Shown here in pieces: positions 1 through 64,000 of a stretch of 64,000 bases of DNA. The stretch covers positions 3,680,001 through 3,744,000 of the forward strand of contig OZ242296.1 of assembly GCA_965207735.1 (NCBI GenBank), in the 5' to 3' direction. The stretch comes from Candidatus Versatilivorator sp. Lineage in GTDB: Bacteria; Acidobacteriota; Terriglobia; Versatilivoradales; Versatilivoraceae. The number at the start of each line of letters is the position of its first letter. Position 1 is the stretch's first letter. Both the position numbers and the translations under genes were made by a program. The notes beneath the pieces were generated by a model. That model was not told where the DNA came from, did not search any database, and saw only the letters and a program-made list of their open reading frames with translations.

Positions 1-1
1 G

Positions 2-286
2 CGGGAAGTGCCTGGAAGCGAGTTTGAGGTAGAGACCGAGCTGGTGTTGCTGGCGATGGGATTCCTTGGACCGGAGTCCGACGGCATGCTGAAACAACTG
101 GGGGTCAAGCTGGACGCTCGCGGCAACGTGGAGGCGGACGGCAACTACATGAGTAGCCTGCCGGGAGTCTTTGCGGCCGGTGACATGCGGCGAGGACAGT
201 CACTGGTGGTCTGGGCCATCGCCGAAGGCCGCCGGGCCGCTCGCGGCGTGGACCAGTTTCTGATGGGATCGACCGATCTGCCCTGA
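2..286 (+). CDS. gltD: Glutamate synthase small subunit, C-terminal part (5' end outside window)
   Basis: [25 protein letters not shown] is the GltD C-terminal signature. Confidence 0.9.
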
Positions 287-431
287 TCGGCCCCCGAGCC
301 GGCCCGCCGGCGCAGTCCGATTCCCGGTCTTCTCCCTCCGTCAACCCCGATCCCGGACAACCCCATCTCCTTGGCGCCAGGCCATTCCCGCCGTCAGCGG
401 GAGAATCCTTACCTCGAGGTTACGACTCCTT

Positions 432-1364
432 ATGGAAGGCAGCGGCAAGATCGAGCGCCTCAACGTTCCTGCGCTGGATGAAATTCTGGGGGTTCCCTTC
501 CGGGTCCTCAATGACGGCTTCATCCGATTGATCGACTACATGGGTTCGGACGAGTCCATCGTGCAAGCCGCCCGGGTGTCCTACGGCAAGGGAACCAAGA
601 AGGTCCACCAGGACCGCGGCCTGATTCGATACCTGATGCGGCACCAGCACACCACTCCCTTCGAGATGTGCGAGATCAAGCTGCATGTACGGGTGCCGAT
701 GGACTGCTGGCGCCAGTGGATTCGCCACCGAACAGCCAGTGTCAACGAGTACTCGACCCGCTATTCCGAGGCTATCGACTCGGCTCAATTGACCGACGAC
801 GACCAGTGGCGGGAGCAATCCCGGGGTAACCGGCAGGGCAGCACGGGATTCCTGACTCGGGAGCTCGGCTCGGAGCTTTCCGAAAGAGAAGCAAACCTGA
901 TTCGCGACAGCCGCCGGCTCTACCGGGAACGACTCGAGGCCGGGGTCGCCAGAGAGCAGGCGCGCAAGGACCTTCCGCTCTCAACCTATACCGAGGCCTA
1001 CTGGAAGATCGATCTCCACAACTTGTTGCATTTCCTGGCCCTGAGAATGGATGCCCACGCCCAGTGGGAGATCCGCAGCTACGCTATCGTCATCGGCGAG
1101 CAATTTCTCAGCCGCTGGTGCCCCATTACCTGGGAAGCCTTCCAGGACTACCGCTTTCATTCCACCGCCCTGTCCCGCCGGGAGCAGCAGATTATCCGCA
1201 TGCTGGCCGCCGACCGGGCCGAGGAGGCCAAGGAACTGGCCACTCGATTCGGGTTTCTCAACTATGACGGCCCCCGTCTCAAACCAAACCGCGAGCGCAA
1301 GGAGCTGGAAGAAAAGCTTCAGTCTCTGAACTTCAAGATTCCCTGGCTGGATGGTCAGCAATAA
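432..1364 (+). CDS. thyX: FAD-dependent thymidylate synthase
   Basis: ThyX motif RHRTASVNEYSTRY, plus AARVSY and AREQARKDLP. Confidence 0.95.
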   Translation: MEGSGKIERLNVPALDEILGVPFRVLNDGFIRLIDYMGSDESIVQAARVSYGKGTKKVHQDRGLIRYLMRHQHTTPFEMCEIKLHVRVPMDCWRQWIRHRTASVNEYSTRYSEAIDSAQLTDDDQWREQSRGNRQGSTGFLTRELGSELSEREANLIRDSRRLYRERLEAGVAREQARKDLPLSTYTEAYWKIDLHNLLHFLALRMDAHAQWEIRSYAIVIGEQFLSRWCPITWEAFQDYRFHSTALSRREQQIIRMLAADRAEEAKELATRFGFLNYDGPRLKPNRERKELEEKLQSLNFKIPWLDGQQ

Positions 1365-1383
1365 ATGCGGGGCAAGCGCCCCG

Positions 1384-1716
1384 TCAATCCATGAGGGTGT
1401 CGATCCTTGTGTCCAGCGCTTCCGCAATGCGGTGCCAGGCCTTCACGGAGCCGGTCTTGAGACCTCGTTCGATTTCGGAGAGATACCCGTTGGCAAGCCC
1501 CGTCCTTTCAGCCAGCGCTCTCAACGTCATACCGCGAAACGCGCGCCAGGCAGCTACGGGGTTCTCCCCGTCCATGATTTTCAGGAACACTTCGTGCGGG
1601 ATGCGGCTCTCATCATCGGCTTCCCTGGCCGCCAACAAATCTTCCAGCTCTTCCTGACGAGCAATCAGTGCGTCGTAGTCCGCCCGACTCAGAGTTACGG
1701 TTTCGGTCTCAGACAT
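1384..1716 (-). CDS. XRE-family HTH protein, HigA-like antitoxin
   Basis: C-terminal Cro/C1 HTH (WRAFRGMTLRALAERTGLANGYLSEIERG); N-terminus typical of RelE-associated HTH antitoxins. Confidence 0.85.
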   Translation of the reverse strand: MSETETVTLSRADYDALIARQEELEDLLAAREADDESRIPHEVFLKIMDGENPVAAWRAFRGMTLRALAERTGLANGYLSEIERGLKTGSVKAWHRIAEALDTRIDTLMD

Positions 1717-1765
1717 AGGCTTCCCTCCGATGCCGGACTCTCAAGACAATCATGATAGTCATGTC
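1709..1765 (-). pseudogene. 3' remnant of a RelE/ParE-family toxin
   Basis: Manual translation DMTIMIVLRVRHRREAYV*, a RelE-type C-terminal HRRExY motif; stop (1709-1711) overlaps the antitoxin start; upstream codons do not look like RelE. Confidence 0.6.
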
Positions 1766-1852
1766 GCCGTGTTGACCGGATGTAGGCAGATAGCGCGGAA
1801 CTTGTGCGACATGTTCGGGAGTCAACGCCTTGCAGGCTTTCAGTGTTCTGCT

Positions 1853-1882
1853 CTTTTTTGTGTTTTTGTGCCTTTTGTGGCC
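1853..1882. repeat. Short-period (about 9 nt) TTTTGTG repeat tract
   Basis: CTTTTTTGTGTTTTTGTGCCTTTTGTGGCC. Confidence 0.55.
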
Positions 1883-1906
1883 ATTCCCGGCAAAGGTCCC
1901 GCTGCT

Positions 1907-1924
1907 GAATATTGCAAAAGGCTC
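1907..1924. mobile_element. Orphan terminal inverted repeat of the clpB-type MITE
   Basis: GAATATTGCAAAAGGCTC matches the right TIR at 54304-54321 at 17 of 18 positions. Confidence 0.65.
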
Positions 1925-2077
1925 GAGAGTGAAACAATCAGAAATCGACCATCCTATCGCGACCTTGGCATCCCGTCGCGGTTCATCTCAACGCCTTAGT
2001 GTCCCTTCGTCGTTCTTCGTGCCCCTTCGTGGATAACTCTTTTTCTCTTGTCTTTTTTCGTTTGTTTCAGGCAAACC
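1925..2077 (+). repeat. Modular dispersed repeat, cargo type 1
   Basis: GAGAGTGAAACAATCAGAAATCGA...CTTCGTGGATAACTCTTTT...TTGTTTCAGGCAAACC; homologous to 12493-12659, 27631-27780 and 40701-41590. Confidence 0.9.
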
Positions 2078-3784
2078 GGGCATACAGGGCTGGACGGCAA
2101 CCGACTGATAACGCCTGAGCCGGACGAGACCGGGCTTCCCGCCTTTGGGCTTGGCCACGAATCTCTTCTGCGTATAGTGCACTTCGACCCTGGGAGCGTT
2201 GCGGGCCTGGCTGAAGTAGGCGGCCAATTGGGCCGCTTCCAGCAGCGAGGGCTGCGAGGGGGCCGGCTGCTTCTCGGGATTTCGCAGCACCACGTGGGAT
2301 CCTGAATACCCGGCCACATGCAGCCAGAAGTCGTGGGCGTGGGCCACCTTGGTCGTCAGGGCGTCGTTTTGCCGGTTTCCCCTGCCCACCAGAATGGCCA
2401 ACCCTTCCGACGAGACAAAGTGGCGAGCCAGCTTCGAAGTTTCCGGTGTTCCGCCTTCCCTCGAAGTGTGGCGGCGCCTGGACCCGGCCGGGGTCGCAGA
2501 AGGGGCTGGGTGCGGTCGTGCGGGCGGCGGCTCCGGTTCTGGCGGAAGGGTTTCCGGGTCCGGCTGCTCCTGCTGCTTTTCCAGGGTTTCCATCTCAGCC
2601 CGTAGCGCTTCCAGGCGAGTCAGAATCCTCGGAATGGCCCGGCTCGATTTCTGGAATTGCCGGGCATAGCGGGAAGCATTCTGGAGCGCCGTGAGCCGGG
2701 GTTCCAGGGGAATGGTCACCTCGGGCTGACCCGGCTGAAACAAGTCCGGAAGCCGCACGGATGAACGGCCCGCGGCCAACCCGGTGGCCTGGGCCAGCAG
2801 CAGGTCGCTGTATTTCTTGAAACGCTGGGCCTGGCGATTTCTTTCCAGGTCGGATTGCAGGTCTTTCAGCAACCGGGTCAGCTTCCGGCTTCGCTGGCGG
2901 AGCGGTGAGAGCCGGGCTTGACGCCGTTGGAGCCGTCGTTGCCGATCCTGAAAAAGCCGGCAGGTCTCGGCCACGGCGGCGTTCATGTCGGGAAATTCCC
3001 GATGGGGAGAATCCTGCAGATGTGCCAGCGGAAAAGGAGAGCAGATCCAGGGCTGGCTGTCTTTGCCGGGCGGGTAAATCCGGGGACTCGAGGGACCCTG
3101 CCGCAGCTGCTGAATGAACTCCTGGAAGTGGCCCCACGACCCCTCCGGATCCGGCCTGGATCGGTAGGCAAACTCTCGAAGGAAGAGGGGACTCAGGCCT
3201 CGGATTCCCCGGCGGGGCCGGCGGGCGTGGGCTGCCCCGGGACCCTTCCGTTCGGACTGCCGACCGGCATCCAGGATCAGGTCATGGAACGCTTGGCTAT
3301 TGAGGTTATCCAGGCCAGGCCCAGGGCCCGAAACGGGTCCGGCGGCGGGCTGGTGGGGTCTGAAGGCCCGTAGAACCCGGCCCTGGGCGTCCTCCAGGAA
3401 GGCATTGGCCCGCAGGGGAATCAGTTCCAGGCGCAACCGGAGGGTTCTTGGCGAATGGGGCCACCGCCCATCCTCGACCACGAGAGCGACCACCCGATCC
3501 TCCAGCTCCTTTTCAATCGCAACGATGGTGGCCCCCACCAGATGGCTCCGAATCGAAAGTATCCAGTCGCTGGGAACGGCGGTGTGTCCTGTCGATGGTT
3601 GCTTGGGCCGCAGGAACAGGCATGGGAGTCGCTGTTCCAGCACCACCATCAGGTCGAAAGGGCAGGGGCGATGCAGCGAGAAGAGAAATTGCCGCTCATC
3701 GAGCTGCCTCACCTTTCGAATCCTGGTCTTTGGCAGCAACTCCCAAAGTTCCCGCACCAGCGCCTGGAGGCAGAAATTATCCAT
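1988..3784 (-). CDS. rqcH: NFACT-family ribosome quality control protein (RqcH/Rqc2, FbpA-like)
   Basis: N-terminus MDNFCLQALVREL; DRVV and LELIP segments; NFACT-R domain GRGNRQNDALT...DFWLHVAGYSGSHVV...AAQLAAYFS; start at 3784 overlaps the maf stop. Confidence 0.85.
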   Translation of the reverse strand: MDNFCLQALVRELWELLPKTRIRKVRQLDERQFLFSLHRPCPFDLMVVLEQRLPCLFLRPKQPSTGHTAVPSDWILSIRSHLVGATIVAIEKELEDRVVALVVEDGRWPHSPRTLRLRLELIPLRANAFLEDAQGRVLRAFRPHQPAAGPVSGPGPGLDNLNSQAFHDLILDAGRQSERKGPGAAHARRPRRGIRGLSPLFLREFAYRSRPDPEGSWGHFQEFIQQLRQGPSSPRIYPPGKDSQPWICSPFPLAHLQDSPHREFPDMNAAVAETCRLFQDRQRRLQRRQARLSPLRQRSRKLTRLLKDLQSDLERNRQAQRFKKYSDLLLAQATGLAAGRSSVRLPDLFQPGQPEVTIPLEPRLTALQNASRYARQFQKSSRAIPRILTRLEALRAEMETLEKQQEQPDPETLPPEPEPPPARPHPAPSATPAGSRRRHTSREGGTPETSKLARHFVSSEGLAILVGRGNRQNDALTTKVAHAHDFWLHVAGYSGSHVVLRNPEKQPAPSQPSLLEAAQLAAYFSQARNAPRVEVHYTQKRFVAKPKGGKPGLVRLRRYQSVAVQPCMPGLPETNEKRQEKKSYPRRGTKNDEGTLRR

Positions 3785-4373
3785 CTGCCGGGAACCCCAT
3801 TTGCATGAGCGTCCGGTGGAGGTGGGCCAGGGGTAGGCCGACGACGTTGAAGTAGCAGCCGCGAATGCCCTGAATGAATCGGGAGCCGTATCCCTGAATT
3901 GCATAGGCTCCGGCCTTGCCCAGGGGCTCACCGGTGGCCAGGTATTCCTGGATGTCTCGACTGGAAAGTGCCGCGAAGCGAACGGTGGTTTCGACGTAGC
4001 TGGTCTGCCGGAGTTGCAGGTGCCGGATACAGATGCCCGTCAGCACCTCGTGGGTGCGGCCGCTCAGTTTCTGCAGCATCTCGGCCGCCACCTCCAATGA
4101 TGCGGGCTTTCCCAGAATCTCGGAGCCGCAGACCACCACCGTATCGGCTCCTACCACCCAGGCGTCGGGGCGGGCGTCGGGGATGGCTTCGGCCTTGGCT
4201 CGAGCCAGGCGCATCACCAGCCGGTCCGGAGAGTCACCCCGTCGAGGTTCCTCCGGGACGCCGCTCGTCCTGACTTCGAAGTCGAATCGGAGGAGCTTCA
4301 TCAGCTCCTGTCTTCTGGGCGAGGCCGATGCTAGAATCAGGCTTGGGGAATGGGAGCTGAGTCCGGCGGGCAT
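3777..4373 (-). CDS. maf: Maf-family nucleoside triphosphate pyrophosphatase
   Basis: LILASASPRR, GADTVV, GKP, KAGAYAIQG, NVVGLP. Confidence 0.93.
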   Translation of the reverse strand: MPAGLSSHSPSLILASASPRRQELMKLLRFDFEVRTSGVPEEPRRGDSPDRLVMRLARAKAEAIPDARPDAWVVGADTVVVCGSEILGKPASLEVAAEMLQKLSGRTHEVLTGICIRHLQLRQTSYVETTVRFAALSSRDIQEYLATGEPLGKAGAYAIQGYGSRFIQGIRGCYFNVVGLPLAHLHRTLMQMGFPADG

Positions 4374-4548
4374 GTGGGTGGAGGTCCTCGAAAGGCTTCC
4401 CGAACGCAGTCTGCATCGAGTGCCCGGGCTGACAATTCCCCTGCCGGTCCTGCCCGGAACGGTCCCGTTTACAAACTTCCGGGCGGTATGATAGAACAGG
4501 TCCATTCCGTGGTTCCAGCCACCCGGTGCGGCTCTGCCTGCGAGGAGG

Positions 4549-5955
4549 ATGTTTCCATTGATTGAGAGGTGTTTGCGCTATGGCGCCGGCCTCTTGTTGC
4601 TGGTGCTGGCGGTCATTGGACAGGTCCGATCGGCACCGCAGCTCCAGAGTGCCGACTTCGACTTCAGCATCTATTTTACCGGAAATGTTCGGGGGAATCT
4701 CGAACCCTGCGGCTGACCGCGCAATCCGGCGGGCGGTCTGGCTCGCCGAGCAAACGTCATCCGGGAAAGGGCCAGGGAATTCCCGACCCGTCCGGCCCTC
4801 CAGGTGGAGATCGGCAACTTCATGCAGCGGTTGGGCCCCGATCGAGCGGTCAAGAACGAGTGGCTCTGGAAGGGGATGGAGCTGCTGGGAATCGACGTCT
4901 TCAATATCGGGGGCAACGACGTCGGGGAACTTCAAGCCCTGGGGCTGGCTCTCAGGAAGAACGGGCGGTTTATTTCCGCCAACCTGCTTTCCGCCCAATC
5001 CGGAGATCCGCTGCTCGATCCCTACCTGATCAAGACGATGTCCGCGTCGGCTTCCGCCCCCGCTTTCCGGGTCGGCTTCATCGGGTTTGCGTCGGGGAAT
5101 CACTCTTCCAAGAGTGAGGCGGAATACCGCTGGGAAAATCCGTCCGACAGCGCCGGGAAATGGTTGCCGGAGTTGAGAGAGAAGTGTGACTACGTGATTG
5201 CATTGGCTTGCATGCCCCTTGGCGATGCCATCCAGTTGGCCATCGACCACAAGGGCATCGACATGATTCTCAACGGATTCGAGCATCAATCGGCAATGCC
5301 TCCCATCAAGGTGAGCCGGTCCACCATCGTCTACGCCGAAGACGAAGCCAAGAGCCTGGGAGAGTTGCGCTTTTCCCTGAAGTTGGGCCGGCCGGCAGTA
5401 CAACCCTTGAATCACCGCTTGAGCCGGCGAGTGGCCGATGACGCCGATATGGCCGCCTTTATGGTGAAAGCCAAAGCCGACATCTCGGCCAGACAGACCG
5501 ATATGGCTCTACAGACCGCCCAGGCCCACGGTCACGAGCACGACCATGCCCACGGCCACAGTCACGGCAGCCACCAGGATCACGCCGATTCCGATTTTGT
5601 AACCTCTCAAACCTGCGGTACCTGCCATGCGGATGCCTTTCAGGTTTGGGAAGGCTCGGCCCACGCCCATGCCATCGACATTCTTATCAGGGAACGGAAG
5701 GAATTCGATACCCAGTGTGTCATCTGCCACGTGACCGGTTCGGGGCAGCCGGGAGGATTCGAAGACCTCTATCGCACCGCCCACCTGGCCAATGTCCAGT
5801 GTGAAGCCTGTCACGGTCAGGGGCGGGAACACAGTCAGCAGCCGACCGTAGTCAAGATGGAACCGCTGGGGCCGAATTCCTGTGTGACCTGCCACAATCC
5901 TTCCAACAGCCCCGAGTTCGAGTTCGTTTCCTACTGGGAAGCCATCAAGCACTGA
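4549..5955 (+). CDS. Putative exported selenoprotein: UshA/5'-nucleotidase-like domain with CxU motif fused to a tetraheme c554-like cytochrome
   Basis: The frame of ORF 4804-5955 continues upstream through TGA 4714-4716 (NLEPCG-U-PRNPAGGLARRA) to a signal peptide; start ATG 4549 or TTG 4558 after GAGGAGG; CXXCH motifs at 5614, 5716, 5800 and 5881. Confidence 0.85.
4727..4748 (+). promoter_or_regulatory. Bacterial SECIS-like hairpin
   Basis: CGGCGGGC-GGTCTG-GCTCGCCG: 8-bp stem (one G-U), GGUCU loop, starting 10-11 nt after the UGA. Confidence 0.8.
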
Positions 5956-5968
5956 CGGGCTCTCAACA

Positions 5969-6397
5969 ATGAAACCGCTGACAACCTTGTTTCCCGATCT
6001 CTTCCGTCAATACGCGGCCGACGGTCCCTGGCCGGAGCAGGTGGCGGCGGCCCTTTGGAAGGAGATCGTGGGCGAGCACCTGGCCCGACGCACCCGACCG
6101 GTCAAAATCACTCGATCCAAGCTGGTGGTTCTGGTACCCTCGTCCACCTGGAAGCGGCAATTGAGCTCTCTCCGGGGGGTGATCGTGAGCCGGCTCAACC
6201 AGGTGCTCGGGGCCGGCATCACCCGGGTGGAGTTCAGAATCGACTCCACGGTGGAGCAAGCGCCGCGCCAAATCCCTCCAGCGCCTCCCAAGAGAACCTC
6301 GACTCCAGTCGACCTTCCCCTTCAAGGGATCGCGGACGAGGAGCTCCGAACCCGGATTCAGGCGGCTGCTACGGCCTGTCTGGATCGCGGAAAATGA
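5969..6397 (+). CDS. dciA: DciA (DUF721) family protein
   Basis: WKEIVGEHLARRTRP...LVVLVPSSTWKRQL...LNQVLG...ITRVEFR. Confidence 0.8.
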   Translation: MKPLTTLFPDLFRQYAADGPWPEQVAAALWKEIVGEHLARRTRPVKITRSKLVVLVPSSTWKRQLSSLRGVIVSRLNQVLGAGITRVEFRIDSTVEQAPRQIPPAPPKRTSTPVDLPLQGIADEELRTRIQAAATACLDRGK

Positions 6398-6407
6398 GGA
6401 TACTGCC

Positions 6408-6710
6408 ATGAAGATCGATGGCGCCCGGGTGGACTACATCGCCAAGTTGGCCCAGTTGGCGGTGACCGAAGAGGAAAAGCGGGAACTCATCGGACAGATG
6501 AATTCCATTCTGGAGTATGTGGAGCAGCTCAACCGACTGGATACCAGCGGTATCGAACCCACCGCGCAGGTGGTACACACTTCGGAGCAGAATTATAGCT
6601 GGCGAGCCGACCGGTCCCGGGCGGGATTTTCCCAGGAACAGTCGTTGGGCAATGGTCCTGCAACCGGGTCGGGCCACTTCAAGGTGCCGAAAGTGATCTC
6701 GGAGAAGTAA
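6408..6710 (+). CDS. gatC: Asp/Glu-tRNA amidotransferase subunit C
   Basis: VDYIAKLAQL, ILEYVEQL, DTSGIEPT, FKVPKV. Confidence 0.93.
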   Translation: MKIDGARVDYIAKLAQLAVTEEEKRELIGQMNSILEYVEQLNRLDTSGIEPTAQVVHTSEQNYSWRADRSRAGFSQEQSLGNGPATGSGHFKVPKVISEK

Positions 6711-6753
6711 CCCGGTCCTCCCTCCACTTCACCCCTTCGGCCTGAAGGTGTTC

Positions 6754-8199
6754 ATGGACTTCACGAGACTGACCGCCAGGAAAATCAAGGAGCTGATCGA
6801 GCGCGGCGAAGCTTCTGCCGTGGAGATTTGCCGGGCCTTCCAGGATCGCATCCGAAAGCAAAATCCCAAGGTTGGGGCCTTCCTTCATTACGACAACGAC
6901 TTCGCGCTCGACCAGGCCGGTCGGATTGATCGAATGAAGCAGGCCGGAGAGCCGCTGCCGGAGTTGGCCGGTCTGCCGATGGCCATCAAGGACAACCTCC
7001 TGATCCGCGGTCTGCGCTGTACTTGCGGGTCCAGGAACCTGGAAAACTATGTCGCTCCCTACAACGCCACCGTCATTGACCGGCTGGCATCCGCCGGGGC
7101 AGTGTTTCTTGGGAAGGCCAACCTGGACGAGTACGCCATGGGCTCGTCCACCGAGAACTCCGCCTTCCACCCGACCCGGAATCCCCACCGCCCCGACTAC
7201 GTTCCCGGCGGTTCCAGCGGCGGGTCGGCTGCGGCAGTAGGCGCCGACATGGCGGTAGCGGCTCTGGGCACCGACACCGGAGGCTCCATTCGCCAACCGG
7301 CGTCGTTTTGCGGTGTCGTCGGGATGAAGCCCACCTACAGCCGGGTATCGCGCTACGGGATGGTGGCGTTCGGATCCTCTCTGGACCAGATCGGCCCCCT
7401 TGCTCATGGCGTCGAGGACGTAGCCAGGATCCTCACGGTGATCTCCGGCAAGGACCCGCGCGACGCCACCTCCCTGGCCGTGGATGTGCCGGACTACGCG
7501 GGCGGGCTGGGTCGACCGATTGAAGGCCTGAAAATTGGAATGCCCCGAGAGTACCGGAAGAGCGGAATCTCCGAGCCGGTCCGCACCAGGATCGAAGCAG
7601 GTCTGAAGCTGCTTGAGGACCTGGGGTGCCACCTGATCGAGGTGGATCTGCCCCACACCGATTACGCCATTGCCACCTACTACGTGATTGCCATGGCTGA
7701 AGCCAGTTCCAATCTGGCCCGCTATGACGGAGTGCGTTACGGGCTGCGGATTCCCGGACAGGGCGATCTTTCCAGCATGTACCGTGAGACCAGGGACGCC
7801 GGATTCGGCGCCGAGGTCAAGCGGCGGATCATGCTGGGAACATTCGTCTTGAGCTCGGGCTACTACGACGCCTATTACCTGAAGGCACAGCAGGTGAGAA
7901 CGCTGATCAAGCGGGACTTTGAAGCCGCCTTCCAAGAGGTGGACCTCCTGATTTCGCCCACCTCTCCCACGCCTCCTTTTCGACTGGGCGAGAAGACCGC
8001 CGATCCGCTGGCCATGTACCTTTCGGACATCTTCACCATTACCGCCAACCTCGTCGGCATTCCCGGCATATCACTTCCCTGCGGCCTGACGCCCGACGGC
8101 ATGCCGGTCGGGATTCAGCTCCTGGGAAAACACTTTGACGAGCAGGTGGTTCTGAACACGGCCCATGCCTTCGAGTTGGCTGGCGGCTTTGCCCCCTGA
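6754..8199 (+). CDS. gatA: Asp/Glu-tRNA amidotransferase subunit A
   Basis: Amidase signature PGGSSGGSAAAV, GTDTGGSIRQPA, SNLARYDGVRYG, GFGAEVKRRI. Confidence 0.97.
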   Translation: MDFTRLTARKIKELIERGEASAVEICRAFQDRIRKQNPKVGAFLHYDNDFALDQAGRIDRMKQAGEPLPELAGLPMAIKDNLLIRGLRCTCGSRNLENYVAPYNATVIDRLASAGAVFLGKANLDEYAMGSSTENSAFHPTRNPHRPDYVPGGSSGGSAAAVGADMAVAALGTDTGGSIRQPASFCGVVGMKPTYSRVSRYGMVAFGSSLDQIGPLAHGVEDVARILTVISGKDPRDATSLAVDVPDYAGGLGRPIEGLKIGMPREYRKSGISEPVRTRIEAGLKLLEDLGCHLIEVDLPHTDYAIATYYVIAMAEASSNLARYDGVRYGLRIPGQGDLSSMYRETRDAGFGAEVKRRIMLGTFVLSSGYYDAYYLKAQQVRTLIKRDFEAAFQEVDLLISPTSPTPPFRLGEKTADPLAMYLSDIFTITANLVGIPGISLPCGLTPDGMPVGIQLLGKHFDEQVVLNTAHAFELAGGFAP

Positions 8200-8327
8200 C
8201 CTCTCCGGGTTCCTTCTATCGATCCTGCCGGCCTGTCCCTCGGTTGTTCCATGCAACTGCACCCGGCCACAATTCCGGCAGGCTTCGTTTCGGGTGTGGG
8301 TCTTCCTGATCCTCAGGGGAACTGGAA

Positions 8328-9356
8328 TTGAAAACAGACCAATCGGGAAGTCCGCCGGCCGGTCATGCGCCGGCCGGTCATGCGCCGCGCGTGCGTTTTT
8401 CGAAAGCGGCTCTGATCTACAACCCCACGGCCCGGCGGCTGCGGTGGCGGCCGGCCCGCAAGCTTCGGGCGGTATTGGAACACATTCGCTCATTCGGGTT
8501 CGCGGTGGAGGTCCACCCGACGGCCGACTCCCACCATGCCACCAGCCTGGCGCGTTCGGCCTTGCAGAGGGGTTGCGACCTGATCATCGCATGCGGGGGA
8601 GACGGCACCGTCAACGAGGTCGTCGGCGGCATGGCGGGGTCCCGGGTTCCCTTGATGGTGATCCCGGCCGGTACGGCCAATGTCCTGGCGAAGGAAATCG
8701 GCCTGCCCCTGGATTGGGCCGATGCGGTCGGGGTGCTCCGGACCGGTCCGATTCGTCGCATTGCTCTGGGCAGGGTCGGCAGCCGTCCCTTCGTGCTAAT
8801 GGCCGGTATCGGAGTGGACGCCGCCGTTCTGGGTTCGGTGCATAAAGGCCTGAAAACGCTCCTGGGACAGGGGGCCTTCTGGATGGCGGGTTTGCGGCAG
8901 CTCCTGAGCTACCCCTTTACGCCATTCGAGGTTCAGGCAGAGGGAGAATCCCGGCGAGCCACCTTTGCGGTGATCGGCAGAGCGAGGAACTATGGCGGCG
9001 GGTTTCAGATTGCCGGCCAGGCGGACCTTTTTTCGGAAGATTTCCAGGTGTGCCTGTTTCAGACCAGGAGCCGATGGCGTTTCCCCCATTATTTCTGGAA
9101 TGTGCTTCGCCGGAGGCACCATCGCCTTTCGGACGTGCTCCAGTTCCGCACCCGCTCCGTCCTGGTCAAGGGCAGCCCGGAAATCGGAGTCCAGGTTGAC
9201 GGTGAGTTGATGGGCTGCTTGCCGCAGTCGTTGACGATTCAGCCCGATGCTCTGTCCCTGCTCATTCCGGGGCCGGGGGCCGGGGAAGAATCCAGTGGGG
9301 GTGAGGCAGTCACTCCGCGGAAGGCAGGGGACTCTGCCAAAGGGTCCTTCCGATGA
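8328..9356 (+). CDS. Diacylglycerol/lipid kinase family protein (YegS/DgkB-like)
   Basis: IYNP, ACGGDGTVNEV, IPAGTANVLA, QVDGE; start uncertain. Confidence 0.9.
   Translation: MKTDQSGSPPAGHAPAGHAPRVRFSKAALIYNPTARRLRWRPARKLRAVLEHIRSFGFAVEVHPTADSHHATSLARSALQRGCDLIIACGGDGTVNEVVGGMAGSRVPLMVIPAGTANVLAKEIGLPLDWADAVGVLRTGPIRRIALGRVGSRPFVLMAGIGVDAAVLGSVHKGLKTLLGQGAFWMAGLRQLLSYPFTPFEVQAEGESRRATFAVIGRARNYGGGFQIAGQADLFSEDFQVCLFQTRSRWRFPHYFWNVLRRRHHRLSDVLQFRTRSVLVKGSPEIGVQVDGELMGCLPQSLTIQPDALSLLIPGPGAGEESSGGEAVTPRKAGDSAKGSFR
8353..8387 (+). repeat. 15-bp tandem duplication in the kinase N-terminus
   Basis: (CGCCGGCCGGTCATG)x2 + CGCCG, encoding PAGHA twice. Confidence 0.8.
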
Positions 9357-10029
9357 AGAAGGGTCCCAGGGATTCAATGTATTGGGAGGTCTGGCGGGTC
9401 TTTCGCATGGACTGCACGACGTGAGAGAGGGGATGGAGATCACGGCCGATCAGGCCGATCACGAAGTCGTTGTCGTTCTTGTCCAGCCCGTGACAGGCCA
9501 GACGGACGTCGTGAGCCAGGTCGGCCTCTCCATAGGCCCTTCCGATGGTGGCGTGCTCGCGCAGGATGGCGCTCTGTTGGGCCGGCTCCAGACTGGCAAA
9601 GGCCCCGGAACGCCTGAGAGGGTACCAGATGGCCCAGGGCCAGTCCGGATTGAGCACCGTTCTGCGAGTTTTGTGCAGCAGCCAGTGCTCCAGATCGGGC
9701 TCGAATCCCGAGGCATAGGTTCTCCCCAGCATGGTCAGCTCGGGCTTGGGCGACAGCCCCGCCAACGGTGGGGAGTTCAACAGTTCCCGCCATCCCGTCA
9801 CGAAATAGGCGGGATCCTCGCTCATGCCCAGCACGGCAATGCCCCTCGGGTCGTTCAGGTCCTGATAGAGGACCAGGTCGTGGGAGCTCTGCTCCAGGAC
9901 TCGAATGACCGGTGCGGAACCGGCGCAGTTGCCGAAGACCTGCAGTTGCAGGAACAGGCGGCGATCCAGGCTTTGCCCCCGGGCTCCCCGCTCCTGGACA
10001 TCGATCTTCAGGCCGGCCGAATGGTTCAT
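9310..10029 (-). CDS. Coproheme decarboxylase (ChdC/HemQ) / chlorite dismutase superfamily protein
   Basis: WYPLRR...ILREHATIGRAY...HGLDKNDNDFVIG; follows ccmD; overlaps the kinase 3' end convergently by 47 bp. Confidence 0.8.
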   Translation of the reverse strand: MNHSAGLKIDVQERGARGQSLDRRLFLQLQVFGNCAGSAPVIRVLEQSSHDLVLYQDLNDPRGIAVLGMSEDPAYFVTGWRELLNSPPLAGLSPKPELTMLGRTYASGFEPDLEHWLLHKTRRTVLNPDWPWAIWYPLRRSGAFASLEPAQQSAILREHATIGRAYGEADLAHDVRLACHGLDKNDNDFVIGLIGRDLHPLSHVVQSMRKTRQTSQYIESLGPFFIGRTLWQSPLPSAE

Positions 10030-10061
10030 TTTCGAATGCGCTCCAATCGTACGGATGGAGG

Positions 10062-10205
10062 TTACTCTTCTCCCGTCTTGTCCAGGGCTTCCCGCAGCCG
10101 GGCCAGCTCCTGCTGCAACCGGACTTGGCGTTGGCCGATACTGAAGACATATCCGAAGAGGATGAGCCACATGATCCCGTAAGCCGCCAGCAGGTAGTGA
10201 TTCAT
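10062..10205 (-). CDS. ccmD: Heme exporter protein D
   Basis: MNHYLLAAYGIMWLILFGYV (TM) plus a charged tail; overlaps the ccmC stop. Confidence 0.85.
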   Translation of the reverse strand: MNHYLLAAYGIMWLILFGYVFSIGQRQVRLQQELARLREALDKTGEE

Positions 10206-10897
10206 CGGACCTCCCTCAGGTGGCGCTGGGCGGTCCGCCGGAGACTCTCGACGGATTCCCGGCTCCTTTCCAGGTCGCACCCCATTTTCCAGAGGCAAAA
10301 AAAGAGCAAAGTAAATGCCAGCACAGTCACCAACAGGGCCAACAGCATATCCGGATGCAAGCCGGAGTCCTCGCCGCCGGCGATCACCGGCTGGGGGTGC
10401 TGAGTCCGCCACCAGCGGTTGGCCATGTAGACGATCAAGGCGTTCACGGCTCCGAAGATACTGACCACGGCGCTCAATCTCGCCCGCTGCTCCGGTGAGT
10501 CCACCAGCCGGCGCAGCATCAGGTAGCCCATGTAGATCAACCAGAGAACGAAGGTGGTGGTGAGCCGGGCATCCCACGTCCACCAGATCCCCCAGACAGG
10601 CTTGGCCCAGATGGGTCCGCTGACGAGGTTGAGGGTCAGGAAGACCGCACCCACCTCGGCCGCCGAGGCTGCCCGAATGTCCCACTGGCGGTCGCGTTTC
10701 CGCAAGAAGCGGAGGCTGCAGAAGCACACCAGGTAGATGGCCAGGAAGCCCACCCAGGCGGCGGCGACGTGGAAGTAGAAGATCTTCTGCACCACCCCCA
10801 TGGTGAGTTCCACCGGCGCCAGCACGAAGATGGCGTACAGCGCCGCCACCATGGCCAGCAGGGCCAGCAGTCCAAGTCGTTTTTGCAAGCTTTCCAT
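10202..10897 (-). CDS. ccmC: Heme exporter / cytochrome c biogenesis protein C
   Basis: IFYFHV, WAKPVWGIWWTWDARLT (WWD domain), WWRTQHP. Confidence 0.95.
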   Translation of the reverse strand: MESLQKRLGLLALLAMVAALYAIFVLAPVELTMGVVQKIFYFHVAAAWVGFLAIYLVCFCSLRFLRKRDRQWDIRAASAAEVGAVFLTLNLVSGPIWAKPVWGIWWTWDARLTTTFVLWLIYMGYLMLRRLVDSPEQRARLSAVVSIFGAVNALIVYMANRWWRTQHPQPVIAGGEDSGLHPDMLLALLVTVLAFTLLFFCLWKMGCDLERSRESVESLRRTAQRHLREVR

Positions 10898-10977
10898 CGG
10901 GTCTCTCCGCTCCCGTGTTGGAGCCGACCGAATAATCGGGACATATTACCCAAATATGGAGCCGAGCGCCAAGAACC

Positions 10978-11658
10978 TCATTTCTCGAGGACGTAGTCGA
11001 AGGTCATCAGGGGAAGGGTCACGAAGATGATGTCGTAGGCCGCCAGCACCTGCATCCAGAAAAACATCACCGGTTCCTCCGCGGGTTGGGCGAAATTGGC
11101 GGCCGTAGCCAGGACCGCGCTCAGGATCACCGGCAGGACCAGGGGCACCAGCAGCACCGGCAGCATGACCTCGCTCATGCGGGTGTTGGCGGAAACCGCG
11201 GCCAGCAGGGTGCCCACCGAGGCAAAGCCGAGAGTTCCCAGGAAGGTGATGGCCGCCATCCAGCCGATCCTGGGCCAGATGGCGTAGTTGAAGAGGAGGG
11301 AGAACAGGCAGAGAATGATGGCCTCCGCCAGCAGCAGCAAGAGCAGGTTGGCCAGCATCTTTCCCAGGTAGATGCTGCTCCAGTTCACCGGAGACAACAT
11401 CAATCCCTCCAGGGCGTCATTTTCCTTTTCGCCTACGAAGGATCGGTTCATGCCCAGGAGTCCCGCGAAAATGAAGGTCATCCACAGGAGCCCCGGCCCG
11501 AACTTCCGGATCTCCTCCGAATCCGGCTCGAAAGCGAAGTGAAACATCAGGATGACCAGGAGCCCGAAAAGCAGCATCGAGGCCAGGACATCCTTGGTCC
11601 TGTACTCGGTCAGAAGGTCCTTCGTCAGAATTGCCGCCGTCTGGCTCCAGAACTTCAC
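10978..11658 (-). CDS. ccmB: Heme exporter protein B
   Basis: KDLLTEYR, PGLLWM, RSFVGEKENDALEGLML, MLPVLLVPL. Confidence 0.92.
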   Translation of the reverse strand: MKFWSQTAAILTKDLLTEYRTKDVLASMLLFGLLVILMFHFAFEPDSEEIRKFGPGLLWMTFIFAGLLGMNRSFVGEKENDALEGLMLSPVNWSSIYLGKMLANLLLLLLAEAIILCLFSLLFNYAIWPRIGWMAAITFLGTLGFASVGTLLAAVSANTRMSEVMLPVLLVPLVLPVILSAVLATAANFAQPAEEPVMFFWMQVLAAYDIIFVTLPLMTFDYVLEK

Positions 11659-11740
11659 GCTCGCGCCTCACTCTGCCGGCGATGCTCCCAATCCGAAGTA
11701 ATCGGGTTGCGGCCGATCTCCCGCATTCAACCCCCTGAGC

Positions 11741-12475
11741 TCAGTTCCTCAGGCTCCCCGAGCCGAGAGGCGATGCGTGTAGAAACCGCCGGTAGCGGCC
11801 TCGAACCGCTGCAGAATCGCCGGTCCATTCCGTCACAATGCGGCCGCGGTCCAGAAGGATCCAGCGGCTGACCCCCTGCAGACCCTGCTCCAGGTTGTGA
11901 GTGGCCATGACGATGGTGCGCCCGGCTGCCGCCCATTGTCGCAACCTCTCCGAGAGCAGCTCGGCTGCTTCAAGGTCGAGGCCGGTGAAGGGTTCATCCA
12001 ACAGTACCAGTTCGGGCTCATGCAGGGTGGCCCGGGCAATGGCCAGGCGCTGCTGCATTCCGCGAGAGAAGCCGCGTACGGGACGATCGGCGCTCAGGTT
12101 CAACCCCGCCTCGGTCAGGGCGGCGGCAACCCGTCGGGGCGCTCCCTCGAGTCCGTGCAAGCGGGCGTGCAGCCGCAGGTTTTCTCTGGCGGTCAAGCCG
12201 GGGTAGAGAAAGGTCTGGTGGGCCACCAGGCCGATGCGTTCCCTCCCGCGCTCGGGGTCCTGGTCAATCTCCACGCCGCAGATCCGCACCCGGCCCCGGT
12301 TGGGTCTCACCAGTCGAGCCATGACTCGCAGCAAGGTGGACTTGCCGGCGCCGTTGCGCCCCAGCAACACCACGAATTCGCCCCGCGGGACGCTCAGGGA
12401 AATATTCGCCAGGGCCGGGTTGAGCCCAAACCATTTCTCCACGTTCTCGACCACCACGGCGGTGTTGTCCATCAT
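11741..12475 (-). CDS. ccmA: Heme ABC exporter ATP-binding protein
   Basis: Walker A GRNGAGKST, signature FSRGMQQR, Walker B LLDEP; RBS GGGAGGAG upstream; position in the ccm cluster. Confidence 0.9.
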   Translation of the reverse strand: MMDNTAVVVENVEKWFGLNPALANISLSVPRGEFVVLLGRNGAGKSTLLRVMARLVRPNRGRVRICGVEIDQDPERGRERIGLVAHQTFLYPGLTARENLRLHARLHGLEGAPRRVAAALTEAGLNLSADRPVRGFSRGMQQRLAIARATLHEPELVLLDEPFTGLDLEAAELLSERLRQWAAAGRTIVMATHNLEQGLQGVSRWILLDRGRIVTEWTGDSAAVRGRYRRFLHASPLGSGSLRN

Positions 12476-12492
12476 CGGATCACTCCTCCCTC

Positions 12493-12659
12493 GACTACCT
12501 GAAACAAGACAAAAAAGAGTTATCCACGAAGGGACACGAAGGACCACTAAGGCGTTGAGGTGAACCGCGACGGGATACCAAGGTCACGAAGGGATGGTCG
12601 ATAGCTGATTGTTTCACTCTCGTATGATCCGCACGGCAGGTCGGCGGCCGGACTTGTAT
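12493..12659 (-). repeat. Modular dispersed repeat, cargo type 1, inside the ccm cluster
   Basis: CCTGAAACAA...GAGTTATCCACGAAGGGACACGAAG...TTGTTTCACTCTCGTATGATCCGCACGGCAGG. Confidence 0.9.
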
Positions 12660-12680
12660 TTAAGGTGCCCGTCGTTGCGA

Positions 12681-13850
12681 TCAGGGGCGCTTCTTTTTGC
12701 GCTTTCGCGCCTGCTGGTGAAGCCGTTCCCGGGATTGCTGACCCAGTGCGTAGAAGATGATGGCCAGGGACAGAGCCGCCAGGATTCCCAAGATGAGCGT
12801 TCGCTGCTCATAGACGCGGTTCGGCAATCGGACCACCCGGAAATCGGAGTCCTCGCCGTGATCGTGGCCGTCATGAGGGGAGTGTTCGGGGGCCTCGCCC
12901 ACGATCCTGAGGTTGAGAAACTCTCCCTCGGCGATCTGGGTGATGTGGAAGGTTGCGGACTCGGTCCGGGAGTCGATACCCGTGGAAACCACCCCCGTGC
13001 CCGTGACTTGAAGGTCGGACGGCTTCACGAACAGTTGAGAGTGGTCGGTCCCGTTGAGCAGCCGAAACTTCAGTTGCCGGTCGTCGCTGGGAAACCGGAC
13101 GTTGTAGGCGACCCAGATTTCATTGATTCCCGGCTTCATGGGGTAGTTGATCCGATAACCGCCTCCGTCCCGGATGAGGGGCCGCTGAGGCAGGGGAATT
13201 CTCCCCAGGCCCAGCACCGACACCTTCAGATCGAGTGGAGAGTCGGGAGTGTCGAACTCAAAGGTCGACTGGGAATTTGCCAGTGTTCGCTTGGGTTGGG
13301 AGTTGTTGGTCAGGAGGTATTGGTGCTCGATCCGCAACTCGTTGCCGTGAGCCAGGGCGACCATGAAGGGCATGGAAACGCCGACATCACTGAGCTGGGG
13401 CGCCGTTTCATAGATGGTCAGGAGCTGAGGATCCGCCATCTCGGCCGTGGAAGACAGCGAGCGGTTGTAGTTGACTCCCCGGTAGATGGTGCGCAGCAGG
13501 ATGTGAGGGCTTGAAGGGGCCAACTCGACCTGTCCGAAGGAAAACCGGCCCTCTTTGCCGGTGAAGGTTTCCTTGGTGACGTTCATGCCCTCTCCCAGGG
13601 TCAGAAGCTCCACCTTCTGGTTGGCTGCCGGCTGGCCGGTGGTCCCGTTGATCACCTGTCCCGAGACGGAGGACTGGGCCCAGGCCGCTTGCCAGCAAAG
13701 GCCGGATACCCAGAGGAGCATCAGAAGCAGGCCAAGGCAGCGGGGGGCCGGGCAACGATCTTCCTTGCTATGCCTGGTGCCCCATTGGCCGGGAATGCTG
13801 GCTATCATGGAAGTCGCTCGGCCCTTCTTCGGTGAACCCCTCGCGGCCAT
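12681..13850 (-). CDS. Exported, C-terminally anchored protein with a carboxypeptidase-regulatory-like beta-sandwich (ccm accessory)
   Basis: Signal peptide ending AAWAQ; VSGQVINGTTGQP; His-rich HSPHDGHDHGED; C-terminal TM and basic tail; start uncertain. Confidence 0.75.
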   Translation of the reverse strand: MAARGSPKKGRATSMIASIPGQWGTRHSKEDRCPAPRCLGLLLMLLWVSGLCWQAAWAQSSVSGQVINGTTGQPAANQKVELLTLGEGMNVTKETFTGKEGRFSFGQVELAPSSPHILLRTIYRGVNYNRSLSSTAEMADPQLLTIYETAPQLSDVGVSMPFMVALAHGNELRIEHQYLLTNNSQPKRTLANSQSTFEFDTPDSPLDLKVSVLGLGRIPLPQRPLIRDGGGYRINYPMKPGINEIWVAYNVRFPSDDRQLKFRLLNGTDHSQLFVKPSDLQVTGTGVVSTGIDSRTESATFHITQIAEGEFLNLRIVGEAPEHSPHDGHDHGEDSDFRVVRLPNRVYEQRTLILGILAALSLAIIFYALGQQSRERLHQQARKRKKKRP

Positions 13851-13929
13851 TTTCCCCGGGAAGGCCGGAAGTAGGGGCGGTGTGTCGATTGGAACCCCGA
13901 AGGACGGGGAGGAGTGGAAGGGTGTCGGT

Positions 13930-14301
13930 TCAAGGCTTCTTGGATTTGCCGGGGCGCTTGCCGCTCTTCAGCACAGCCACCACCTGAGGCCGGTCCGTCC
14001 GGTCGAGCGGTTCGGGCTGGATCGATTCGATCTGACTTACCACCTCATAAGCTTCTCTCAGGTAGTCCTGATGGAGTCGCTCGTAGTCTTCGTCGGAGAG
14101 TTTCCCCATCTTGTACTCGAAGTCCAGGTCCTTGATGTTCTCGTAGATGGTCTCCTTCCTTCGCAGCAGGCGCTTCAGGCCGGTGGCGCGGCTGTCGATA
14201 TCCACCAGGAAGGGGCTGCCGGCGGTGGATACCAGCGGGCGGAACACGTAAAAAGCCACGGCCAGGGAGATCAGGGTGCATGTCAGAACCAGCCAGACCA
14301 T
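13930..14301 (-). CDS. CcmI-like N-terminal domain protein
   Basis: TM ending FRPL, then YENIKDLDFEYKMGKLSDEDY (CcmI/CycH-type helix). Confidence 0.75.
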   Translation of the reverse strand: MVWLVLTCTLISLAVAFYVFRPLVSTAGSPFLVDIDSRATGLKRLLRRKETIYENIKDLDFEYKMGKLSDEDYERLHQDYLREAYEVVSQIESIQPEPLDRTDRPQVVAVLKSGKRPGKSKKP

Positions 14302-14369
14302 GGGAGTTGAACCTCGAATCTCGAAGGATGACGTCTGTTCGGGGTGTGGCGGGACCGCGGACCGGGGAC

Positions 14370-14921
14370 TCAGTCGAAATCCTTCAACTCCTTTTCCATC
14401 CGGTTGCGATACTCTTCCGGGATGGCCTCCGGATCGGCTGGAGTCGAAGCCGGGAGCGGCTGGCGCCGGGTCCACACCCGGACGACCCGATAGAGCACCA
14501 TCATTCCTGCCAGCAGAGCCACCACCGGCAGGGTCCAAGCCACCAGGTCGAAGCCCTCGCCGGAAGGGGCCGAAAGAATCACGCCACCGTACTTGGCCAC
14601 GAAGTCGTCGACGACCTGCTCTTCCGTCATTCCCGCCTGAAGCTTCTGGTCGATCTCGCTTCTGAGCGGGTTGGCGGAACCGCAGTGCAGCATGCCACAG
14701 CCCGACAGTTGGTGGTTGCAGCTGCACTGACAGACAAAGTTCTCGGAAACCTTCTTGACCTCGGGCGAAAATATTTGCGCGGAGGCCGGCGAGGGAAGCA
14801 GGATTCCCAGAAGCAGAATCAAGGCCGGAAAGCGATACCGGACGGAAGCGGCGCTGCCGGCCGGGAACGGAATCGCGAGCCGTCCGTCCGTTGCCTGTTG
14901 GCCGACACTAGACCTTGGCAT
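14370..14921 (-). CDS. ccmH: CcmH/CycL-like cytochrome c biogenesis protein (Cys-rich variant)
   Basis: CQCSC...C-x4-C, GMTEEQVVDDFVAKYG, ILSAP, AWTLP plus TM; start uncertain. Confidence 0.8.
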   Translation of the reverse strand: MPRSSVGQQATDGRLAIPFPAGSAASVRYRFPALILLLGILLPSPASAQIFSPEVKKVSENFVCQCSCNHQLSGCGMLHCGSANPLRSEIDQKLQAGMTEEQVVDDFVAKYGGVILSAPSGEGFDLVAWTLPVVALLAGMMVLYRVVRVWTRRQPLPASTPADPEAIPEEYRNRMEKELKDFD

Positions 14922-16938
14922 AAGACTTGGCCTCGACTTTCAGTGGAACCTTCTGAGCAGACCGCTCGTGCTGGTTGGGGATCAGGCAGATCACCGTCCC
15001 CAGGATAAAGACGGCTCCTCCGATCCAAAGCCAGGCGACCAACGGTTTGATGTAAGCGTGAATGATGAACCTGGAACCATCCTGGTCGGGGCCGGCAAAG
15101 ACCACGTAAAGGTCTTCCTTGAGCGTCCGGTGGAGGGCCACCTCGGAGGTGGGTTGCTTGCTGGTCTTGTAGAGCCGCTGTTCCGGCTTGATCTCGGATA
15201 GAGCCTGCCCCTCCTTCCAGACCTGAATGCGGGCCATGGCGGAGGTGTAATTGGCGTTGTCGGCGTTCTCGACCTCTTTCATCTCCAGCGTGTAGCGGCC
15301 GATTTCCAGCTTGTCTCCGGGAACCATGGCTTGCTGCTGTTCCTGGTCAAAGCCGGCCCCGGCAAATCCCACGAACAGGAAGACCATGGCCACGTGCACG
15401 ATATAGCCGCCATGCCGCCGGGTGTTGCGGAAGGTCAGGATCCAGAGAGACTGCAAATAGCCCTGACCCTGCCGGCGCCGCGCGCGGGCTCCCCGATGGA
15501 ACTCGGTCAGAATCGTCACCGTCACGAAGACGCAGAGCATGAGGCAGACGGTCGAATAGAAGTGGCGCATCCCGAAGGCCACAAACAGCACGCCTGCCGC
15601 CAGCCCGGCCGCCAGCGGAATGGAGAAGTTTTTCCGCAAGCTGCGCAGGGAGGTTTTTCTCCAGGCTAGCAAGGGTCCGACACCGGTCAGGAAAAGCAGG
15701 AACAGCCCGATGGGGATGTTGACCTGGTTGAAAAAGGGAGCCCCCACGGTTCGTTTCTCGTTCGTGACCCATTCCGACAGGATCGGAAAGATGGTCCCCC
15801 ACAGCACGGCAAAGGTCGTCGCCAACAGAACCAGGTTGTTGAACAGGAAGCTGCTCTCCCTGGATACGACCGAGTCCAGTCGGTTCTCGCTCTTGAGTTC
15901 ATCCAGGCGGGTGAAGAGAAAGTAGAGCGACAGAGCGGTCATCAGGATGAGAAAGGAAGAGAAGAAGGGACCGATGGGAGACTGGGCGAAAGAGTGGACC
16001 GAGGAAACGATCCCGCTACGAGTGAGAAAAGTGCCGAGAATGCACAGCAGGAAGGTGGCCAGAATCAGGACCATGTTCCAGACTTTCATCATCCCCTTGC
16101 GCTCCTGCATGATGACCGAATGCAGGAATGCCGTCCCGGTCAACCAGGGCATCAGGGAGGCGTTTTCCACCGGGTCCCACCCCCAGTAGCCGCCCCAGCC
16201 CAGCACCACGTAGGCCCACATGGCGCCCAAGAGGATTCCCGTGCCCAGGAACAGCCAGGGGACCATCATCCACCGCCTGGTCGTGCGGATCCATTCCTCA
16301 TCCAGTTCCCGGGTGATCAAGGCGGCAATGCCGAAGGCAAAGGGGATGGTGAATCCGACGTAGCCCACGTACAGAATGGGGGGGTGGATCACCATGGCCC
16401 AGTATTGCAGCAGGGGGTTGAGTCCCTGGCCGTCGGGGGGACTCCAGGGCACCGGCGCTTCCCCCGCCCGCGCAACCCCGATCGCGTCGAAGGGGTTGGC
16501 GACGAAGTTGTTGATCAACAGGAAGAAGGTGGTCACCATGGCCACCACCCCCACCACCCAGGGCATCAGGGTGGGATTTCTCTTGCGGTGGACCAGGACC
16601 GTCACCATGGAGAAGAGAGTCAGAATCCAGCACCAGAAGAGCAGAGACCCTTCCTGTCCTCCCCACAGGGCTCCCAGCTTGTAGTACCAGGGCATGGCCT
16701 GGTTGCTGGAGGAGGCGACATACTGGATCTGGAAGTTGCTGGTGACGAGCTGATACCAGAGGCTCATCACGGCGATGGTCACCAGGACGGTGACGGCGAC
16801 GGCGGCTCTTTCTCCGGTGGCGGCCAGACGGCGGTGACCGAATTTCCCTGCCAGCAGCGACGCTACCAGCACATAACAGGACAGGCCAAAGGCCAGCAGC
16901 ATGCTGAACTGTCCGACATCGGTCAAAAAGACTTGCAT
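14908..16938 (-). CDS. ccmF: Heme lyase CcmF
   Basis: WGGQEGSLL, GLNPLLQ, IHPP, WGGYWGWDPVENAS, SVHSFA. Confidence 0.97.
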   Translation of the reverse strand: MQVFLTDVGQFSMLLAFGLSCYVLVASLLAGKFGHRRLAATGERAAVAVTVLVTIAVMSLWYQLVTSNFQIQYVASSSNQAMPWYYKLGALWGGQEGSLLFWCWILTLFSMVTVLVHRKRNPTLMPWVVGVVAMVTTFFLLINNFVANPFDAIGVARAGEAPVPWSPPDGQGLNPLLQYWAMVIHPPILYVGYVGFTIPFAFGIAALITRELDEEWIRTTRRWMMVPWLFLGTGILLGAMWAYVVLGWGGYWGWDPVENASLMPWLTGTAFLHSVIMQERKGMMKVWNMVLILATFLLCILGTFLTRSGIVSSVHSFAQSPIGPFFSSFLILMTALSLYFLFTRLDELKSENRLDSVVSRESSFLFNNLVLLATTFAVLWGTIFPILSEWVTNEKRTVGAPFFNQVNIPIGLFLLFLTGVGPLLAWRKTSLRSLRKNFSIPLAAGLAAGVLFVAFGMRHFYSTVCLMLCVFVTVTILTEFHRGARARRRQGQGYLQSLWILTFRNTRRHGGYIVHVAMVFLFVGFAGAGFDQEQQQAMVPGDKLEIGRYTLEMKEVENADNANYTSAMARIQVWKEGQALSEIKPEQRLYKTSKQPTSEVALHRTLKEDLYVVFAGPDQDGSRFIIHAYIKPLVAWLWIGGAVFILGTVICLIPNQHERSAQKVPLKVEAKSYAKV

Positions 16939-17037
16939 GAAGTGATTTCTATAAGAGTTCGGTGCTGAATTGACCCGAGGATGGGCGCCGGAGGGAACAA
17001 CTCGCGGCGTTTCACTGTCCGCTCCAGCCCGGCAGGA

Positions 17038-17469
17038 TCATTGGTCTTGACCGGCTGCCTGCTTGAGGGCCTCCTGGCTGTAGGTGGCCTCGTACTTGGA
17101 AGCGCATTTGGCCTGAACCACGGTCGACTGAAACTCTCCGCTGGGCAGCAGCTTGCCCTCCGCCATGGCCTCGGCGTCATCCTTGAAGGTGTCGGGCAGC
17201 AGGTCCTTCCCGACATAGCTGATTTGCAGGCTGTGTCCCTCTTGCTCCAGGGTGAACCGGACGCCTGCGTCTTTCTTATGGATGCTCCCGGGAACGACGT
17301 TGCCGGCTACCCGGATCCGCCGGCCGTAGGCTTCGTCCCCCATGGCTTGCAATTCGTCGACGGTCTTGTAGTAGGCCACACTTTCGTCGAAGCTGCTGAA
17401 TCCCAGCCAGGTGACCGCCAGCACGATAACCAGAGAGCCAGCCAGGAACTTGATTTTTCGCTTGTCCAT
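17038..17469 (-). CDS. ccmE: Heme chaperone CcmE, CxxxY variant
   Basis: N-terminal TM, YYKT, IRVAGNVVPGSI, LPDTFK, AKCASKY in place of AKHDENY. Confidence 0.92.
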   Translation of the reverse strand: MDKRKIKFLAGSLVIVLAVTWLGFSSFDESVAYYKTVDELQAMGDEAYGRRIRVAGNVVPGSIHKKDAGVRFTLEQEGHSLQISYVGKDLLPDTFKDDAEAMAEGKLLPSGEFQSTVVQAKCASKYEATYSQEALKQAAGQDQ

Positions 17470-17652
17470 GTCTTCTTCCTTAACCCGCCGTCAACCATTC
17501 GAGTCTCGTGACGCCCGGCAAAAACCCGACGAGAACATTTTACCCGCCGGCCACGATGTTAGGCAAGTTTAAGGCATGCGCCGATTCTTACAGTGTTCCT
17601 GGCGGGAGCAGGCCATGGCAGGCAGAACCTATTGGCATGCAAGAGCCGGGAG

Positions 17653-18054
17653 TCACCCAAACCGGACGTGCTGTACCACGACTCTCAGACCCGAGGTTCT
17701 GGAAAGTCTCCCGTCGGCAGTCAGGACGGGAACATCCAGTGTGCGGGCGGCTGCGAGATAGAAGGCATCGTAGGCGCTGACGCTGTGGTGATACTGCCAA
17801 GCCAGGCGAGCCAGGTGCCGGTGTGAAATTCGGTCCACCGGCCAGTGGGCCAAGTCATCGATAGCCAACAATGCCCGCGGCTCCTCAAGTTGACCCTTCA
17901 GCACCGCGCGCCGCAACACCGACAAGACCTCCGCGTCCATCAACTCGGGCGCTGCCAGGGATGCATTCTCAATCATGTCTGCTACGGCCCGTCCGAGGGA
18001 GGTTCTCAGGAGGTACTCGACCGCAACCGAGGCATCGATTACGTACCCGGTCAC
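17653..18054 (-). CDS. vapC: VapC PIN-domain toxin
   Basis: VIDASV, PELMDAEV, SAYDAFYL, LTAD; GTG start overlaps the antitoxin stop. Confidence 0.88.
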   Translation of the reverse strand: MTGYVIDASVAVEYLLRTSLGRAVADMIENASLAAPELMDAEVLSVLRRAVLKGQLEEPRALLAIDDLAHWPVDRISHRHLARLAWQYHHSVSAYDAFYLAAARTLDVPVLTADGRLSRTSGLRVVVQHVRFG

Positions 18055-18284
18055 CCGATTTCCAGGTCCCGGTGTGAGCGTTCCTCCCGGAGCAACGCTG
18101 CCGCCGGTACTCCGAGGCTGGTCTTGGGGCGCTGAGCCAAGTGCTTGCGCCACTCCCACCTTGCCAACTCGCGTTCGAGTGCGGCAAGTACCGACGCGCT
18201 CAGGGTGCAGTGGTTCTCTCTCGCGTGGCGGCGCAGGCGCTCGTGAAGATCGTCCGGGATGTTCTTTACTTGAAGGTTAGCCAT
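18051..18284 (-). CDS. FitA/VapB-like ribbon-helix-helix antitoxin
   Basis: MANLQVKNIPDDLHERLRRHA (RHH), directly upstream of vapC. Confidence 0.88.
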   Translation of the reverse strand: MANLQVKNIPDDLHERLRRHARENHCTLSASVLAALERELARWEWRKHLAQRPKTSLGVPAAALLREERSHRDLEIG

Positions 18285-18304
18285 GTCATGATCTTAGCAT
18301 GACA
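18284..18304. promoter_or_regulatory. Probable vapBC operator
   Basis: Inverted repeat TGTCATG-N7-CATGACA at the antitoxin start; TAGCATGA also occurs twice. Confidence 0.6.
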
Positions 18305-18360
18305 CTAGCATGAACACAAGACCGCCAACAGACAGCCGACTCTCCCCCTAACCATGGTTC

Positions 18361-18666
18361 TCAACACCTCACCCAGATATCGTCTCCTTCGATCTTGAGC
18401 GGGTAACATCCCACCTGGACCCGCGGGTTGGTCAAACAGGCGCCCGTGGCCACATCGAAGCGCCAGGAATGCCAGGGGCAGCTCACAATGTTGCCGTCCA
18501 ATGCGCCCTGGCCCAGCGGTCCGCCCCGGTGGACACAGGTGTCGTCGATGGCATGGAGATTGCCATCCACGTTGAACACCGCGATTCTCTTTCCTTCGAC
18601 CTCGACCGTTCGGCCCTGCCCGGCCGGAATCTCATCGGTTCTTCCCACGCGAATATAGTCGGCCAT
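18361..18666 (-). CDS. Rieske 2Fe-2S ferredoxin
   Basis: CVHRGGPL and CPWHSWRFD motifs. Confidence 0.92.
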   Translation of the reverse strand: MADYIRVGRTDEIPAGQGRTVEVEGKRIAVFNVDGNLHAIDDTCVHRGGPLGQGALDGNIVSCPWHSWRFDVATGACLTNPRVQVGCYPLKIEGDDIWVRC

Positions 18667-18743
18667 AGTCGCCTCCTTGTGGATCGGATGTGGATTCCGT
18701 CTCGCCGAGCCGGCGAAGGCCCACCATTGATGTGCGAACCGGA

Positions 18744-18790
18744 AATCTCTTGCCTGTCGGGAACAAGGACCCTGTTTTTCGTTTGTTTCA
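18744..18790 (+). repeat. Short chimeric copy of the modular repeat
   Basis: AATCTCTTGCCTGTCGGGAACAAGGACCCTG (cf. 27093-27125) joined to TTTTTCGTTTGTTTCA (cf. 2054-2069). Confidence 0.75.
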
Positions 18791-18792
18791 AA

Positions 18793-20322
18793 CTAGCTTG
18801 AACTGGGCCGGTCCAGAAGCCTTGCCCGGTAGCCTCCCGTCCGCTTGAAGTAGGCCATCAGGATGAGATACCCCGCGAGCATGATGAGGGGCAGGATGGC
18901 CACGGTCATGAGGGCATCCTTCTTGGCGCCGGATTGCACCTCTCCGATCAGGCGGAGGTCGTCCGAACTTGCCGCCTGGAGCTTTTTCTGGTCCAGTGGC
19001 CGATATCTGCCGAATACGCTCACCTTCTCCTGGCTCACCACCTGGGCATGCAGGGCAGGGTTCTGCGCGTGCAGTTCGCGCTCGATCACCCGGTCCTGAA
19101 CGTGTCCGAGAAAGGCGGCGCCGACCACTCCCACGCTGAGTGTCCCGACGGCTGCAATGGCGTTGAGAGTCAGGGCGCCTCCTCTGGGAAACTGCTCGGA
19201 AACGACCCCCAGCATGGTGGGCCAGAAGAAGGTCTTGCCGAACCCGTACAGGGTCGCCGCCAGCAGAATGACGATCCCGGTGGATGTCGACAGCGCTACC
19301 AGTCCGACTGCCGCCACCAGGCTGCTGACGGCCAACAGGCCCAGAGGGGAAAGCTTGTGCACGAACGGACCCGCGAAAAAGCGGAGAATCATCATGATGA
19401 GGGAGGTGTAGACCAGCACCCATCCCGGATGGATTCCCAATTGGCTCATTTCGGGGGCCATGAGAGAGGTGATCCAGCTATCGGTACCCAACTCGGTGGT
19501 GGCCAGCGGGATCATCAGCAGCAGAAGGAAGAAGAACATCATCCTGCCCCAGGAGCGCACGTAGAGCGTGTAGCCGCCCACCAGAACGCCGCCCACCGCC
19601 AGTTGAATCACGAGTGGCCAGGAGAACACGCGGCCCACCTCGCTGACGATCAGGGCAACCACGATCAGGATTCCCAGAATCCCTGCTTCCTGGAGCATGG
19701 CCTTGTAGGAAACACCGGCCTGGACCCGCTCTTGCACGGGGAACTTGCAGCCCGGCAACATCAGTCCATAAACTGCCGTCGGAAGCAGGATCAGGGCCAC
19801 CTTCCACTGCCAGTCCACGCCGCCCATCATGAGGGCCAAGATGCCTCCCAGAACCAGTCCGCCCGGCCAGCCCGCATGCAGGATATTGAGCCACTTGGTC
19901 TTGTCCCGGGGATACATGGTGGCCACCACGGGATTGACCACAGCCTCCACGGTTCCATTGCCCAGCGCCACGATGAAAGTCCCGATATAGAGACCCCAGT
20001 AGCCCTGAGCCAGGATGGTGATTACGGCCGAGGCCAGGTGGCAGACAAAGGCGAAGGCCATGGCCTTGCCGTAACCGATTCGGTCCACAACCAGACTGAA
20101 CAGGACGATACTCAAGGCAAAGGGCCACAGGCCCACACCGAATATCTCGCCTTTCTGTGTTTCGCTGAGGTTGAACTGGACGCCCCACTCGTTGATGACC
20201 TGAGTGCGCACGATGAAGCCGAAGGCGGTGGCTACCAAGGCGATGAAGCTGGCCCAGAAGAGCCGCCTGGCGTTGGAATCGAGCCGTGGCCGCTCGTCCC
20301 CTGGTGAGTTGGGATGGTCCAT
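18793..20322 (-). CDS. MFS transporter
   Basis: About 12 TM helices; VVDRIGYGK motif A; GNGTVEAVVNP. Confidence 0.9.
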   Translation of the reverse strand: MDHPNSPGDERPRLDSNARRLFWASFIALVATAFGFIVRTQVINEWGVQFNLSETQKGEIFGVGLWPFALSIVLFSLVVDRIGYGKAMAFAFVCHLASAVITILAQGYWGLYIGTFIVALGNGTVEAVVNPVVATMYPRDKTKWLNILHAGWPGGLVLGGILALMMGGVDWQWKVALILLPTAVYGLMLPGCKFPVQERVQAGVSYKAMLQEAGILGILIVVALIVSEVGRVFSWPLVIQLAVGGVLVGGYTLYVRSWGRMMFFFLLLLMIPLATTELGTDSWITSLMAPEMSQLGIHPGWVLVYTSLIMMILRFFAGPFVHKLSPLGLLAVSSLVAAVGLVALSTSTGIVILLAATLYGFGKTFFWPTMLGVVSEQFPRGGALTLNAIAAVGTLSVGVVGAAFLGHVQDRVIERELHAQNPALHAQVVSQEKVSVFGRYRPLDQKKLQAASSDDLRLIGEVQSGAKKDALMTVAILPLIMLAGYLILMAYFKRTGGYRARLLDRPSSS

Positions 20323-20451
20323 GGATTGGGGCAGGCCTGCCGTATGTCGGTGCTGTCGAAACAGGCGCAGCTTAGCTCAGGCCCGGGTCGCTGTCAATCC
20401 GATTGCCCTCAGGCAACAATGATTTGATTTCCCGGCTTTATCTGGGAAAGA

Positions 20452-23022
20452 ATGCTGTCAACCATGAAGCGCGAAGCACTGAACCGGCAGTTCGATCGCC
20501 TCAAAGAGGACTTTTGTGGGCACCTGCAAGTGGAGACCACGCTTGGGGCCATGACCGGGCTCATCAAGGGCGTGGTCGAGGATGCCTACCATGAGGCACG
20601 AACCGCGCTGCCCCCCGGCCGCAACGGGATCGCGTTGCTCTCAACAGGGGGGTTCAGTCGAAACCAGCTTCATCCCTATTCCGACATCGACATCCTGGTG
20701 CTATTTGCCGGACGGCTCCGGGAAGAGGACGAAACCTTCCTCAAGAGGCTGCTTCATCCGCTCTGGGATCTGGGGCTGCACATTGGCCACCAGATCCTGG
20801 AGTTGAACCGCTATCGCTTCGATCCGGAGAACCTGGAGCTGGCTACCGCCCTGCTGGAAACGCGCCTGGTGGCCGGTGACTCCCGCCTGTATCAACAATT
20901 CCTGCAACGGGACGTGAAGCGGCTCCTCAAGCGGCAGCGCAAGCAATTCCTGCGTGTTCTGGTGGACAACTACGAGGAACGCCAGAAGCGTTTCAGCTCG
21001 ACCATCTACCAGTTGGAACCCGACATCAAGGAGACCCCGGGCGGCCTGAGGGATCTGCAGGTGGCCGGCTGGCTGAGTCGACTCCTGTACGGAGTCGACT
21101 CGGGGCAGGGTCTGATTGATCTGGACCTCCTGAGCCAGACCCAGTGGGACGATCTCAGAGAGGCGCAACGGTTCCTGATGCAGTTGAGGACCTACCTTCA
21201 TGTTTTGGCAGGACGCAACCGGAACGTCTTGTCTCACGAATCCCAGGAAGAGATGGTCAAGGTCTTGGGCTACTCCGCCGACACTCCCTGGATGGCCGTT
21301 GAAAACCTGATGAAGGACTACTTCCTGAGGGCCAAGGTCATTCACGCCTTTTGCGAATCAATGGTTCGGAGGGCCTTTCCTCCCGTCAGACGCCACAGGC
21401 GCTCCCTGAAAAAGACCTGGACCACCACCGTTGTCAGGAAAAACGCTCTGGCCTTTCCCCGGGAAGCAGTGATTCATGAGAATCCTCTCAACGTCCTGAA
21501 ACTGTTTTCCCGTTCGGTCAGGTACCAGGTTCCCGTCAGTGAAGAGGCTCTGGATCAGATCCGGAGGAACCTGCCGCTGATCGGCGAAAAGCTTCGGGGC
21601 ACGGCGGAAGTCCGAGACCACTTCCTGAGGTTGTTGCGCCCGCGCCAGGGCGTTTACGAGGCGCTGTTCCTGATGCACGAGATCGGACTGTTGGGACAGA
21701 TCTTTCCGGAGTTCGATCGGATTCGCTGCCACGTCACCCGGGACTTCTTTCACAAGTACACGGTGGACGAGCATTCCCTCCTGACCGTCAAGAACCTGGA
21801 AGATCTCTATCGCGAGCGAAGTCGTCGCTTCGGCGAGATTCTCAGGGGCCTTCAACGTCCCGATCTGCTGCTCTTCTCCCTGTTGTTCCACGACGTCGGA
21901 AAGGCCGAGCTGGGCAACCATTGCGAGAAGAGCCTGGAGGCCGTTGACCGGATTGCCCAGCGGATTCAACTGCCCCAGGCGGATCTCGAAACGGTCCGAT
22001 TCCTGGTCAGCGGCCACCTGGAGATGTCCAACACCTTTCAGCGGAGAGACGTGACCGATGAATCCGTAATCAAGCGCTTTGCCGAATTCGTGGGTAACCA
22101 GGACAACCTCCGTCTGCTCTGTCTGGTGACCTACGCCGACATCACGGCCGTCAGTCCCGAGGCGCTGACCCCGTGGAAGGAAGACGTGTTATGGCAGCTC
22201 TACGTGGAAACCAATGCTCAACTGACCCGGGACTTCGCCGATGAGCGCTGGCACCTGAACGAGGATTCCGGCTTGATGGAGGAGGTTTCCGCTCTGGTGG
22301 GGGAAAGCACCGACAGCTCGCGACTGCAGGTCTTCCTGGATGGGTTTCCGCGACGTTATCTGCGCTTCACTCCCAGGGAGCACATCGCCGAGCACTATCG
22401 TTTGTCTGAAGGGATCCGATCCCCTACCGATATCGTCAGCCGACTGACCCGGCATCGGTCGACCTACCGGCTCACTTTCATGGCGTTGGACCGCCCCAAC
22501 CTGTTTGCCAAACTGACCGGGGTTCTGGCCTGCTACGGCATGAACATTGTTCGGGGGCAGGCCTTCGCCAACAGCCACGGTTTGATCCTGGATTTGATCG
22601 AGTTTGAAGACCGGCTGCACACGTTCAAAATGAACCGGAGCGAGATGGATGCCTTTCAGAATACCCTGCGCGGGGTGTTGCTAGGCCGGCAGGACCTGGC
22701 GGTGTTGCTCAAGAAAAGGGAAAGTAGTATTCTTTTGCAGTCCAAGAGTTGGAGACCGATCCAGACCTTTGTGGGTTTCGATGACCATGCCTCGGACAAG
22801 TACACCTTGATGGAAATCGTGACCCGCGATCGTTTTGGTCTCTTGTATACTGTCGCCACCACCCTGGCGAGGAACGACTGCAACATCGACGTCGCCCTGA
22901 TATCCACCGAAGGACACAAAGCCATTGACGTTTTTTACCTGACGCGGGCGGGAGAGAAGTTGACCTCCATGCCTCAGCAGATGCTGGAAGAGTCGTTGCA
23001 TCGGGCTCTGGATGGGTCCTGA
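20452..23022 (+). CDS. glnD: [Protein-PII] uridylyltransferase / uridylyl-removing enzyme
   Basis: GGFSRNQLHPYSDIDI, EPDIKETPGGLRDL, HKYTVDEH, FHDVGK (HD domain), two ACT domains (DRPNLF, DRFGLL). Confidence 0.95.
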   Translation: MLSTMKREALNRQFDRLKEDFCGHLQVETTLGAMTGLIKGVVEDAYHEARTALPPGRNGIALLSTGGFSRNQLHPYSDIDILVLFAGRLREEDETFLKRLLHPLWDLGLHIGHQILELNRYRFDPENLELATALLETRLVAGDSRLYQQFLQRDVKRLLKRQRKQFLRVLVDNYEERQKRFSSTIYQLEPDIKETPGGLRDLQVAGWLSRLLYGVDSGQGLIDLDLLSQTQWDDLREAQRFLMQLRTYLHVLAGRNRNVLSHESQEEMVKVLGYSADTPWMAVENLMKDYFLRAKVIHAFCESMVRRAFPPVRRHRRSLKKTWTTTVVRKNALAFPREAVIHENPLNVLKLFSRSVRYQVPVSEEALDQIRRNLPLIGEKLRGTAEVRDHFLRLLRPRQGVYEALFLMHEIGLLGQIFPEFDRIRCHVTRDFFHKYTVDEHSLLTVKNLEDLYRERSRRFGEILRGLQRPDLLLFSLLFHDVGKAELGNHCEKSLEAVDRIAQRIQLPQADLETVRFLVSGHLEMSNTFQRRDVTDESVIKRFAEFVGNQDNLRLLCLVTYADITAVSPEALTPWKEDVLWQLYVETNAQLTRDFADERWHLNEDSGLMEEVSALVGESTDSSRLQVFLDGFPRRYLRFTPREHIAEHYRLSEGIRSPTDIVSRLTRHRSTYRLTFMALDRPNLFAKLTGVLACYGMNIVRGQAFANSHGLILDLIEFEDRLHTFKMNRSEMDAFQNTLRGVLLGRQDLAVLLKKRESSILLQSKSWRPIQTFVGFDDHASDKYTLMEIVTRDRFGLLYTVATTLARNDCNIDVALISTEGHKAIDVFYLTRAGEKLTSMPQQMLEESLHRALDGS

Positions 23023-23173
23023 TCCGGGGCACGGCTCGACCCGAAGGACAGGAGTCAAGACCGCGGCTTCGTATTGCCGGCATACGAGTCGTGGCTCCCT
23101 CAAGCTTCATCAAGAGTAGTCATTTGTTCTGGAATTCGCATTGTTGGTTACCTCAAAGAGGAAGGGGAAATCC

Positions 23174-23506
23174 ATGAAGCTCGTGAAATGCATCATTCGG
23201 CCCAATAAAGTCGAGGAAGTCCGAGAGGCTCTGTCGCAGGTCAATGTTTCCGGTATGACCGTTACCGAAGTACGCGGTCATGGCCGACAAAAAGGCCACA
23301 AGGCCATTTATCGAGGCCGGGAATACAGCGTAACCCTTCTGCCCAAGATGATGATCGATTTGGTGCTGCCGGATGATCTGGTGGACGAGGTACTGAAGGT
23401 CGTCATCGACACCGCCAGAACCGGGGAGATTGGGGACGGTCGGATTTTCGTCCTTCCGGTAGAGGAGGGATACAACATCCGGACCGGAGAAAAAGACGTC
23501 AATTGA
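23174..23506 (+). CDS. glnB: P-II nitrogen regulatory protein
   Basis: GRQKG, YRGREY (Tyr51 retained), RTGEIGDGRIF; glnB versus glnK not resolvable. Confidence 0.92.
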   Translation: MKLVKCIIRPNKVEEVREALSQVNVSGMTVTEVRGHGRQKGHKAIYRGREYSVTLLPKMMIDLVLPDDLVDEVLKVVIDTARTGEIGDGRIFVLPVEEGYNIRTGEKDVN

Positions 23507-23524
23507 CCCGATCATCCAGTGACG

Positions 23525-23621
23525 GATTGTCGATTGCAGATTTGTAATTGTGGATCTGCGACAGACAATGCCGACGGAAGCATTGACGGCGATTTTCACC
23601 TCAAATCCCAAGTCTACAATC
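23525..23621. repeat. Inverted heptamer-array element between convergent glnB and glnE
   Basis: Left arm GATTGTC GATTGCA GATTTGT AATTGTG GATCTGC; right arm (minus strand) GATTGTA GACTTGG GATTTGA. Confidence 0.65.
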
Positions 23622-23627
23622 CAATAT

Positions 23628-26600
23628 TCACCCTCCCCCGCCCAGCCTGGCCACGATCTCCTGATAGTGGCTTCGTACGCGGCCGGTGGTCGCCAGGTAG
23701 TGTTCGGCGAAGGCCTCCGCGGATTGGCAGTAAGGAGCCTTGGGTTCCCCCAGCAGGAGAATCAGCTTCCGGAGATGCTTCGGGTCGCGAGAGATCGTAG
23801 AGACGCCGTCGATGGCTGCGATACGGAGGCTGTTTTCCAGACGGCGCAGGAACCGGTAGCCCTCCGACAGGTCCCGAACCGCACCCTTGCCCAGGAGTCC
23901 CCGTCTTTCCAGGCGAGCCATGGCCGTGAGTGTGTGAGGGTTGCGGAGTTCCGGATACTCTCCTCCGTACTTGAGCTGCAACAACTGAGTGGCGAATTCC
24001 ACATCCTGCAAGCCTCCGGCCCCGGCTTTCAAATGGAAGCGGGCTAGTTGGGACTCTCTGCCCAACTCTATTTCCATGCGACGCCGGAGGTGAGCGATCT
24101 GGGAGGCTTCCTCCGGCCTCAATTCCGGCTGATAGACGAATCCGTCGATCATGGCTCCGATCTGCCGACGTAGGCGGCGTCCGCCCGAAATGAAACGGTG
24201 GCGGGACAGCGCCAGGCGCTCCCAGGCTTCCGCCCGTGTTGCCAGGTATTCCCGGTAACGGGATGCCGGTGTGACCAATTCTCCCTTGCCGCCCATGGGC
24301 CGTAGCCGGGTGTCGATGCGATAAATGGTTCCCTCGCCCTGCGACACCGAGAGGATCTCGTCGAGGCGTTCGACCAGACGGACACAGCGTCGCTGGCTCT
24401 CCCAGGCTGCCGCGGCATCCTGGTCGGCATAGAGGTAGACCAGGTCCAGGTCGGAGTGGTAGCTGAGGTCGTTGCCTCCCAGCTTTCCCAGGGCCACTAT
24501 GGCGACCTGCTCGCGCGCCCAGCCGGTGAAGCCCGGTCCGAAGCGGTCTTCCAGGCTTTCACAGGCCAAATCGAAGGCCGCCAGCAGGCAGCACTCCGCC
24601 AGGCCGGCCATCTGCTTCCCGACCTGGTCCCGACTCAACTCGCCCAACACGTCCTTCATTCCGATTCGAAACATTTCGGTTTGCTGGTAGCGTTTCAGAC
24701 GCCCGCGCTTTTCCCGGTCATTGCCGCCTTCCCGGAGCAGGGGGGCCAACTCGTGCGAGAAGCGCGAGAGTGTCTTCTGCCGCTTCAACTCGTCGGGGCG
24801 AACCAGGGTGTCGAAGAACTCGGGCCGTCGGCAGAGGAATTCCGAAAGAAATCGGCTGGAGGAGAGCAGTCTCACGAGTCGGGCCAGAACTGCCGGGGAC
24901 TCGTTCAGCAACCCGTAGAGAGAATCCCGATCGCCCAGGGCGTCGGCGAAACTCTCAAATGCAGAAAGGCCGGCGTCGGGGTCGGGGCTGGACTGCAAAC
25001 GGCTCAGCAGTCCGGGCATCAGGTTGGCCAGCAGGTTGCGCATGCGAGAAGGGGCATGCGCGAAGGAGGGGGCATCCCGCAACAGGGTGATCTGGTGGTA
25101 AGCGGTTCTCAGGTCGGCAAATCCGCGGGCGGCAAGCATGTCGTGGGCCTCCTGTTCCGGAAGTCCCGGATGGAGCACCAGCGCCGCTTCCCTGATCTCG
25201 ACTCCGGCAGTGCCTTCCCGCCGCCAGGCCACCAGGTCTTCAAACATGCGGTGCACCTGCGCCGTGTGACGGGCGTAGGTTTGCCGGAACCTGTCCAGGG
25301 TTTCCGCGACAGTGGAGCCGGCAATCCCCATCCGACGGGCGCACTTGTAGAGGTCCTCTTCTTTCTCCGGCAATTCGTGGGTCTGGAAATGAGAGACCAT
25401 CTGAAGCTTGTGCTCCAGGTCGCGCAGAAACTCGTAGGCTTCCTGCAGACTGCGATGTTCCCTGGCGTCGAGGAATCGAGCCCGGTGCAGCGCCTCCAGG
25501 GCGCGCGCCGTCTGCGCCTGCTGCAGGTTCGGATGCCGGCCCCCATAGATGAGTTGGAGTGCCTGGACGAAGAATTCGACTTCGCGAATGCCGCCCTCTC
25601 CCAGCTTGACGTGCCGTCCCTGTTTGCCCGTTGAACCCAGCTTGGCGTTGATGCGGTTCTTGACCTCCTCAAGCTCCTCCAGAGAGGCAAAATCCAGGAA
25701 CTTGCGATAGATGAAGGGTCGAAAGGTCTCGCAGAAGGTCTTCCCCAGTTCCCTGGATCCGCCCACCGGCCGGGCCTTGATCAAGGCCAGTCGTTCGAAG
25801 GTTTCCCCCCAACTGCCATAGTAGTTCCGAAAGTCGGTCAATGAGGCTGCGATGTTGCCGGCGCCGCCTTCGGGCCGCAGCCTTAAATCCACCCGATAAA
25901 AGGCTCCTTCATCGGTCGACTCCGACAGGGCTTGGGTGATCATGCGAGCCAGCTTGGTAAAGAAGTCGCGATTTGAAAGGATCTCTGGAGGCCTGCTTGA
26001 AATAGGTGCTTTGGAGTCGGCCCACACGCCGCCGGTGTGGCCCTCCTCCCCGTCGTAGCAGAAGATCAGATCGATATCGGAGCTGTAGTTGAGTTCCTCG
26101 CCTCCCAGCTTGCCCATTCCAAGTACGGTAAAGCGGGCCTCTCTCATAGTGCGCCGGCCATCGGATGTTTGGGGAACTCCGTAACGACTCGCCAGCCGGG
26201 CCCGGCAAATCTCGTAGACACGGTCAATGACCGACTCGGCCAGACGCGACAGTTCCGTGGTGGTGTCCCCCACGTCGATGATTCTCAGAAGATCGCGCGC
26301 GCTGATGCGCAACATCTCCCGGCGCTTGAAGCGGGCCAGGCTCCTCAATTGATCCTCTTCGTCCCAGCTCCGGGCGATAGCCTGACGGGCCCCCTCGTTA
26401 TAGGAGGCCAGGGACTTGGGCCAGGGCGCGCCCAGCTCGTTCAGCAGCCAATAGAAGGTCTCCGGGTCGCGAATGATGATTTCGGAGACGTAGCTGGATG
26501 AGCCGCAGATCAGGACCAGGGCCTCGAGGGCCTCGGCGGTGTCGCCCAGGAAGCCCAGGAAGTTCACGGGGTGGCTGACCACCCCCAGCAGGCGTTCGAA

Positions 26601-26816
26601 GTGGTTGAGCGCTCCGTCGGGGTCGGGTGTTTCCCGGGCCACCTCCAGCAACTTGTCCACCATGCGGGCCAGGGCCAGCCGGGTAGTTACGTCCTCCGCC
26701 ATCAGTTGAAGATTACGGTCGGCGGCTCCGGGGTCCGCGAATCCAAATCGGGCGAGGAATTCCGCTACCTCTTCCGCGGAAAGTTCGGGCGCCAGCAGCA
26801 GGTCTTCGGGCTTCAT
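23628..26816 (-). CDS. glnE: Glutamine synthetase adenylyltransferase
   Basis: Two NT domains (GKLGGEELNYSSDIDL and GKLGGNDLSYHSDLDL); YRVDLRLRPEG; KLGEGGIREVEF. Confidence 0.95.
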   Translation of the reverse strand: MKPEDLLLAPELSAEEVAEFLARFGFADPGAADRNLQLMAEDVTTRLALARMVDKLLEVARETPDPDGALNHFERLLGVVSHPVNFLGFLGDTAEALEALVLICGSSSYVSEIIIRDPETFYWLLNELGAPWPKSLASYNEGARQAIARSWDEEDQLRSLARFKRREMLRISARDLLRIIDVGDTTTELSRLAESVIDRVYEICRARLASRYGVPQTSDGRRTMREARFTVLGMGKLGGEELNYSSDIDLIFCYDGEEGHTGGVWADSKAPISSRPPEILSNRDFFTKLARMITQALSESTDEGAFYRVDLRLRPEGGAGNIAASLTDFRNYYGSWGETFERLALIKARPVGGSRELGKTFCETFRPFIYRKFLDFASLEELEEVKNRINAKLGSTGKQGRHVKLGEGGIREVEFFVQALQLIYGGRHPNLQQAQTARALEALHRARFLDAREHRSLQEAYEFLRDLEHKLQMVSHFQTHELPEKEEDLYKCARRMGIAGSTVAETLDRFRQTYARHTAQVHRMFEDLVAWRREGTAGVEIREAALVLHPGLPEQEAHDMLAARGFADLRTAYHQITLLRDAPSFAHAPSRMRNLLANLMPGLLSRLQSSPDPDAGLSAFESFADALGDRDSLYGLLNESPAVLARLVRLLSSSRFLSEFLCRRPEFFDTLVRPDELKRQKTLSRFSHELAPLLREGGNDREKRGRLKRYQQTEMFRIGMKDVLGELSRDQVGKQMAGLAECCLLAAFDLACESLEDRFGPGFTGWAREQVAIVALGKLGGNDLSYHSDLDLVYLYADQDAAAAWESQRRCVRLVERLDEILSVSQGEGTIYRIDTRLRPMGGKGELVTPASRYREYLATRAEAWERLALSRHRFISGGRRLRRQIGAMIDGFVYQPELRPEEASQIAHLRRRMEIELGRESQLARFHLKAGAGGLQDVEFATQLLQLKYGGEYPELRNPHTLTAMARLERRGLLGKGAVRDLSEGYRFLRRLENSLRIAAIDGVSTISRDPKHLRKLILLLGEPKAPYCQSAEAFAEHYLATTGRVRSHYQEIVARLGGGG

Positions 26817-26896
26817 GGGTCAGGTGATTTCACTACTAGAGGAGCGGTTGGGATCTTAACTCGCATTTCTGTCCAACGGTAGGAGAAGTCGGTGCT

Positions 26897-27845
26897 CAAA
26901 AAGAGTAATCCACGAAGGGCCGCGAAGACACATGGAATCCCTTCAACGACAGACGGCACCCAGATGCTTCTGAAAATTTGTTCCTTTGGTGTCACTATGT
27001 CATGGGATAAAGCCCTTTGGGAAACTTCCCTTTGCCAATGGGCCTGCCCCCGCCACCCTACCCCGGGGTGAATCAAACGAGGGGAAACAACAAATCTTCC
27101 CGGCCTATCGGGAACAAGGACCCTGCCAGGTTGATTCGGAATTTCGGATTATTGAACATGGATACACAGGATGCACAGGATTAACACAACGAGAGGCCGC
27201 CGCACGGGAAGCTGACTGGGAATCGGGGCGTTGGGCACGGCCAAGGCCCGCCACGGGGAAGATCAATCGAGAAGGACTAAGAATTGAACATGGATGCACA
27301 GGATGCACAGGATTGACAGGAAGAGAGCTTCCTGCACCAGAAGCCAACTCGGGCGATGATCCGGTGCGGATTTGCGGATTCCCGGCAGTAGAAGCCAGCC
27401 GTTTCCTGAAGAATCCTGTCCATCCTGTGCATCGATGTTAATGATCTCTTTAAATCACGATGGGGTCGGAAGCCCCTCCACTGGCTCCGCCGCGGTCCTT
27501 GTTGCTTCTTCGCGGACAAATCCTCTTTGTCCCTTGTGTCCTTCGTTGTCCTTCGTGTGTCTTCGTGGATCACTCTTTTTCGGTTGTTTCAGACAAGCCG
27601 GGCCCCCGCCCTGCCGTGCGGATCATACATAGAGTGAAACAATCGGAAATCGATCAACCCTTCGCGAACGTGGTACCCCGTCGCGGCCAACCTCAGCGCC
27701 TTAGTGCCCCTTCGTCGTTCTTCGTGTCCCTTCGTGGATAAATCTTTTTCTTTTGTCTCTTGTCGGTTGTTTCAGGCAAGCTGAGCCCCTGCCCTGTCGG
27801 GCAGATCATCCGAGCGTGAAACAGGGTTGTTTCAGGCAAGTTGCC
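26897..27845. repeat. Mosaic repeat island: nested inverted nonamer arrays plus a tandem array of the ~58-bp linker
   Basis: Linkers at ~27041-27090 (degenerate), 27584-27642, 27767-27823 and 27827-27840 (partial); CACAGGATG arrays at 27151-27183 and 27283-27315 with the inverse at 27411-27441; CACGAAG arms at 26898-26928 and 27539-27580. Confidence 0.88.
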
Positions 27846-27948
27846 AAGCACGCCCATCCTGCAGCCGAGGTGACGGACCACTGCCTGCTGTGGTAGTATT
27901 CGAACGGTTTTGCAGGGAGCGTCAGGTGGCAGAAGTGTGATGAGTATA

Positions 27949-28493
27949 ATGGGACCCATTGAAAAAGAAGAACTTATGAGTTCCGACCAGATCGCGCGCA
28001 CCATTCGCCGGCTGGCGCGGGAGATTCTCGGCCACAATCGGGGTCAGCATGGATTGGCTCTGGTTGGGATCCGCCGCCGCGGCGTGCCGCTGGCGGAACG
28101 TCTGGCCAGGGCTCTATGGGAAATACAGGCCGTCAGGGTTCCGGTCGGACATCTGGATATCAATCTCTACCGAGATGACCTGTCCACGGTAGCCACCCAG
28201 CCGATCGTACAGAGCAGCGAAATCGATTTCCCGTTGAGCCAGAAGATCGTGGTGCTGGTGGACGATGTCCTGTTCACCGGGCGCACCGTGCGGGCCGCCA
28301 TGGACGCTTTGGTGGACTACGGCAGGCCCAAGGCCATTCAGCTCTGCGTCCTGATCGATCGGGGGCATCGAGAACTGCCGATCCAGGCTCACTTCGTGGG
28401 TAAGGCGGTCGAGACCGACGCGGTGGAGATGGTGGAGGTGCGGTTGAACGAGATCGATTGTAGAGAAGGTGTCCTGCTGGTTGAACCTGCTTC

Positions 28494-28497
<4 letters not shown>
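27949..28497 (+). CDS. pyrR: Pyrimidine operon regulator / uracil phosphoribosyltransferase
   Basis: [34 protein letters not shown]. Confidence 0.95.
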
Positions 28498-29522
<1,025 letters not shown>

Positions 29523-29545
29523 ATTCCAGCTTGGAGGAGTCTCGA

Positions 29546-30847
29546 GTGGCATCGCTGCTGGTTAGAAACGGAAGAGTTCTGGATCCGGCCCAGGAGTTGG
29601 ACGGGATCAGCGACGTCCTGTTGGAGGATGGCAGGGTCACCCGTATTGCCCGCGGCCTGCAAGCCCCCGGAAGCACCGTGCTGGATGCCTCCGGGCTGAT
29701 CGTGGCTCCGGGTTTGATCGATATCCACGTGCACCTGAGGGAGCCCGGCAGGGAGGACGAAGAGACCATCCAGTCCGGCTCCGAGGCGGCAGCGGTCGGC
29801 GGCTTCACCTCCATCTGCTGCATGCCCAACACCGATCCCGTCAACGACAATCCGGCGGTCACCAGTTTCATCCTCAAGGAGGCTGAGCGGGGAGCCTTGA
29901 CCCGGGTGTTTCCGATAGGAGCCATCAGCGTGGGCAGCGCCGGAGAGCGCCTGGCGGAAATTGGAGAAATGGTCAACGCGGGAGCCATCGGCATCAGTGA
30001 CGACGGCAAGGGCGTGATGGACGGGCAACTCATGCGTCGGGCAATGGAATATTCGCTGCCCTTCAAGATCCCCCTCATCGAACACTGCGAAGATCTCAAC
30101 CTCTCGGCCCGCGGCTGCATGAACGAGGGGTCCCAGTCCACGGTTCTGGGCTTGAAGGGCATGAGCCGCACGGCCGAAGACGCCATGGCGGCGCGAGACA
30201 TCATGCTGGCCGAATTGACCGGCGCTCACATACACATCGCCCATCTTTCCACCCGTGGAGCGGCTGATCTGGTACGGCAGGGGAAAAGGAAGGGCATCCA
30301 TGTCACCTGCGAAGTCTGCCCCCACCATTTCACCCTCAGCGATGCTGCTTGCCGCGACTACGACACCAACACCAAGATGAGTCCTCCCCTGAGAACCGAG
30401 GACGATATCGAGGCCTTGCTGGAAGCCATCGTCGACGGCACGGTGGACTGCATCGTCACCGACCACGCTCCCCACAATCCCAATGAAAAGATGCTGGAAT
30501 TCGACCGGGCCCCCTTCGGGATCATCGGCCTCGAGACTGCGCTCGGCCTGGTCCTGACCCACCTCTACCATCCTGGTCTCATCAGTCTCCGTCGCGTGGT
30601 GGAGCTCATGAGCACCCAGCCTGCCCAACTGATCAACCAGCCGCTCGGCCATCTGAAAGCAGGAACCGCGGCCGACCTGACCTTGTTCGACCCGGACGCG
30701 GAATGGATCTATGACCTCGGACAGACCAAGTCCAAGAGCCGCAATTCCCCATTCCACGGTACCGCCCTCAAAGGGCGGGTAGCCGCCACCATCGTAGCGG
30801 GTAAGATCGTCTATCGGAGTCCGGAGTACTTCAAGGGTTCTGCTTGA
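29546..30847 (+). CDS. pyrC: Dihydroorotase
   Basis: DIHVHLREPG, MPNT, HLST, TDHAPH, APFGIIGLE. Confidence 0.95.
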   Translation: MASLLVRNGRVLDPAQELDGISDVLLEDGRVTRIARGLQAPGSTVLDASGLIVAPGLIDIHVHLREPGREDEETIQSGSEAAAVGGFTSICCMPNTDPVNDNPAVTSFILKEAERGALTRVFPIGAISVGSAGERLAEIGEMVNAGAIGISDDGKGVMDGQLMRRAMEYSLPFKIPLIEHCEDLNLSARGCMNEGSQSTVLGLKGMSRTAEDAMAARDIMLAELTGAHIHIAHLSTRGAADLVRQGKRKGIHVTCEVCPHHFTLSDAACRDYDTNTKMSPPLRTEDDIEALLEAIVDGTVDCIVTDHAPHNPNEKMLEFDRAPFGIIGLETALGLVLTHLYHPGLISLRRVVELMSTQPAQLINQPLGHLKAGTAADLTLFDPDAEWIYDLGQTKSKSRNSPFHGTALKGRVAATIVAGKIVYRSPEYFKGSA

Positions 30848-31109
30848 ACTTCTCGAGGCATTCCGAGGAGCAGAAGTATCGGGTTTCTCCGCGGAAGGAG
30901 TGGCGCAAGGCGGAGTCGGTGTCGACATAGGTGCCGCAGACGGGATCCTTCTCCATGGTGCCTTGCTTGACTGTCGACCCGCGGGAGCGGGAGGGTCCGG
31001 GGTTCTCGAAGTTGGAGGGCGCCCGCATGGGAGCCAGGAGCGCCCGCAGCACCCCGCGGACAAACATCAGCAGGGCCAGGAGAATGGCGAAGTAAAACAT
31101 CCATTTCAT
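30831..31109 (-). CDS. Membrane-anchored YHS-domain protein
   Basis: N-terminal TM; KDPVCGTYV...YFCSSEC. Confidence 0.85.
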   Translation of the reverse strand: MKWMFYFAILLALLMFVRGVLRALLAPMRAPSNFENPGPSRSRGSTVKQGTMEKDPVCGTYVDTDSALRHSFRGETRYFCSSECLEKFKQNP

Positions 31110-31240
31110 GACCGATCCTCACCCCCTGATGTTTGCATCCATAGCCATGAGTCTACCATCGATTCCATGGGCGTCAAGCGGGTGGCGGGGCCGCCCGGGG
31201 GCCCACCGGCAGGTGCTGCGGGACACGCCGGGACGGTGGT

Positions 31241-32494
31241 TCAAAAGAGTTGGTGGCCCTTCAAATCCAGCCGTTGCGCCTGGTGCATGAGCACCGCGTT
31301 CATCAGCTCGATAGCCAGCCTCGATTCCAGTGTGATCCCGGCACGGACGCCGACACAAGGGTCATGGCGTCCCATCTTGAGCTTGAACTCGATCTCTTCC
31401 AGGTTTTTGCGGACAGACTGCTGGGGAAGCAGAATAGAGGAGGTCGGTTTGAATCCCACCCGGCAGATCAAGGGACTGCCGGTGGTCACTCCACCCAGCA
31501 ATCCCCCGTGGCGGTCGCCCTGATAGCCCGTACGCCGGATGGGGTCGTTGTTCTCACTGCCACGGCGCTCGACGGCTGCCGAGCCCGCGCCGATCTCGCA
31601 CGACTGAACCGCGTGCAATCCCCCCAACGTGCCCATCAAGCGCAGTTTCAGGCTCTGGTAGAGGGGCTCCCCGACCAGCGGAGGCGGGTTGACCGCCGCC
31701 ACCTCGATCGATGCTCCCAAAGAGTCTCCCTTCTTGCGAATTTCTCTGATGGCTTCGGCGGACCGTTCGGCAAAGTCAGGGTCGAGCGTGTGGATCTCGG
31801 AACGCTCCAGGGATGCTTCCAGGCGTTCCAGGGCGTCCGGCGGACACCGGCGGGAGCCGGGTTCCTGCAAGTCTTCGAGTCGATCGGCCAAGGTCAGTGG
31901 GCTTTTCAACGGTCCCACCTGGCAGATGGAAGACAGGATCACCGTCTGGAAATGTTCCCGCAGAAATATCCGAGCGATGGAGCCGGCGATTACATCGGAG
32001 ATGGTCGATCGGTAGCTGGAGCGCCCCCCGCCTCTCGGGTCGGCGTAGCCTCGGGACTGGTGATGCTTGACCAGGTCGGTATGCCCGGGGCGCACTTCCC
32101 CCGCGGGTCCCGCAAACTGCTCATAGTCCTGTGGCCGCTTGGATGACGAAAGAACCAGGGCGGCTACCGGTTCGCCGCTGCTGCAGCCCTCCTCATAAGA
32201 GGGGACCGTGAGTGCCTGGCCCTCATCGCCAACGCGGATCGGGGGGCCGGCGGTCAACTGTTCGGTATTCTCCTGGTATATGCCCGACAAGAGGATCAAC
32301 CGGTCCTGCTCGCGCCGAGGTGTCCCGTGCTTGCTGCTCCCCGGCCGCCTGCGATCAAGGTAGCGCTGGATCCTTTCTCGGGAAATCCTGAGCCCGGGAG
32401 GGCAACCGAAAACAATGGTCGTGATGGCGGGCCCGTGGGATTCTCCGGCGCCGGCAACCCCGTACAACGGACCACCCAATATCTCCATCATCAA
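31241..32494 (-). CDS. aroC: Chorismate synthase (divergent, with insertions)
   Basis: GESHGP, LDRRRPG, RPGHTD, GGGRSSYR, GDSLG, FKPTSSI, GRHDPC. Confidence 0.9.
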   Translation of the reverse strand: MMMEILGGPLYGVAGAGESHGPAITTIVFGCPPGLRISRERIQRYLDRRRPGSSKHGTPRREQDRLILLSGIYQENTEQLTAGPPIRVGDEGQALTVPSYEEGCSSGEPVAALVLSSSKRPQDYEQFAGPAGEVRPGHTDLVKHHQSRGYADPRGGGRSSYRSTISDVIAGSIARIFLREHFQTVILSSICQVGPLKSPLTLADRLEDLQEPGSRRCPPDALERLEASLERSEIHTLDPDFAERSAEAIREIRKKGDSLGASIEVAAVNPPPLVGEPLYQSLKLRLMGTLGGLHAVQSCEIGAGSAAVERRGSENNDPIRRTGYQGDRHGGLLGGVTTGSPLICRVGFKPTSSILLPQQSVRKNLEEIEFKLKMGRHDPCVGVRAGITLESRLAIELMNAVLMHQAQRLDLKGHQLF

Positions 32495-32777
32495 CTCCTG
32501 GTAAGGCGTGAACTGACAAATGCCATATTATCACAAGCTTAGACTTAAATTTCCAGCGGGATGGCGTAGATCCCGTCAAAAGGGGTTGATCTTGAGCAGG
32601 TGATTGGGGAGCGGGAGCCGAGCCGGGTCCGCCGTGAGGCTTGGTCCGACCCGCGCGCTCGCACCCCGGAGCGATTCCATTTGCCTTTCGCTAGGCGAGT
32701 CCGCCGTTGAATTTCCAAGGCAGGCCCCATATAGTGTCGCCGGCCAAGGAACAGAGACGAATACGCCCCTAAGACCG

Positions 32778-33680
32778 ATGACACAACCATCCTCCGGAGT
32801 GAAGGTGGGCCTGCTGCAGATGGCGAGTTGCCCGCAACCTCGCGACAACCTGGAGAAGGCTCGTGAGGGAGTCCGGCAGGCAGCCGAACAGGGAGTTCAG
32901 ATCCTTTGCCTGCAGGAGTTGTTCCGGTCGCAATACTTCTGCCAAACGGAAGACGAGACCTTCTTCGATCTGGCCGAGTCGATTCCCGGGCCCACGACCG
33001 AAGCCTTGTCGGAGCTGGCCCGGAGGCATCGAATGGCGATGGTCGTGCCTCTCTTCGAGAGGAGAGCGGCAGGCCTCTACCACAATACCGCGGTCGTCCT
33101 GGATGCGGACGGCGCCATGCTGGGAAGCTATCGCAAGATGCATATTCCCGACGACCCTCTCTACTACGAGAAATTCTACTTTACCCCGGGGGACCGGGGT
33201 TACCCGACGTTCGAGACCCGCTACGGGAGCATCGGCGTGCTGGTGTGCTGGGATCAGTGGTATCCGGAGGCTGCCCGGCTGATCGCCCTGGGCGGGGCCC
33301 AGATCCTCTTCTATCCCACGGCCATCGGATGGCATCCCTCGGAGAAGCAGCAATCCGGCGCCGCCGAGCAGGAGGCCTGGCAGACCATGCAGCGCTCCCA
33401 CGCCATTGCCAACGGGATCTTCGTGGCATCGGTCAACCGCGTGGGGTTCGAATGCCCCCGGGGCGGCGAGGGTCTGGAGTTCTGGGGAGGCTCGTTCGTC
33501 TGCGACCCTTTCGGCGCGGTGTTGACGGAAGCTTCCGGGGAGGAGGCACTGGTGGTGGCGGAGTGCGACTGGAGTCGAATTGAAGAAGTCCGGCGGCAAT
33601 GGCCCTTCTTGCGAGACCGCCGCATCGACAGTTACGCGCCGATCGTCAATCGCCTTCTCGATCGTCCGCCGCGGGGCTGA
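32778..33680 (+). CDS. aguB: N-carbamoylputrescine amidase (carbon-nitrogen hydrolase)
   Basis: LQELF, YRKMHIPDDPLYYEKFYF, VCWDQWYPE, YPTAIGW, FLRDRR. Confidence 0.9.
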   Translation: MTQPSSGVKVGLLQMASCPQPRDNLEKAREGVRQAAEQGVQILCLQELFRSQYFCQTEDETFFDLAESIPGPTTEALSELARRHRMAMVVPLFERRAAGLYHNTAVVLDADGAMLGSYRKMHIPDDPLYYEKFYFTPGDRGYPTFETRYGSIGVLVCWDQWYPEAARLIALGGAQILFYPTAIGWHPSEKQQSGAAEQEAWQTMQRSHAIANGIFVASVNRVGFECPRGGEGLEFWGGSFVCDPFGAVLTEASGEEALVVAECDWSRIEEVRRQWPFLRDRRIDSYAPIVNRLLDRPPRG

Positions 33681-33782
33681 ACCCGGCGACAAGAGTGGGC
33701 TGAGCGGCCGTTTGCCGCCTCCGCGCCTGCCGCCGCTGCAGGATTGTGACAGAGGGGTTACCCTCGGAAAGGGCAGGGACCG

Positions 33783-34715
33783 ATGTCATTCTCTCCATGG
33801 ACCATGGGCCACGAGCGGACGAAGGCGGTCGTTGCTCTGTTGGCGATACTTTTCACCCTCAGCCTGGGCACCGCTACGGTGGCGGCCCAGGAGTCTCCCG
33901 CAACCGGGGAGACCTCCAGGGGCTGTTTGTGGGAAGTTTCTTCCGAGAACGGCACCTTGTTTTTGCTGGGCACCGTGCATGTTCTGAAACCCGGGACCCA
34001 TACCGTCTCTCCGGCGGCGGAAGCCGCCTTTCAGCAAGCCGGAACGATTTTGCTGGAATTGGACCTGGACGAAGGCGAATCTCCGGAGAGCCAGCAAATG
34101 TTTGCCCGGAAGGCATTGCTTCAGGGGGAGACGCTCGAGGCCAAAGTCTCCTCGGAGACCTTGGCCTTGGCCAGGGAGAAAACCGATGAGTTGGGCCTGC
34201 CCTTTGACCGGCTTCGCTCCCTGAAGCCCTGGTCTCTCAGTCTGACTCTTACCCTCTTCAAGTTGCAGACACTCGGATTCGATCCCAAGCACGGCGTCGA
34301 CCGCTACTACTTCGACAAGGGGAAACAGGCGGGCAAGGAAATCCGTGCCCTGGAATCCATGGAGTACCAGTTGGACCGGTTTGATGGAATGTCCGACAGG
34401 TTGCAAGAGGAGATGCTCTTGCAGACCCTGGAAGAACTGGGTCGGATGGAGGAAGAAATCGAAAGACTGGTGCAAGCCTGGTCCAACGGAGAGGTCAAGG
34501 TGCTGGCGGAGTTGATGCAGGAAAGTTTCGAGGATTATCCCGGCCTGTATCGAAGGCTGCTTGTCGAACGCAACAAGAACTGGCTGCTCCATCTCGAGCC
34601 CCTGCTGGATCGACCGGGAACTACGCTGGTGGTGGTCGGAGCGCTCCACCTGGTGGGACCGGAGAGCGTGGTGGCACTTCTGGAGAACCGGGGATATACA
34701 GTGAAGCAGTTGTGA
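33783..34715 (+). CDS. TraB/GumN family protein, exported
   Basis: Signal peptide; LFLLGTVH, GVD, LES..YQL, ERNKNW, VVGALHL. Confidence 0.9.
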   Translation: MSFSPWTMGHERTKAVVALLAILFTLSLGTATVAAQESPATGETSRGCLWEVSSENGTLFLLGTVHVLKPGTHTVSPAAEAAFQQAGTILLELDLDEGESPESQQMFARKALLQGETLEAKVSSETLALAREKTDELGLPFDRLRSLKPWSLSLTLTLFKLQTLGFDPKHGVDRYYFDKGKQAGKEIRALESMEYQLDRFDGMSDRLQEEMLLQTLEELGRMEEEIERLVQAWSNGEVKVLAELMQESFEDYPGLYRRLLVERNKNWLLHLEPLLDRPGTTLVVVGALHLVGPESVVALLENRGYTVKQL

Positions 34716-34743
34716 GTCGGGATGGTCCGACCCGACTACCGCC

Positions 34744-35826
34744 ATGGGCCTGATCGCGATTCCTCACGGTTACCGCATGCCGGCGGAATGGGAGCCTCAC
34801 GAGGCCACCTGGATCGCCTGGCCGCACTATCGGGCCGATTGGCCCGGCAAGTTCGCGGCCATCCCCTGGGTGTTCGGCGAGGTGGCGCGCCGCCTGCACG
34901 CTCAGGAACGGGTCAGGATCCTGGTGGAGAACGGGCGGCTGGAACAGCGGGCCCGCAGGCTGCTTTCGCAGGCCGAGGTGGATACGGCCGCCGTTGAATT
35001 CCACCAGGTGGCCACCAACCGCAGCTGGGTGCGCGACGCGGGTCCCGTATTCATCCGGCAATGCGGTTCCGGGCCGGGCGAGATGGGTATTCTGGACTGG
35101 AAGTTCAACGGCTGGGCCCGGTACTCCAACTGGCGGCGCGACGACGCCGTTCCCGGCGCGATCGCCCGGCTGCTCGGACTGAACTGCTGGCAACCAAGGA
35201 CGACGCCCGGGGGGCGCAGGATTGTTCTGGAAGGGGGCAGCATCGACGTGAACGGCCGGGGCACCCTGGTCACCACCGAGGAATGTCTGCTCAGCCCCAT
35301 CCAGGCCCGCAACCCCGGCCTCTCCAAGCCGGAGCTGGAGAAAGTCTTCCGGCGCTGTCTCGGCGTCCGCAAAGTCCTGTGGCTGGGTCGAGGCATTGCC
35401 GGCGACGATACCCATGGCCACGTGGACGACATCGCCCGCTTCGTGAACCCGACCACACTGGTTGTTTCTGTGGAATCCAACCGGCGGGATGCCAACTACG
35501 AGCCCCTGCGGGACAACCGGAGGCGGCTGGCGGAAGCCACCGACCAGGACGGGCGGCCCCTTCGGGTGGTTGAGCTGCCCATGCCGCAGCCCCTTTTTTT
35601 TGGCGGGCGGCGCCTCCCCGCCAGCTATGCCAACTTCTATATCGCCAACCGAACCGTCCTGGTCCCCACCTTCAACGACCCCAACGACCGCCTGGCCCTG
35701 AGCCGGCTCAGCCGATTATTCCCGGACCGTTCAGTGGTCGGCATTCACAGCGTGGATCTGGCCTGGGGTTTCGGCACCCTTCACTGCCTCACCCTGCAGC
35801 AGCCCCTGGCCGAAAACGCGGGCTAA
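34744..35826 (+). CDS. aguA: Agmatine deiminase
   Basis: MPAEWEPH, WVRDAGP, LEGGSIDVNG, DDTHGHVD, ASYANFY, GTLHCLT. Confidence 0.93.
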   Translation: MGLIAIPHGYRMPAEWEPHEATWIAWPHYRADWPGKFAAIPWVFGEVARRLHAQERVRILVENGRLEQRARRLLSQAEVDTAAVEFHQVATNRSWVRDAGPVFIRQCGSGPGEMGILDWKFNGWARYSNWRRDDAVPGAIARLLGLNCWQPRTTPGGRRIVLEGGSIDVNGRGTLVTTEECLLSPIQARNPGLSKPELEKVFRRCLGVRKVLWLGRGIAGDDTHGHVDDIARFVNPTTLVVSVESNRRDANYEPLRDNRRRLAEATDQDGRPLRVVELPMPQPLFFGGRRLPASYANFYIANRTVLVPTFNDPNDRLALSRLSRLFPDRSVVGIHSVDLAWGFGTLHCLTLQQPLAENAG

Positions 35827-38273
35827 CCCCCACCGATCGCCTGGCGGGCGGCCCGAGAGATGGCCTTGACGCCGATCTGGTAATGGTCGTAGAGCTCCTC
35901 GGTCTGACCCGACTGACCGAATTCATCCACCCCCAGACACAGGGCCTTGCTGCCGAACACGCTCCCAATGAAGGAAAGGGCGTGGGAGTGGCCGTCCAGC
36001 AGGGTGACGATGGGAACCTGGCGCTCCGAGGGCGGGATCAGGCCCTCCAGGTGGAAGGTGAAACGGGTTCCGGGGTTCTTCATCCTGAGCCTGCTGGCCT
36101 GCCGCCAGCCCCGGAAGAGCAGGTCCGGACTGGTGACCACGACAACGTTGGCGAAAATCCCTTCATGAGAGAGTTTCCGGCTGGCCTCCAGGGCCTCCAC
36201 CACCATCACCCCGCAGGTGAAGATATTGAGCACGTTCTTGCCGGGAGAGTACCTTGGATCGGACCGGTGTTCCAGGAGTCGATACCCGCCCCGCAGGACG
36301 TTCTGGCGCAGGCGCTCCAACCGTCGGGGAGCCGTTTGCCTGTCGGCCGGGAAGAGGCTTTGGGGCACCGGCCGGGTTGAGAGCCGCAGGTAGAGGATTT
36401 GGCCGCGCTTGCGGTCGAGCAGGTTCCGCAGGCCCGCCAGGAAGATCCACTCCAGCTCCTGGGCGAAAGTGGGTTCGTAGTAGACCAGGTTGGGCATCTC
36501 CATCCCGATGGAGGGTGTGATCAGGGACTGATGGGCGCCTCCCTCCGGACTTAGAGTGATGCCCGAAGGCGTGCCGGCAAAAATGAACTTGGATTCGGTG
36601 TAAGCCGCATAGGTCAGGGCATCCAGCCCACGTCCGATAAAGGGGTCATAGACGGTGCCGAATGGCAAAAGCACTTCCCCGGAGATTTCCTGTGACAGCC
36701 CCAACATGTTCAGCAGGAGAAACAGGTTGTTTTCCGAGATGCCCAGCTCGATGTGATGTCCCTTGGGGGATTGCTCCCAATTGAGCATGGAGCCCACGGC
36801 ATTCTCGCGAAAGAAATTGATCTTCTCCTCCGGGCTGTAGACCCGCATCTTGTGGATCCACCCCCCCAGGTTTGTCGAAATGGACACGTCGGGGGAAGTG
36901 GTCACCATGCGGGACGCCACCTCCGGGATACGGCTCAAGGCGGTGAGGAGGCTCCCCAGGGCTTGTTGGGTGGAGATGTCGCCCCGGTAGCCGGATCCCA
37001 GGCTGTCGGGAATCTGTAGGGGCGAGGGATCGGATGCGGCTTCGGCCTTGGCATCGCCATTGAGGAGCTTGAGGCGTGACTGGATAAACCGGTCTTCACG
37101 GCTTTCCGAAGGGAATCGGGTGAATTCTTCTCCGGACGCAACCCCCAGTCGAGACTGAAGCTCCGCCATTTGGTCCGAGGTCAAAAGCTTGGCGTGGTTC
37201 AAGGGATCCCCGGCGATCGGCAGCTCCCAACCCTTGATGGTGTAGGCGATGATGACGACCGGCTGGTCGCTAATACGGTCGGCCTCGTCCAGCCCCTCCA
37301 GGATCTTGCGCAGGTCATGGCCGCCCAGGTCGGCCAGTAGAGGCTTGACTTCATCGGTGGAGTAGCCGCTCAACAATTCCAGCAGCTCCTCGTCCTGGCC
37401 GCCGGGAGTGTTGACCAGGCGATGCCGGATCCGTTCACCGTCCTCGATGCGCAGCAGGCTCTGATATTCGTCGTTGCTCATCAGGTCGATGCGCTGTCTC
37501 AATTTCTCCCCGTGGGGACGACTGAAGACCTCCTCCAGTTTCCGGCCATACTTCAGCTCAAGCACTCGCCAGCCGTTGATCCGAAACATCTCCTCGATCT
37601 TCTGGGCCTTGCCGCTGGGGACGACGCGGTCCAGGCTCTGGCGATTGAGATCGACGATCCAGAGGACCTGGCCCAGTTCCTGCAGCGTTTCTTCGCCAAG
37701 GGCCTCCCAAACATTCCCCTCATCCAACTCCGCGTCGCCCATCAGGGCAATGAAGCGGTTGCGCCTCGGGTATCCGAAATGGTCCCGTACAAACTGTCGG
37801 GTCAGCCGAGCGAAGTTGGGAACCACCGCTCCCAAACCCACCGACCCGGTGGAGAAGTCGACCTGGTCCACGTCCTTGGTACGGCTGGGATAGGACTGAA
37901 GTCCCTTGAAGCTGCGGAACTGGCGGAGTTTCTCCTCGGGCAGGTTGCCCAGAAGATACTGAATGGCGTGGTATACCGGGGAGCCGTGAGGCTTGACGGA
38001 GACACGGTCTCCAAATCGAAGCGAGTGGAAATAGAGAGCCGTCATCAGGCTGACCATGGAGGCGCAACTGGCCTGGTGCCCCCCCACCTTGGCGCCGTTG
38101 CCGTTCTCCCGCAGGGAATTGGCGTAGTGCACGATCTGCATGCTCAGCCACAGGACTCGTTCCTGAATCCGCTCGAGAATGTCGACCTCGACATCCGCCA
38201 GATTCTCGGCAAGCTCTACGCCGACCTTGGATCCTTGGCCGTTGCTGGTGAGTTCTGGGGAATTCCCGGTCAT
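35823..38273 (-). CDS. AceE-type ThDP enzyme (pyruvate dehydrogenase E1 / transketolase-like)
   Basis: KVGGHQAS, LQSYPSR, STGSVGLG, GDAELDEGN, ELGISENN, EGGAHQS; start uncertain (38273-38303). Confidence 0.85.
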   Translation of the reverse strand: MTGNSPELTSNGQGSKVGVELAENLADVEVDILERIQERVLWLSMQIVHYANSLRENGNGAKVGGHQASCASMVSLMTALYFHSLRFGDRVSVKPHGSPVYHAIQYLLGNLPEEKLRQFRSFKGLQSYPSRTKDVDQVDFSTGSVGLGAVVPNFARLTRQFVRDHFGYPRRNRFIALMGDAELDEGNVWEALGEETLQELGQVLWIVDLNRQSLDRVVPSGKAQKIEEMFRINGWRVLELKYGRKLEEVFSRPHGEKLRQRIDLMSNDEYQSLLRIEDGERIRHRLVNTPGGQDEELLELLSGYSTDEVKPLLADLGGHDLRKILEGLDEADRISDQPVVIIAYTIKGWELPIAGDPLNHAKLLTSDQMAELQSRLGVASGEEFTRFPSESREDRFIQSRLKLLNGDAKAEAASDPSPLQIPDSLGSGYRGDISTQQALGSLLTALSRIPEVASRMVTTSPDVSISTNLGGWIHKMRVYSPEEKINFFRENAVGSMLNWEQSPKGHHIELGISENNLFLLLNMLGLSQEISGEVLLPFGTVYDPFIGRGLDALTYAAYTESKFIFAGTPSGITLSPEGGAHQSLITPSIGMEMPNLVYYEPTFAQELEWIFLAGLRNLLDRKRGQILYLRLSTRPVPQSLFPADRQTAPRRLERLRQNVLRGGYRLLEHRSDPRYSPGKNVLNIFTCGVMVVEALEASRKLSHEGIFANVVVVTSPDLLFRGWRQASRLRMKNPGTRFTFHLEGLIPPSERQVPIVTLLDGHSHALSFIGSVFGSKALCLGVDEFGQSGQTEELYDHYQIGVKAISRAARQAIGGG

Positions 38274-38351
38274 CCCTGGACCCGCTCGCCTGGCATCAGG
38301 CATCTTTCCGCCGACTCGGTGGGTTACTCCGATTCAGTCCCCCGTGGCCGG

Positions 38352-39317
38352 TCAGTGGTAGGGTTTCAACCGTTTCACGCAGTGGGCAATTTGCTGGAGG
38401 ATCGCCGGCGGTGGCGGGGCGTTGAACGGACCCCCTTCTCCCAGGTCGATGTCCTGGAACCCACCCAGCCGGCCGGCGGCAACCACGGCGGAGTAGTTGT
38501 AGATTCGATCCTCCATGAAACGAATCTCTTCAAGTCCCGAAACCACTTGCTCCAACTCGGCGCAGGCCTCGAAGTCCTCGCGCCGGCAGGCGTTGTTGAT
38601 GGCATCGCAGAGGCGGGGACAGATCAGCGTCAGCCCGGAGGTGTGGCCCCGTGCGCCCAGGCGGGCCGCCGCCGTCACCCGGTCGCCCACTCCCCAAAGT
38701 ACCCTCTTGGAGCGGGGCACTGCCTTTCGAAGCACCTGCACGTCTGCGGGCTGGGTGCCCACCTTGATGCCGGCTATGTTGGCAAATCTGGTGGCGAGTC
38801 TAGCATAGGCCGCGTTCAGGCGGCCAGTGCGCAGGTAGAGGACAAAGCGGCCTGCCCCTCGGTCTTGAAAGAATTCCGATAGAGCGGAGAGCTCGGCTTC
38901 AACACCCTCGGGGTTGCACAGACCGGGAATGGGCATCAGCAGAAAGTAGTCGGGGGGTCTCTCCAGGCTCAGGCATTCCTGGATGAATCGCCTGGATTCG
39001 GAGGGGGGCGTGGGAATGACCCCGGCCATGAAGAGTGCCTCGGCGCCCAACTGGCGCCCGGTCGACTGGACCAGTTCCAACAGGGTGCTCCGGTCGAGGT
39101 GGTGGATCAGGCTGGTTCCCCCGATCCCGATGACCCGCCTCCGCCCTTCATCCAGAAAACAGTTTCCCAGCAAGTAGTCCACGTTTCTGGCGTGCGCCCG
39201 CCCGTCCAACCGTCCTCCCCGAAAGGGCATCGGCAACAGCACGGTGACAGTGTCGAGTTCGGCGAAGGGGTCCAGTGCGGCTCCCTTCTCAAATAACTGC
39301 TTGGACTGTATCTGCAT
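38352..39317 (-). CDS. Dihydrodipicolinate synthase / class I aldolase family protein (divergent)
   Basis: PMPF...GRLD, GGTS, VLYLR (Tyr), AGIKVG (Schiff-base Lys), GVGD, GARGHTSG. Confidence 0.75.
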   Translation of the reverse strand: MQIQSKQLFEKGAALDPFAELDTVTVLLPMPFRGGRLDGRAHARNVDYLLGNCFLDEGRRRVIGIGGTSLIHHLDRSTLLELVQSTGRQLGAEALFMAGVIPTPPSESRRFIQECLSLERPPDYFLLMPIPGLCNPEGVEAELSALSEFFQDRGAGRFVLYLRTGRLNAAYARLATRFANIAGIKVGTQPADVQVLRKAVPRSKRVLWGVGDRVTAAARLGARGHTSGLTLICPRLCDAINNACRREDFEACAELEQVVSGLEEIRFMEDRIYNYSAVVAAGRLGGFQDIDLGEGGPFNAPPPPAILQQIAHCVKRLKPYH

Positions 39318-39389
39318 GGCCTCTTTCTCCCAGGATTCCAAGTCGTTTTCGCCTCCCACCCGAGGCTTACTTCCTGAATCTGCGGCGGG

Positions 39390-40580
39390 CTAAGGAGCTC
39401 GCCGAGTAGTGTAGGCCCAAACCAGTTTTCTTGCCTTGGGCCAGGAACGGGAAATCACAAAAATCACCGTAGAGACGATCACAAACAGGCCTGCCGAAGT
39501 AAAAATCCAGAGGTATTCCCACTGGTTCCCGATGTAACCCCACAGCGGAGACCCCAGGAACATGCCCAGGGCGAACGCGGACATGTACAGGCTCATGGCA
39601 TTTCCGGTGTGCAGGGGATGAAAACGCTGGGCGGCATACGAGCTCAAGGCCGGGTAGTAGAGGCCATGGCTCAACCCGCAACCGAACCCGATGACTCCCA
39701 ATTGCCAGGCATGGGCGGCCTGAGGAATCAGTCCGAGCCCTACCCCATAAAGGGTAAGGCTGGAGATGGCGATCAGGCGATTCTTCCCCCGATCCAGCCT
39801 TTGACTCAGACCCAGGCGACTCATCAAGGCTCCTGAACCGTAGCCAATGCCAAAGGCGGAGACGGCTCCGGCCCCGATCCAACTCACGGTGGGAGCCAAG
39901 AAGCTGTTCCAGGCGGACAAGCTCATACCAAAGCAGAAAGCGAAGAAGATCACCGGCCTCAAATTGGGAAAGCTCTCCCTGAAGGCGCGGCTGAACGGTT
40001 CCCGTCGAGTGCCCTTGGGAGCCAGGGGACGCGGAAGGCGGCGGAGGAGAATGACAACCGCCAGGAAGCTGACCAGAATGAGGGTGAACACCCCGACCAT
40101 CCCCCAGGAGTGACGCAACACCTCGGCGATAGCCGGACCGAGTCCCATCATCACGAACCCCGGCAGGCCGAAATAGCCCATGACTCGCCCCTTGAGGTTT
40201 TGGGGCACCGACCGCACCAAATGAAAAAGAGCGCCGGCCCGGACCATGGAAGCCCCGGCGCCATGAAGGGCGCGAGCTGCAAAGAGGGCCTCCGGCCACC
40301 AGAGACTCACCCAGTAGAAGGCACAGCCGCTCAAGGCAACGCCGGCGCCGATCAGGGCCGTAGGCACGTTTCCGATGCGGTCGGCCAGATGCCCCGAGAA
40401 GATCTGGGAAAGGAGAGCAAATACGAAAAAAACGCCCATGGCCCAACCGATCTTTTGGGCCGACCATCCCTGATGGACCAGGTAGTCCGGGACCAGGATC
40501 AGCGTCCACATGGCGAGGCTCAGCAGGGCGCTGATGCTCAAATAGGCGAGGAATTTAAAACCTTCTCGATTCAGTGGCAT
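39390..40580 (-). CDS. MFS transporter
   Basis: 12 TM pattern; GHLADRIG motif A; KGRVMGYFG. Confidence 0.88.
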   Translation of the reverse strand: MPLNREGFKFLAYLSISALLSLAMWTLILVPDYLVHQGWSAQKIGWAMGVFFVFALLSQIFSGHLADRIGNVPTALIGAGVALSGCAFYWVSLWWPEALFAARALHGAGASMVRAGALFHLVRSVPQNLKGRVMGYFGLPGFVMMGLGPAIAEVLRHSWGMVGVFTLILVSFLAVVILLRRLPRPLAPKGTRREPFSRAFRESFPNLRPVIFFAFCFGMSLSAWNSFLAPTVSWIGAGAVSAFGIGYGSGALMSRLGLSQRLDRGKNRLIAISSLTLYGVGLGLIPQAAHAWQLGVIGFGCGLSHGLYYPALSSYAAQRFHPLHTGNAMSLYMSAFALGMFLGSPLWGYIGNQWEYLWIFTSAGLFVIVSTVIFVISRSWPKARKLVWAYTTRRAP

Positions 40581-40680
40581 ACAGCCCACATTATAGTGCA
40601 GCCTTCCTGTGTGTAACCGCAAGAGATCACACTCTGACCAACAAGTTGCTGAAAATAGATGACCTATCATCATGAATCCG

Positions 40681-40704
40681 GCGACCTGGTGAGAAATGCG
40701 GGCT
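40681..40704. mobile_element. IS/MITE-like terminal repeat
   Basis: GCGACCTGGTGAGAAATGCGGGCT is the exact reverse complement of 48816-48839; the core is shared with 40787-40797 and 41463-41473. Confidence 0.7.
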
Positions 40705-41590
40705 TGCCTGAAACAACCGACAAGAGACAAGAGAAAAAGAGTTATCCACGAAGGGCCACGAAGAACGACGAAGGGGCACTAAGGCGCATTTCTCACCCTG
40801 TGTCGCACTGTCGCGAAGAGTGCTGAAAGGGAGGGTCGTGATTGGCGTCATCTTGGAGAGGTAGTGCGTTTCGGGGCGATGCTGCTAAATCGCCGCCTAC
40901 GCGGCTACGGGAGTGCGGAGATACGACGTCCATGGGCTTACGCCCACGGCTACCTGCTGCCGCGGCTACGCCGCTTTATAAGGAAGACCTGTAGGGGACG
41001 TTTCCTCGGGCGAGCCAGGCCAACCGCGGCTTCACCGCTCTCCCCTAAACCACGACACTGCCGGGCGGACAGGATTTATTAAAGGATGACAATCCCCCGG
41101 GCGCCAGCCCGGGGGTTCCAGGAAGCCGCGTAGGCGGCGGCAGCAAATGCCGGTGAGCCCACGTGAAGCGCAGGGCAACGCAATGGCGTTTCTCACCTGC
41201 AAAAAAGCATCTTGAGCCGGCTTCCCTGAGAGCCGCGTAGCGGCGCCAGCAGGTAGCCGTGGGCGTCAGCCCATGGGAAACGTGCATCGGAAACGTAACC
41301 GATTGGAGTTGAGCCGCGAAGGCGGCGGCAGCAATCATCCCTGGCGTTCGCTCCCGAGCAAGCCCGGGCGCACCCAGCGCAGTCTGTACCCTGAAGGCTC
41401 CGCCCAAAAGCGCGGCAAGACGTTAAAGACAAACCCTTTCCCAGCCGATGCCCAGCCCCCCCGGTGAGAAATGAGGGCCAAGGCTCTGAGGTTAACCGCG
41501 ACGGGATACCAGGCTCGCGAAGGGATGATCGATTTCTGATTGTTTCGCTCTCGTATGATCCGCACACCAGGGCAGGGGCAAGGCTTGCCT
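40701..41590 (-). repeat. Modular repeat (cargo type 1) split in two by a nested insertion
   Basis: Halves at 40701-40785 and 41480-41590 rejoin into a copy like 12493-12659; GGCTTGCCT occurs at both outer ends. Confidence 0.85.
40786..41479. mobile_element. ~690-bp non-autonomous element with CATTTCTCACC/GGTGAGAAATG inverted ends, carrying REP-like palindromes
   Basis: 11-bp inverted repeat at 40787-40797 and 41463-41473; AAGGC on both flanks; GTAG-palindrome units at 40930-40975 and 41231-41276; AGCCGCG(T/A)AGGCGGCG at 40891 (minus), 41124 and 41312. Confidence 0.75.
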
Positions 41591-41798
41591 TTGTCTTCTC
41601 CTCCGGCCGACTTCTTGGCCTTTCCGGCCAAAACGATTGAAGAGCCGGTTGGGCATCGATAAACTATCGAAGCACAAGACCTGTGTAGGTGAATTGACCC
41701 CGGGCTCGGTGGCGTCTAGAGAAGGGTGGATTCAGTCGCACCGAAAGAGGGGAGAGGTCTCGGCGATGAGTCCCGGTTCCTATGGGAGGATCAAGAAG

Positions 41799-42785
41799 AT
41801 GAAACTGTCCCGATTCGTAGTGATTACCCATGTGCTTCTGTTGACGGCGATGGCCCCGGTCATTGTGTGTCGGAGTTCCAAGAACCTGACCAGCAAGGAC
41901 ATCGACCGGATGATGACCTCGCTTTCCAACTGGGGCCGTTGGGGTTCGGACGACCAGTTGGGGACCATCAATCTGATCACGGCCGAAAAGCGCAAGCAGG
42001 CGGCTGGCCTGGTGAAGGAGGGCTTCTCGGTTTCGATGGCCCACGACGCGATCAAGGTCGAGCAGGATGGATCGCCTCCCTTCGAGCACGAGATGTTGCC
42101 GGAGAGTTTCAAGCCCGACTCCGTGGGAGCCAACGATCGGTTTGCCGTGAGTTACCACGGATTCACCACCACCCATATGGATGCCCTGTGCCACTTCTTT
42201 TACCAGGGGAAGATGTACAACGGTTTCTCCAGGGACGAAGTCACCCGGAGCGGAGCGGGGAAGCTCTCGGTGAACACTCTGAAGGACGGCATCTTCACAC
42301 GGGCCGTGCTCATGGATATGCCCCGCCTGTGGGGTTTGGACTATTTGCCTGGGGACAAGGCGATCTATCCTGAAGATCTGGAAGCCTGGGAAAAGAAGGC
42401 GGGTGTCCGGGTGGGCTCCGGGGATGCCCTCCTGCTGCGGACCGGACGCTGGGCCAGGCGGAAGGCCGAGGGGTCATGGGACATCATGCAGAATTCGGCC
42501 GGTTTGCACGCGTCCTGCCTGCCCTGGCTGAAAGAGCGCGACGTGGCCATCGTGGGCAGCGATCTGGCCACCGACGTCATGCCCTCTCAAGTGAAGGACT
42601 CCTTCCTGCCGGTTCACATGGTCCTGATCGTGGGGATGGGGACTCCCATCCTGGATGTTCTGGATCTGGAAGCTGTCGGCGAGGCCGCCCAGGCCCGCCA
42701 ACGCTGGGAGTTCCTCATGACCGTGGCCCCGCTGCCGGTGCCGGGCGCCACCGGCTCCCCTCTGAATCCCATTGCGACATTTTAG
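41799..42785 (+). CDS. Cyclase family metal-dependent hydrolase (kynurenine formamidase-like), probably exported
   Basis: SNWGRWGSDDQLGTINLIT, HGFTTTHMDALCH, LLLRTG, GATGSPLNP; hydrophobic N-terminus. Confidence 0.88.
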   Translation: MKLSRFVVITHVLLLTAMAPVIVCRSSKNLTSKDIDRMMTSLSNWGRWGSDDQLGTINLITAEKRKQAAGLVKEGFSVSMAHDAIKVEQDGSPPFEHEMLPESFKPDSVGANDRFAVSYHGFTTTHMDALCHFFYQGKMYNGFSRDEVTRSGAGKLSVNTLKDGIFTRAVLMDMPRLWGLDYLPGDKAIYPEDLEAWEKKAGVRVGSGDALLLRTGRWARRKAEGSWDIMQNSAGLHASCLPWLKERDVAIVGSDLATDVMPSQVKDSFLPVHMVLIVGMGTPILDVLDLEAVGEAAQARQRWEFLMTVAPLPVPGATGSPLNPIATF

Positions 42786-42803
42786 AAATCCCGGAGCTTC
42801 GTC

Positions 42804-43790
42804 TTGAGGGCCATGGTTCTGGAGTTGCCGGGGCAGCCCCTGGTCGAACGGGAACTGCCCAGGCCCCGACTGGGGCCGAGCCAGGTGCTCCTGCGGGTCC
42901 GCGCCTGTGCGGTCTGCCGAACCGACCTTCACATCCTGGACGGTGAGCTTCCGCAGGTCAAGCGGCCGCTGGTTCCCGGGCATCAGATCGTAGGGACGGT
43001 GGCCGGCTGCGGTCGCAGAGTCACCCGTCTGCGTCTGGGAGATCGGGTGGGGGTGCCCTGGTTGGGCTGGACCTGCAGCCGCTGCGGCTACTGCCGGTCC
43101 ACCAGGGAGAACCTGTGCGATCGGGCCCGGTTTACGGGGTATCACCGCGATGGTGGCTATGCGGAATACGCGGCCGCCGACGAGCGCTACTGTTTTCCCA
43201 TTCCCCCCAACTATTCCGACGTTCAGGCAGCCCCGCTCTTGTGCGGGGGCCTGATCGGCTTCCGATCTCTGAGGATGACCGGTGAGGCCCGGCGGGTCGG
43301 CTTTTACGGGTTCGGGTCGGCAGCTCATGTATTGGTTCAGGCGGCTCTCCACCAAGGCCGCCGGGTCTACGCCTTCACCCGGCCCGGGGATAGGGCCGGC
43401 CAGCGGTTTGCCCTCCGCTCAGGGGCGGCCTGGGCGGGTGAATCGGGTGAGAGGCCCCCGGTCCCGCTGGATGCCGCCATCATCTTCGCCCCCGCCGGCG
43501 AGTTGGTCCCGGCCGCTCTGAAAGCGGTGGCCAAGGGAGGCTCGGTAATTTGTGCCGGAATCCACATGAGCGATATTCCGGCCTTTCCCTATTCGATTCT
43601 TTGGGGAGAGCGGGTGGTGCGCTCGGTCGCCAATCTCACCCGGCGCGACGGAGAGGAGTTTCTGGAGTTGGCGAGCCGGGTCACCATCGCAACTCAGGTC
43701 AATCCCTTTGCTCTTGGCGACGCCAACCGGGCCCTGACGGCGCTTCGGTCGGGAACGGTTCAGGGCGCGGCCGTTCTGGTGGTCGATTGA
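42804..43790 (+). CDS. Zinc-dependent alcohol dehydrogenase
   Basis: CRTDLH, GHQIVG, C-x2-C-x2-C-x7-C, GFGSAA. Confidence 0.92.
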   Translation: MRAMVLELPGQPLVERELPRPRLGPSQVLLRVRACAVCRTDLHILDGELPQVKRPLVPGHQIVGTVAGCGRRVTRLRLGDRVGVPWLGWTCSRCGYCRSTRENLCDRARFTGYHRDGGYAEYAAADERYCFPIPPNYSDVQAAPLLCGGLIGFRSLRMTGEARRVGFYGFGSAAHVLVQAALHQGRRVYAFTRPGDRAGQRFALRSGAAWAGESGERPPVPLDAAIIFAPAGELVPAALKAVAKGGSVICAGIHMSDIPAFPYSILWGERVVRSVANLTRRDGEEFLELASRVTIATQVNPFALGDANRALTALRSGTVQGAAVLVVD

Positions 43791-43846
43791 CCTGAACAGG
43801 CGTCTGGGCGCGGGCCGGGCGCAAGCCAGTGGAAGCGGTAAATATG

Positions 43847-43855
43847 TGTTATGAT
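43847..43855 (+). promoter_or_regulatory. Possible extended -10 promoter for the CBS-korAB operon
   Basis: TG-T-TATGAT in an AT-richer intergenic stretch. Confidence 0.4.
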
Positions 43856-43872
43856 GGAGCTAACCGAGTTCG

Positions 43873-44385
43873 ATGTTTTTAACTGTTATTGATGAAAATG
43901 CAGGGTTTGAAGCCGTGAGCGTCGAATTGACCCTACGCCAGACCAAAATCAGGCACCTGCAGTTGAAAGACATGGTCTGCGTGGACCCGGAAACGAGTTT
44001 GGGGGAGACGATTGCAACCATGCAGCGGCGGCGCAACGGTTGTGCTTTGGTGGCGGCCGGTTCAAACCTCGTAGGCATATTCACCGAAAGGGATTTGATT
44101 CGCAAGGTGGTAGGTCGCGACCAGGCAGGTCTGGAACGGCCGATTCGCGACCTCATGACGCCGGAGCCGGCGGTCCTGAGTCCGGACGATTCTCTGCTGG
44201 ACGCGGTTCGTTTGATGAACCGGGGTGGCTACCGCCATATTCCGCTGGTAGATTCGGCCAATCGGGTCTGTGATTGTCTGTCCGTGATCAACATCGTTGA
44301 CTATCTGTTGGAGTGCTACCCTCAGGAGGTATTTTCCCTTCCGCCCACGCCCGGTCAGAATTTCAGCGAGCCGGACGGAGCCTGA
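43873..44385 (+). CDS. CBS-domain pair protein
   Basis: LVGIFTERDL, MTPEP, GYRHIPLVD; start uncertain. Confidence 0.9.
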   Translation: MFLTVIDENAGFEAVSVELTLRQTKIRHLQLKDMVCVDPETSLGETIATMQRRRNGCALVAAGSNLVGIFTERDLIRKVVGRDQAGLERPIRDLMTPEPAVLSPDDSLLDAVRLMNRGGYRHIPLVDSANRVCDCLSVINIVDYLLECYPQEVFSLPPTPGQNFSEPDGA

Positions 44386-44454
44386 GGAAGGATACCGTCG
44401 CATTCGGGACCCATTTAGGAAGTTGATCTGCGAGGAGCGAAAGTCTCAGCCACC

Positions 44455-46326
44455 GTGCCTGCCATAACTACCGCAAAAGGTCACAAATCCCCCCGCGCCC
44501 TCGTCGAGATCGAAAACGCAACCATCCGGTTTGCGGGCGACTCGGGCGACGGCATGCAATTGACCGGAACCCAGTTCACCAATACCTCGGCGATCTTTGG
44601 GAACGACGTCAGCACCCTCCCCGATTTTCCGGCTGAGATTCGCGCGCCGGCCGGGTCCCTGCCGGGTGTGAGCGGTTTCCAGATCAGCTTCAGCAGCCGA
44701 GACATTCGGACTCCCGGGGATCAGCCCAACGTTCTGGTGGCCATGAACCCGGCGGCCCTCAGGGTGCACTTGTCGGACCTTGAGCCCGGGGGCATCGTCA
44801 TTGCCAATTCCAATTCCTTCCTGCCCTTGAATCTGAAGAAGGCGGGCTATGAGTCCAACCCCCTGGAGGACGGGAGCCTGTCCGGTTACCGATTGATCGC
44901 CGTGCCCCTGACCGAGCTGAACGGCAAGGCGCTCCAGGAGTTGAACCTTCACAGGCGGGATGCGGACCGGTGCAAGAATTTCTTCGCTCTCGGAATTACC
45001 TACTGGCTATACGATCGTCCCCTGAAGCCGACGCTCTCCTGGATCGAAGCCAAATTCAAAATGAGGCCTCAGATCCTGGCGGCGAATACCCTGGCCTTGC
45101 GAAGCGGCTACAACTACGCCGACACCACCGAGCTCTTCACCACCCACTACCGGGTTCGCACCGCCAAGTTGGCTCCCGGCAAGTACCGCAACATAACCGG
45201 CAACGAGGCCACGGCCTTCGGATTTATCGCGGCTTCTCAGAAGCTGGGACGGTCCATTTTTTACGCCAGCTATCCCATCACTCCGGCCAGCGATATCCTT
45301 CACGAGTTGGCCCGGCACAAGAATTTCGGCATCAAGACTTTTCAGGCGGAAGACGAGATTGCGGCTGTCGGCGCCGCCATAGGTGCTTCCTTTGCGGGGC
45401 ACCTGGGACTGACCGCAACCAGCGGACCGGGGGTTGCCCTCAAATCGGAGGCGATCGGGCTGGCGGTCATGACGGAACTTCCACTGGTCATCGCCAACAT
45501 CCAACGTGGCGGTCCCAGCACGGGTCTGCCCACCAAGACCGAACAGGCGGACCTGCTGCAGGCCCTGTTCGGGCGGAACGGGGAGTGTCCCGTGGCAGTG
45601 CTTGCGCCAAGTACGCCATCCAGCTGCTTCACCATGGCCTTCGAGGCCTTTCGTTTGGCCACCCGGTTCATGACCCCGGTCTTCTTCCTCTCCGACGGCT
45701 ACCTGGCCAACGGGTCGGAGCCCTGGAAGATTCCTTCGGTGGCGGACTTTCCCGACATCGAGGTGCGTTTCAGGACGGAGGCAGAGGGGTTTCAACCCTA
45801 TCTGCGGGATGAGAAGACGCTTTCCCGTCCCTGGGCCATCCCGGGCACTCCGGGGCTGGAGCATCGCATCGGGGGCTTGGAGAAGCAGAATATCAGCGGG
45901 AACGTCAGTTACAACCCCGACAACCATGACCGCATGGTGCGCCTGCGGGCCGAGAAGATTGCCCGGATAGCCGACTATATTCCCCCGGCCGAGGTCTTTG
46001 GCGAACCGGAAGGAAAGGTCCTGGTGGTCGGCTGGGGTTCGACCTATGGCGCCATCACCTCAGCCGTGGAGGGCATGCAGGAGCAGGGCCATCCCGTCTC
46101 CAGCCTTCACTTGCAATACCTGAATCCTCTCCCCCGGAATCTGGGAGAGGTGCTCTCTCGATTTGACAAGGTTCTGGTGCCCGAGCTTAATCTGGGCCAG
46201 TTGTCGATGATCTTGCGGTCTCGCTTCCTGGTGGATGCCGTCGGTTTCAACAGGGTGCGAGGCCTGCCTTTCAAAATTTCAGAACTGCAGGAAGCCATTA
46301 GAGATGTTCTGATTCCAGAGGGTTGA
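44455..46326 (+). CDS. korA: 2-oxoacid:ferredoxin oxidoreductase subunit alpha
   Basis: [44 protein letters not shown]. Confidence 0.93.
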
Positions 46327-46383
46327 CGGTGGGCATTTCCCTCTGGAGAAACCAGCCCGTGTTCGGAGCAGGAGCGGTCAACC

Positions 46384-47427
46384 ATGAGCCATGACGGCGA
46401 CAGAGGACGGAAGGGGTCGGCAGTGCTTCCCTTGAGACGCCGGGATTTTGTGAGCGACCAGGAGGTGAGATGGTGTCCGGGTTGCGGGGATTACTCCATT
46501 CTGGCCCAGACTCAGAAGATGCTTCCCGAGTTGAATATCCCCAGGGAAAACTTTGTCTTTGTTTCCGGCATCGGTTGCTCCAGCCGCTTTCCCTACTACG
46601 TGAATACCTATGGTTTTCATGGAATTCACGGCCGGGCTCCAACCCTGGCCACCGGCGTCAAGGCCTCCCGTCCCGAGCTGTCGGTCTGGGTGATTACCGG
46701 GGATGGCGATGCCTTGAGCATCGGGGGCAACCATTTCATGCATGCGGTTCGCAGAAACCTGGACATAAACATCATTCTCTTCAATAACCGGATCTATGGC
46801 TTGACCAAGGGCCAGTATTCTCCGACGTCCGAGTTCGGCAAGAAGACCAAGTCCACTCCGGCAGGGTCCATCGACTATCCGATCAACCCTTTGTGCATTG
46901 CGATCTCCAACGAGGCCACCTTCGTGGCCCGCTCCATCGACGTGGACGTGAAGCACCTCTCCTCGGTGCTTACCCAGGCAGCCCACCACAAGGGAGTTTC
47001 CTTCGTGGAAGTATTTCAGAATTGCAACATCTTCAACGACGGAGCCTTCAAGCACTTCTCTGAACGGGGGTATCGAGACGATCGCACCATCCGGCTGGAG
47101 GACGGGAAGCCGATGATATTCGGCAGGGACCGGGACAAGGGGATTCGGCTGAACGGCCTCCGACTGGAGGTGGTGGAGCTTGGACGGGGGACTTCCGAAG
47201 CAGATCTGCTCATCCACGATATCCATGACCCGGAGCCTCATCTGGCGAACCTGCTGGCCCGCATGGACTATCCCGACTTTCCCGTGCCCCTGGGTGTTTT
47301 CCGCTCCGTGGCCAAACCGACCTACGACGAGCTGATGGAAGCCCAGGTGCAGGACGCAATCAGCCGTTCGGGAGCCGGGGACCTGGAACGACTGCTCAAC
47401 AGCGGCGATGTCTGGGTCGTGAATTAG
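46384..47427 (+). CDS. korB: 2-oxoacid:ferredoxin oxidoreductase subunit beta
   Basis: WCPGCGD, SGIGCSSR, GDGD, NNRIYGLTKGQYSPT. Confidence 0.93.
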   Translation: MSHDGDRGRKGSAVLPLRRRDFVSDQEVRWCPGCGDYSILAQTQKMLPELNIPRENFVFVSGIGCSSRFPYYVNTYGFHGIHGRAPTLATGVKASRPELSVWVITGDGDALSIGGNHFMHAVRRNLDINIILFNNRIYGLTKGQYSPTSEFGKKTKSTPAGSIDYPINPLCIAISNEATFVARSIDVDVKHLSSVLTQAAHHKGVSFVEVFQNCNIFNDGAFKHFSERGYRDDRTIRLEDGKPMIFGRDRDKGIRLNGLRLEVVELGRGTSEADLLIHDIHDPEPHLANLLARMDYPDFPVPLGVFRSVAKPTYDELMEAQVQDAISRSGAGDLERLLNSGDVWVVN

Positions 47428-47451
47428 GATCCTTCTCTTGCGAGGCATTTC

Positions 47452-47985
47452 ATGATTTGTCCGGCTTGCGGCTCGGTCAATCTTCCCGGGGCGGACCGGT
47501 GTGAAGACTGCCTGCTGCCTTTCAGCAAGCTGGACATCCCCTTGGCCACCGAGGGGTTGCAGAAGCGGCTCATGGAGGATACGATCGCCGACCTGAAGCC
47601 CCAACCCGCGGTTACCGTTGCGCCCGAGGCTTCGGTTGAGGAGGCGGTCCAACTTCTGAAGGACAAGAGCGTGGGATGCATCCTGGTGGTGGAAGAGGAA
47701 ATCGTGGTCGGTATCTTTTCGGAACGGGACGTGCTCTACAAGCTGGGGGGCATGGAAGGTTCCGCCAGCTCGGTCAAGGTCTCCGAGGTCATGACCCCCC
47801 ATCCGGTGACCATGGAGGCGGAGGAGTCCATCCGCTTTGTCCTCCACCAGATGTCGGTGGAGGGATTTCGCCACATCCCCGTGGTCAGTTTCGACCACCC
47901 CCCCAGGATCGTTTCCGTCCGGGCCGTTCTCAACTACCTTCACCAGTCGATTGAGGATGCTTCTCCGGACCGGGCGTCCCGGTAG
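47452..47985 (+). CDS. Zinc-ribbon plus CBS-domain pair protein
   Basis: CPACG-x8-CEDC, GIFSERDV, MTPHP, GFRHIPVV. Confidence 0.9.
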   Translation: MICPACGSVNLPGADRCEDCLLPFSKLDIPLATEGLQKRLMEDTIADLKPQPAVTVAPEASVEEAVQLLKDKSVGCILVVEEEIVVGIFSERDVLYKLGGMEGSASSVKVSEVMTPHPVTMEAEESIRFVLHQMSVEGFRHIPVVSFDHPPRIVSVRAVLNYLHQSIEDASPDRASR

Positions 47986-48029
47986 AAGCCGACTCCGGCA
48001 TTCACCGCCCTGCCGATTCCAACCGCGTC

Positions 48030-48500
48030 CTATGGAGTGGCCAGAGCCTCGCGGTACTCGGTGGGGGCTCGGCAGCACATGCAGGGCCCGGGCGAATAGG
48101 TGGTGATGTTGCAAATCTCGCAGAAGTAGTGAAAATCGTATACTTTGGCGGCGCGGATCAGTTGGGTCTTGACGATTTGAAAAGTCTTGCCGCCATCCAG
48201 ACTTCTCAAGGTCAGCCGGAATCGTCGTGTTTTCAGTCGCTTTTCCTGGAGGAGGGTGCTGGCGGCGTCCCCGGCGGCCAGGATATGGAGTCGCCCGGCG
48301 TCCGATTTGAGGGCCAACCGGGTGGGGGGTTTTTCGCAGGAGTTTTCCTTCAGGTCCACCCCCAGACACACCAGGCGCCCGCTGACCACCAGGTTCTTGT
48401 CCTCCGAAGTCGCCGCCCCGGTATGAGCCAGCAGCGCTAAGGCTACAACGGCCGCACGGCCTGCCGCTGCCCCCCGATTCTTGCTGACCGCTCCGCTCAT
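48030..48500 (-). CDS. Hypothetical exported protein with a Cys-rich C-terminus
   Basis: Signal peptide; YFCEICNITTYSPGPCMCC. Confidence 0.7.
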   Translation of the reverse strand: MSGAVSKNRGAAAGRAAVVALALLAHTGAATSEDKNLVVSGRLVCLGVDLKENSCEKPPTRLALKSDAGRLHILAAGDAASTLLQEKRLKTRRFRLTLRSLDGGKTFQIVKTQLIRAAKVYDFHYFCEICNITTYSPGPCMCCRAPTEYREALATP

Positions 48501-48534
48501 GGCGCCGGATTATACCAATCCCTCGAGGTGAAAG

Positions 48535-48810
48535 GTGTCCGATCAACAGGAGAGAAACGAGGTTCCTCCCCATTCACAGACACTGGCTGTGGAGGTGGAG
48601 GGTTTTTCCTATCAGACCGTCAAGCAGCAGAACGGGCGGGCTTCGGTAATCCGGTTCGAGTTGAAGAACCCCGAGGTCACGCCGGGTGACGTGCTGGTGG
48701 TGTTGTCCGGAAGCGACATCCTGTTCCACGGACTCATCATGAGAATCGACCAGGGTTGGGCCACCAGCGGCGATCGCAACAGCCTGCTGCTGCCGGGTAC
48801 GGTCCACTGA
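48535..48810 (+). CDS. Hypothetical protein
   Basis: GAGGTG RBS upstream, host-like codon usage, no recognised motif. Confidence 0.6.
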   Translation: MSDQQERNEVPPHSQTLAVEVEGFSYQTVKQQNGRASVIRFELKNPEVTPGDVLVVLSGSDILFHGLIMRIDQGWATSGDRNSLLLPGTVH

Positions 48811-48815
48811 ATTTG

Positions 48816-48839
48816 AGCCCGCATTTCTCACCAGGTCGC
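48816..48839. mobile_element. IS/MITE-like terminal repeat
   Basis: AGCCCGCATTTCTCACCAGGTCGC is the exact reverse complement of 40681-40704. Confidence 0.7.
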
Positions 48840-49047
48840 TGCATATATTGTTGAAGTTCATATCCCTGGTTTCCAAAGGCGTCGGTTCGCCGTTGCGGAG
48901 GTCGCATGTCCTCGCTTTGCTCCCCTTTACAGCCCACGCGTTTTCCTTATAATAATCTGTTCGAGCGGACCCTTTGTTTCTCCTTGGTGCAGGTTTCAGT
49001 GGCCTCGCTCGGGATCGTCTTTTTGAATTCGGGAAGGGAGAGGTCTT

Positions 49048-49998
49048 GTGATTGAAGTCGATCGACTGACCAAGAGATATGGGAACCTCAAGGCTGTGGA
49101 TGAGGTTTCCTTTCAGGTGGAAAAGGGAGAGATTCTGGGGTTCCTGGGTCCCAACGGCGCCGGCAAGACCACGACCATGCGGATTCTGACCTGTTTCCTG
49201 CCGGCGACTGAAGGCACGGCTCGGGTGGCCGGGTATGACGTTTTCGAAGATGCCATGGAGGTGAAACGTCGTATCGGCTACCTGCCTGAACACCCTCCCC
49301 TCTACGACGAGATGACGGTGGATGGCTACCTTAAATTCGTAGCCAGGATCAAGGCGGTAGCTCCTGAAGACCGCAAGAGGCGCCTGCAGGAGGTCAAGGA
49401 GACGGTACGTATCGAGGGCTACGGGAGGAAGCTGATCAAGCACCTGTCCAAAGGCTTCAAGCAGCGGGTCGGCTTGGCCCAGGCATTGATCCACGACCCG
49501 GAGGTGCTGATCCTGGACGAACCCACGGTCGGGCTGGATCCCAATCAGATCAAGGAGGTGCGAGAGCTCATCAAGAGCCTCTCCGGTAACCACACCATTA
49601 TTCTTTCCACCCATATCCTGCCGGAGGTCAGCATGACCTGCCAGCGGGTGGTCATTATCTCCGACGGGAAGATCGTAGCCGTGGACACCCCCGAAAACCT
49701 GACCCGGCAGCAGCAGGGGGCCGCCCACATTTACATGGAAGCCAGGGGCTCGGATGTCGCGGTACAGCGGCATCTGCAGCAGATCGAGGGAGTTCTGAGC
49801 GTCGTATCCAGACCGCTGGGGGAAGGGGAAGTTTCCTCCTTCCGCATTGAAACGGAGCTGAAGCAGGATGTCAGAGGCCGGATAGCCCGGAGTGTTATCG
49901 AGGGAGGCTTTGAGCTACTGGAGTTTCGCTCGCTGCAGTTGAGCCTGGAGGAAGTCTTCACCCAACTCACCACCCAGGAGGAGGTGCGTAGTCAATGA
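49048..49998 (+). CDS. ABC transporter ATP-binding protein (GldA-like)
   Basis: GPNGAGKTT, LSKGFKQRVGLAQA, ILDEPT, LSTHIL. Confidence 0.93.
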   Translation: MIEVDRLTKRYGNLKAVDEVSFQVEKGEILGFLGPNGAGKTTTMRILTCFLPATEGTARVAGYDVFEDAMEVKRRIGYLPEHPPLYDEMTVDGYLKFVARIKAVAPEDRKRRLQEVKETVRIEGYGRKLIKHLSKGFKQRVGLAQALIHDPEVLILDEPTVGLDPNQIKEVRELIKSLSGNHTIILSTHILPEVSMTCQRVVIISDGKIVAVDTPENLTRQQQGAAHIYMEARGSDVAVQRHLQQIEGVLSVVSRPLGEGEVSSFRIETELKQDVRGRIARSVIEGGFELLEFRSLQLSLEEVFTQLTTQEEVRSQ

Positions 49999-50783
49999 GA
50001 AACCTGTTGGCTGTGATTGATAAGGAAATGAAGGTCTATTTCGCCTCCCCCGTCGCTTACGGTGTGCTGACGGTATTTCTGCTGGTGAGCGGGTACTTTT
50101 TCTACAACATCCTGACGGTTTTCATCCAGCGGTCCATGATGATGGCGGTCCAGGCCCAGCAGTTCGGCGGCGCCACCCCGGCCATGGATGTTCCCGCGCT
50201 GGTGGAAAGAAATTTCTTCGGCATCGTCAGCACCATCATCCTGTTCATGGTGCCCATGATCACCATGGCGACCTTTGCCGACGAAAAACGCCGAGCCACC
50301 ATCGAGCTTCTCCTGACCTCTCCCCTGACCCATGTCCAGCTCATCCTGGGAAAGTTCCTGGCAGCCATGGGTTTTTTTGCGGTCATGCTGTTGCCGACCC
50401 TGGTCTACCACGCCTTCCTCTATTTCTACAGTTCTCCCAAGATGGCTCTGGGACCGGTCCTTTCCGGGTATCTGGGACTGCTGTTGCTGGGCGCGGCCCT
50501 GATTTCGCTGGGCATCTTTATCTCTACGCTTACCGAGAGTCAGATGGTCGCCGCCAGCGTCACCTTTGGCGCTCTCCTGATCCTCTGGGTGATCGACCTC
50601 TCGGCCCAGGCTTCCGGACCCCTGATGCAGGAAATCCTCGGTTACATTTCCATTCTCAACCATTTCGACGACTTTTCAAAAGGAGTGATCGACAGTTCGA
50701 GCCTGATTGTTTACCTGAGTTTCGTCTTTCTGGGGCTCTTCCTGACCTATCGATCCATTGAATCCTGGCGGTGGAGGACATAA
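49995..50783 (+). CDS. ABC-2 permease (GldF-like)
   Basis: KEMKVYFASPVAY, PMITMATFADEKR..TIELLLTSP, HFDDFSKG. Confidence 0.9.
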   Translation: MRNLLAVIDKEMKVYFASPVAYGVLTVFLLVSGYFFYNILTVFIQRSMMMAVQAQQFGGATPAMDVPALVERNFFGIVSTIILFMVPMITMATFADEKRRATIELLLTSPLTHVQLILGKFLAAMGFFAVMLLPTLVYHAFLYFYSSPKMALGPVLSGYLGLLLLGAALISLGIFISTLTESQMVAASVTFGALLILWVIDLSAQASGPLMQEILGYISILNHFDDFSKGVIDSSSLIVYLSFVFLGLFLTYRSIESWRWRT

Positions 50784-50787
50784 CGGG

Positions 50788-52389
50788 ATGAACATTCTGA
50801 AAAACATCGCCTCCTTCGGTCCGGTACTGATCATTCTTGCCTACGTCTGGTATTCCATTCAGGGGGTCTGGGACTACCGGGTGCAGATTGCCCTTTACGG
50901 AGGCCTGGTTCTTACACTGGCCATGATTGCCTTGAACTTCGATCAGCTCAAGGCCGGATTCCGGCGGCGCTCCGCCCAGTACGGCGCCAACACGGCCTTG
51001 ATGGTGGTGATGGTGGTGGGCCTTCTGGGGATGATCAACTTTCTGGCCAAGAAATACCAGCAGCGTTGGGACCTCACCAGCAACCAGCAATACAGTCTCT
51101 CCGACCAGACGGAGAAACTGGTCAGGGGTTTGGAAACGGAGGTGGAAGTGATCCACTTCGACAAGAACCCCGATCCGGGTCTGGACGACCTGATGAAAGA
51201 GTATGTGGCGCTCAACCCCTCGGGCCTGAGCTACCGCAAGGTGGACCCCCAGGCCGAGCCGGGACTGGCCCGAAAGTACGAAGTGAACCGCTTTGGAGAA
51301 ATCGTGGTGATTTCGGGAGAGAAGCGGGAGAGCGTGGAGGCAGCCCGGGAAGAGGACATTACCAACACCATCCTGAAGGTTACGCGGGAGCAGGACAAGG
51401 TCATCTACTTCACCATGGGACACAACGAGGCCGACATCGAAAACAGCCGGGAAGAAGGGGGATACGCTGCCGCCAAGCAGGCCATCGAGAACCAGAACTA
51501 CCGTGTGCAAATCATCAATCTGGCCGAGGCGGGGAGCATCCCCGAGAACTGCTCCGCCCTGGTGATCGCCGGTCCGGCGGTGGCCTTGCTCCCCACCGAA
51601 ACGGCGCTCATCGATGGATATGTCGACGCGGGGGGAAAAGTTCTCCTGTTGCTGGACCCTGACCTCGACTCCGGCTTGAAGGAACTGCTGGAGAAGTGGA
51701 AGATTGGGGTGGAGGATGACATTGTGGTCGACTCCAGCGGGTTGGGGCAACTTTTCGGCATGGGCCCCGCGGCTCCTCTGGTGACCTCCTACGAGTCCCA
51801 CCCCATCACCGATGACCTCGACAATACCATGACCGTGTTCCCTGAAGCTCGCTCGCTGAAGACGGTCGACCACGAGGATTCTTCCTTCACCTCCAGGGCG
51901 CTGTTTCGTACCTCGGAGCGAAGCTGGGGAGAAAAGAACCTGGTGGACGGATCAGCGGAATTCAACCCGGCCGTGGATATCGAGGGGCCGGTGGTCCTTG
52001 GGGTGGTCAGCACCCTTTCAGTGAGTTCGGCGGCTGCCGATTCGAACGGAGCTCAAGACGAAAACGGGGGCGAAGATTCGGACAAGAAACAGTCGGAGAA
52101 AGATGGATCCTTCGGCAAGGAAGCCCGGGTGGTGGTAATCGGCGATTCCGACTTTGCCAACAACGCCTTTCTGCGGCTCCAGCGAAACGGGGACCTCTTT
52201 CTGAATGCGGTGAGCTGGCTGGCCGAGGACGAGGACCTGATTTCGGTTCGGCCCAAGGATTCGGAAAACCGCAGTGTCAACATGACCTCTGCCGACTCCA
52301 GGACGCTGTTCTGGGTGACCATGTTCCTGTTGCCGGGAGCGGCCATGGGCTTGGGTGTCCTGGTTTGGTCAAGGAGACGCAGGTCATGA
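50788..52389 (+). CDS. GldG-family ABC auxiliary component
   Basis: RWDLTSNQQYSLSDQT, IYFTMGHNE, IAGP, VIGDSDF, NGDLFLNAVSWL. Confidence 0.9.
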   Translation: MNILKNIASFGPVLIILAYVWYSIQGVWDYRVQIALYGGLVLTLAMIALNFDQLKAGFRRRSAQYGANTALMVVMVVGLLGMINFLAKKYQQRWDLTSNQQYSLSDQTEKLVRGLETEVEVIHFDKNPDPGLDDLMKEYVALNPSGLSYRKVDPQAEPGLARKYEVNRFGEIVVISGEKRESVEAAREEDITNTILKVTREQDKVIYFTMGHNEADIENSREEGGYAAAKQAIENQNYRVQIINLAEAGSIPENCSALVIAGPAVALLPTETALIDGYVDAGGKVLLLLDPDLDSGLKELLEKWKIGVEDDIVVDSSGLGQLFGMGPAAPLVTSYESHPITDDLDNTMTVFPEARSLKTVDHEDSSFTSRALFRTSERSWGEKNLVDGSAEFNPAVDIEGPVVLGVVSTLSVSSAAADSNGAQDENGGEDSDKKQSEKDGSFGKEARVVVIGDSDFANNAFLRLQRNGDLFLNAVSWLAEDEDLISVRPKDSENRSVNMTSADSRTLFWVTMFLLPGAAMGLGVLVWSRRRRS

Positions 52390-53729
52390 TCTGGAGAAAC
52401 CTGGGCATCGTGGCTGTTCTCTTCGTCGGCTTGGGAGCCTTCGTCTACTTCTATGAAATCGAGGGCGGGAAAAGACGCGAAGAGGCCACCGAAGAGGCCA
52501 AGAAGCTCTTCCGGTTCCAGAAGGAGGAGGTGAATTCCATCTCCCTGACCCGAAGCGACGGTTCCATCATCCTGAAACAGGAGAACGGTAGCTGGAAGTT
52601 GGTTGCTCCGATCGAAGCCAAGGCCGACGAGGCGGCGGTGGACGGGCTGGCTTCCGAGTTGAGTTCCACCCAGGTGGAGAGATCTCTGGAGTCAAGTCCG
52701 GTGGACTGGAAGGACTATGGCCTGGAAAATCCCAACCTGAAAATCACCGTGGGATTGGAGGATGGCCGCAGGCTGGATCTGGAGCTTGGAGACAAGGACT
52801 TCAACCAGGCCTCGGTTTTCGGCAGAATCCCACACTTGGCCAAGGTGCTGGTGTTGCCCACGTTGTTCTACACCGCTGTCGATAAGGAACTGTTCGATTT
52901 CAGGGACAAATCGGTGCTGGATTTTGACAGGGAACAGGTCCGGGAAGTCCGGATCCGGGCCCGGCGCAAGACCTACCGCTTGCAGAAGGAGGGGGAGGAT
53001 TGGTCTATCCGAGAGCCCATTCAAGCCAGGGCCGACCGCTCCGAGATACGATCCCTTCTCAGTGACATGGAGTTCGCCCGAGTGGAGGAATTCGTGGAAC
53101 CGGGAGCCGGAAAACTCAAGACCTACGGACTGAACGCGCCTTCCTCGCGGGTCGACCTCTTTCTGGGCGACAATCGGGCCAGGAAGACACTGCTGGTTGG
53201 AAAGCAAGTCGGCACTCAATTCTACGCCAAGGATGACTCGGGGGAGGATGTCTTCAAGATCAAGGAAGACCTGGTGGACAAGTTGGAACTGGACCTCTCC
53301 AAGCTCCGCGACCGGAAGATGGCCCGCTTTGAGCGGGATGAGGTGAAACGGGTCGAAGTCAAGCTGCCCGACCGAGAGTTCGAGTTCGCCAGGAACTCCG
53401 AAGACCAATGGCGGTTGCGGACTCCGGCCGGTCATGGGGAGAAATCGGTCCTGGAGTACAAGCTCTTCTGGCCATTGGAGGATCTGGAGGGGAAAGAGAT
53501 CGTCGACCGGGCCAATCTGGATGACCCCAAGTATGGCTTCAGTGAACCGTCGGCTGAGGTCAAGGTGGTGAAGCAGGACGATGAGGTCATCGAGGTGGTG
53601 TTGGGGAAGACGGAGGGTGAGGTCGTTTTCGGGAAAGCCGCTGCCGACCCTACCCTGTACAAGGTGGACAAGAAGGTTCTCGAGGATCTCAACTTCAAGG
53701 TCGAAGACATCCTGGAGAAGAACGAGTAG
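52386..53729 (+). CDS. DUF4340 domain protein
   Basis: N-terminal TM; repeated W.L..P...AD, YGL..P and RD(K/R) units; follows gldG. Confidence 0.85.
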   Translation: MIWRNLGIVAVLFVGLGAFVYFYEIEGGKRREEATEEAKKLFRFQKEEVNSISLTRSDGSIILKQENGSWKLVAPIEAKADEAAVDGLASELSSTQVERSLESSPVDWKDYGLENPNLKITVGLEDGRRLDLELGDKDFNQASVFGRIPHLAKVLVLPTLFYTAVDKELFDFRDKSVLDFDREQVREVRIRARRKTYRLQKEGEDWSIREPIQARADRSEIRSLLSDMEFARVEEFVEPGAGKLKTYGLNAPSSRVDLFLGDNRARKTLLVGKQVGTQFYAKDDSGEDVFKIKEDLVDKLELDLSKLRDRKMARFERDEVKRVEVKLPDREFEFARNSEDQWRLRTPAGHGEKSVLEYKLFWPLEDLEGKEIVDRANLDDPKYGFSEPSAEVKVVKQDDEVIEVVLGKTEGEVVFGKAAADPTLYKVDKKVLEDLNFKVEDILEKNE

Positions 53730-53847
53730 GAACCGCGCCGGCCTCGCCCCCCTTGCCGGCAAGCCAAATCGCCGATCCCGGTCGGGACGAGAGGAAGCTG
53801 CAAACTCTCGGGCCTGGCTGACCGGATGGCTGCAGGGAGTGCAACCG

Positions 53848-54018
53848 ATGCCTCTTAGTCCCGAGTTGCTGGAGATCCTGGTCTGTCCCCTCTGCAAGGA
53901 ATCGGTCAGCCCGACCCCAATGGGCGACGGGCTGAAGTGTCCTCAGTGCAAACGGGTCTACCCCGTGAGAGACGACATCCCGATCATGCTGGTCGATGAG
54001 GCCGAAATCGAGGAGTAA
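53848..54018 (+). CDS. Trm112-like (YcaR) protein
   Basis: LLEILVCPLCK...LKCPQCKRVYPVRDDIPIML.DEA. Confidence 0.9.
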   Translation: MPLSPELLEILVCPLCKESVSPTPMGDGLKCPQCKRVYPVRDDIPIMLVDEAEIEE

Positions 54019-54249
54019 GGAGCGAAATCCTTCCTGTTGTTTTCCGGTTGCCGCAGGTCTTTGCAACCGGTCCCTACCAAGAAGTTTCTGCCGAGCTTGG
54101 CGCTTGAGTCTCTGCGGCATCGCTTCCCGAAAGGAACACTTTCCTCCCTCCCTCGGTGAGAAAGGCAGGCGCGGGTCCGGTGAGCCCTGTTGACAAGCGC
54201 CTCCGGCGATCTTATTTATTCCCCGTACTGGAATTTACAAAGGGAAGAT

Positions 54250-54321
54250 GAGCCTTTTGCAAAATTCCGCCGATAGAGGGAGTAGGGAGTAGGGCTGCAC
54301 GACGAATTTTGCAAAAGGCTC
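54250..54321. mobile_element. 72-bp MITE inserted at the clpB RBS
   Basis: Perfect 18-bp TIR GAGCCTTTTGCAAAATTC / GAATTTTGCAAAAGGCTC; 7-bp direct repeat GGAAGAT at 54243-54249 and 54322-54328. Confidence 0.88.
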
Positions 54322-54332
54322 GGAAGATGCCA

Positions 54333-56939
54333 ATGCGCTATGACAAGCTGACCCTGAAGGCACAGGAAGCTCTGGTTGAATCGGAACGTCTGGCCAGTGA
54401 GCATGCCCATCCGCAAACCGAACCGGAACACCTGTTGCGGGTGCTTCTGGATCAGGCCGATGGAGTCATTCCTCCGGTCCTGAGCAAGTTGGGAGTTGGC
54501 CGGGAAGCGCTGTCGCAGGAAATCGAGAAAGCCCTGGCCAAGCTGCCCACGGTACAGGGTGTTGGAAACCGTCCGATTGCCGGGGTGCTCAACACCATCC
54601 TGGAAGCTGCCTTTCGTCAGGCCGACCGCCTCAAGGACGAGTATGTCAGCACCGAGCACCTGCTGCTGGCCCTCGCCGAAACCAAGGAGTCCGCCACCCA
54701 GCAAATCCTGGCTTCCCAGGGCGTCAATTCCGACAAGATCCTGCAAGCGCTGGTTGAGATTCGCGGTTCACAGCGGGTCACCGACGCCAATCCCGAGGAC
54801 AAATACCAGACGTTGCAACGCTATGCTAGCGACCTTACCGACCTGGCGAGGAAGGGCAAGCTGGATCCGGTCATTGGGAGGGACGAAGAGATCCGCCGGG
54901 TGATTCAGGTTCTGTCCCGGCGGACCAAGAACAATCCCGTTCTGATGGGTGAGCCGGGTGTGGGCAAGACGGCCATTGTCGAAGGTCTGGCTCAGCGCAT
55001 CGTCGCCGGGGATGTTCCCGAGAGCCTCAAGCACAAGCGGCTGGTCTCCCTGGACCTGGGCGCCATGGTTGCCGGAGCCAAGTATAGAGGCGAGTTTGAG
55101 GATCGGTTAAAGGCACTGCTGCGGGAGGTGACGGAAGCCGAGGGGCAGGTGGTCCTGTTTATTGACGAACTGCACACGCTGGTCGGCGCCGGCGCCGCCG
55201 AGGGGGCCGTGGATGCCTCCAACATGCTGAAGCCGGCCCTGGCCCGGGGGGAGCTGCGCTGCATCGGCGCCACCACTCTGAACGAATACAAGAAAACTAT
55301 CGAAAAGGACGCCGCCTTGGAGCGCCGGTTTCAACAGGTGTTCGTGGGGGAACCCGCCGTCGCCGATTCCATTGCGATTTTGCGTGGCCTCAAGGAGCGC
55401 TACGAAGTGCACCACGGCGTCCGGATCAAGGATTCGGCCATCGTGGCTGCGGCGACCCTCTCCGACCGCTATATCGCCGACCGCTTCCTGCCCGACAAGG
55501 CCATCGACCTGGTGGATGAGGCAGCGGCCTCTCTGAGGATGGAGATCGATTCTTTGCCGGTTGAGTTGGATGAAGTGGAGCGGCGAATCCGCCAACTGGA
55601 AATCGAACGACAAGCCCTCAAGAAAGAAGAAGATCAGGCCTCAAAGGAACGGCTGGCTTCCCTGGAGCGTGAGCTGGCCGACCTCAGGGAGAGGTTGGCT
55701 GAAAAGAAAGCCCGCTGGCAGAACGAGCGCGCCTTGATTTCCGGTATCCGAAACCTGAAGGAGAAAATCGAGCAAGCCCGGATCGAGGAGCAGAAGCAGG
55801 AACGGGCCGGGGACCTGGGCAGGGTCGCGGAAATCCGCTACGGATCTCTGGTGGACCTGCAGAAGGAGTTGGATGCCGCCAACCAAAAGCTGGAACAGGT
55901 GCAGCAGTCCAGTCGGATGCTCAAGGAAGAGGTCGATGAGGAAGATATCGCCCAGGTGGTTTCCAGATGGACCGGTATCCCGGTTGCCAGAATGCTGGAA
56001 GGAGAGGTCGGTAAGCTGGTCCACATGGAAGAGAGGCTGGGGCGACAGGTCATCGGCCAGGAAAAAGCTCTGGCCTCGGTTTCCAACGCGATTCGCAGGA
56101 GCCGTGCCGGTCTGCAGGACCAGGACCGACCCATAGGATCCTTCATTTTTCTGGGTCCTACGGGCGTGGGCAAGACCGAGTTGGCGCGAGCTTTGGCCGA
56201 ATTTCTGTTCGACAACCAGAAGGCCATGGTGCGCCTGGACATGTCGGAGTTCATGGAAAAGCATTCGGTGGCGCGGCTCATTGGCGCACCCCCGGGCTAC
56301 GTGGGCTACGAGGAGGGGGGGACGTTGACAGAGGCCGTCAAGCGGAGACCCTATTCCGTGATCCTGTTCGACGAGATAGAGAAAGCCCATCCGGAGGTTT
56401 TCAATCTGCTGCTTCAGATACTGGAAGACGGGCGCTTGACGGACGGAAAGGGGCGAACGGTAGACTTCAAGAATTCGCTGATCATCATGACCTCCAACCT
56501 TGCCGGATCGACAATTCAGGAGATGAACGGCCAAGATCCCAAGGAGATTCAGACTCGGGTCTTCGCGGTGCTGCGTGCCTCCTTCAAGCCCGAGTTTCTG
56601 AATCGCATCGATGACATCATCATCTTCAATGCCTTGGGGCGCAAACAAATCAGTCGGATCGTCGATCTGCAACTGGAGCGGCTCAGATCCCGGTTGGCGC
56701 AGCGCAAGATCGACCTGGAGCTCACCGATCGGGCCAAGGAGGTTCTCTTTCACCAGGGGTACGATCCGGACTATGGGGCTCGCCCGCTCAAGCGTGCGCT
56801 CCAACGCCTCATCCAGGATCCGCTGGCACTCAAGCTGCTGAACGGAGAGGTTCATTCTGGTGATCGTCTCCTGGTGGACGCCGACCCCAAACGAGAGGCA
56901 ATGGTCTTCCAGCCGGCGGTGGTCACCGAGAAAGCCTGA
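54333..56939 (+). CDS. clpB: ATP-dependent disaggregase ClpB
   Basis: [21 protein letters not shown], coiled-coil middle domain, [24 protein letters not shown]; start 54327 or 54333. Confidence 0.97.
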
Positions 56940-57077
56940 AGGAAAAAAGAGTTATCCACCGTCATGAGTTCAACCATCGCCTCTGTTCCAACACGGAATT
57001 CCGAAAACCCGCTCCCGGGCTCTTGGATCACTTCCAACACCCACCCGATTATCGAGTGGGTCTGCTTCGGTGGCACA

Positions 57078-57225
57078 GCCTCTCGTGCTGTTTATCCTGT
57101 GCATCCATGTTCAATAAATAGAAAACCGGTTTTGCACGACATGGTCCTTGTTCCCGATAGGCCATGAAGATTCGTTGTTTCACTCTCGAATGATCTGCCC
57201 GGTAGGGTGGGCGCTCGGCTAGACT
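57078..57225 (-). repeat. Modular repeat, cargo type 2, between clpB and grpE (a cargo-1 fragment also lies at 56943-56959)
   Basis: Reverse complement aligns to ~27050-27197 (GGCCTATCGGGAACAAGGACC, ATTGAACATGGAT.CACAGGAT) and carries the linker GGGCAGATCATTCGAGAGTGAAACAA. Confidence 0.85.
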
Positions 57226-57254
57226 GACGATCTCCAGGGAGGAGGCAATTTTCC

Positions 57255-57926
57255 ATGCAGAATTCCGATAAATCCAAGTCGTCGCCAAGCAGCACCCCGG
57301 ACTCGGCCCCCGTTCCCCAGGCCGGGGACCAGGACCAGGAAGTCAAAATTCGGGTCACCGACAAACGCTTTTGGGTTCAGGAGGGGAAGGATGCACCGGC
57401 GCAGGAATCCTCCTCATCTCTCAAGCCCACTTACGTGGAGGAACTGGAGAAAGGAAGGGCCGCGGCTGAGAAGAAAGTCGAACAGGTTCTCGCCTCCTAT
57501 CGTGAGTTCCGGGATACGGCCGAGGCAGAGAACCGTCAAGCGCGAGAGCGCATTCGAAACGAATACGAGAAACGGGTTCAACAGGCGCAGCGAGAGATGG
57601 TTGAGAAGTTCATAGACATTTTCGAGAACCTTGAGAGGGCCTTGATTCATGCCGGCAAGAGCCCCGACCGTGAGGGGCTCCTAAAGGGGATTGAACTGAT
57701 TCACGGCCAGTTTGGGGGAGTATTGGCCGAGTTGGGGCTGGAGGAAGTGGCCGGGGTGGGAGAGCCTTACAATCCCGAATTGGCCGAGGCGGTTGCGGTA
57801 ATCGAGGTTTCGGAGCCGGAAAAAGACAACCTGATTCTGGAAGTGGTCCGAAAGGGGTATCGCTTGAACGGCAAGCTGGTGCGCCCGGCCAGGGTCACGG
57901 TGGGACGCGCCAGGGAAAAAAATTAG
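57255..57926 (+). CDS. grpE: Nucleotide exchange factor GrpE
   Basis: ENLERAL, GEPYNPELAEAV, KGYRLNGKLVRPARVTV. Confidence 0.9.
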   Translation: MQNSDKSKSSPSSTPDSAPVPQAGDQDQEVKIRVTDKRFWVQEGKDAPAQESSSSLKPTYVEELEKGRAAAEKKVEQVLASYREFRDTAEAENRQARERIRNEYEKRVQQAQREMVEKFIDIFENLERALIHAGKSPDREGLLKGIELIHGQFGGVLAELGLEEVAGVGEPYNPELAEAVAVIEVSEPEKDNLILEVVRKGYRLNGKLVRPARVTVGRAREKN

Positions 57927-57967
57927 ACCACTGACCAGGGCTGGCCGGGGTGCTTGGAAGGCGTTAA

Positions 57968-58091
57968 TGGTTAAATAAAATACAGTTGTTTATAGCATCA
58001 AACAATAATTGCCAAACTTAACCAATAAATATTATACTTTGAGTTCCCTAACTGGATGGATGTTGAGGAGGCACCAAGAATCAACAACTTA
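57968..58091. promoter_or_regulatory. AT-rich regulatory region with a nested dyad and an IHF-consensus site
   Basis: TGGTTAA/TTAACCA (57968, 58018) around TTGTTT-N8-AAACAA (57986-58005); AATCAACAACTTA (58079-58091) fits WATCAAN4TTR. Confidence 0.5.
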
Positions 58092-58160
58092 CGGGTGGTT
58101 TTAGGCTAAAATGGGGGTAAAATACCTCAAATCGGCCGTTTCTTTGTTAAAGATGGGTTA

Positions 58161-58745
58161 GTGGAAGATTCATTGATAACTGTCAAGGAGGTTGCCGGGT
58201 ACCTGAAACTGAAGGAACAGACGGTCTATCTCCTGGCCCGGCAGAATAAGATTCCCTCCCTCAAGGTGGGAGGCAGTCTTCGTTTCAAGAAGTCCCAGAT
58301 CGATGTTTGGCTCCTGACGGAGCCGAACAGGAGCAGTTCCAGGAACGGCCCCGGGAAAGTGCTCATCGTGGAGGATGAGAAAGCGGTAAGAGACAGTCTT
58401 CAGGGGATCGTTCAACTCCACGGCATTCCGGCGGTGGCCGTGCCTGATGGGTCCCGGGCGCTGGACGCCGTCAGGCGGGAGTCTTTCCGCATGGTTTTCC
58501 TGGACCTGGACCTGCCTCGGATGGATGGCGTGGAAACACTGCGCGAACTCCGAAAACTGGACCGCAAGTTGGTGTTCGTGGTTGTCACCGATTTGGCCGG
58601 AGAGAACCCCTTGTTCCAGAGTGCCATCGAGTCGGCACCGGTTTCGGTCGTTCCCAAAAAGTTTACCTCCCAGCAGATCGGCGACGTCCTGGAGCTTCAT
58701 TTCGACGATCTGATTCGTTCGAATCCAACCGCACCTCAGGCGTAA
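58161..58745 (+). CDS. Excisionase-like HTH (HTH_17) plus receiver-domain regulator
   Basis: ITVKEVAGYLKL...IPSLKVGGSLRF; receiver VLIVEDE, FLDLDLPRMDG. Confidence 0.88.
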   Translation: MEDSLITVKEVAGYLKLKEQTVYLLARQNKIPSLKVGGSLRFKKSQIDVWLLTEPNRSSSRNGPGKVLIVEDEKAVRDSLQGIVQLHGIPAVAVPDGSRALDAVRRESFRMVFLDLDLPRMDGVETLRELRKLDRKLVFVVVTDLAGENPLFQSAIESAPVSVVPKKFTSQQIGDVLELHFDDLIRSNPTAPQA

Positions 58746-58754
58746 CCCGCAGAG

Positions 58755-59435
58755 TTAGGGGCTCTTGGCGCTTGCGATGAACTGGCGGAAGCTTTCGGCC
58801 CAACGGGCAATGGTCTTCTCGGGGCCGACCAGCTTGAAGAACCAGGGTCCTTGCGGGCTTTCCAGAACGGCTCCCATCAAACGATAGCCGGTTCGGGCTG
58901 GACGCTGAGGGGCACCCGGCATGTTGGATGCCTTGAGTGTTCCACTTACGTCCACTTCGGTCATCGGGAACCCTGAGACTTGGCTTTGCCTGATCTTGGC
59001 CTTGGCTCGGGAAGAGGAACCGTCGGGTTGACTTACCTGTCCAATCCAGCGGCTGATGTTTGCGTCGGTTGACCCGCCTTGTCCCATGCCGAAATAGAAT
59101 ACGGTCAGTTCACCATCCTCGGAGTCGCCGTTTTCTCCGGGAAGGGCGAATTGGGCCTGCCGCATGCCGGAGCTCGGCGTTTGCTCGACCCAGCCGGAAG
59201 GGACTTCCAGAGTAAAGGGTCCCAAGACCTTTTGGCGATCGGAGGCAGGGGCGGCCGAGCCTACGGTTGGCGCCGCTGCGGGAGCGTTTCCAGCATTGGA
59301 AACGCTTTCCCCGGCACAACCGGACAAGAGCAGGCAGAGTCCGATCCCGGACCAACAGGCCCGATAGATTCCAGTGCCTGGTTCAGTGCGGGTATTCCCG
59401 AGGTGCGCCGGTCGTCGACGATTGGGTTTGTCCAT
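58755..59435 (-). CDS. Hypothetical lipoprotein
   Basis: Lipobox LLSGC; GQGGSTDANISRWIGQ, GPWFFKLVGP. Confidence 0.75.
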   Translation of the reverse strand: MDKPNRRRPAHLGNTRTEPGTGIYRACWSGIGLCLLLSGCAGESVSNAGNAPAAAPTVGSAAPASDRQKVLGPFTLEVPSGWVEQTPSSGMRQAQFALPGENGDSEDGELTVFYFGMGQGGSTDANISRWIGQVSQPDGSSSRAKAKIRQSQVSGFPMTEVDVSGTLKASNMPGAPQRPARTGYRLMGAVLESPQGPWFFKLVGPEKTIARWAESFRQFIASAKSP

Positions 59436-59557
59436 TCTGGTTCTCCTTTGCTTCTCAGGGAAGGGTTTCCGGCGCTGTCCCCGGAATGGATCAGGCCGGG
59501 TGTTGAAAAACGAGACGGTTCTTCTCTCCCGCGGCCTGCCTCCGTAAGGTCAGCTCC

Positions 59558-60322
59558 TCACATTCCCATGATATTGTATCCGCAATCCACGTAATGCACC
59601 TCGCCGGTGACCCCGGCGGAGAGATCGCTTCCCAGGTACAGCCCCGTATTGCCCAGTTCCCCGGGCTGAACGTTCCGCTTTAGGGGAGCCTGCTCGGCAT
59701 GGTGCTTGAGCATGCTGCCCAGACCGCGGATTCCCCGTGCGGCCAGGGTGTTCATGGGGCCGGCGCTGATGGCGTTCACCCGTATATTGAGGGAGCCCAG
59801 ATCGTAGGCGAGGTAGCGAACGCTTGCCTCCAGGGAAGCCTTGGCGACTCCCATGACGTTATAGTGAGGCACCACTTTTTCCGACCCGTAGTATGTCATG
59901 GTCACGATGCTTCCGCCTTCCGTCATCAAGGGGAGGGCGGCCCGGGCAATGGCCACCAGGGAGTAGGCGCTAACATCCTGGGCCATTCCGAATGCCTCGC
60001 GGGTTGTGTCGACGAAGCGCCCCTCCAGGGCTTCCCTGGGAGCAAAGGCCACGCTGTGCAGCACCAGGTGTATCTTGCCGAAATCCCGATCGAGACACCG
60101 GAAAACGTTTTGTATTTCGTCATCCCTGGTGACGTCGCAGGGGTAGAGGGGAGCCTCGTTGCCGAAGCGTTCGGCCAGCTGGGTAACGTTCCGCTGCAAC
60201 CGCTCTCCCTGGTAGGTCAGGGCCAGCCGGGCTCCGGCCTTATGCCAGGCTTCGGCGATGCTCCAGGCGATGCTGCGTTTGTTGGCGACTCCGAAGACGA
60301 CTCCGAACTTCCCTTCCAACAT
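59558..60322 (-). CDS. fabI: Enoyl-ACP reductase
   Basis: GVANKRSIAW, HSVAFAP, YNVMGVAKASLE, NAISAGP. Confidence 0.95.
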   Translation of the reverse strand: MLEGKFGVVFGVANKRSIAWSIAEAWHKAGARLALTYQGERLQRNVTQLAERFGNEAPLYPCDVTRDDEIQNVFRCLDRDFGKIHLVLHSVAFAPREALEGRFVDTTREAFGMAQDVSAYSLVAIARAALPLMTEGGSIVTMTYYGSEKVVPHYNVMGVAKASLEASVRYLAYDLGSLNIRVNAISAGPMNTLAARGIRGLGSMLKHHAEQAPLKRNVQPGELGNTGLYLGSDLSAGVTGEVHYVDCGYNIMGM

Positions 60323-60465
60323 GGAAAACCTCCCGTGCGATGCGGACATGAGACTAGCAAATTTCCCGGCGAAAAAACAGCGAGGCGCGGCGGTCGCCGG
60401 AGACATCATGTACAATTCGAGCCGAGTCACGCCGTGACCATATCCAGGAGGGAGAAGGAGTTGCT

Positions 60466-60789
60466 ATGGCCTACACGTTCGGGGATCTGAGGCACAAGAC
60501 CGTGGCCCAGCTTCGCCAGATAGCCGGTGAAATTGAGCACGAGGCCGTCAAGGGCTTTACCCAGATGACCAAGGAGCCTCTGTTGAAGGCGATCTGTGAA
60601 GCCCTTGACGTCGATATGCACGAGCACCACGACGTGGTGGGTATCGACAAGCGAGCCATCAAGCTGGAGATCAAGGAACTCAAGAAAAAGCGGGACCAAG
60701 CCGTGGAGGCCAGGGACCGTGCGGGGCTGAAGTCAATCCGCCGCCAGATCCACGCCCTGAAGAGAAAAATCCACCGGGCCACGGTTTAA
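60466..60789 (+). CDS. Hypothetical basic protein with a Rho-N-like helix-extension-helix N-terminus
   Basis: LRHKTVAQLRQIA...MTKEPLLKAI; AGGAG RBS; Lys/Arg-rich coiled C-terminus. Confidence 0.75.
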   Translation: MAYTFGDLRHKTVAQLRQIAGEIEHEAVKGFTQMTKEPLLKAICEALDVDMHEHHDVVGIDKRAIKLEIKELKKKRDQAVEARDRAGLKSIRRQIHALKRKIHRATV

Positions 60790-60901
60790 CCCGCTTAGCT
60801 CAAGGGGTCGAGCCGAGTGACCGCTTCGCTCTTCGGTCGCGAGTGCCCGCTGGAGAGAATAGTCCTGCGCCATGATCACACCCCCCGGTGAGCAATGCGG
60901 G

Positions 60902-61894
60902 TTACATCCGCGAGCCGTCGGTCTGGGGTGACCGCCAATTGTCCAGCACGCCGACCTGCTGGACGCAGGAGACCGTGCAGAAAGGGGCGCAGGTCTTGCG
61001 AAGGTTGAATTCCTGCAGGATGTGTTCCCGGGTATAGTCCTGCAGGGGAATGGCCGGGTAGCCCCGTTGCTGTGAGCAGTAGTGAATCAGGCCGTCCTCG
61101 CAGACGTAGAGGTACCGGCCGCCGGCTCGGCAGCGCCACTGGTTGGGTTTCCCCCGGGAGATGTTTTCCTGGAACCTGTTGAAGCGCGCAAAGGACTTCT
61201 TGCCCAACTTCTGGATCTCCCCATAGACCGCCCGTTCTTTCTCGTCCAGGGCCCGCAGTTGTCCCTCCCCGTCGTGGATGATGCCCAGTGTGCTGGAGAA
61301 GCCCAGGGAGACCGCCCGGCGGGCCACCTGCAACGCATCGTCGGGGAAGCGGATACCGGAACCGATGACCGAGTTGATGTTGACCGCGAAGTCGGCGTGC
61401 GCGGCCAGCATCACCAGCTTCCGGTCCAGGACCTTGAGGCTCTTCTTGGAGACATCGTCCGGGTTGACGTTGTCGATGCTGATCTGCAGGTGCTCCAGGC
61501 CGGCCCGATTGAGCCGTTGGATGCGCTGGCCACTGAGCAGATAACCGTTGGTAATCAACCCGGCCATCATCTTTCGCAGCCGTATCCGCTTCACCACCGC
61601 GTCAAGCTCGGGGTGCAATAGCGGCTCTCCGCCACTGATGGTGACCACACTGGTGCCGAGGCGGGCCAAATGGTCGACCCGCCGCAGCATTTCCTCGATG
61701 GGCACCGGTGCCGAGACCTTGTCGAACTCGTTGCAGTAGGTACAGGACAGGTTGCAGCGCCGGATGGGGATGAGGTGGGCCAGCACCGGATGCCTGGTGG
61801 AAATCAGGGCTTTGGCAACCATGCGCCACTCCCTTGCACGCCGGTGCGCCGCCAGGAATGTCCGGCGAATTCCTGTCCCGTTAACCAAGTTCAT
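60902..61894 (-). CDS. Radical SAM protein with a C-terminal Cys cluster
   Basis: [21 protein letters not shown]; CRAG...C...CAPFCTVSC; start uncertain. Confidence 0.9.
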
Positions 61895-62015
61895 CTCTTT
61901 GCACCCCTCTTCAATGCAGACCGAATCGAGGTTGATCGGTTTCCGGAAGTGATCCGACCACCCGACAGACAAGGCACCACTATATGCAAAGGAATCTCCG
62001 TGAGCCTAACGAAAT

Positions 62016-62639
62016 CTACTCGGCAGGCGCCTCCTCGGTCAACGCCTCAGGCCACTCTAGGGGCGCCTCCTCTGACGTCTCCTCCGTTTCTTCATAGCGA
62101 CTGTCCCGGTGCTGAATGACGGCTCCGTTGGCCAGCTTGAACTTGAGCTTGACGCCGCCGGCCTCCCCGGTCAGCGGTTTCACCCACTCGAAGGTTCCCT
62201 CCGAGCCTCCTTCCAGGATCTGAGGAGTCACCGGCACGTCCTCCTCCAAGGGCAACTCCAGAGAGGTAATCAAGGTCAGGGTAGCGAGGAGATCTTCGAG
62301 ACTGCTTTCGGTTCGGTTCAGGACTTTCCCCGTCACCGTGATGGTGTCCTCCCCGCGTTCCTGGTTGAACTCCAGCAGTGCCAGGGGTTCCTCTCCATCG
62401 GGCGCCGTCGGAACCTTTCGCTGAGCGTATTCCTGAGTCCAGGGAAGCCAGGCGTCCATCACCCCGGAGGATGAGATCACCGAACCGACCAGAAAAAGAA
62501 CGGCGGTGATGACCACGCTCGCCAGAATCCAGGCGCGCTTTCTGGAAGGTCCGACCATCTCGACTCGAAAATCCTCCGGCCCCGTCTCGGAAGGGGGCTG
62601 GGGAGCAACATCGTTGGCGTTTCGATTCTCGTTCTCCAT
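62016..62639 (-). CDS. Hypothetical membrane-anchored protein with an Ig-like (FxLYD-like) domain
   Basis: Single TM; ITVTGKVLNRT; acidic tail. Confidence 0.7.
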   Translation of the reverse strand: MENENRNANDVAPQPPSETGPEDFRVEMVGPSRKRAWILASVVITAVLFLVGSVISSSGVMDAWLPWTQEYAQRKVPTAPDGEEPLALLEFNQERGEDTITVTGKVLNRTESSLEDLLATLTLITSLELPLEEDVPVTPQILEGGSEGTFEWVKPLTGEAGGVKLKFKLANGAVIQHRDSRYEETEETSEEAPLEWPEALTEEAPAE

Positions 62640-62656
62640 CCTGGTTCACCCTTGTT

Positions 62657-62821
62657 GATAGTGGATAGTGGTCAGTGATTAGTGGATAGTTTCGGAAGTA
62701 AGGCAGCTACTCGTGACATCGTTAAGATCGTATTGGGAATTGATCGTTGAGTAGACATCAATGGATAGTGCTCAAACCGCCGATTAAATTACTCTCCACT
62801 CTCCACTCTCCACTAACCACT
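62657..62821. repeat. Inverted heptamer-array element
   Basis: GATAGTG-type x5 (62657-62691) facing ACTCTCC x3 plus ACTAACC (62791-62821). Confidence 0.8.
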
Positions 62822-63718
62822 CCGTTCCATTGCCAAGGCCGGCATGGACTCTTCCACGACCTCGAGAAAGACGATACAAGCCCGGGAGAGATAACGGTTT
62901 TTTCGGTAGATGAGTCCCAGCTTGCGAATCAGGTTCAGATTCCTCAAGGGTAACAGGCACAAGGTTCCCTGCCTGCATTCCTCTTCAGCATAGCTCTTTG
63001 GCACAATCGAAATGCCCATTCCGATGGAAACGAATTTCTTGATGGTCTCGATGCTGGCAAGTTCCATGGAGATATGCAAGCGGTCCCACAGGCTTCCGAA
63101 GTGTTTCCTCAGCCGTTCGCGAGTGGTTCCGGCGGTGTGGAAAATGAAGGGATAGGAGACGACGTCCTCCAGGTCGGGCGAGGTCTCCAGAGCCAGGGGA
63201 TGGTCGGGGCCGGTAATGAGCCACAATTCGTCGTCGGCGATGGGCAGGATGTTCAGCTCCTGTTCCGGAACAGGCAGGGTGACGATCCCAAAGTCCAACT
63301 GGTTGCCGCGCACCTTGTCCAGGACTTTCCTTGAAAAGTTGCGGTAGATGCTTATCTGGACTTCCGGATATTTCTTCCTGAAAAGCGCGAAGATCTGGGG
63401 CAGCACGTATAGGCAGGTGGACTCATTGGCGCCGATCAGTATTTTTCCCTTGGGAACGGTGTTCACTTCGGTTACCGCCAACTTGGCTTCATCGTGCAGA
63501 TTCAGCAACCGCTCGGCATAGTCGAGCAGCACGTCCCCGGCCCGGGTCAGGAAAACCTTTTTACCTATGCGATCGAAGAGCCTTGCTCCCAGCTCTTCTT
63601 CCAACATCCGGACTTGCGTGCTGATGGCTGGCTGGGTGCGGAAGAGCTTTTCGGCGGCAATGGTGAAGCTCCGGTGGACCGCCACGGCGTGGAAGTTGCG
63701 AATCTGGTCGAGGTTCAT
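62813..63718 (-). CDS. LysR-family transcriptional regulator (CysL/CmpR-like)
   Basis: SFTIAAEKLFRTQPAISTQVRMLEEELG..LFDR; SIETIKKFVSIGMGISI. Confidence 0.93.
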   Translation of the reverse strand: MNLDQIRNFHAVAVHRSFTIAAEKLFRTQPAISTQVRMLEEELGARLFDRIGKKVFLTRAGDVLLDYAERLLNLHDEAKLAVTEVNTVPKGKILIGANESTCLYVLPQIFALFRKKYPEVQISIYRNFSRKVLDKVRGNQLDFGIVTLPVPEQELNILPIADDELWLITGPDHPLALETSPDLEDVVSYPFIFHTAGTTRERLRKHFGSLWDRLHISMELASIETIKKFVSIGMGISIVPKSYAEEECRQGTLCLLPLRNLNLIRKLGLIYRKNRYLSRACIVFLEVVEESMPALAMERSG

Positions 63719-63787
63719 ATCGCAGTGGAGAGGGGCATTCCTCGATTTTTCGGTTCCTGAACCGGGCTGGCTGGCATCATTCGCAAA

Positions 63788-63806
63788 GCATAAGTTTTTC
63801 TTATGC
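63788..63806. promoter_or_regulatory. LysR-type binding box
   Basis: Perfect dyad GCATAAG-TTTTT-CTTATGC containing T-N11-A, about 70 bp upstream of the LysR gene. Confidence 0.7.
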
Positions 63807-63925
63807 GGATCATATATCGGATAAAAGAAATTAGCCAGTCGGCAGCGCGGTGATTTGCTGCTGAAGGGCCGCCCGGGTTGCCAGACCTTCAGCTATGGGG
63901 ATGGCTCCACGAAGTGAGCCTCAAC

Positions 63926-64000
63926 TCAGGCCGCCGCTTGCTTGCGCCTCTCTTGCGCCAGGTCGTAGCCGGCTTGCCGGCGCATCCAGAAGTCGGCTTC
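63926..64000 (-). CDS. 3' end of a HigA/VapI-type antitoxin (5' end outside window)
   Basis: Manual translation EADFWMRRQAGYDLAQERRKQAAA*, matching the HigA FW..Q..YDL motif. Confidence 0.7.
   Translation of the reverse strand, partial: EADFWMRRQAGYDLAQERRKQAAA

What the first reader, a model, noticed from the sequence alone, without database searches (positions are those of the whole stretch)
54243..54335. 72-bp MITE inserted in the clpB Shine-Dalgarno region: candidate acquired RNA thermometer or attenuator
Seen: perfect 18-bp TIRs with an exact GGAAGAT duplication. Removing the element restores AAAGGGAAGATGCCAATG. With it, an AU-rich 18-bp stem ends 11 nt before ATG 54333, only GGAAG remains as SD, and a 14-codon uORF appears (54248-54292). 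The 36-nt interior holds GGGAGTA heptamers. A TTGACA at 54190 suggests the element is transcribed. Inference: a recent insertion that changes translation of a heat-shock gene.
Basis: partly seen in the sequence, partly recalled or inferred. Interest (0 to 1): 0.7.

Follow-up and report, generated by a model that had tools for sequence, protein, structure and literature searches.

The report
Mini-transposon lodged in clpB leader
A 72-base mini-transposon of a family spread through this genome sits just in front of the heat-shock gene clpB and is missing there in related species, but its hairpin is predicted to be far too stable to sense temperature, so it most likely just weakens ClpB synthesis or is tolerated.

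Summary
The insertion is real. Seven congeners have 64 nt from the -35 box to the clpB ATG; this genome has 143 (64+72+7). None of 13 congeners carries the element there. Its TIR has 113 exact copies, 86 of them on 43 near-identical 1487-bp IS1182-like elements. These make 4-bp duplications (36 of 43); short relatives in congeners show 3-8 bp, so 7 bp is unusual but in range. A strain from another study (one low-depth contig, 97% identical) has the same insertion. The promoter is the conserved hsp20-clpB sigma-70 promoter, so the element is likely transcribed.

The thermometer reading is not supported in silico. The stem (-29.7 kcal/mol) is predicted to hold to 85 C and lies beside the remaining SD, not over it; SD exposure is flat from 10 to 55 C. 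There is no terminator, and the uORF has a 3-nt SD spacing. Best reading: an ordinary MITE in a 5' UTR (like the Correia element at mtrCDE) that likely lowers translation regardless of temperature, in an operon that appears to be decaying in this genus. No expression data were available. Earlier scan notes showed no match by sequence or words.

The parts
54190..54195 (+). -35 box of the ancestral hsp20-clpB sigma-70-type promoter
   Evidence: Conserved in all 13 congeners and in other families of the class
54213..54218 (+). -10 box, 17-nt spacer; here with A instead of the consensus final T
   Evidence: Orthologous promoters in G001, G011, G015, G018, G019, G020, G027, G028, G030 and L041 have the full TAnnnT; 59 of 78 TTGACA-17-TA sites in G000 end in T; missed by the strict scan
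54225..54225 (+). Predicted transcription start (G, 7 nt after the -10 box); inferred, not mapped
   Evidence: G at this position in 12 of 12 genus leaders examined
54219..54246 (+). Native inverted repeat of the ancestral leader; it would pair the original SD only if transcription starts at or before about 54219
   Evidence: Folds in 8 of 8 short congener leaders when taken from -6; one C-G/U-A compensatory pair, weak statistics
54239..54244 (+). Original SD-like AAAGGG, now 88 nt from the clpB ATG and only 3 nt from the uORF ATG
   Evidence: Duplex with the genome's own 16S tail -5.9 kcal/mol
54243..54249 (+). Left copy of the 7-bp target-site duplication
   Evidence: 143 - 64 = 72 + 7
54250..54321 (.). 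72-bp MITE, internally deleted member of an IS1182-like MITE subfamily
54250..54267 (+). Left TIR (18 bp), identical to the TIR of 43 autonomous 1487-bp IS copies
54304..54321 (-). Right TIR (18 bp); contains an SD-like AAAGG at 54314-54318 that is paired in the stem
54322..54328 (+). Right copy of the duplication; supplies the remaining weak SD GGAAG (54322-54326)
   Evidence: Duplex -3.3 kcal/mol; mostly unpaired in predictions
54248..54292 (+). 14-codon uORF created by the insertion; likely not translated
54333..56939 (+). clpB, intact, 868 aa
   Evidence: TIGR03346 1349 bits, cut-off 1232

Best explanation
This is a 72-bp non-autonomous MITE that shares its TIR with the genome's IS1182-like element and was inserted, with a 7-bp duplication, between the promoter and the start codon of clpB, where it is predicted to form a temperature-insensitive hairpin that likely lowers ClpB synthesis rather than sensing heat. 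Shown by sequence: the insertion, the empty site, the family, the split of the original SD from the start codon, the conserved promoter. Inferred: mobilisation in trans by an IS1182-like transposase; transcription from about G54225, which puts the element in the 5' UTR; a stem that stays folded at any growth temperature and abuts the weak leftover SD, shrinking the ribosome's standby region; possible RNase III cutting of the stem, as for Correia elements. Also inferred: it is tolerated because selection on this operon is relaxed in the genus, and heat control is transcriptional.
For: TIR: 113 exact copies; 43 IS copies differ by at most 1 base. Transposase: DDE_Tnp_1 + DUF772, best NCBIfam model IS1182, 8 of 12 plasmid hits annotated IS1182. 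The element aligns with the two ends of 185-189-bp MITEs, and kin occur in 12 of 13 congeners. Empty site in 13 of 13 congeners. Stem -29.7 kcal/mol at 37 C, pairing probability 0.95 at 55 C and 0.75 at 85 C; at least 0.89 at 55 C in 24 of 24 folding settings. SD unpaired 0.71-0.75 from 10 to 55 C (start 54225). Opening -15..+13 costs 12.6-19.0 kcal/mol against 4.7-10.8 for the empty allele at 37 C, and the filled allele at 45 C still costs more than the empty one at 20 C in 3 of 3 settings. SD duplex falls from -5.9 to -3.3. RNase III is present. hsp20 is lost or truncated in 11 of 13 congeners, and clpB is frameshifted or N-terminally deleted in 3 of the 6 congeners checked. HrcA, two CIRCE sites and an HspR-like gene are present.
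Against: No expression data: all functional steps rest on folding models. If only SD..+13 must be open, the filled allele is as open as or more open than the empty one in 21 of 24 settings, and structures upstream of the SD need not be unfolded (PMC5435973, passages), so the effect may be small. With four standby bases included, the predicted 20-to-45 C gain is larger for the filled allele in 2 of 3 settings (17 vs 8; 37 vs 8), so some graded temperature effect is not excluded. clpB itself is intact, and the insertion is shared with a 97%-identical strain, which a strongly harmful insertion might not be. The two frameshifts in congeners could be sequencing errors. The start site is inferred.
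Confidence: 0.6

Rival explanations
1. Neutral passenger: the hairpin lies wholly 5' of the leftover SD, the 30S subunit binds beside it without unfolding it, and ClpB output barely changes (a 5' hairpin might even stabilise the mRNA).
For: Opening SD..+13 alone is no costlier with the element in 21 of 24 settings. The 7-bp duplication preserved GGAAG at its original spacing. Family members sit 14-40 nt before other long ORFs in G000 and in congeners. Shared between strains, with a possible substitution in the other strain's left TIR (depth 2.4).
Against: SD duplex is predicted 2.6 kcal/mol weaker, and no single-stranded base separates stem and SD.
Confidence: 0.22
2. Acquired RNA thermometer: warming frays the foot of the stem and frees the standby site or the AAAGG in the right TIR, so that ClpB translation rises with heat.
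For: The element sits in a heat-shock leader. An SD-like AAAGG is paired inside the right TIR, 8 nt from an in-frame ATG at 54327. The predicted temperature gain is larger than the empty allele's in 2 of 3 settings when standby bases count.
Against: The outer four pairs stay at 0.97-1.0 up to 55 C. [quoted passage not shown] The leftover SD is not masked. The only competing fold is favoured in the cold (6 of 24 settings at 10 C) and gives way to the TIR stem on warming. No Rfam match.
Confidence: 0.08
3. De-repression: transcription starts at least 6 nt further upstream, the ancestral hairpin masks the SD in the empty allele (a native thermometer), and the duplication hands clpB a second SD copy outside that hairpin, so that thermal control is lost.
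For: From 54219 the empty allele's SD is 0.07-0.20 unpaired (10-55 C) against 0.55-0.60 with the element. The hairpin folds in 8 of 8 short congener leaders, with one compensatory pair. The leader descends from the hsp20 leader, and small heat-shock genes often carry thermometers (PMC4152365).
Against: The 5' arm lies within 6 nt of the -10 box, upstream of the likely start. Covariation rests on 9 related sequences (6 of 500 shuffles reach the score, which relatedness can give), and inner pairs often break.
Confidence: 0.06
4. uORF-coupled or bistable attenuator: ribosomes on the 14-codon uORF, or a leader:left-TIR helix formed during transcription, keep the stem open and set clpB translation.
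For: A leader:left-TIR helix (54230-54244 with 54253-54268, -12.2 kcal/mol) is predicted to form before the right TIR is made.
Against: uORF SD spacing is 3 nt, and opening its start costs 9.7-11.2 kcal/mol at 37 C. With the helix trapped, opening the clpB site still costs 11.9-17.0. No terminator on either strand. The leader's likeness to the TIR is matched by 84 of 5000 random 40-mers and 6 of 86 IS flanks.
Confidence: 0.04

Closest known systems
Correia element (CREE/NEMIS) of Neisseria, especially the copy between the mtrCDE promoter and genes
   Same: Short TIR-bounded non-autonomous element with length variants made by internal deletion, lying between a native promoter and the gene, so that its TIRs form a hairpin in the mRNA; RNase III cuts such hairpins (PMC2649163, PMC10969869; passages).
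   Different: Different TIR and transposase source. Here the insertion falls inside the SD itself and duplicates 7 bp. No processing or expression effect has been shown here.
IS1182-family insertion sequences (e.g. ISUnCu17, ISPse1) and their derived MITEs
   Same: DDE transposase with DUF772; 44-54% identity to proteins annotated IS1182; 18-bp TIR, 1487 bp, 4-bp duplication (ISPse1: 16-bp IR, 4-bp DR, PMC3281130 table passage).
   Different: Scores 117 bits on NF033551, below its cut-off of 270; 391 aa against a 488-position model. The clpB copy has a 7-bp duplication, not 4.
Zipper-type RNA thermometers of heat-shock genes (ROSE, fourU, cyanobacterial hsp17)
   Same: A hairpin in the 5' UTR of a heat-shock gene next to the ribosome-binding site.
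   Different: Those mask the SD and open on warming (PMC4152365). This stem lies 5' of the usable SD, is perfect, and is predicted to persist to 85 C.

Membership tests
Prokaryotic MITE | Short, no transposase, terminal inverted repeats | tested here: met
   72 bp, perfect 18-bp TIRs
Prokaryotic MITE | Target-site duplication and an empty site in relatives | tested here: met
   7-bp duplication; leader 79 nt shorter in 7 congeners; element absent in 13 of 13
Prokaryotic MITE | TIR shared with an autonomous IS in the same genome | tested here: met
   43 copies of a 1487-bp IS with the identical TIR
Prokaryotic MITE | Dispersed related copies | tested here: met
   Same-subfamily elements of 60-189 bp in G000 and 12 of 13 congeners; this exact 72-mer is single-copy
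Prokaryotic MITE | Mobilisation in trans shown experimentally | not testable with these tools
   Inferred from the shared TIR only
IS1182 family (autonomous partner) | DDE transposase with IS1182 as closest family | tested here: met
   Best of 7 NCBIfam models; Pfam DDE_Tnp_1 and DUF772 over cut-off; 8 of 12 plasmid hits named IS1182
IS1182 family (autonomous partner) | Score over the curated cut-off of NF033551 | tested here: not met
   117.2 bits vs 270; hence called IS1182-like
RNA thermometer | Lies in the 5' UTR | tested here: inconclusive
   Conserved promoter implies so; start site not mapped
RNA thermometer | SD masked by pairing at low temperature | tested here: not met
   Leftover GGAAG 0.71-0.75 unpaired at 10-55 C from start 54225; only the TIR's own AAAGG is paired, and it stays paired
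RNA thermometer | Structure opens in the physiological range | tested here: not met
   In silico only: stem 0.95 paired at 55 C, 0.75 at 85 C
RNA thermometer | Heat-dependent translation in reporters or toeprints | not testable with these tools
Attenuator | Intrinsic terminator with U-tract and an anti-terminator | tested here: not met
   0 terminators; no T-run after the stem on either strand
Attenuator | Translated leader peptide that controls the fold | tested here: inconclusive
   uORF exists, but SD spacing is 3 nt and the start is predicted buried; translation untested

The most novel reading that the evidence does not exclude
A transposon footprint rewired the thermal control of a heat-shock gene: by landing in the SD with an unusually long 7-bp duplication, the MITE left one SD copy in the ancestral leader hairpin, gave clpB a second copy beside its own stem, and added a competing leader:TIR helix, so that ClpB translation now follows temperature differently from the empty allele, and the change was kept across strains.
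Probability: 0.12. Interest if true: 0.6.

Novelty: new member of a known kind. Interest (0 to 1): 0.27.

Why it matters
As it stands it is a clean, small example of a known process: a MITE entering a 5' UTR during an IS expansion. It gives a natural filled/empty allele pair, exact to the base, for measuring what a perfect hairpin directly against a weak SD does to translation. It also fits a stepwise decay of the hsp20-clpB operon in this genus. If reporters showed a temperature response that depends on the element, it would be a transposon-born thermosensor. Four searches of the held library (listings only) showed no title or abstract start describing one, but the library lacks most subscription papers.

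Tried and rejected
Rfam scan of 53900-54500: one chance hit only. Consensus promoter scan: missed the clpB promoter because its -10 lacks the final T; found 0 terminators. Sequencing runs: no RNA holder listed, so no start-site or expression test. No empty-site joint in contigs of X1/X2, but contigs drop rare variants; X5 and X6 did not cover the leader, and the close-strain piece in X3 ends at 54175. Metagenome pattern scan: 9 loci, only 2 were clpB (L041, L042), both without the element. Idea that the duplication is 4 bp plus three carried bases: the same letters, but the 79-nt length difference and 5- and 8-bp duplications in kin favour 7 bp. Idea that the heptamers are a designed motif: they align with the parent's subterminal sequence. 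Idea that the transposase targeted a pseudo-TIR in the leader: likeness not exceptional. A sigma-32-type reading of the promoter (consensus recalled): spacing too short. CIRCE and HAIR consensus scans found no site at clpB. The ORF-proximity count (18 of 218 TIR ends) has only an unmatched control (600 of 3000 random positions), so no enrichment or depletion is claimed. Earlier scan notes by sequence and by words: nothing.

Full report
Observation. The TIRs at 54250-54267 and 54304-54321 are perfect, with a 36-nt interior and a 7-bp direct repeat on both sides. The stem ends 11 nt before ATG 54333 of an intact ClpB (TIGR03346 over cut-off). The uORF has 14 codons. A public contig spans 53700-55200 with no difference, though it may be this assembly's own source.

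What the element is. The 18-mer has 113 exact and 218 near (up to 3 mismatches) copies in the 5.26-Mb genome. Pairing them gave 78 pairs, 2 of them nested mis-pairings: 43 elements of 1487 bp and 33 shorter ones. The 43 differ by at most one base and encode a 391-aa DDE transposase with DDE_Tnp_1 and DUF772. Its best NCBIfam model is IS1182, below cut-off (117 vs 270 bits), and 8 of 12 plasmid hits are annotated IS1182 (44-54% identity); I call it IS1182-like. The same IS is 99% identical in G002 and about 80-84% in other complete congeners. The 72-mer is single-copy but aligns with the left about 45 and right about 28 bases of 185-189-bp MITEs, and 12 of 13 congeners hold kin. It is an internally deleted member of a genus-wide subfamily, and the heptamers are diverged subterminal sequence.

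The duplication. 36 of 43 IS copies have 4-bp duplications and 7 have none; 7 bp is the longest in G000. Among 17 short relatives from 19 congener loci (19 pairs printed, 2 overlapping mis-pairings dropped, 2 loci without a pair) the lengths were 4 (6), 5 (3), 3 (1), 8 (1) and none (6). So 7 bp is uncommon but in range. It may come from a diverged transposase (remnants at 78-82% identity exist; inference). A 4-bp duplication at the same cut would have removed the GGAAG from clpB, so survival of this allele may reflect filtering by selection (inference).

Empty site and age. None of 13 congeners has the element in the clpB leader. Seven have 64 nt from the -35 box to the ATG and one has 58; G000 has 143 = 64+72+7. 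In run X4 (another study and host label) one 230-bp contig at depth 2.4 covers 54102-54331 with 7 differences and no gap, so it carries the insertion. The left junction is well bridged, the right by only 10 letters; two of the differences recur in run X3. The insertion thus likely predates the split of these strains and is older than the burst of identical ISs.

Is it transcribed? In G000, TTGACA is followed by TA mostly at spacers 16-18, and 59 of 78 spacer-17 sites end in T. The clpB site ends in A, but orthologous promoters in G001, G011, seven more distant genomes and L041 have the full TAnnnT. The motif of this promoter recurs only once in G000, before the other hsp20. The promoter is that of an ancestral hsp20-clpB operon: hsp20 is intact in G001 and G009, a stub in G002, G005 and G011, and cleanly deleted in G000 and eight others. 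G at +7 is invariant in 12 of 12 leaders, so I infer a start near 54225 and a 108-nt leader holding the element. No start site could be mapped.

Thermometer test (in silico). Thermometers mask the SD in the cold and open on warming, and a bulge is critical in the hsp17 case (PMC4152365, passages). The stem here is -29.7 kcal/mol at 37 C, 0.95 paired at 55 C and 0.75 at 85 C. Over 3 energy sets, 2 starts and 4 lengths it is at least 0.89 formed at 55 C in 24 of 24 settings and at least 0.90 at 45 C in 19 of 24. The leftover SD is 0.71-0.75 unpaired from 10 to 55 C. A competing leader:left-TIR helix wins at 10 C in 6 of 24 settings and loses on warming; trapping it does not open the clpB site (11.9-17.0 kcal/mol). 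Against my reading: the right TIR carries a paired AAAGG 8 nt from an in-frame ATG at 54327, and with four standby bases counted the predicted 20-to-45 C gain is larger for the filled allele in 2 of 3 settings. Even so, the filled allele at 45 C stays costlier than the empty allele at 20 C in 3 of 3.

Attenuator test. No terminator was found, and no T-run follows the stem on either strand. The uORF's SD ends 3 nt before its ATG, opening its start costs 9.7-11.2 kcal/mol, and it ends out of frame 40 nt before clpB.

Likely effect. The SD duplex with the genome's own 16S tail falls from -5.9 to -3.3 kcal/mol. Opening -15..+13 costs 12.6-19.0 against 4.7-10.8 kcal/mol, but opening SD..+13 alone is no costlier in 21 of 24 settings. 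Structures upstream of the SD need not unfold and act by shrinking the landing pad (PMC5435973, passages). I therefore expect a moderate, temperature-independent drop (0.6) or near-neutrality (0.22). RNase III is encoded, and Correia hairpins in mRNA are its substrates, including the one between the mtrCDE promoter and genes (PMC2649163, PMC10969869; passages); processing here is untested. Tolerance fits a decaying operon: besides hsp20 loss, clpB is frameshifted in G009 and G001 (possibly sequencing errors) and lacks its N-domain in G004, 3 of the 6 congeners checked. HrcA, two CIRCE sites and an HspR-like regulator (102.7 bits, cut-off 105) offer transcriptional heat control, but no consensus operator was found at G000's clpB. 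Family members lie close to other start codons too, so the position is not unique.

A native hairpin. Bases 54219-54246 form an inverted repeat that would pair the original SD. It folds in 8 of 8 short congener leaders taken from -6 and has one C-G/U-A pair, with weak statistics on 9 related sequences. From the inferred start it cannot form, and SDs are then 0.58-0.85 unpaired.

Known kinds and literature seen. Closest: the Correia element at mtrCDE; IS1182-like ISs (ISPse1 has a 4-bp repeat, PMC3281130, table passage). Papers were read as keyword passages only: PMC5678879, PMC10969869, PMC3184786, PMC5435973, PMC7464140, PMC2649163, PMC3281130, PMC10474464, PMC4152365. No supplements were opened; none is needed for these claims. 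Searches for a MITE-derived thermometer showed none in their listings. The organism's lineage and growth temperature were not determined by my calls; an earlier scan note calls it a sponge-type Acidobacterium (unchecked).

Verdict. A real MITE insertion in a heat-shock leader, new member of a known kind; thermometer or attenuator unlikely; interest 0.27.

Noticed in passing
window 54190-54249 and L005-L016, L065: Stepwise loss of hsp20 from an ancestral hsp20-clpB operon in the genus: intact (G001, G009), 22-codon stub (G005), start-less stubs (G002, G011), clean deletion fusing the hsp20 promoter and leader to clpB (G000 and eight others). G000's sister on the clpB tree, G002, keeps a stub, so the clean deletion arose twice or moved by recombination.
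   Followed up: partly
L015-L021, L026, L029, L041, L069 (promoter spacers); window 54189-54209: A HAIR-like (HspR operator) right arm overlaps the promoter spacer: 4-5 of 7 matches in 10 promoters from basal congeners, other families and G000's second hsp20 (also 4 in L007), against 2 of 59 background promoters reaching 4; only 1 of 7 at G000's clpB. G000 has dnaJ followed by an HspR-like gene. It suggests an HspR regulon in this class whose operator has decayed at clpB in this clade.
   Followed up: partly
L063:4199-4245, L064:4190-4197, L065: clpB is frameshifted in G009 (near residue 600-615) and G001 (near 685) and has an in-frame loss of its N-terminal domain in G004; not checked against reads.
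   Followed up: no
G000:C1:105789-107275 (L001:190-1676) and 42 other sites: A very recent IS burst: 43 copies differing by at most one base, 99% identical to copies in G002; several insert into the same A-rich repeated target and next to or inside older MITEs.
   Followed up: partly
G000 genome-wide; L044-L062: The shortest MITEs (60-100 bp) all have different interiors, as if made again and again by internal deletion of 170-190-bp parents rather than copied from one master; several other subfamilies (about 238, 309 and 336 bp) share the same TIR.
   Followed up: partly
G000:C1:718036 and 4146338: Two CIRCE matches (1 and 0 mismatches); the downstream genes were not identified.
   Followed up: no
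window 53848-54018: Small Trm112-like gene (PF03966) directly upstream of the clpB promoter, conserved in most congeners.
   Followed up: no
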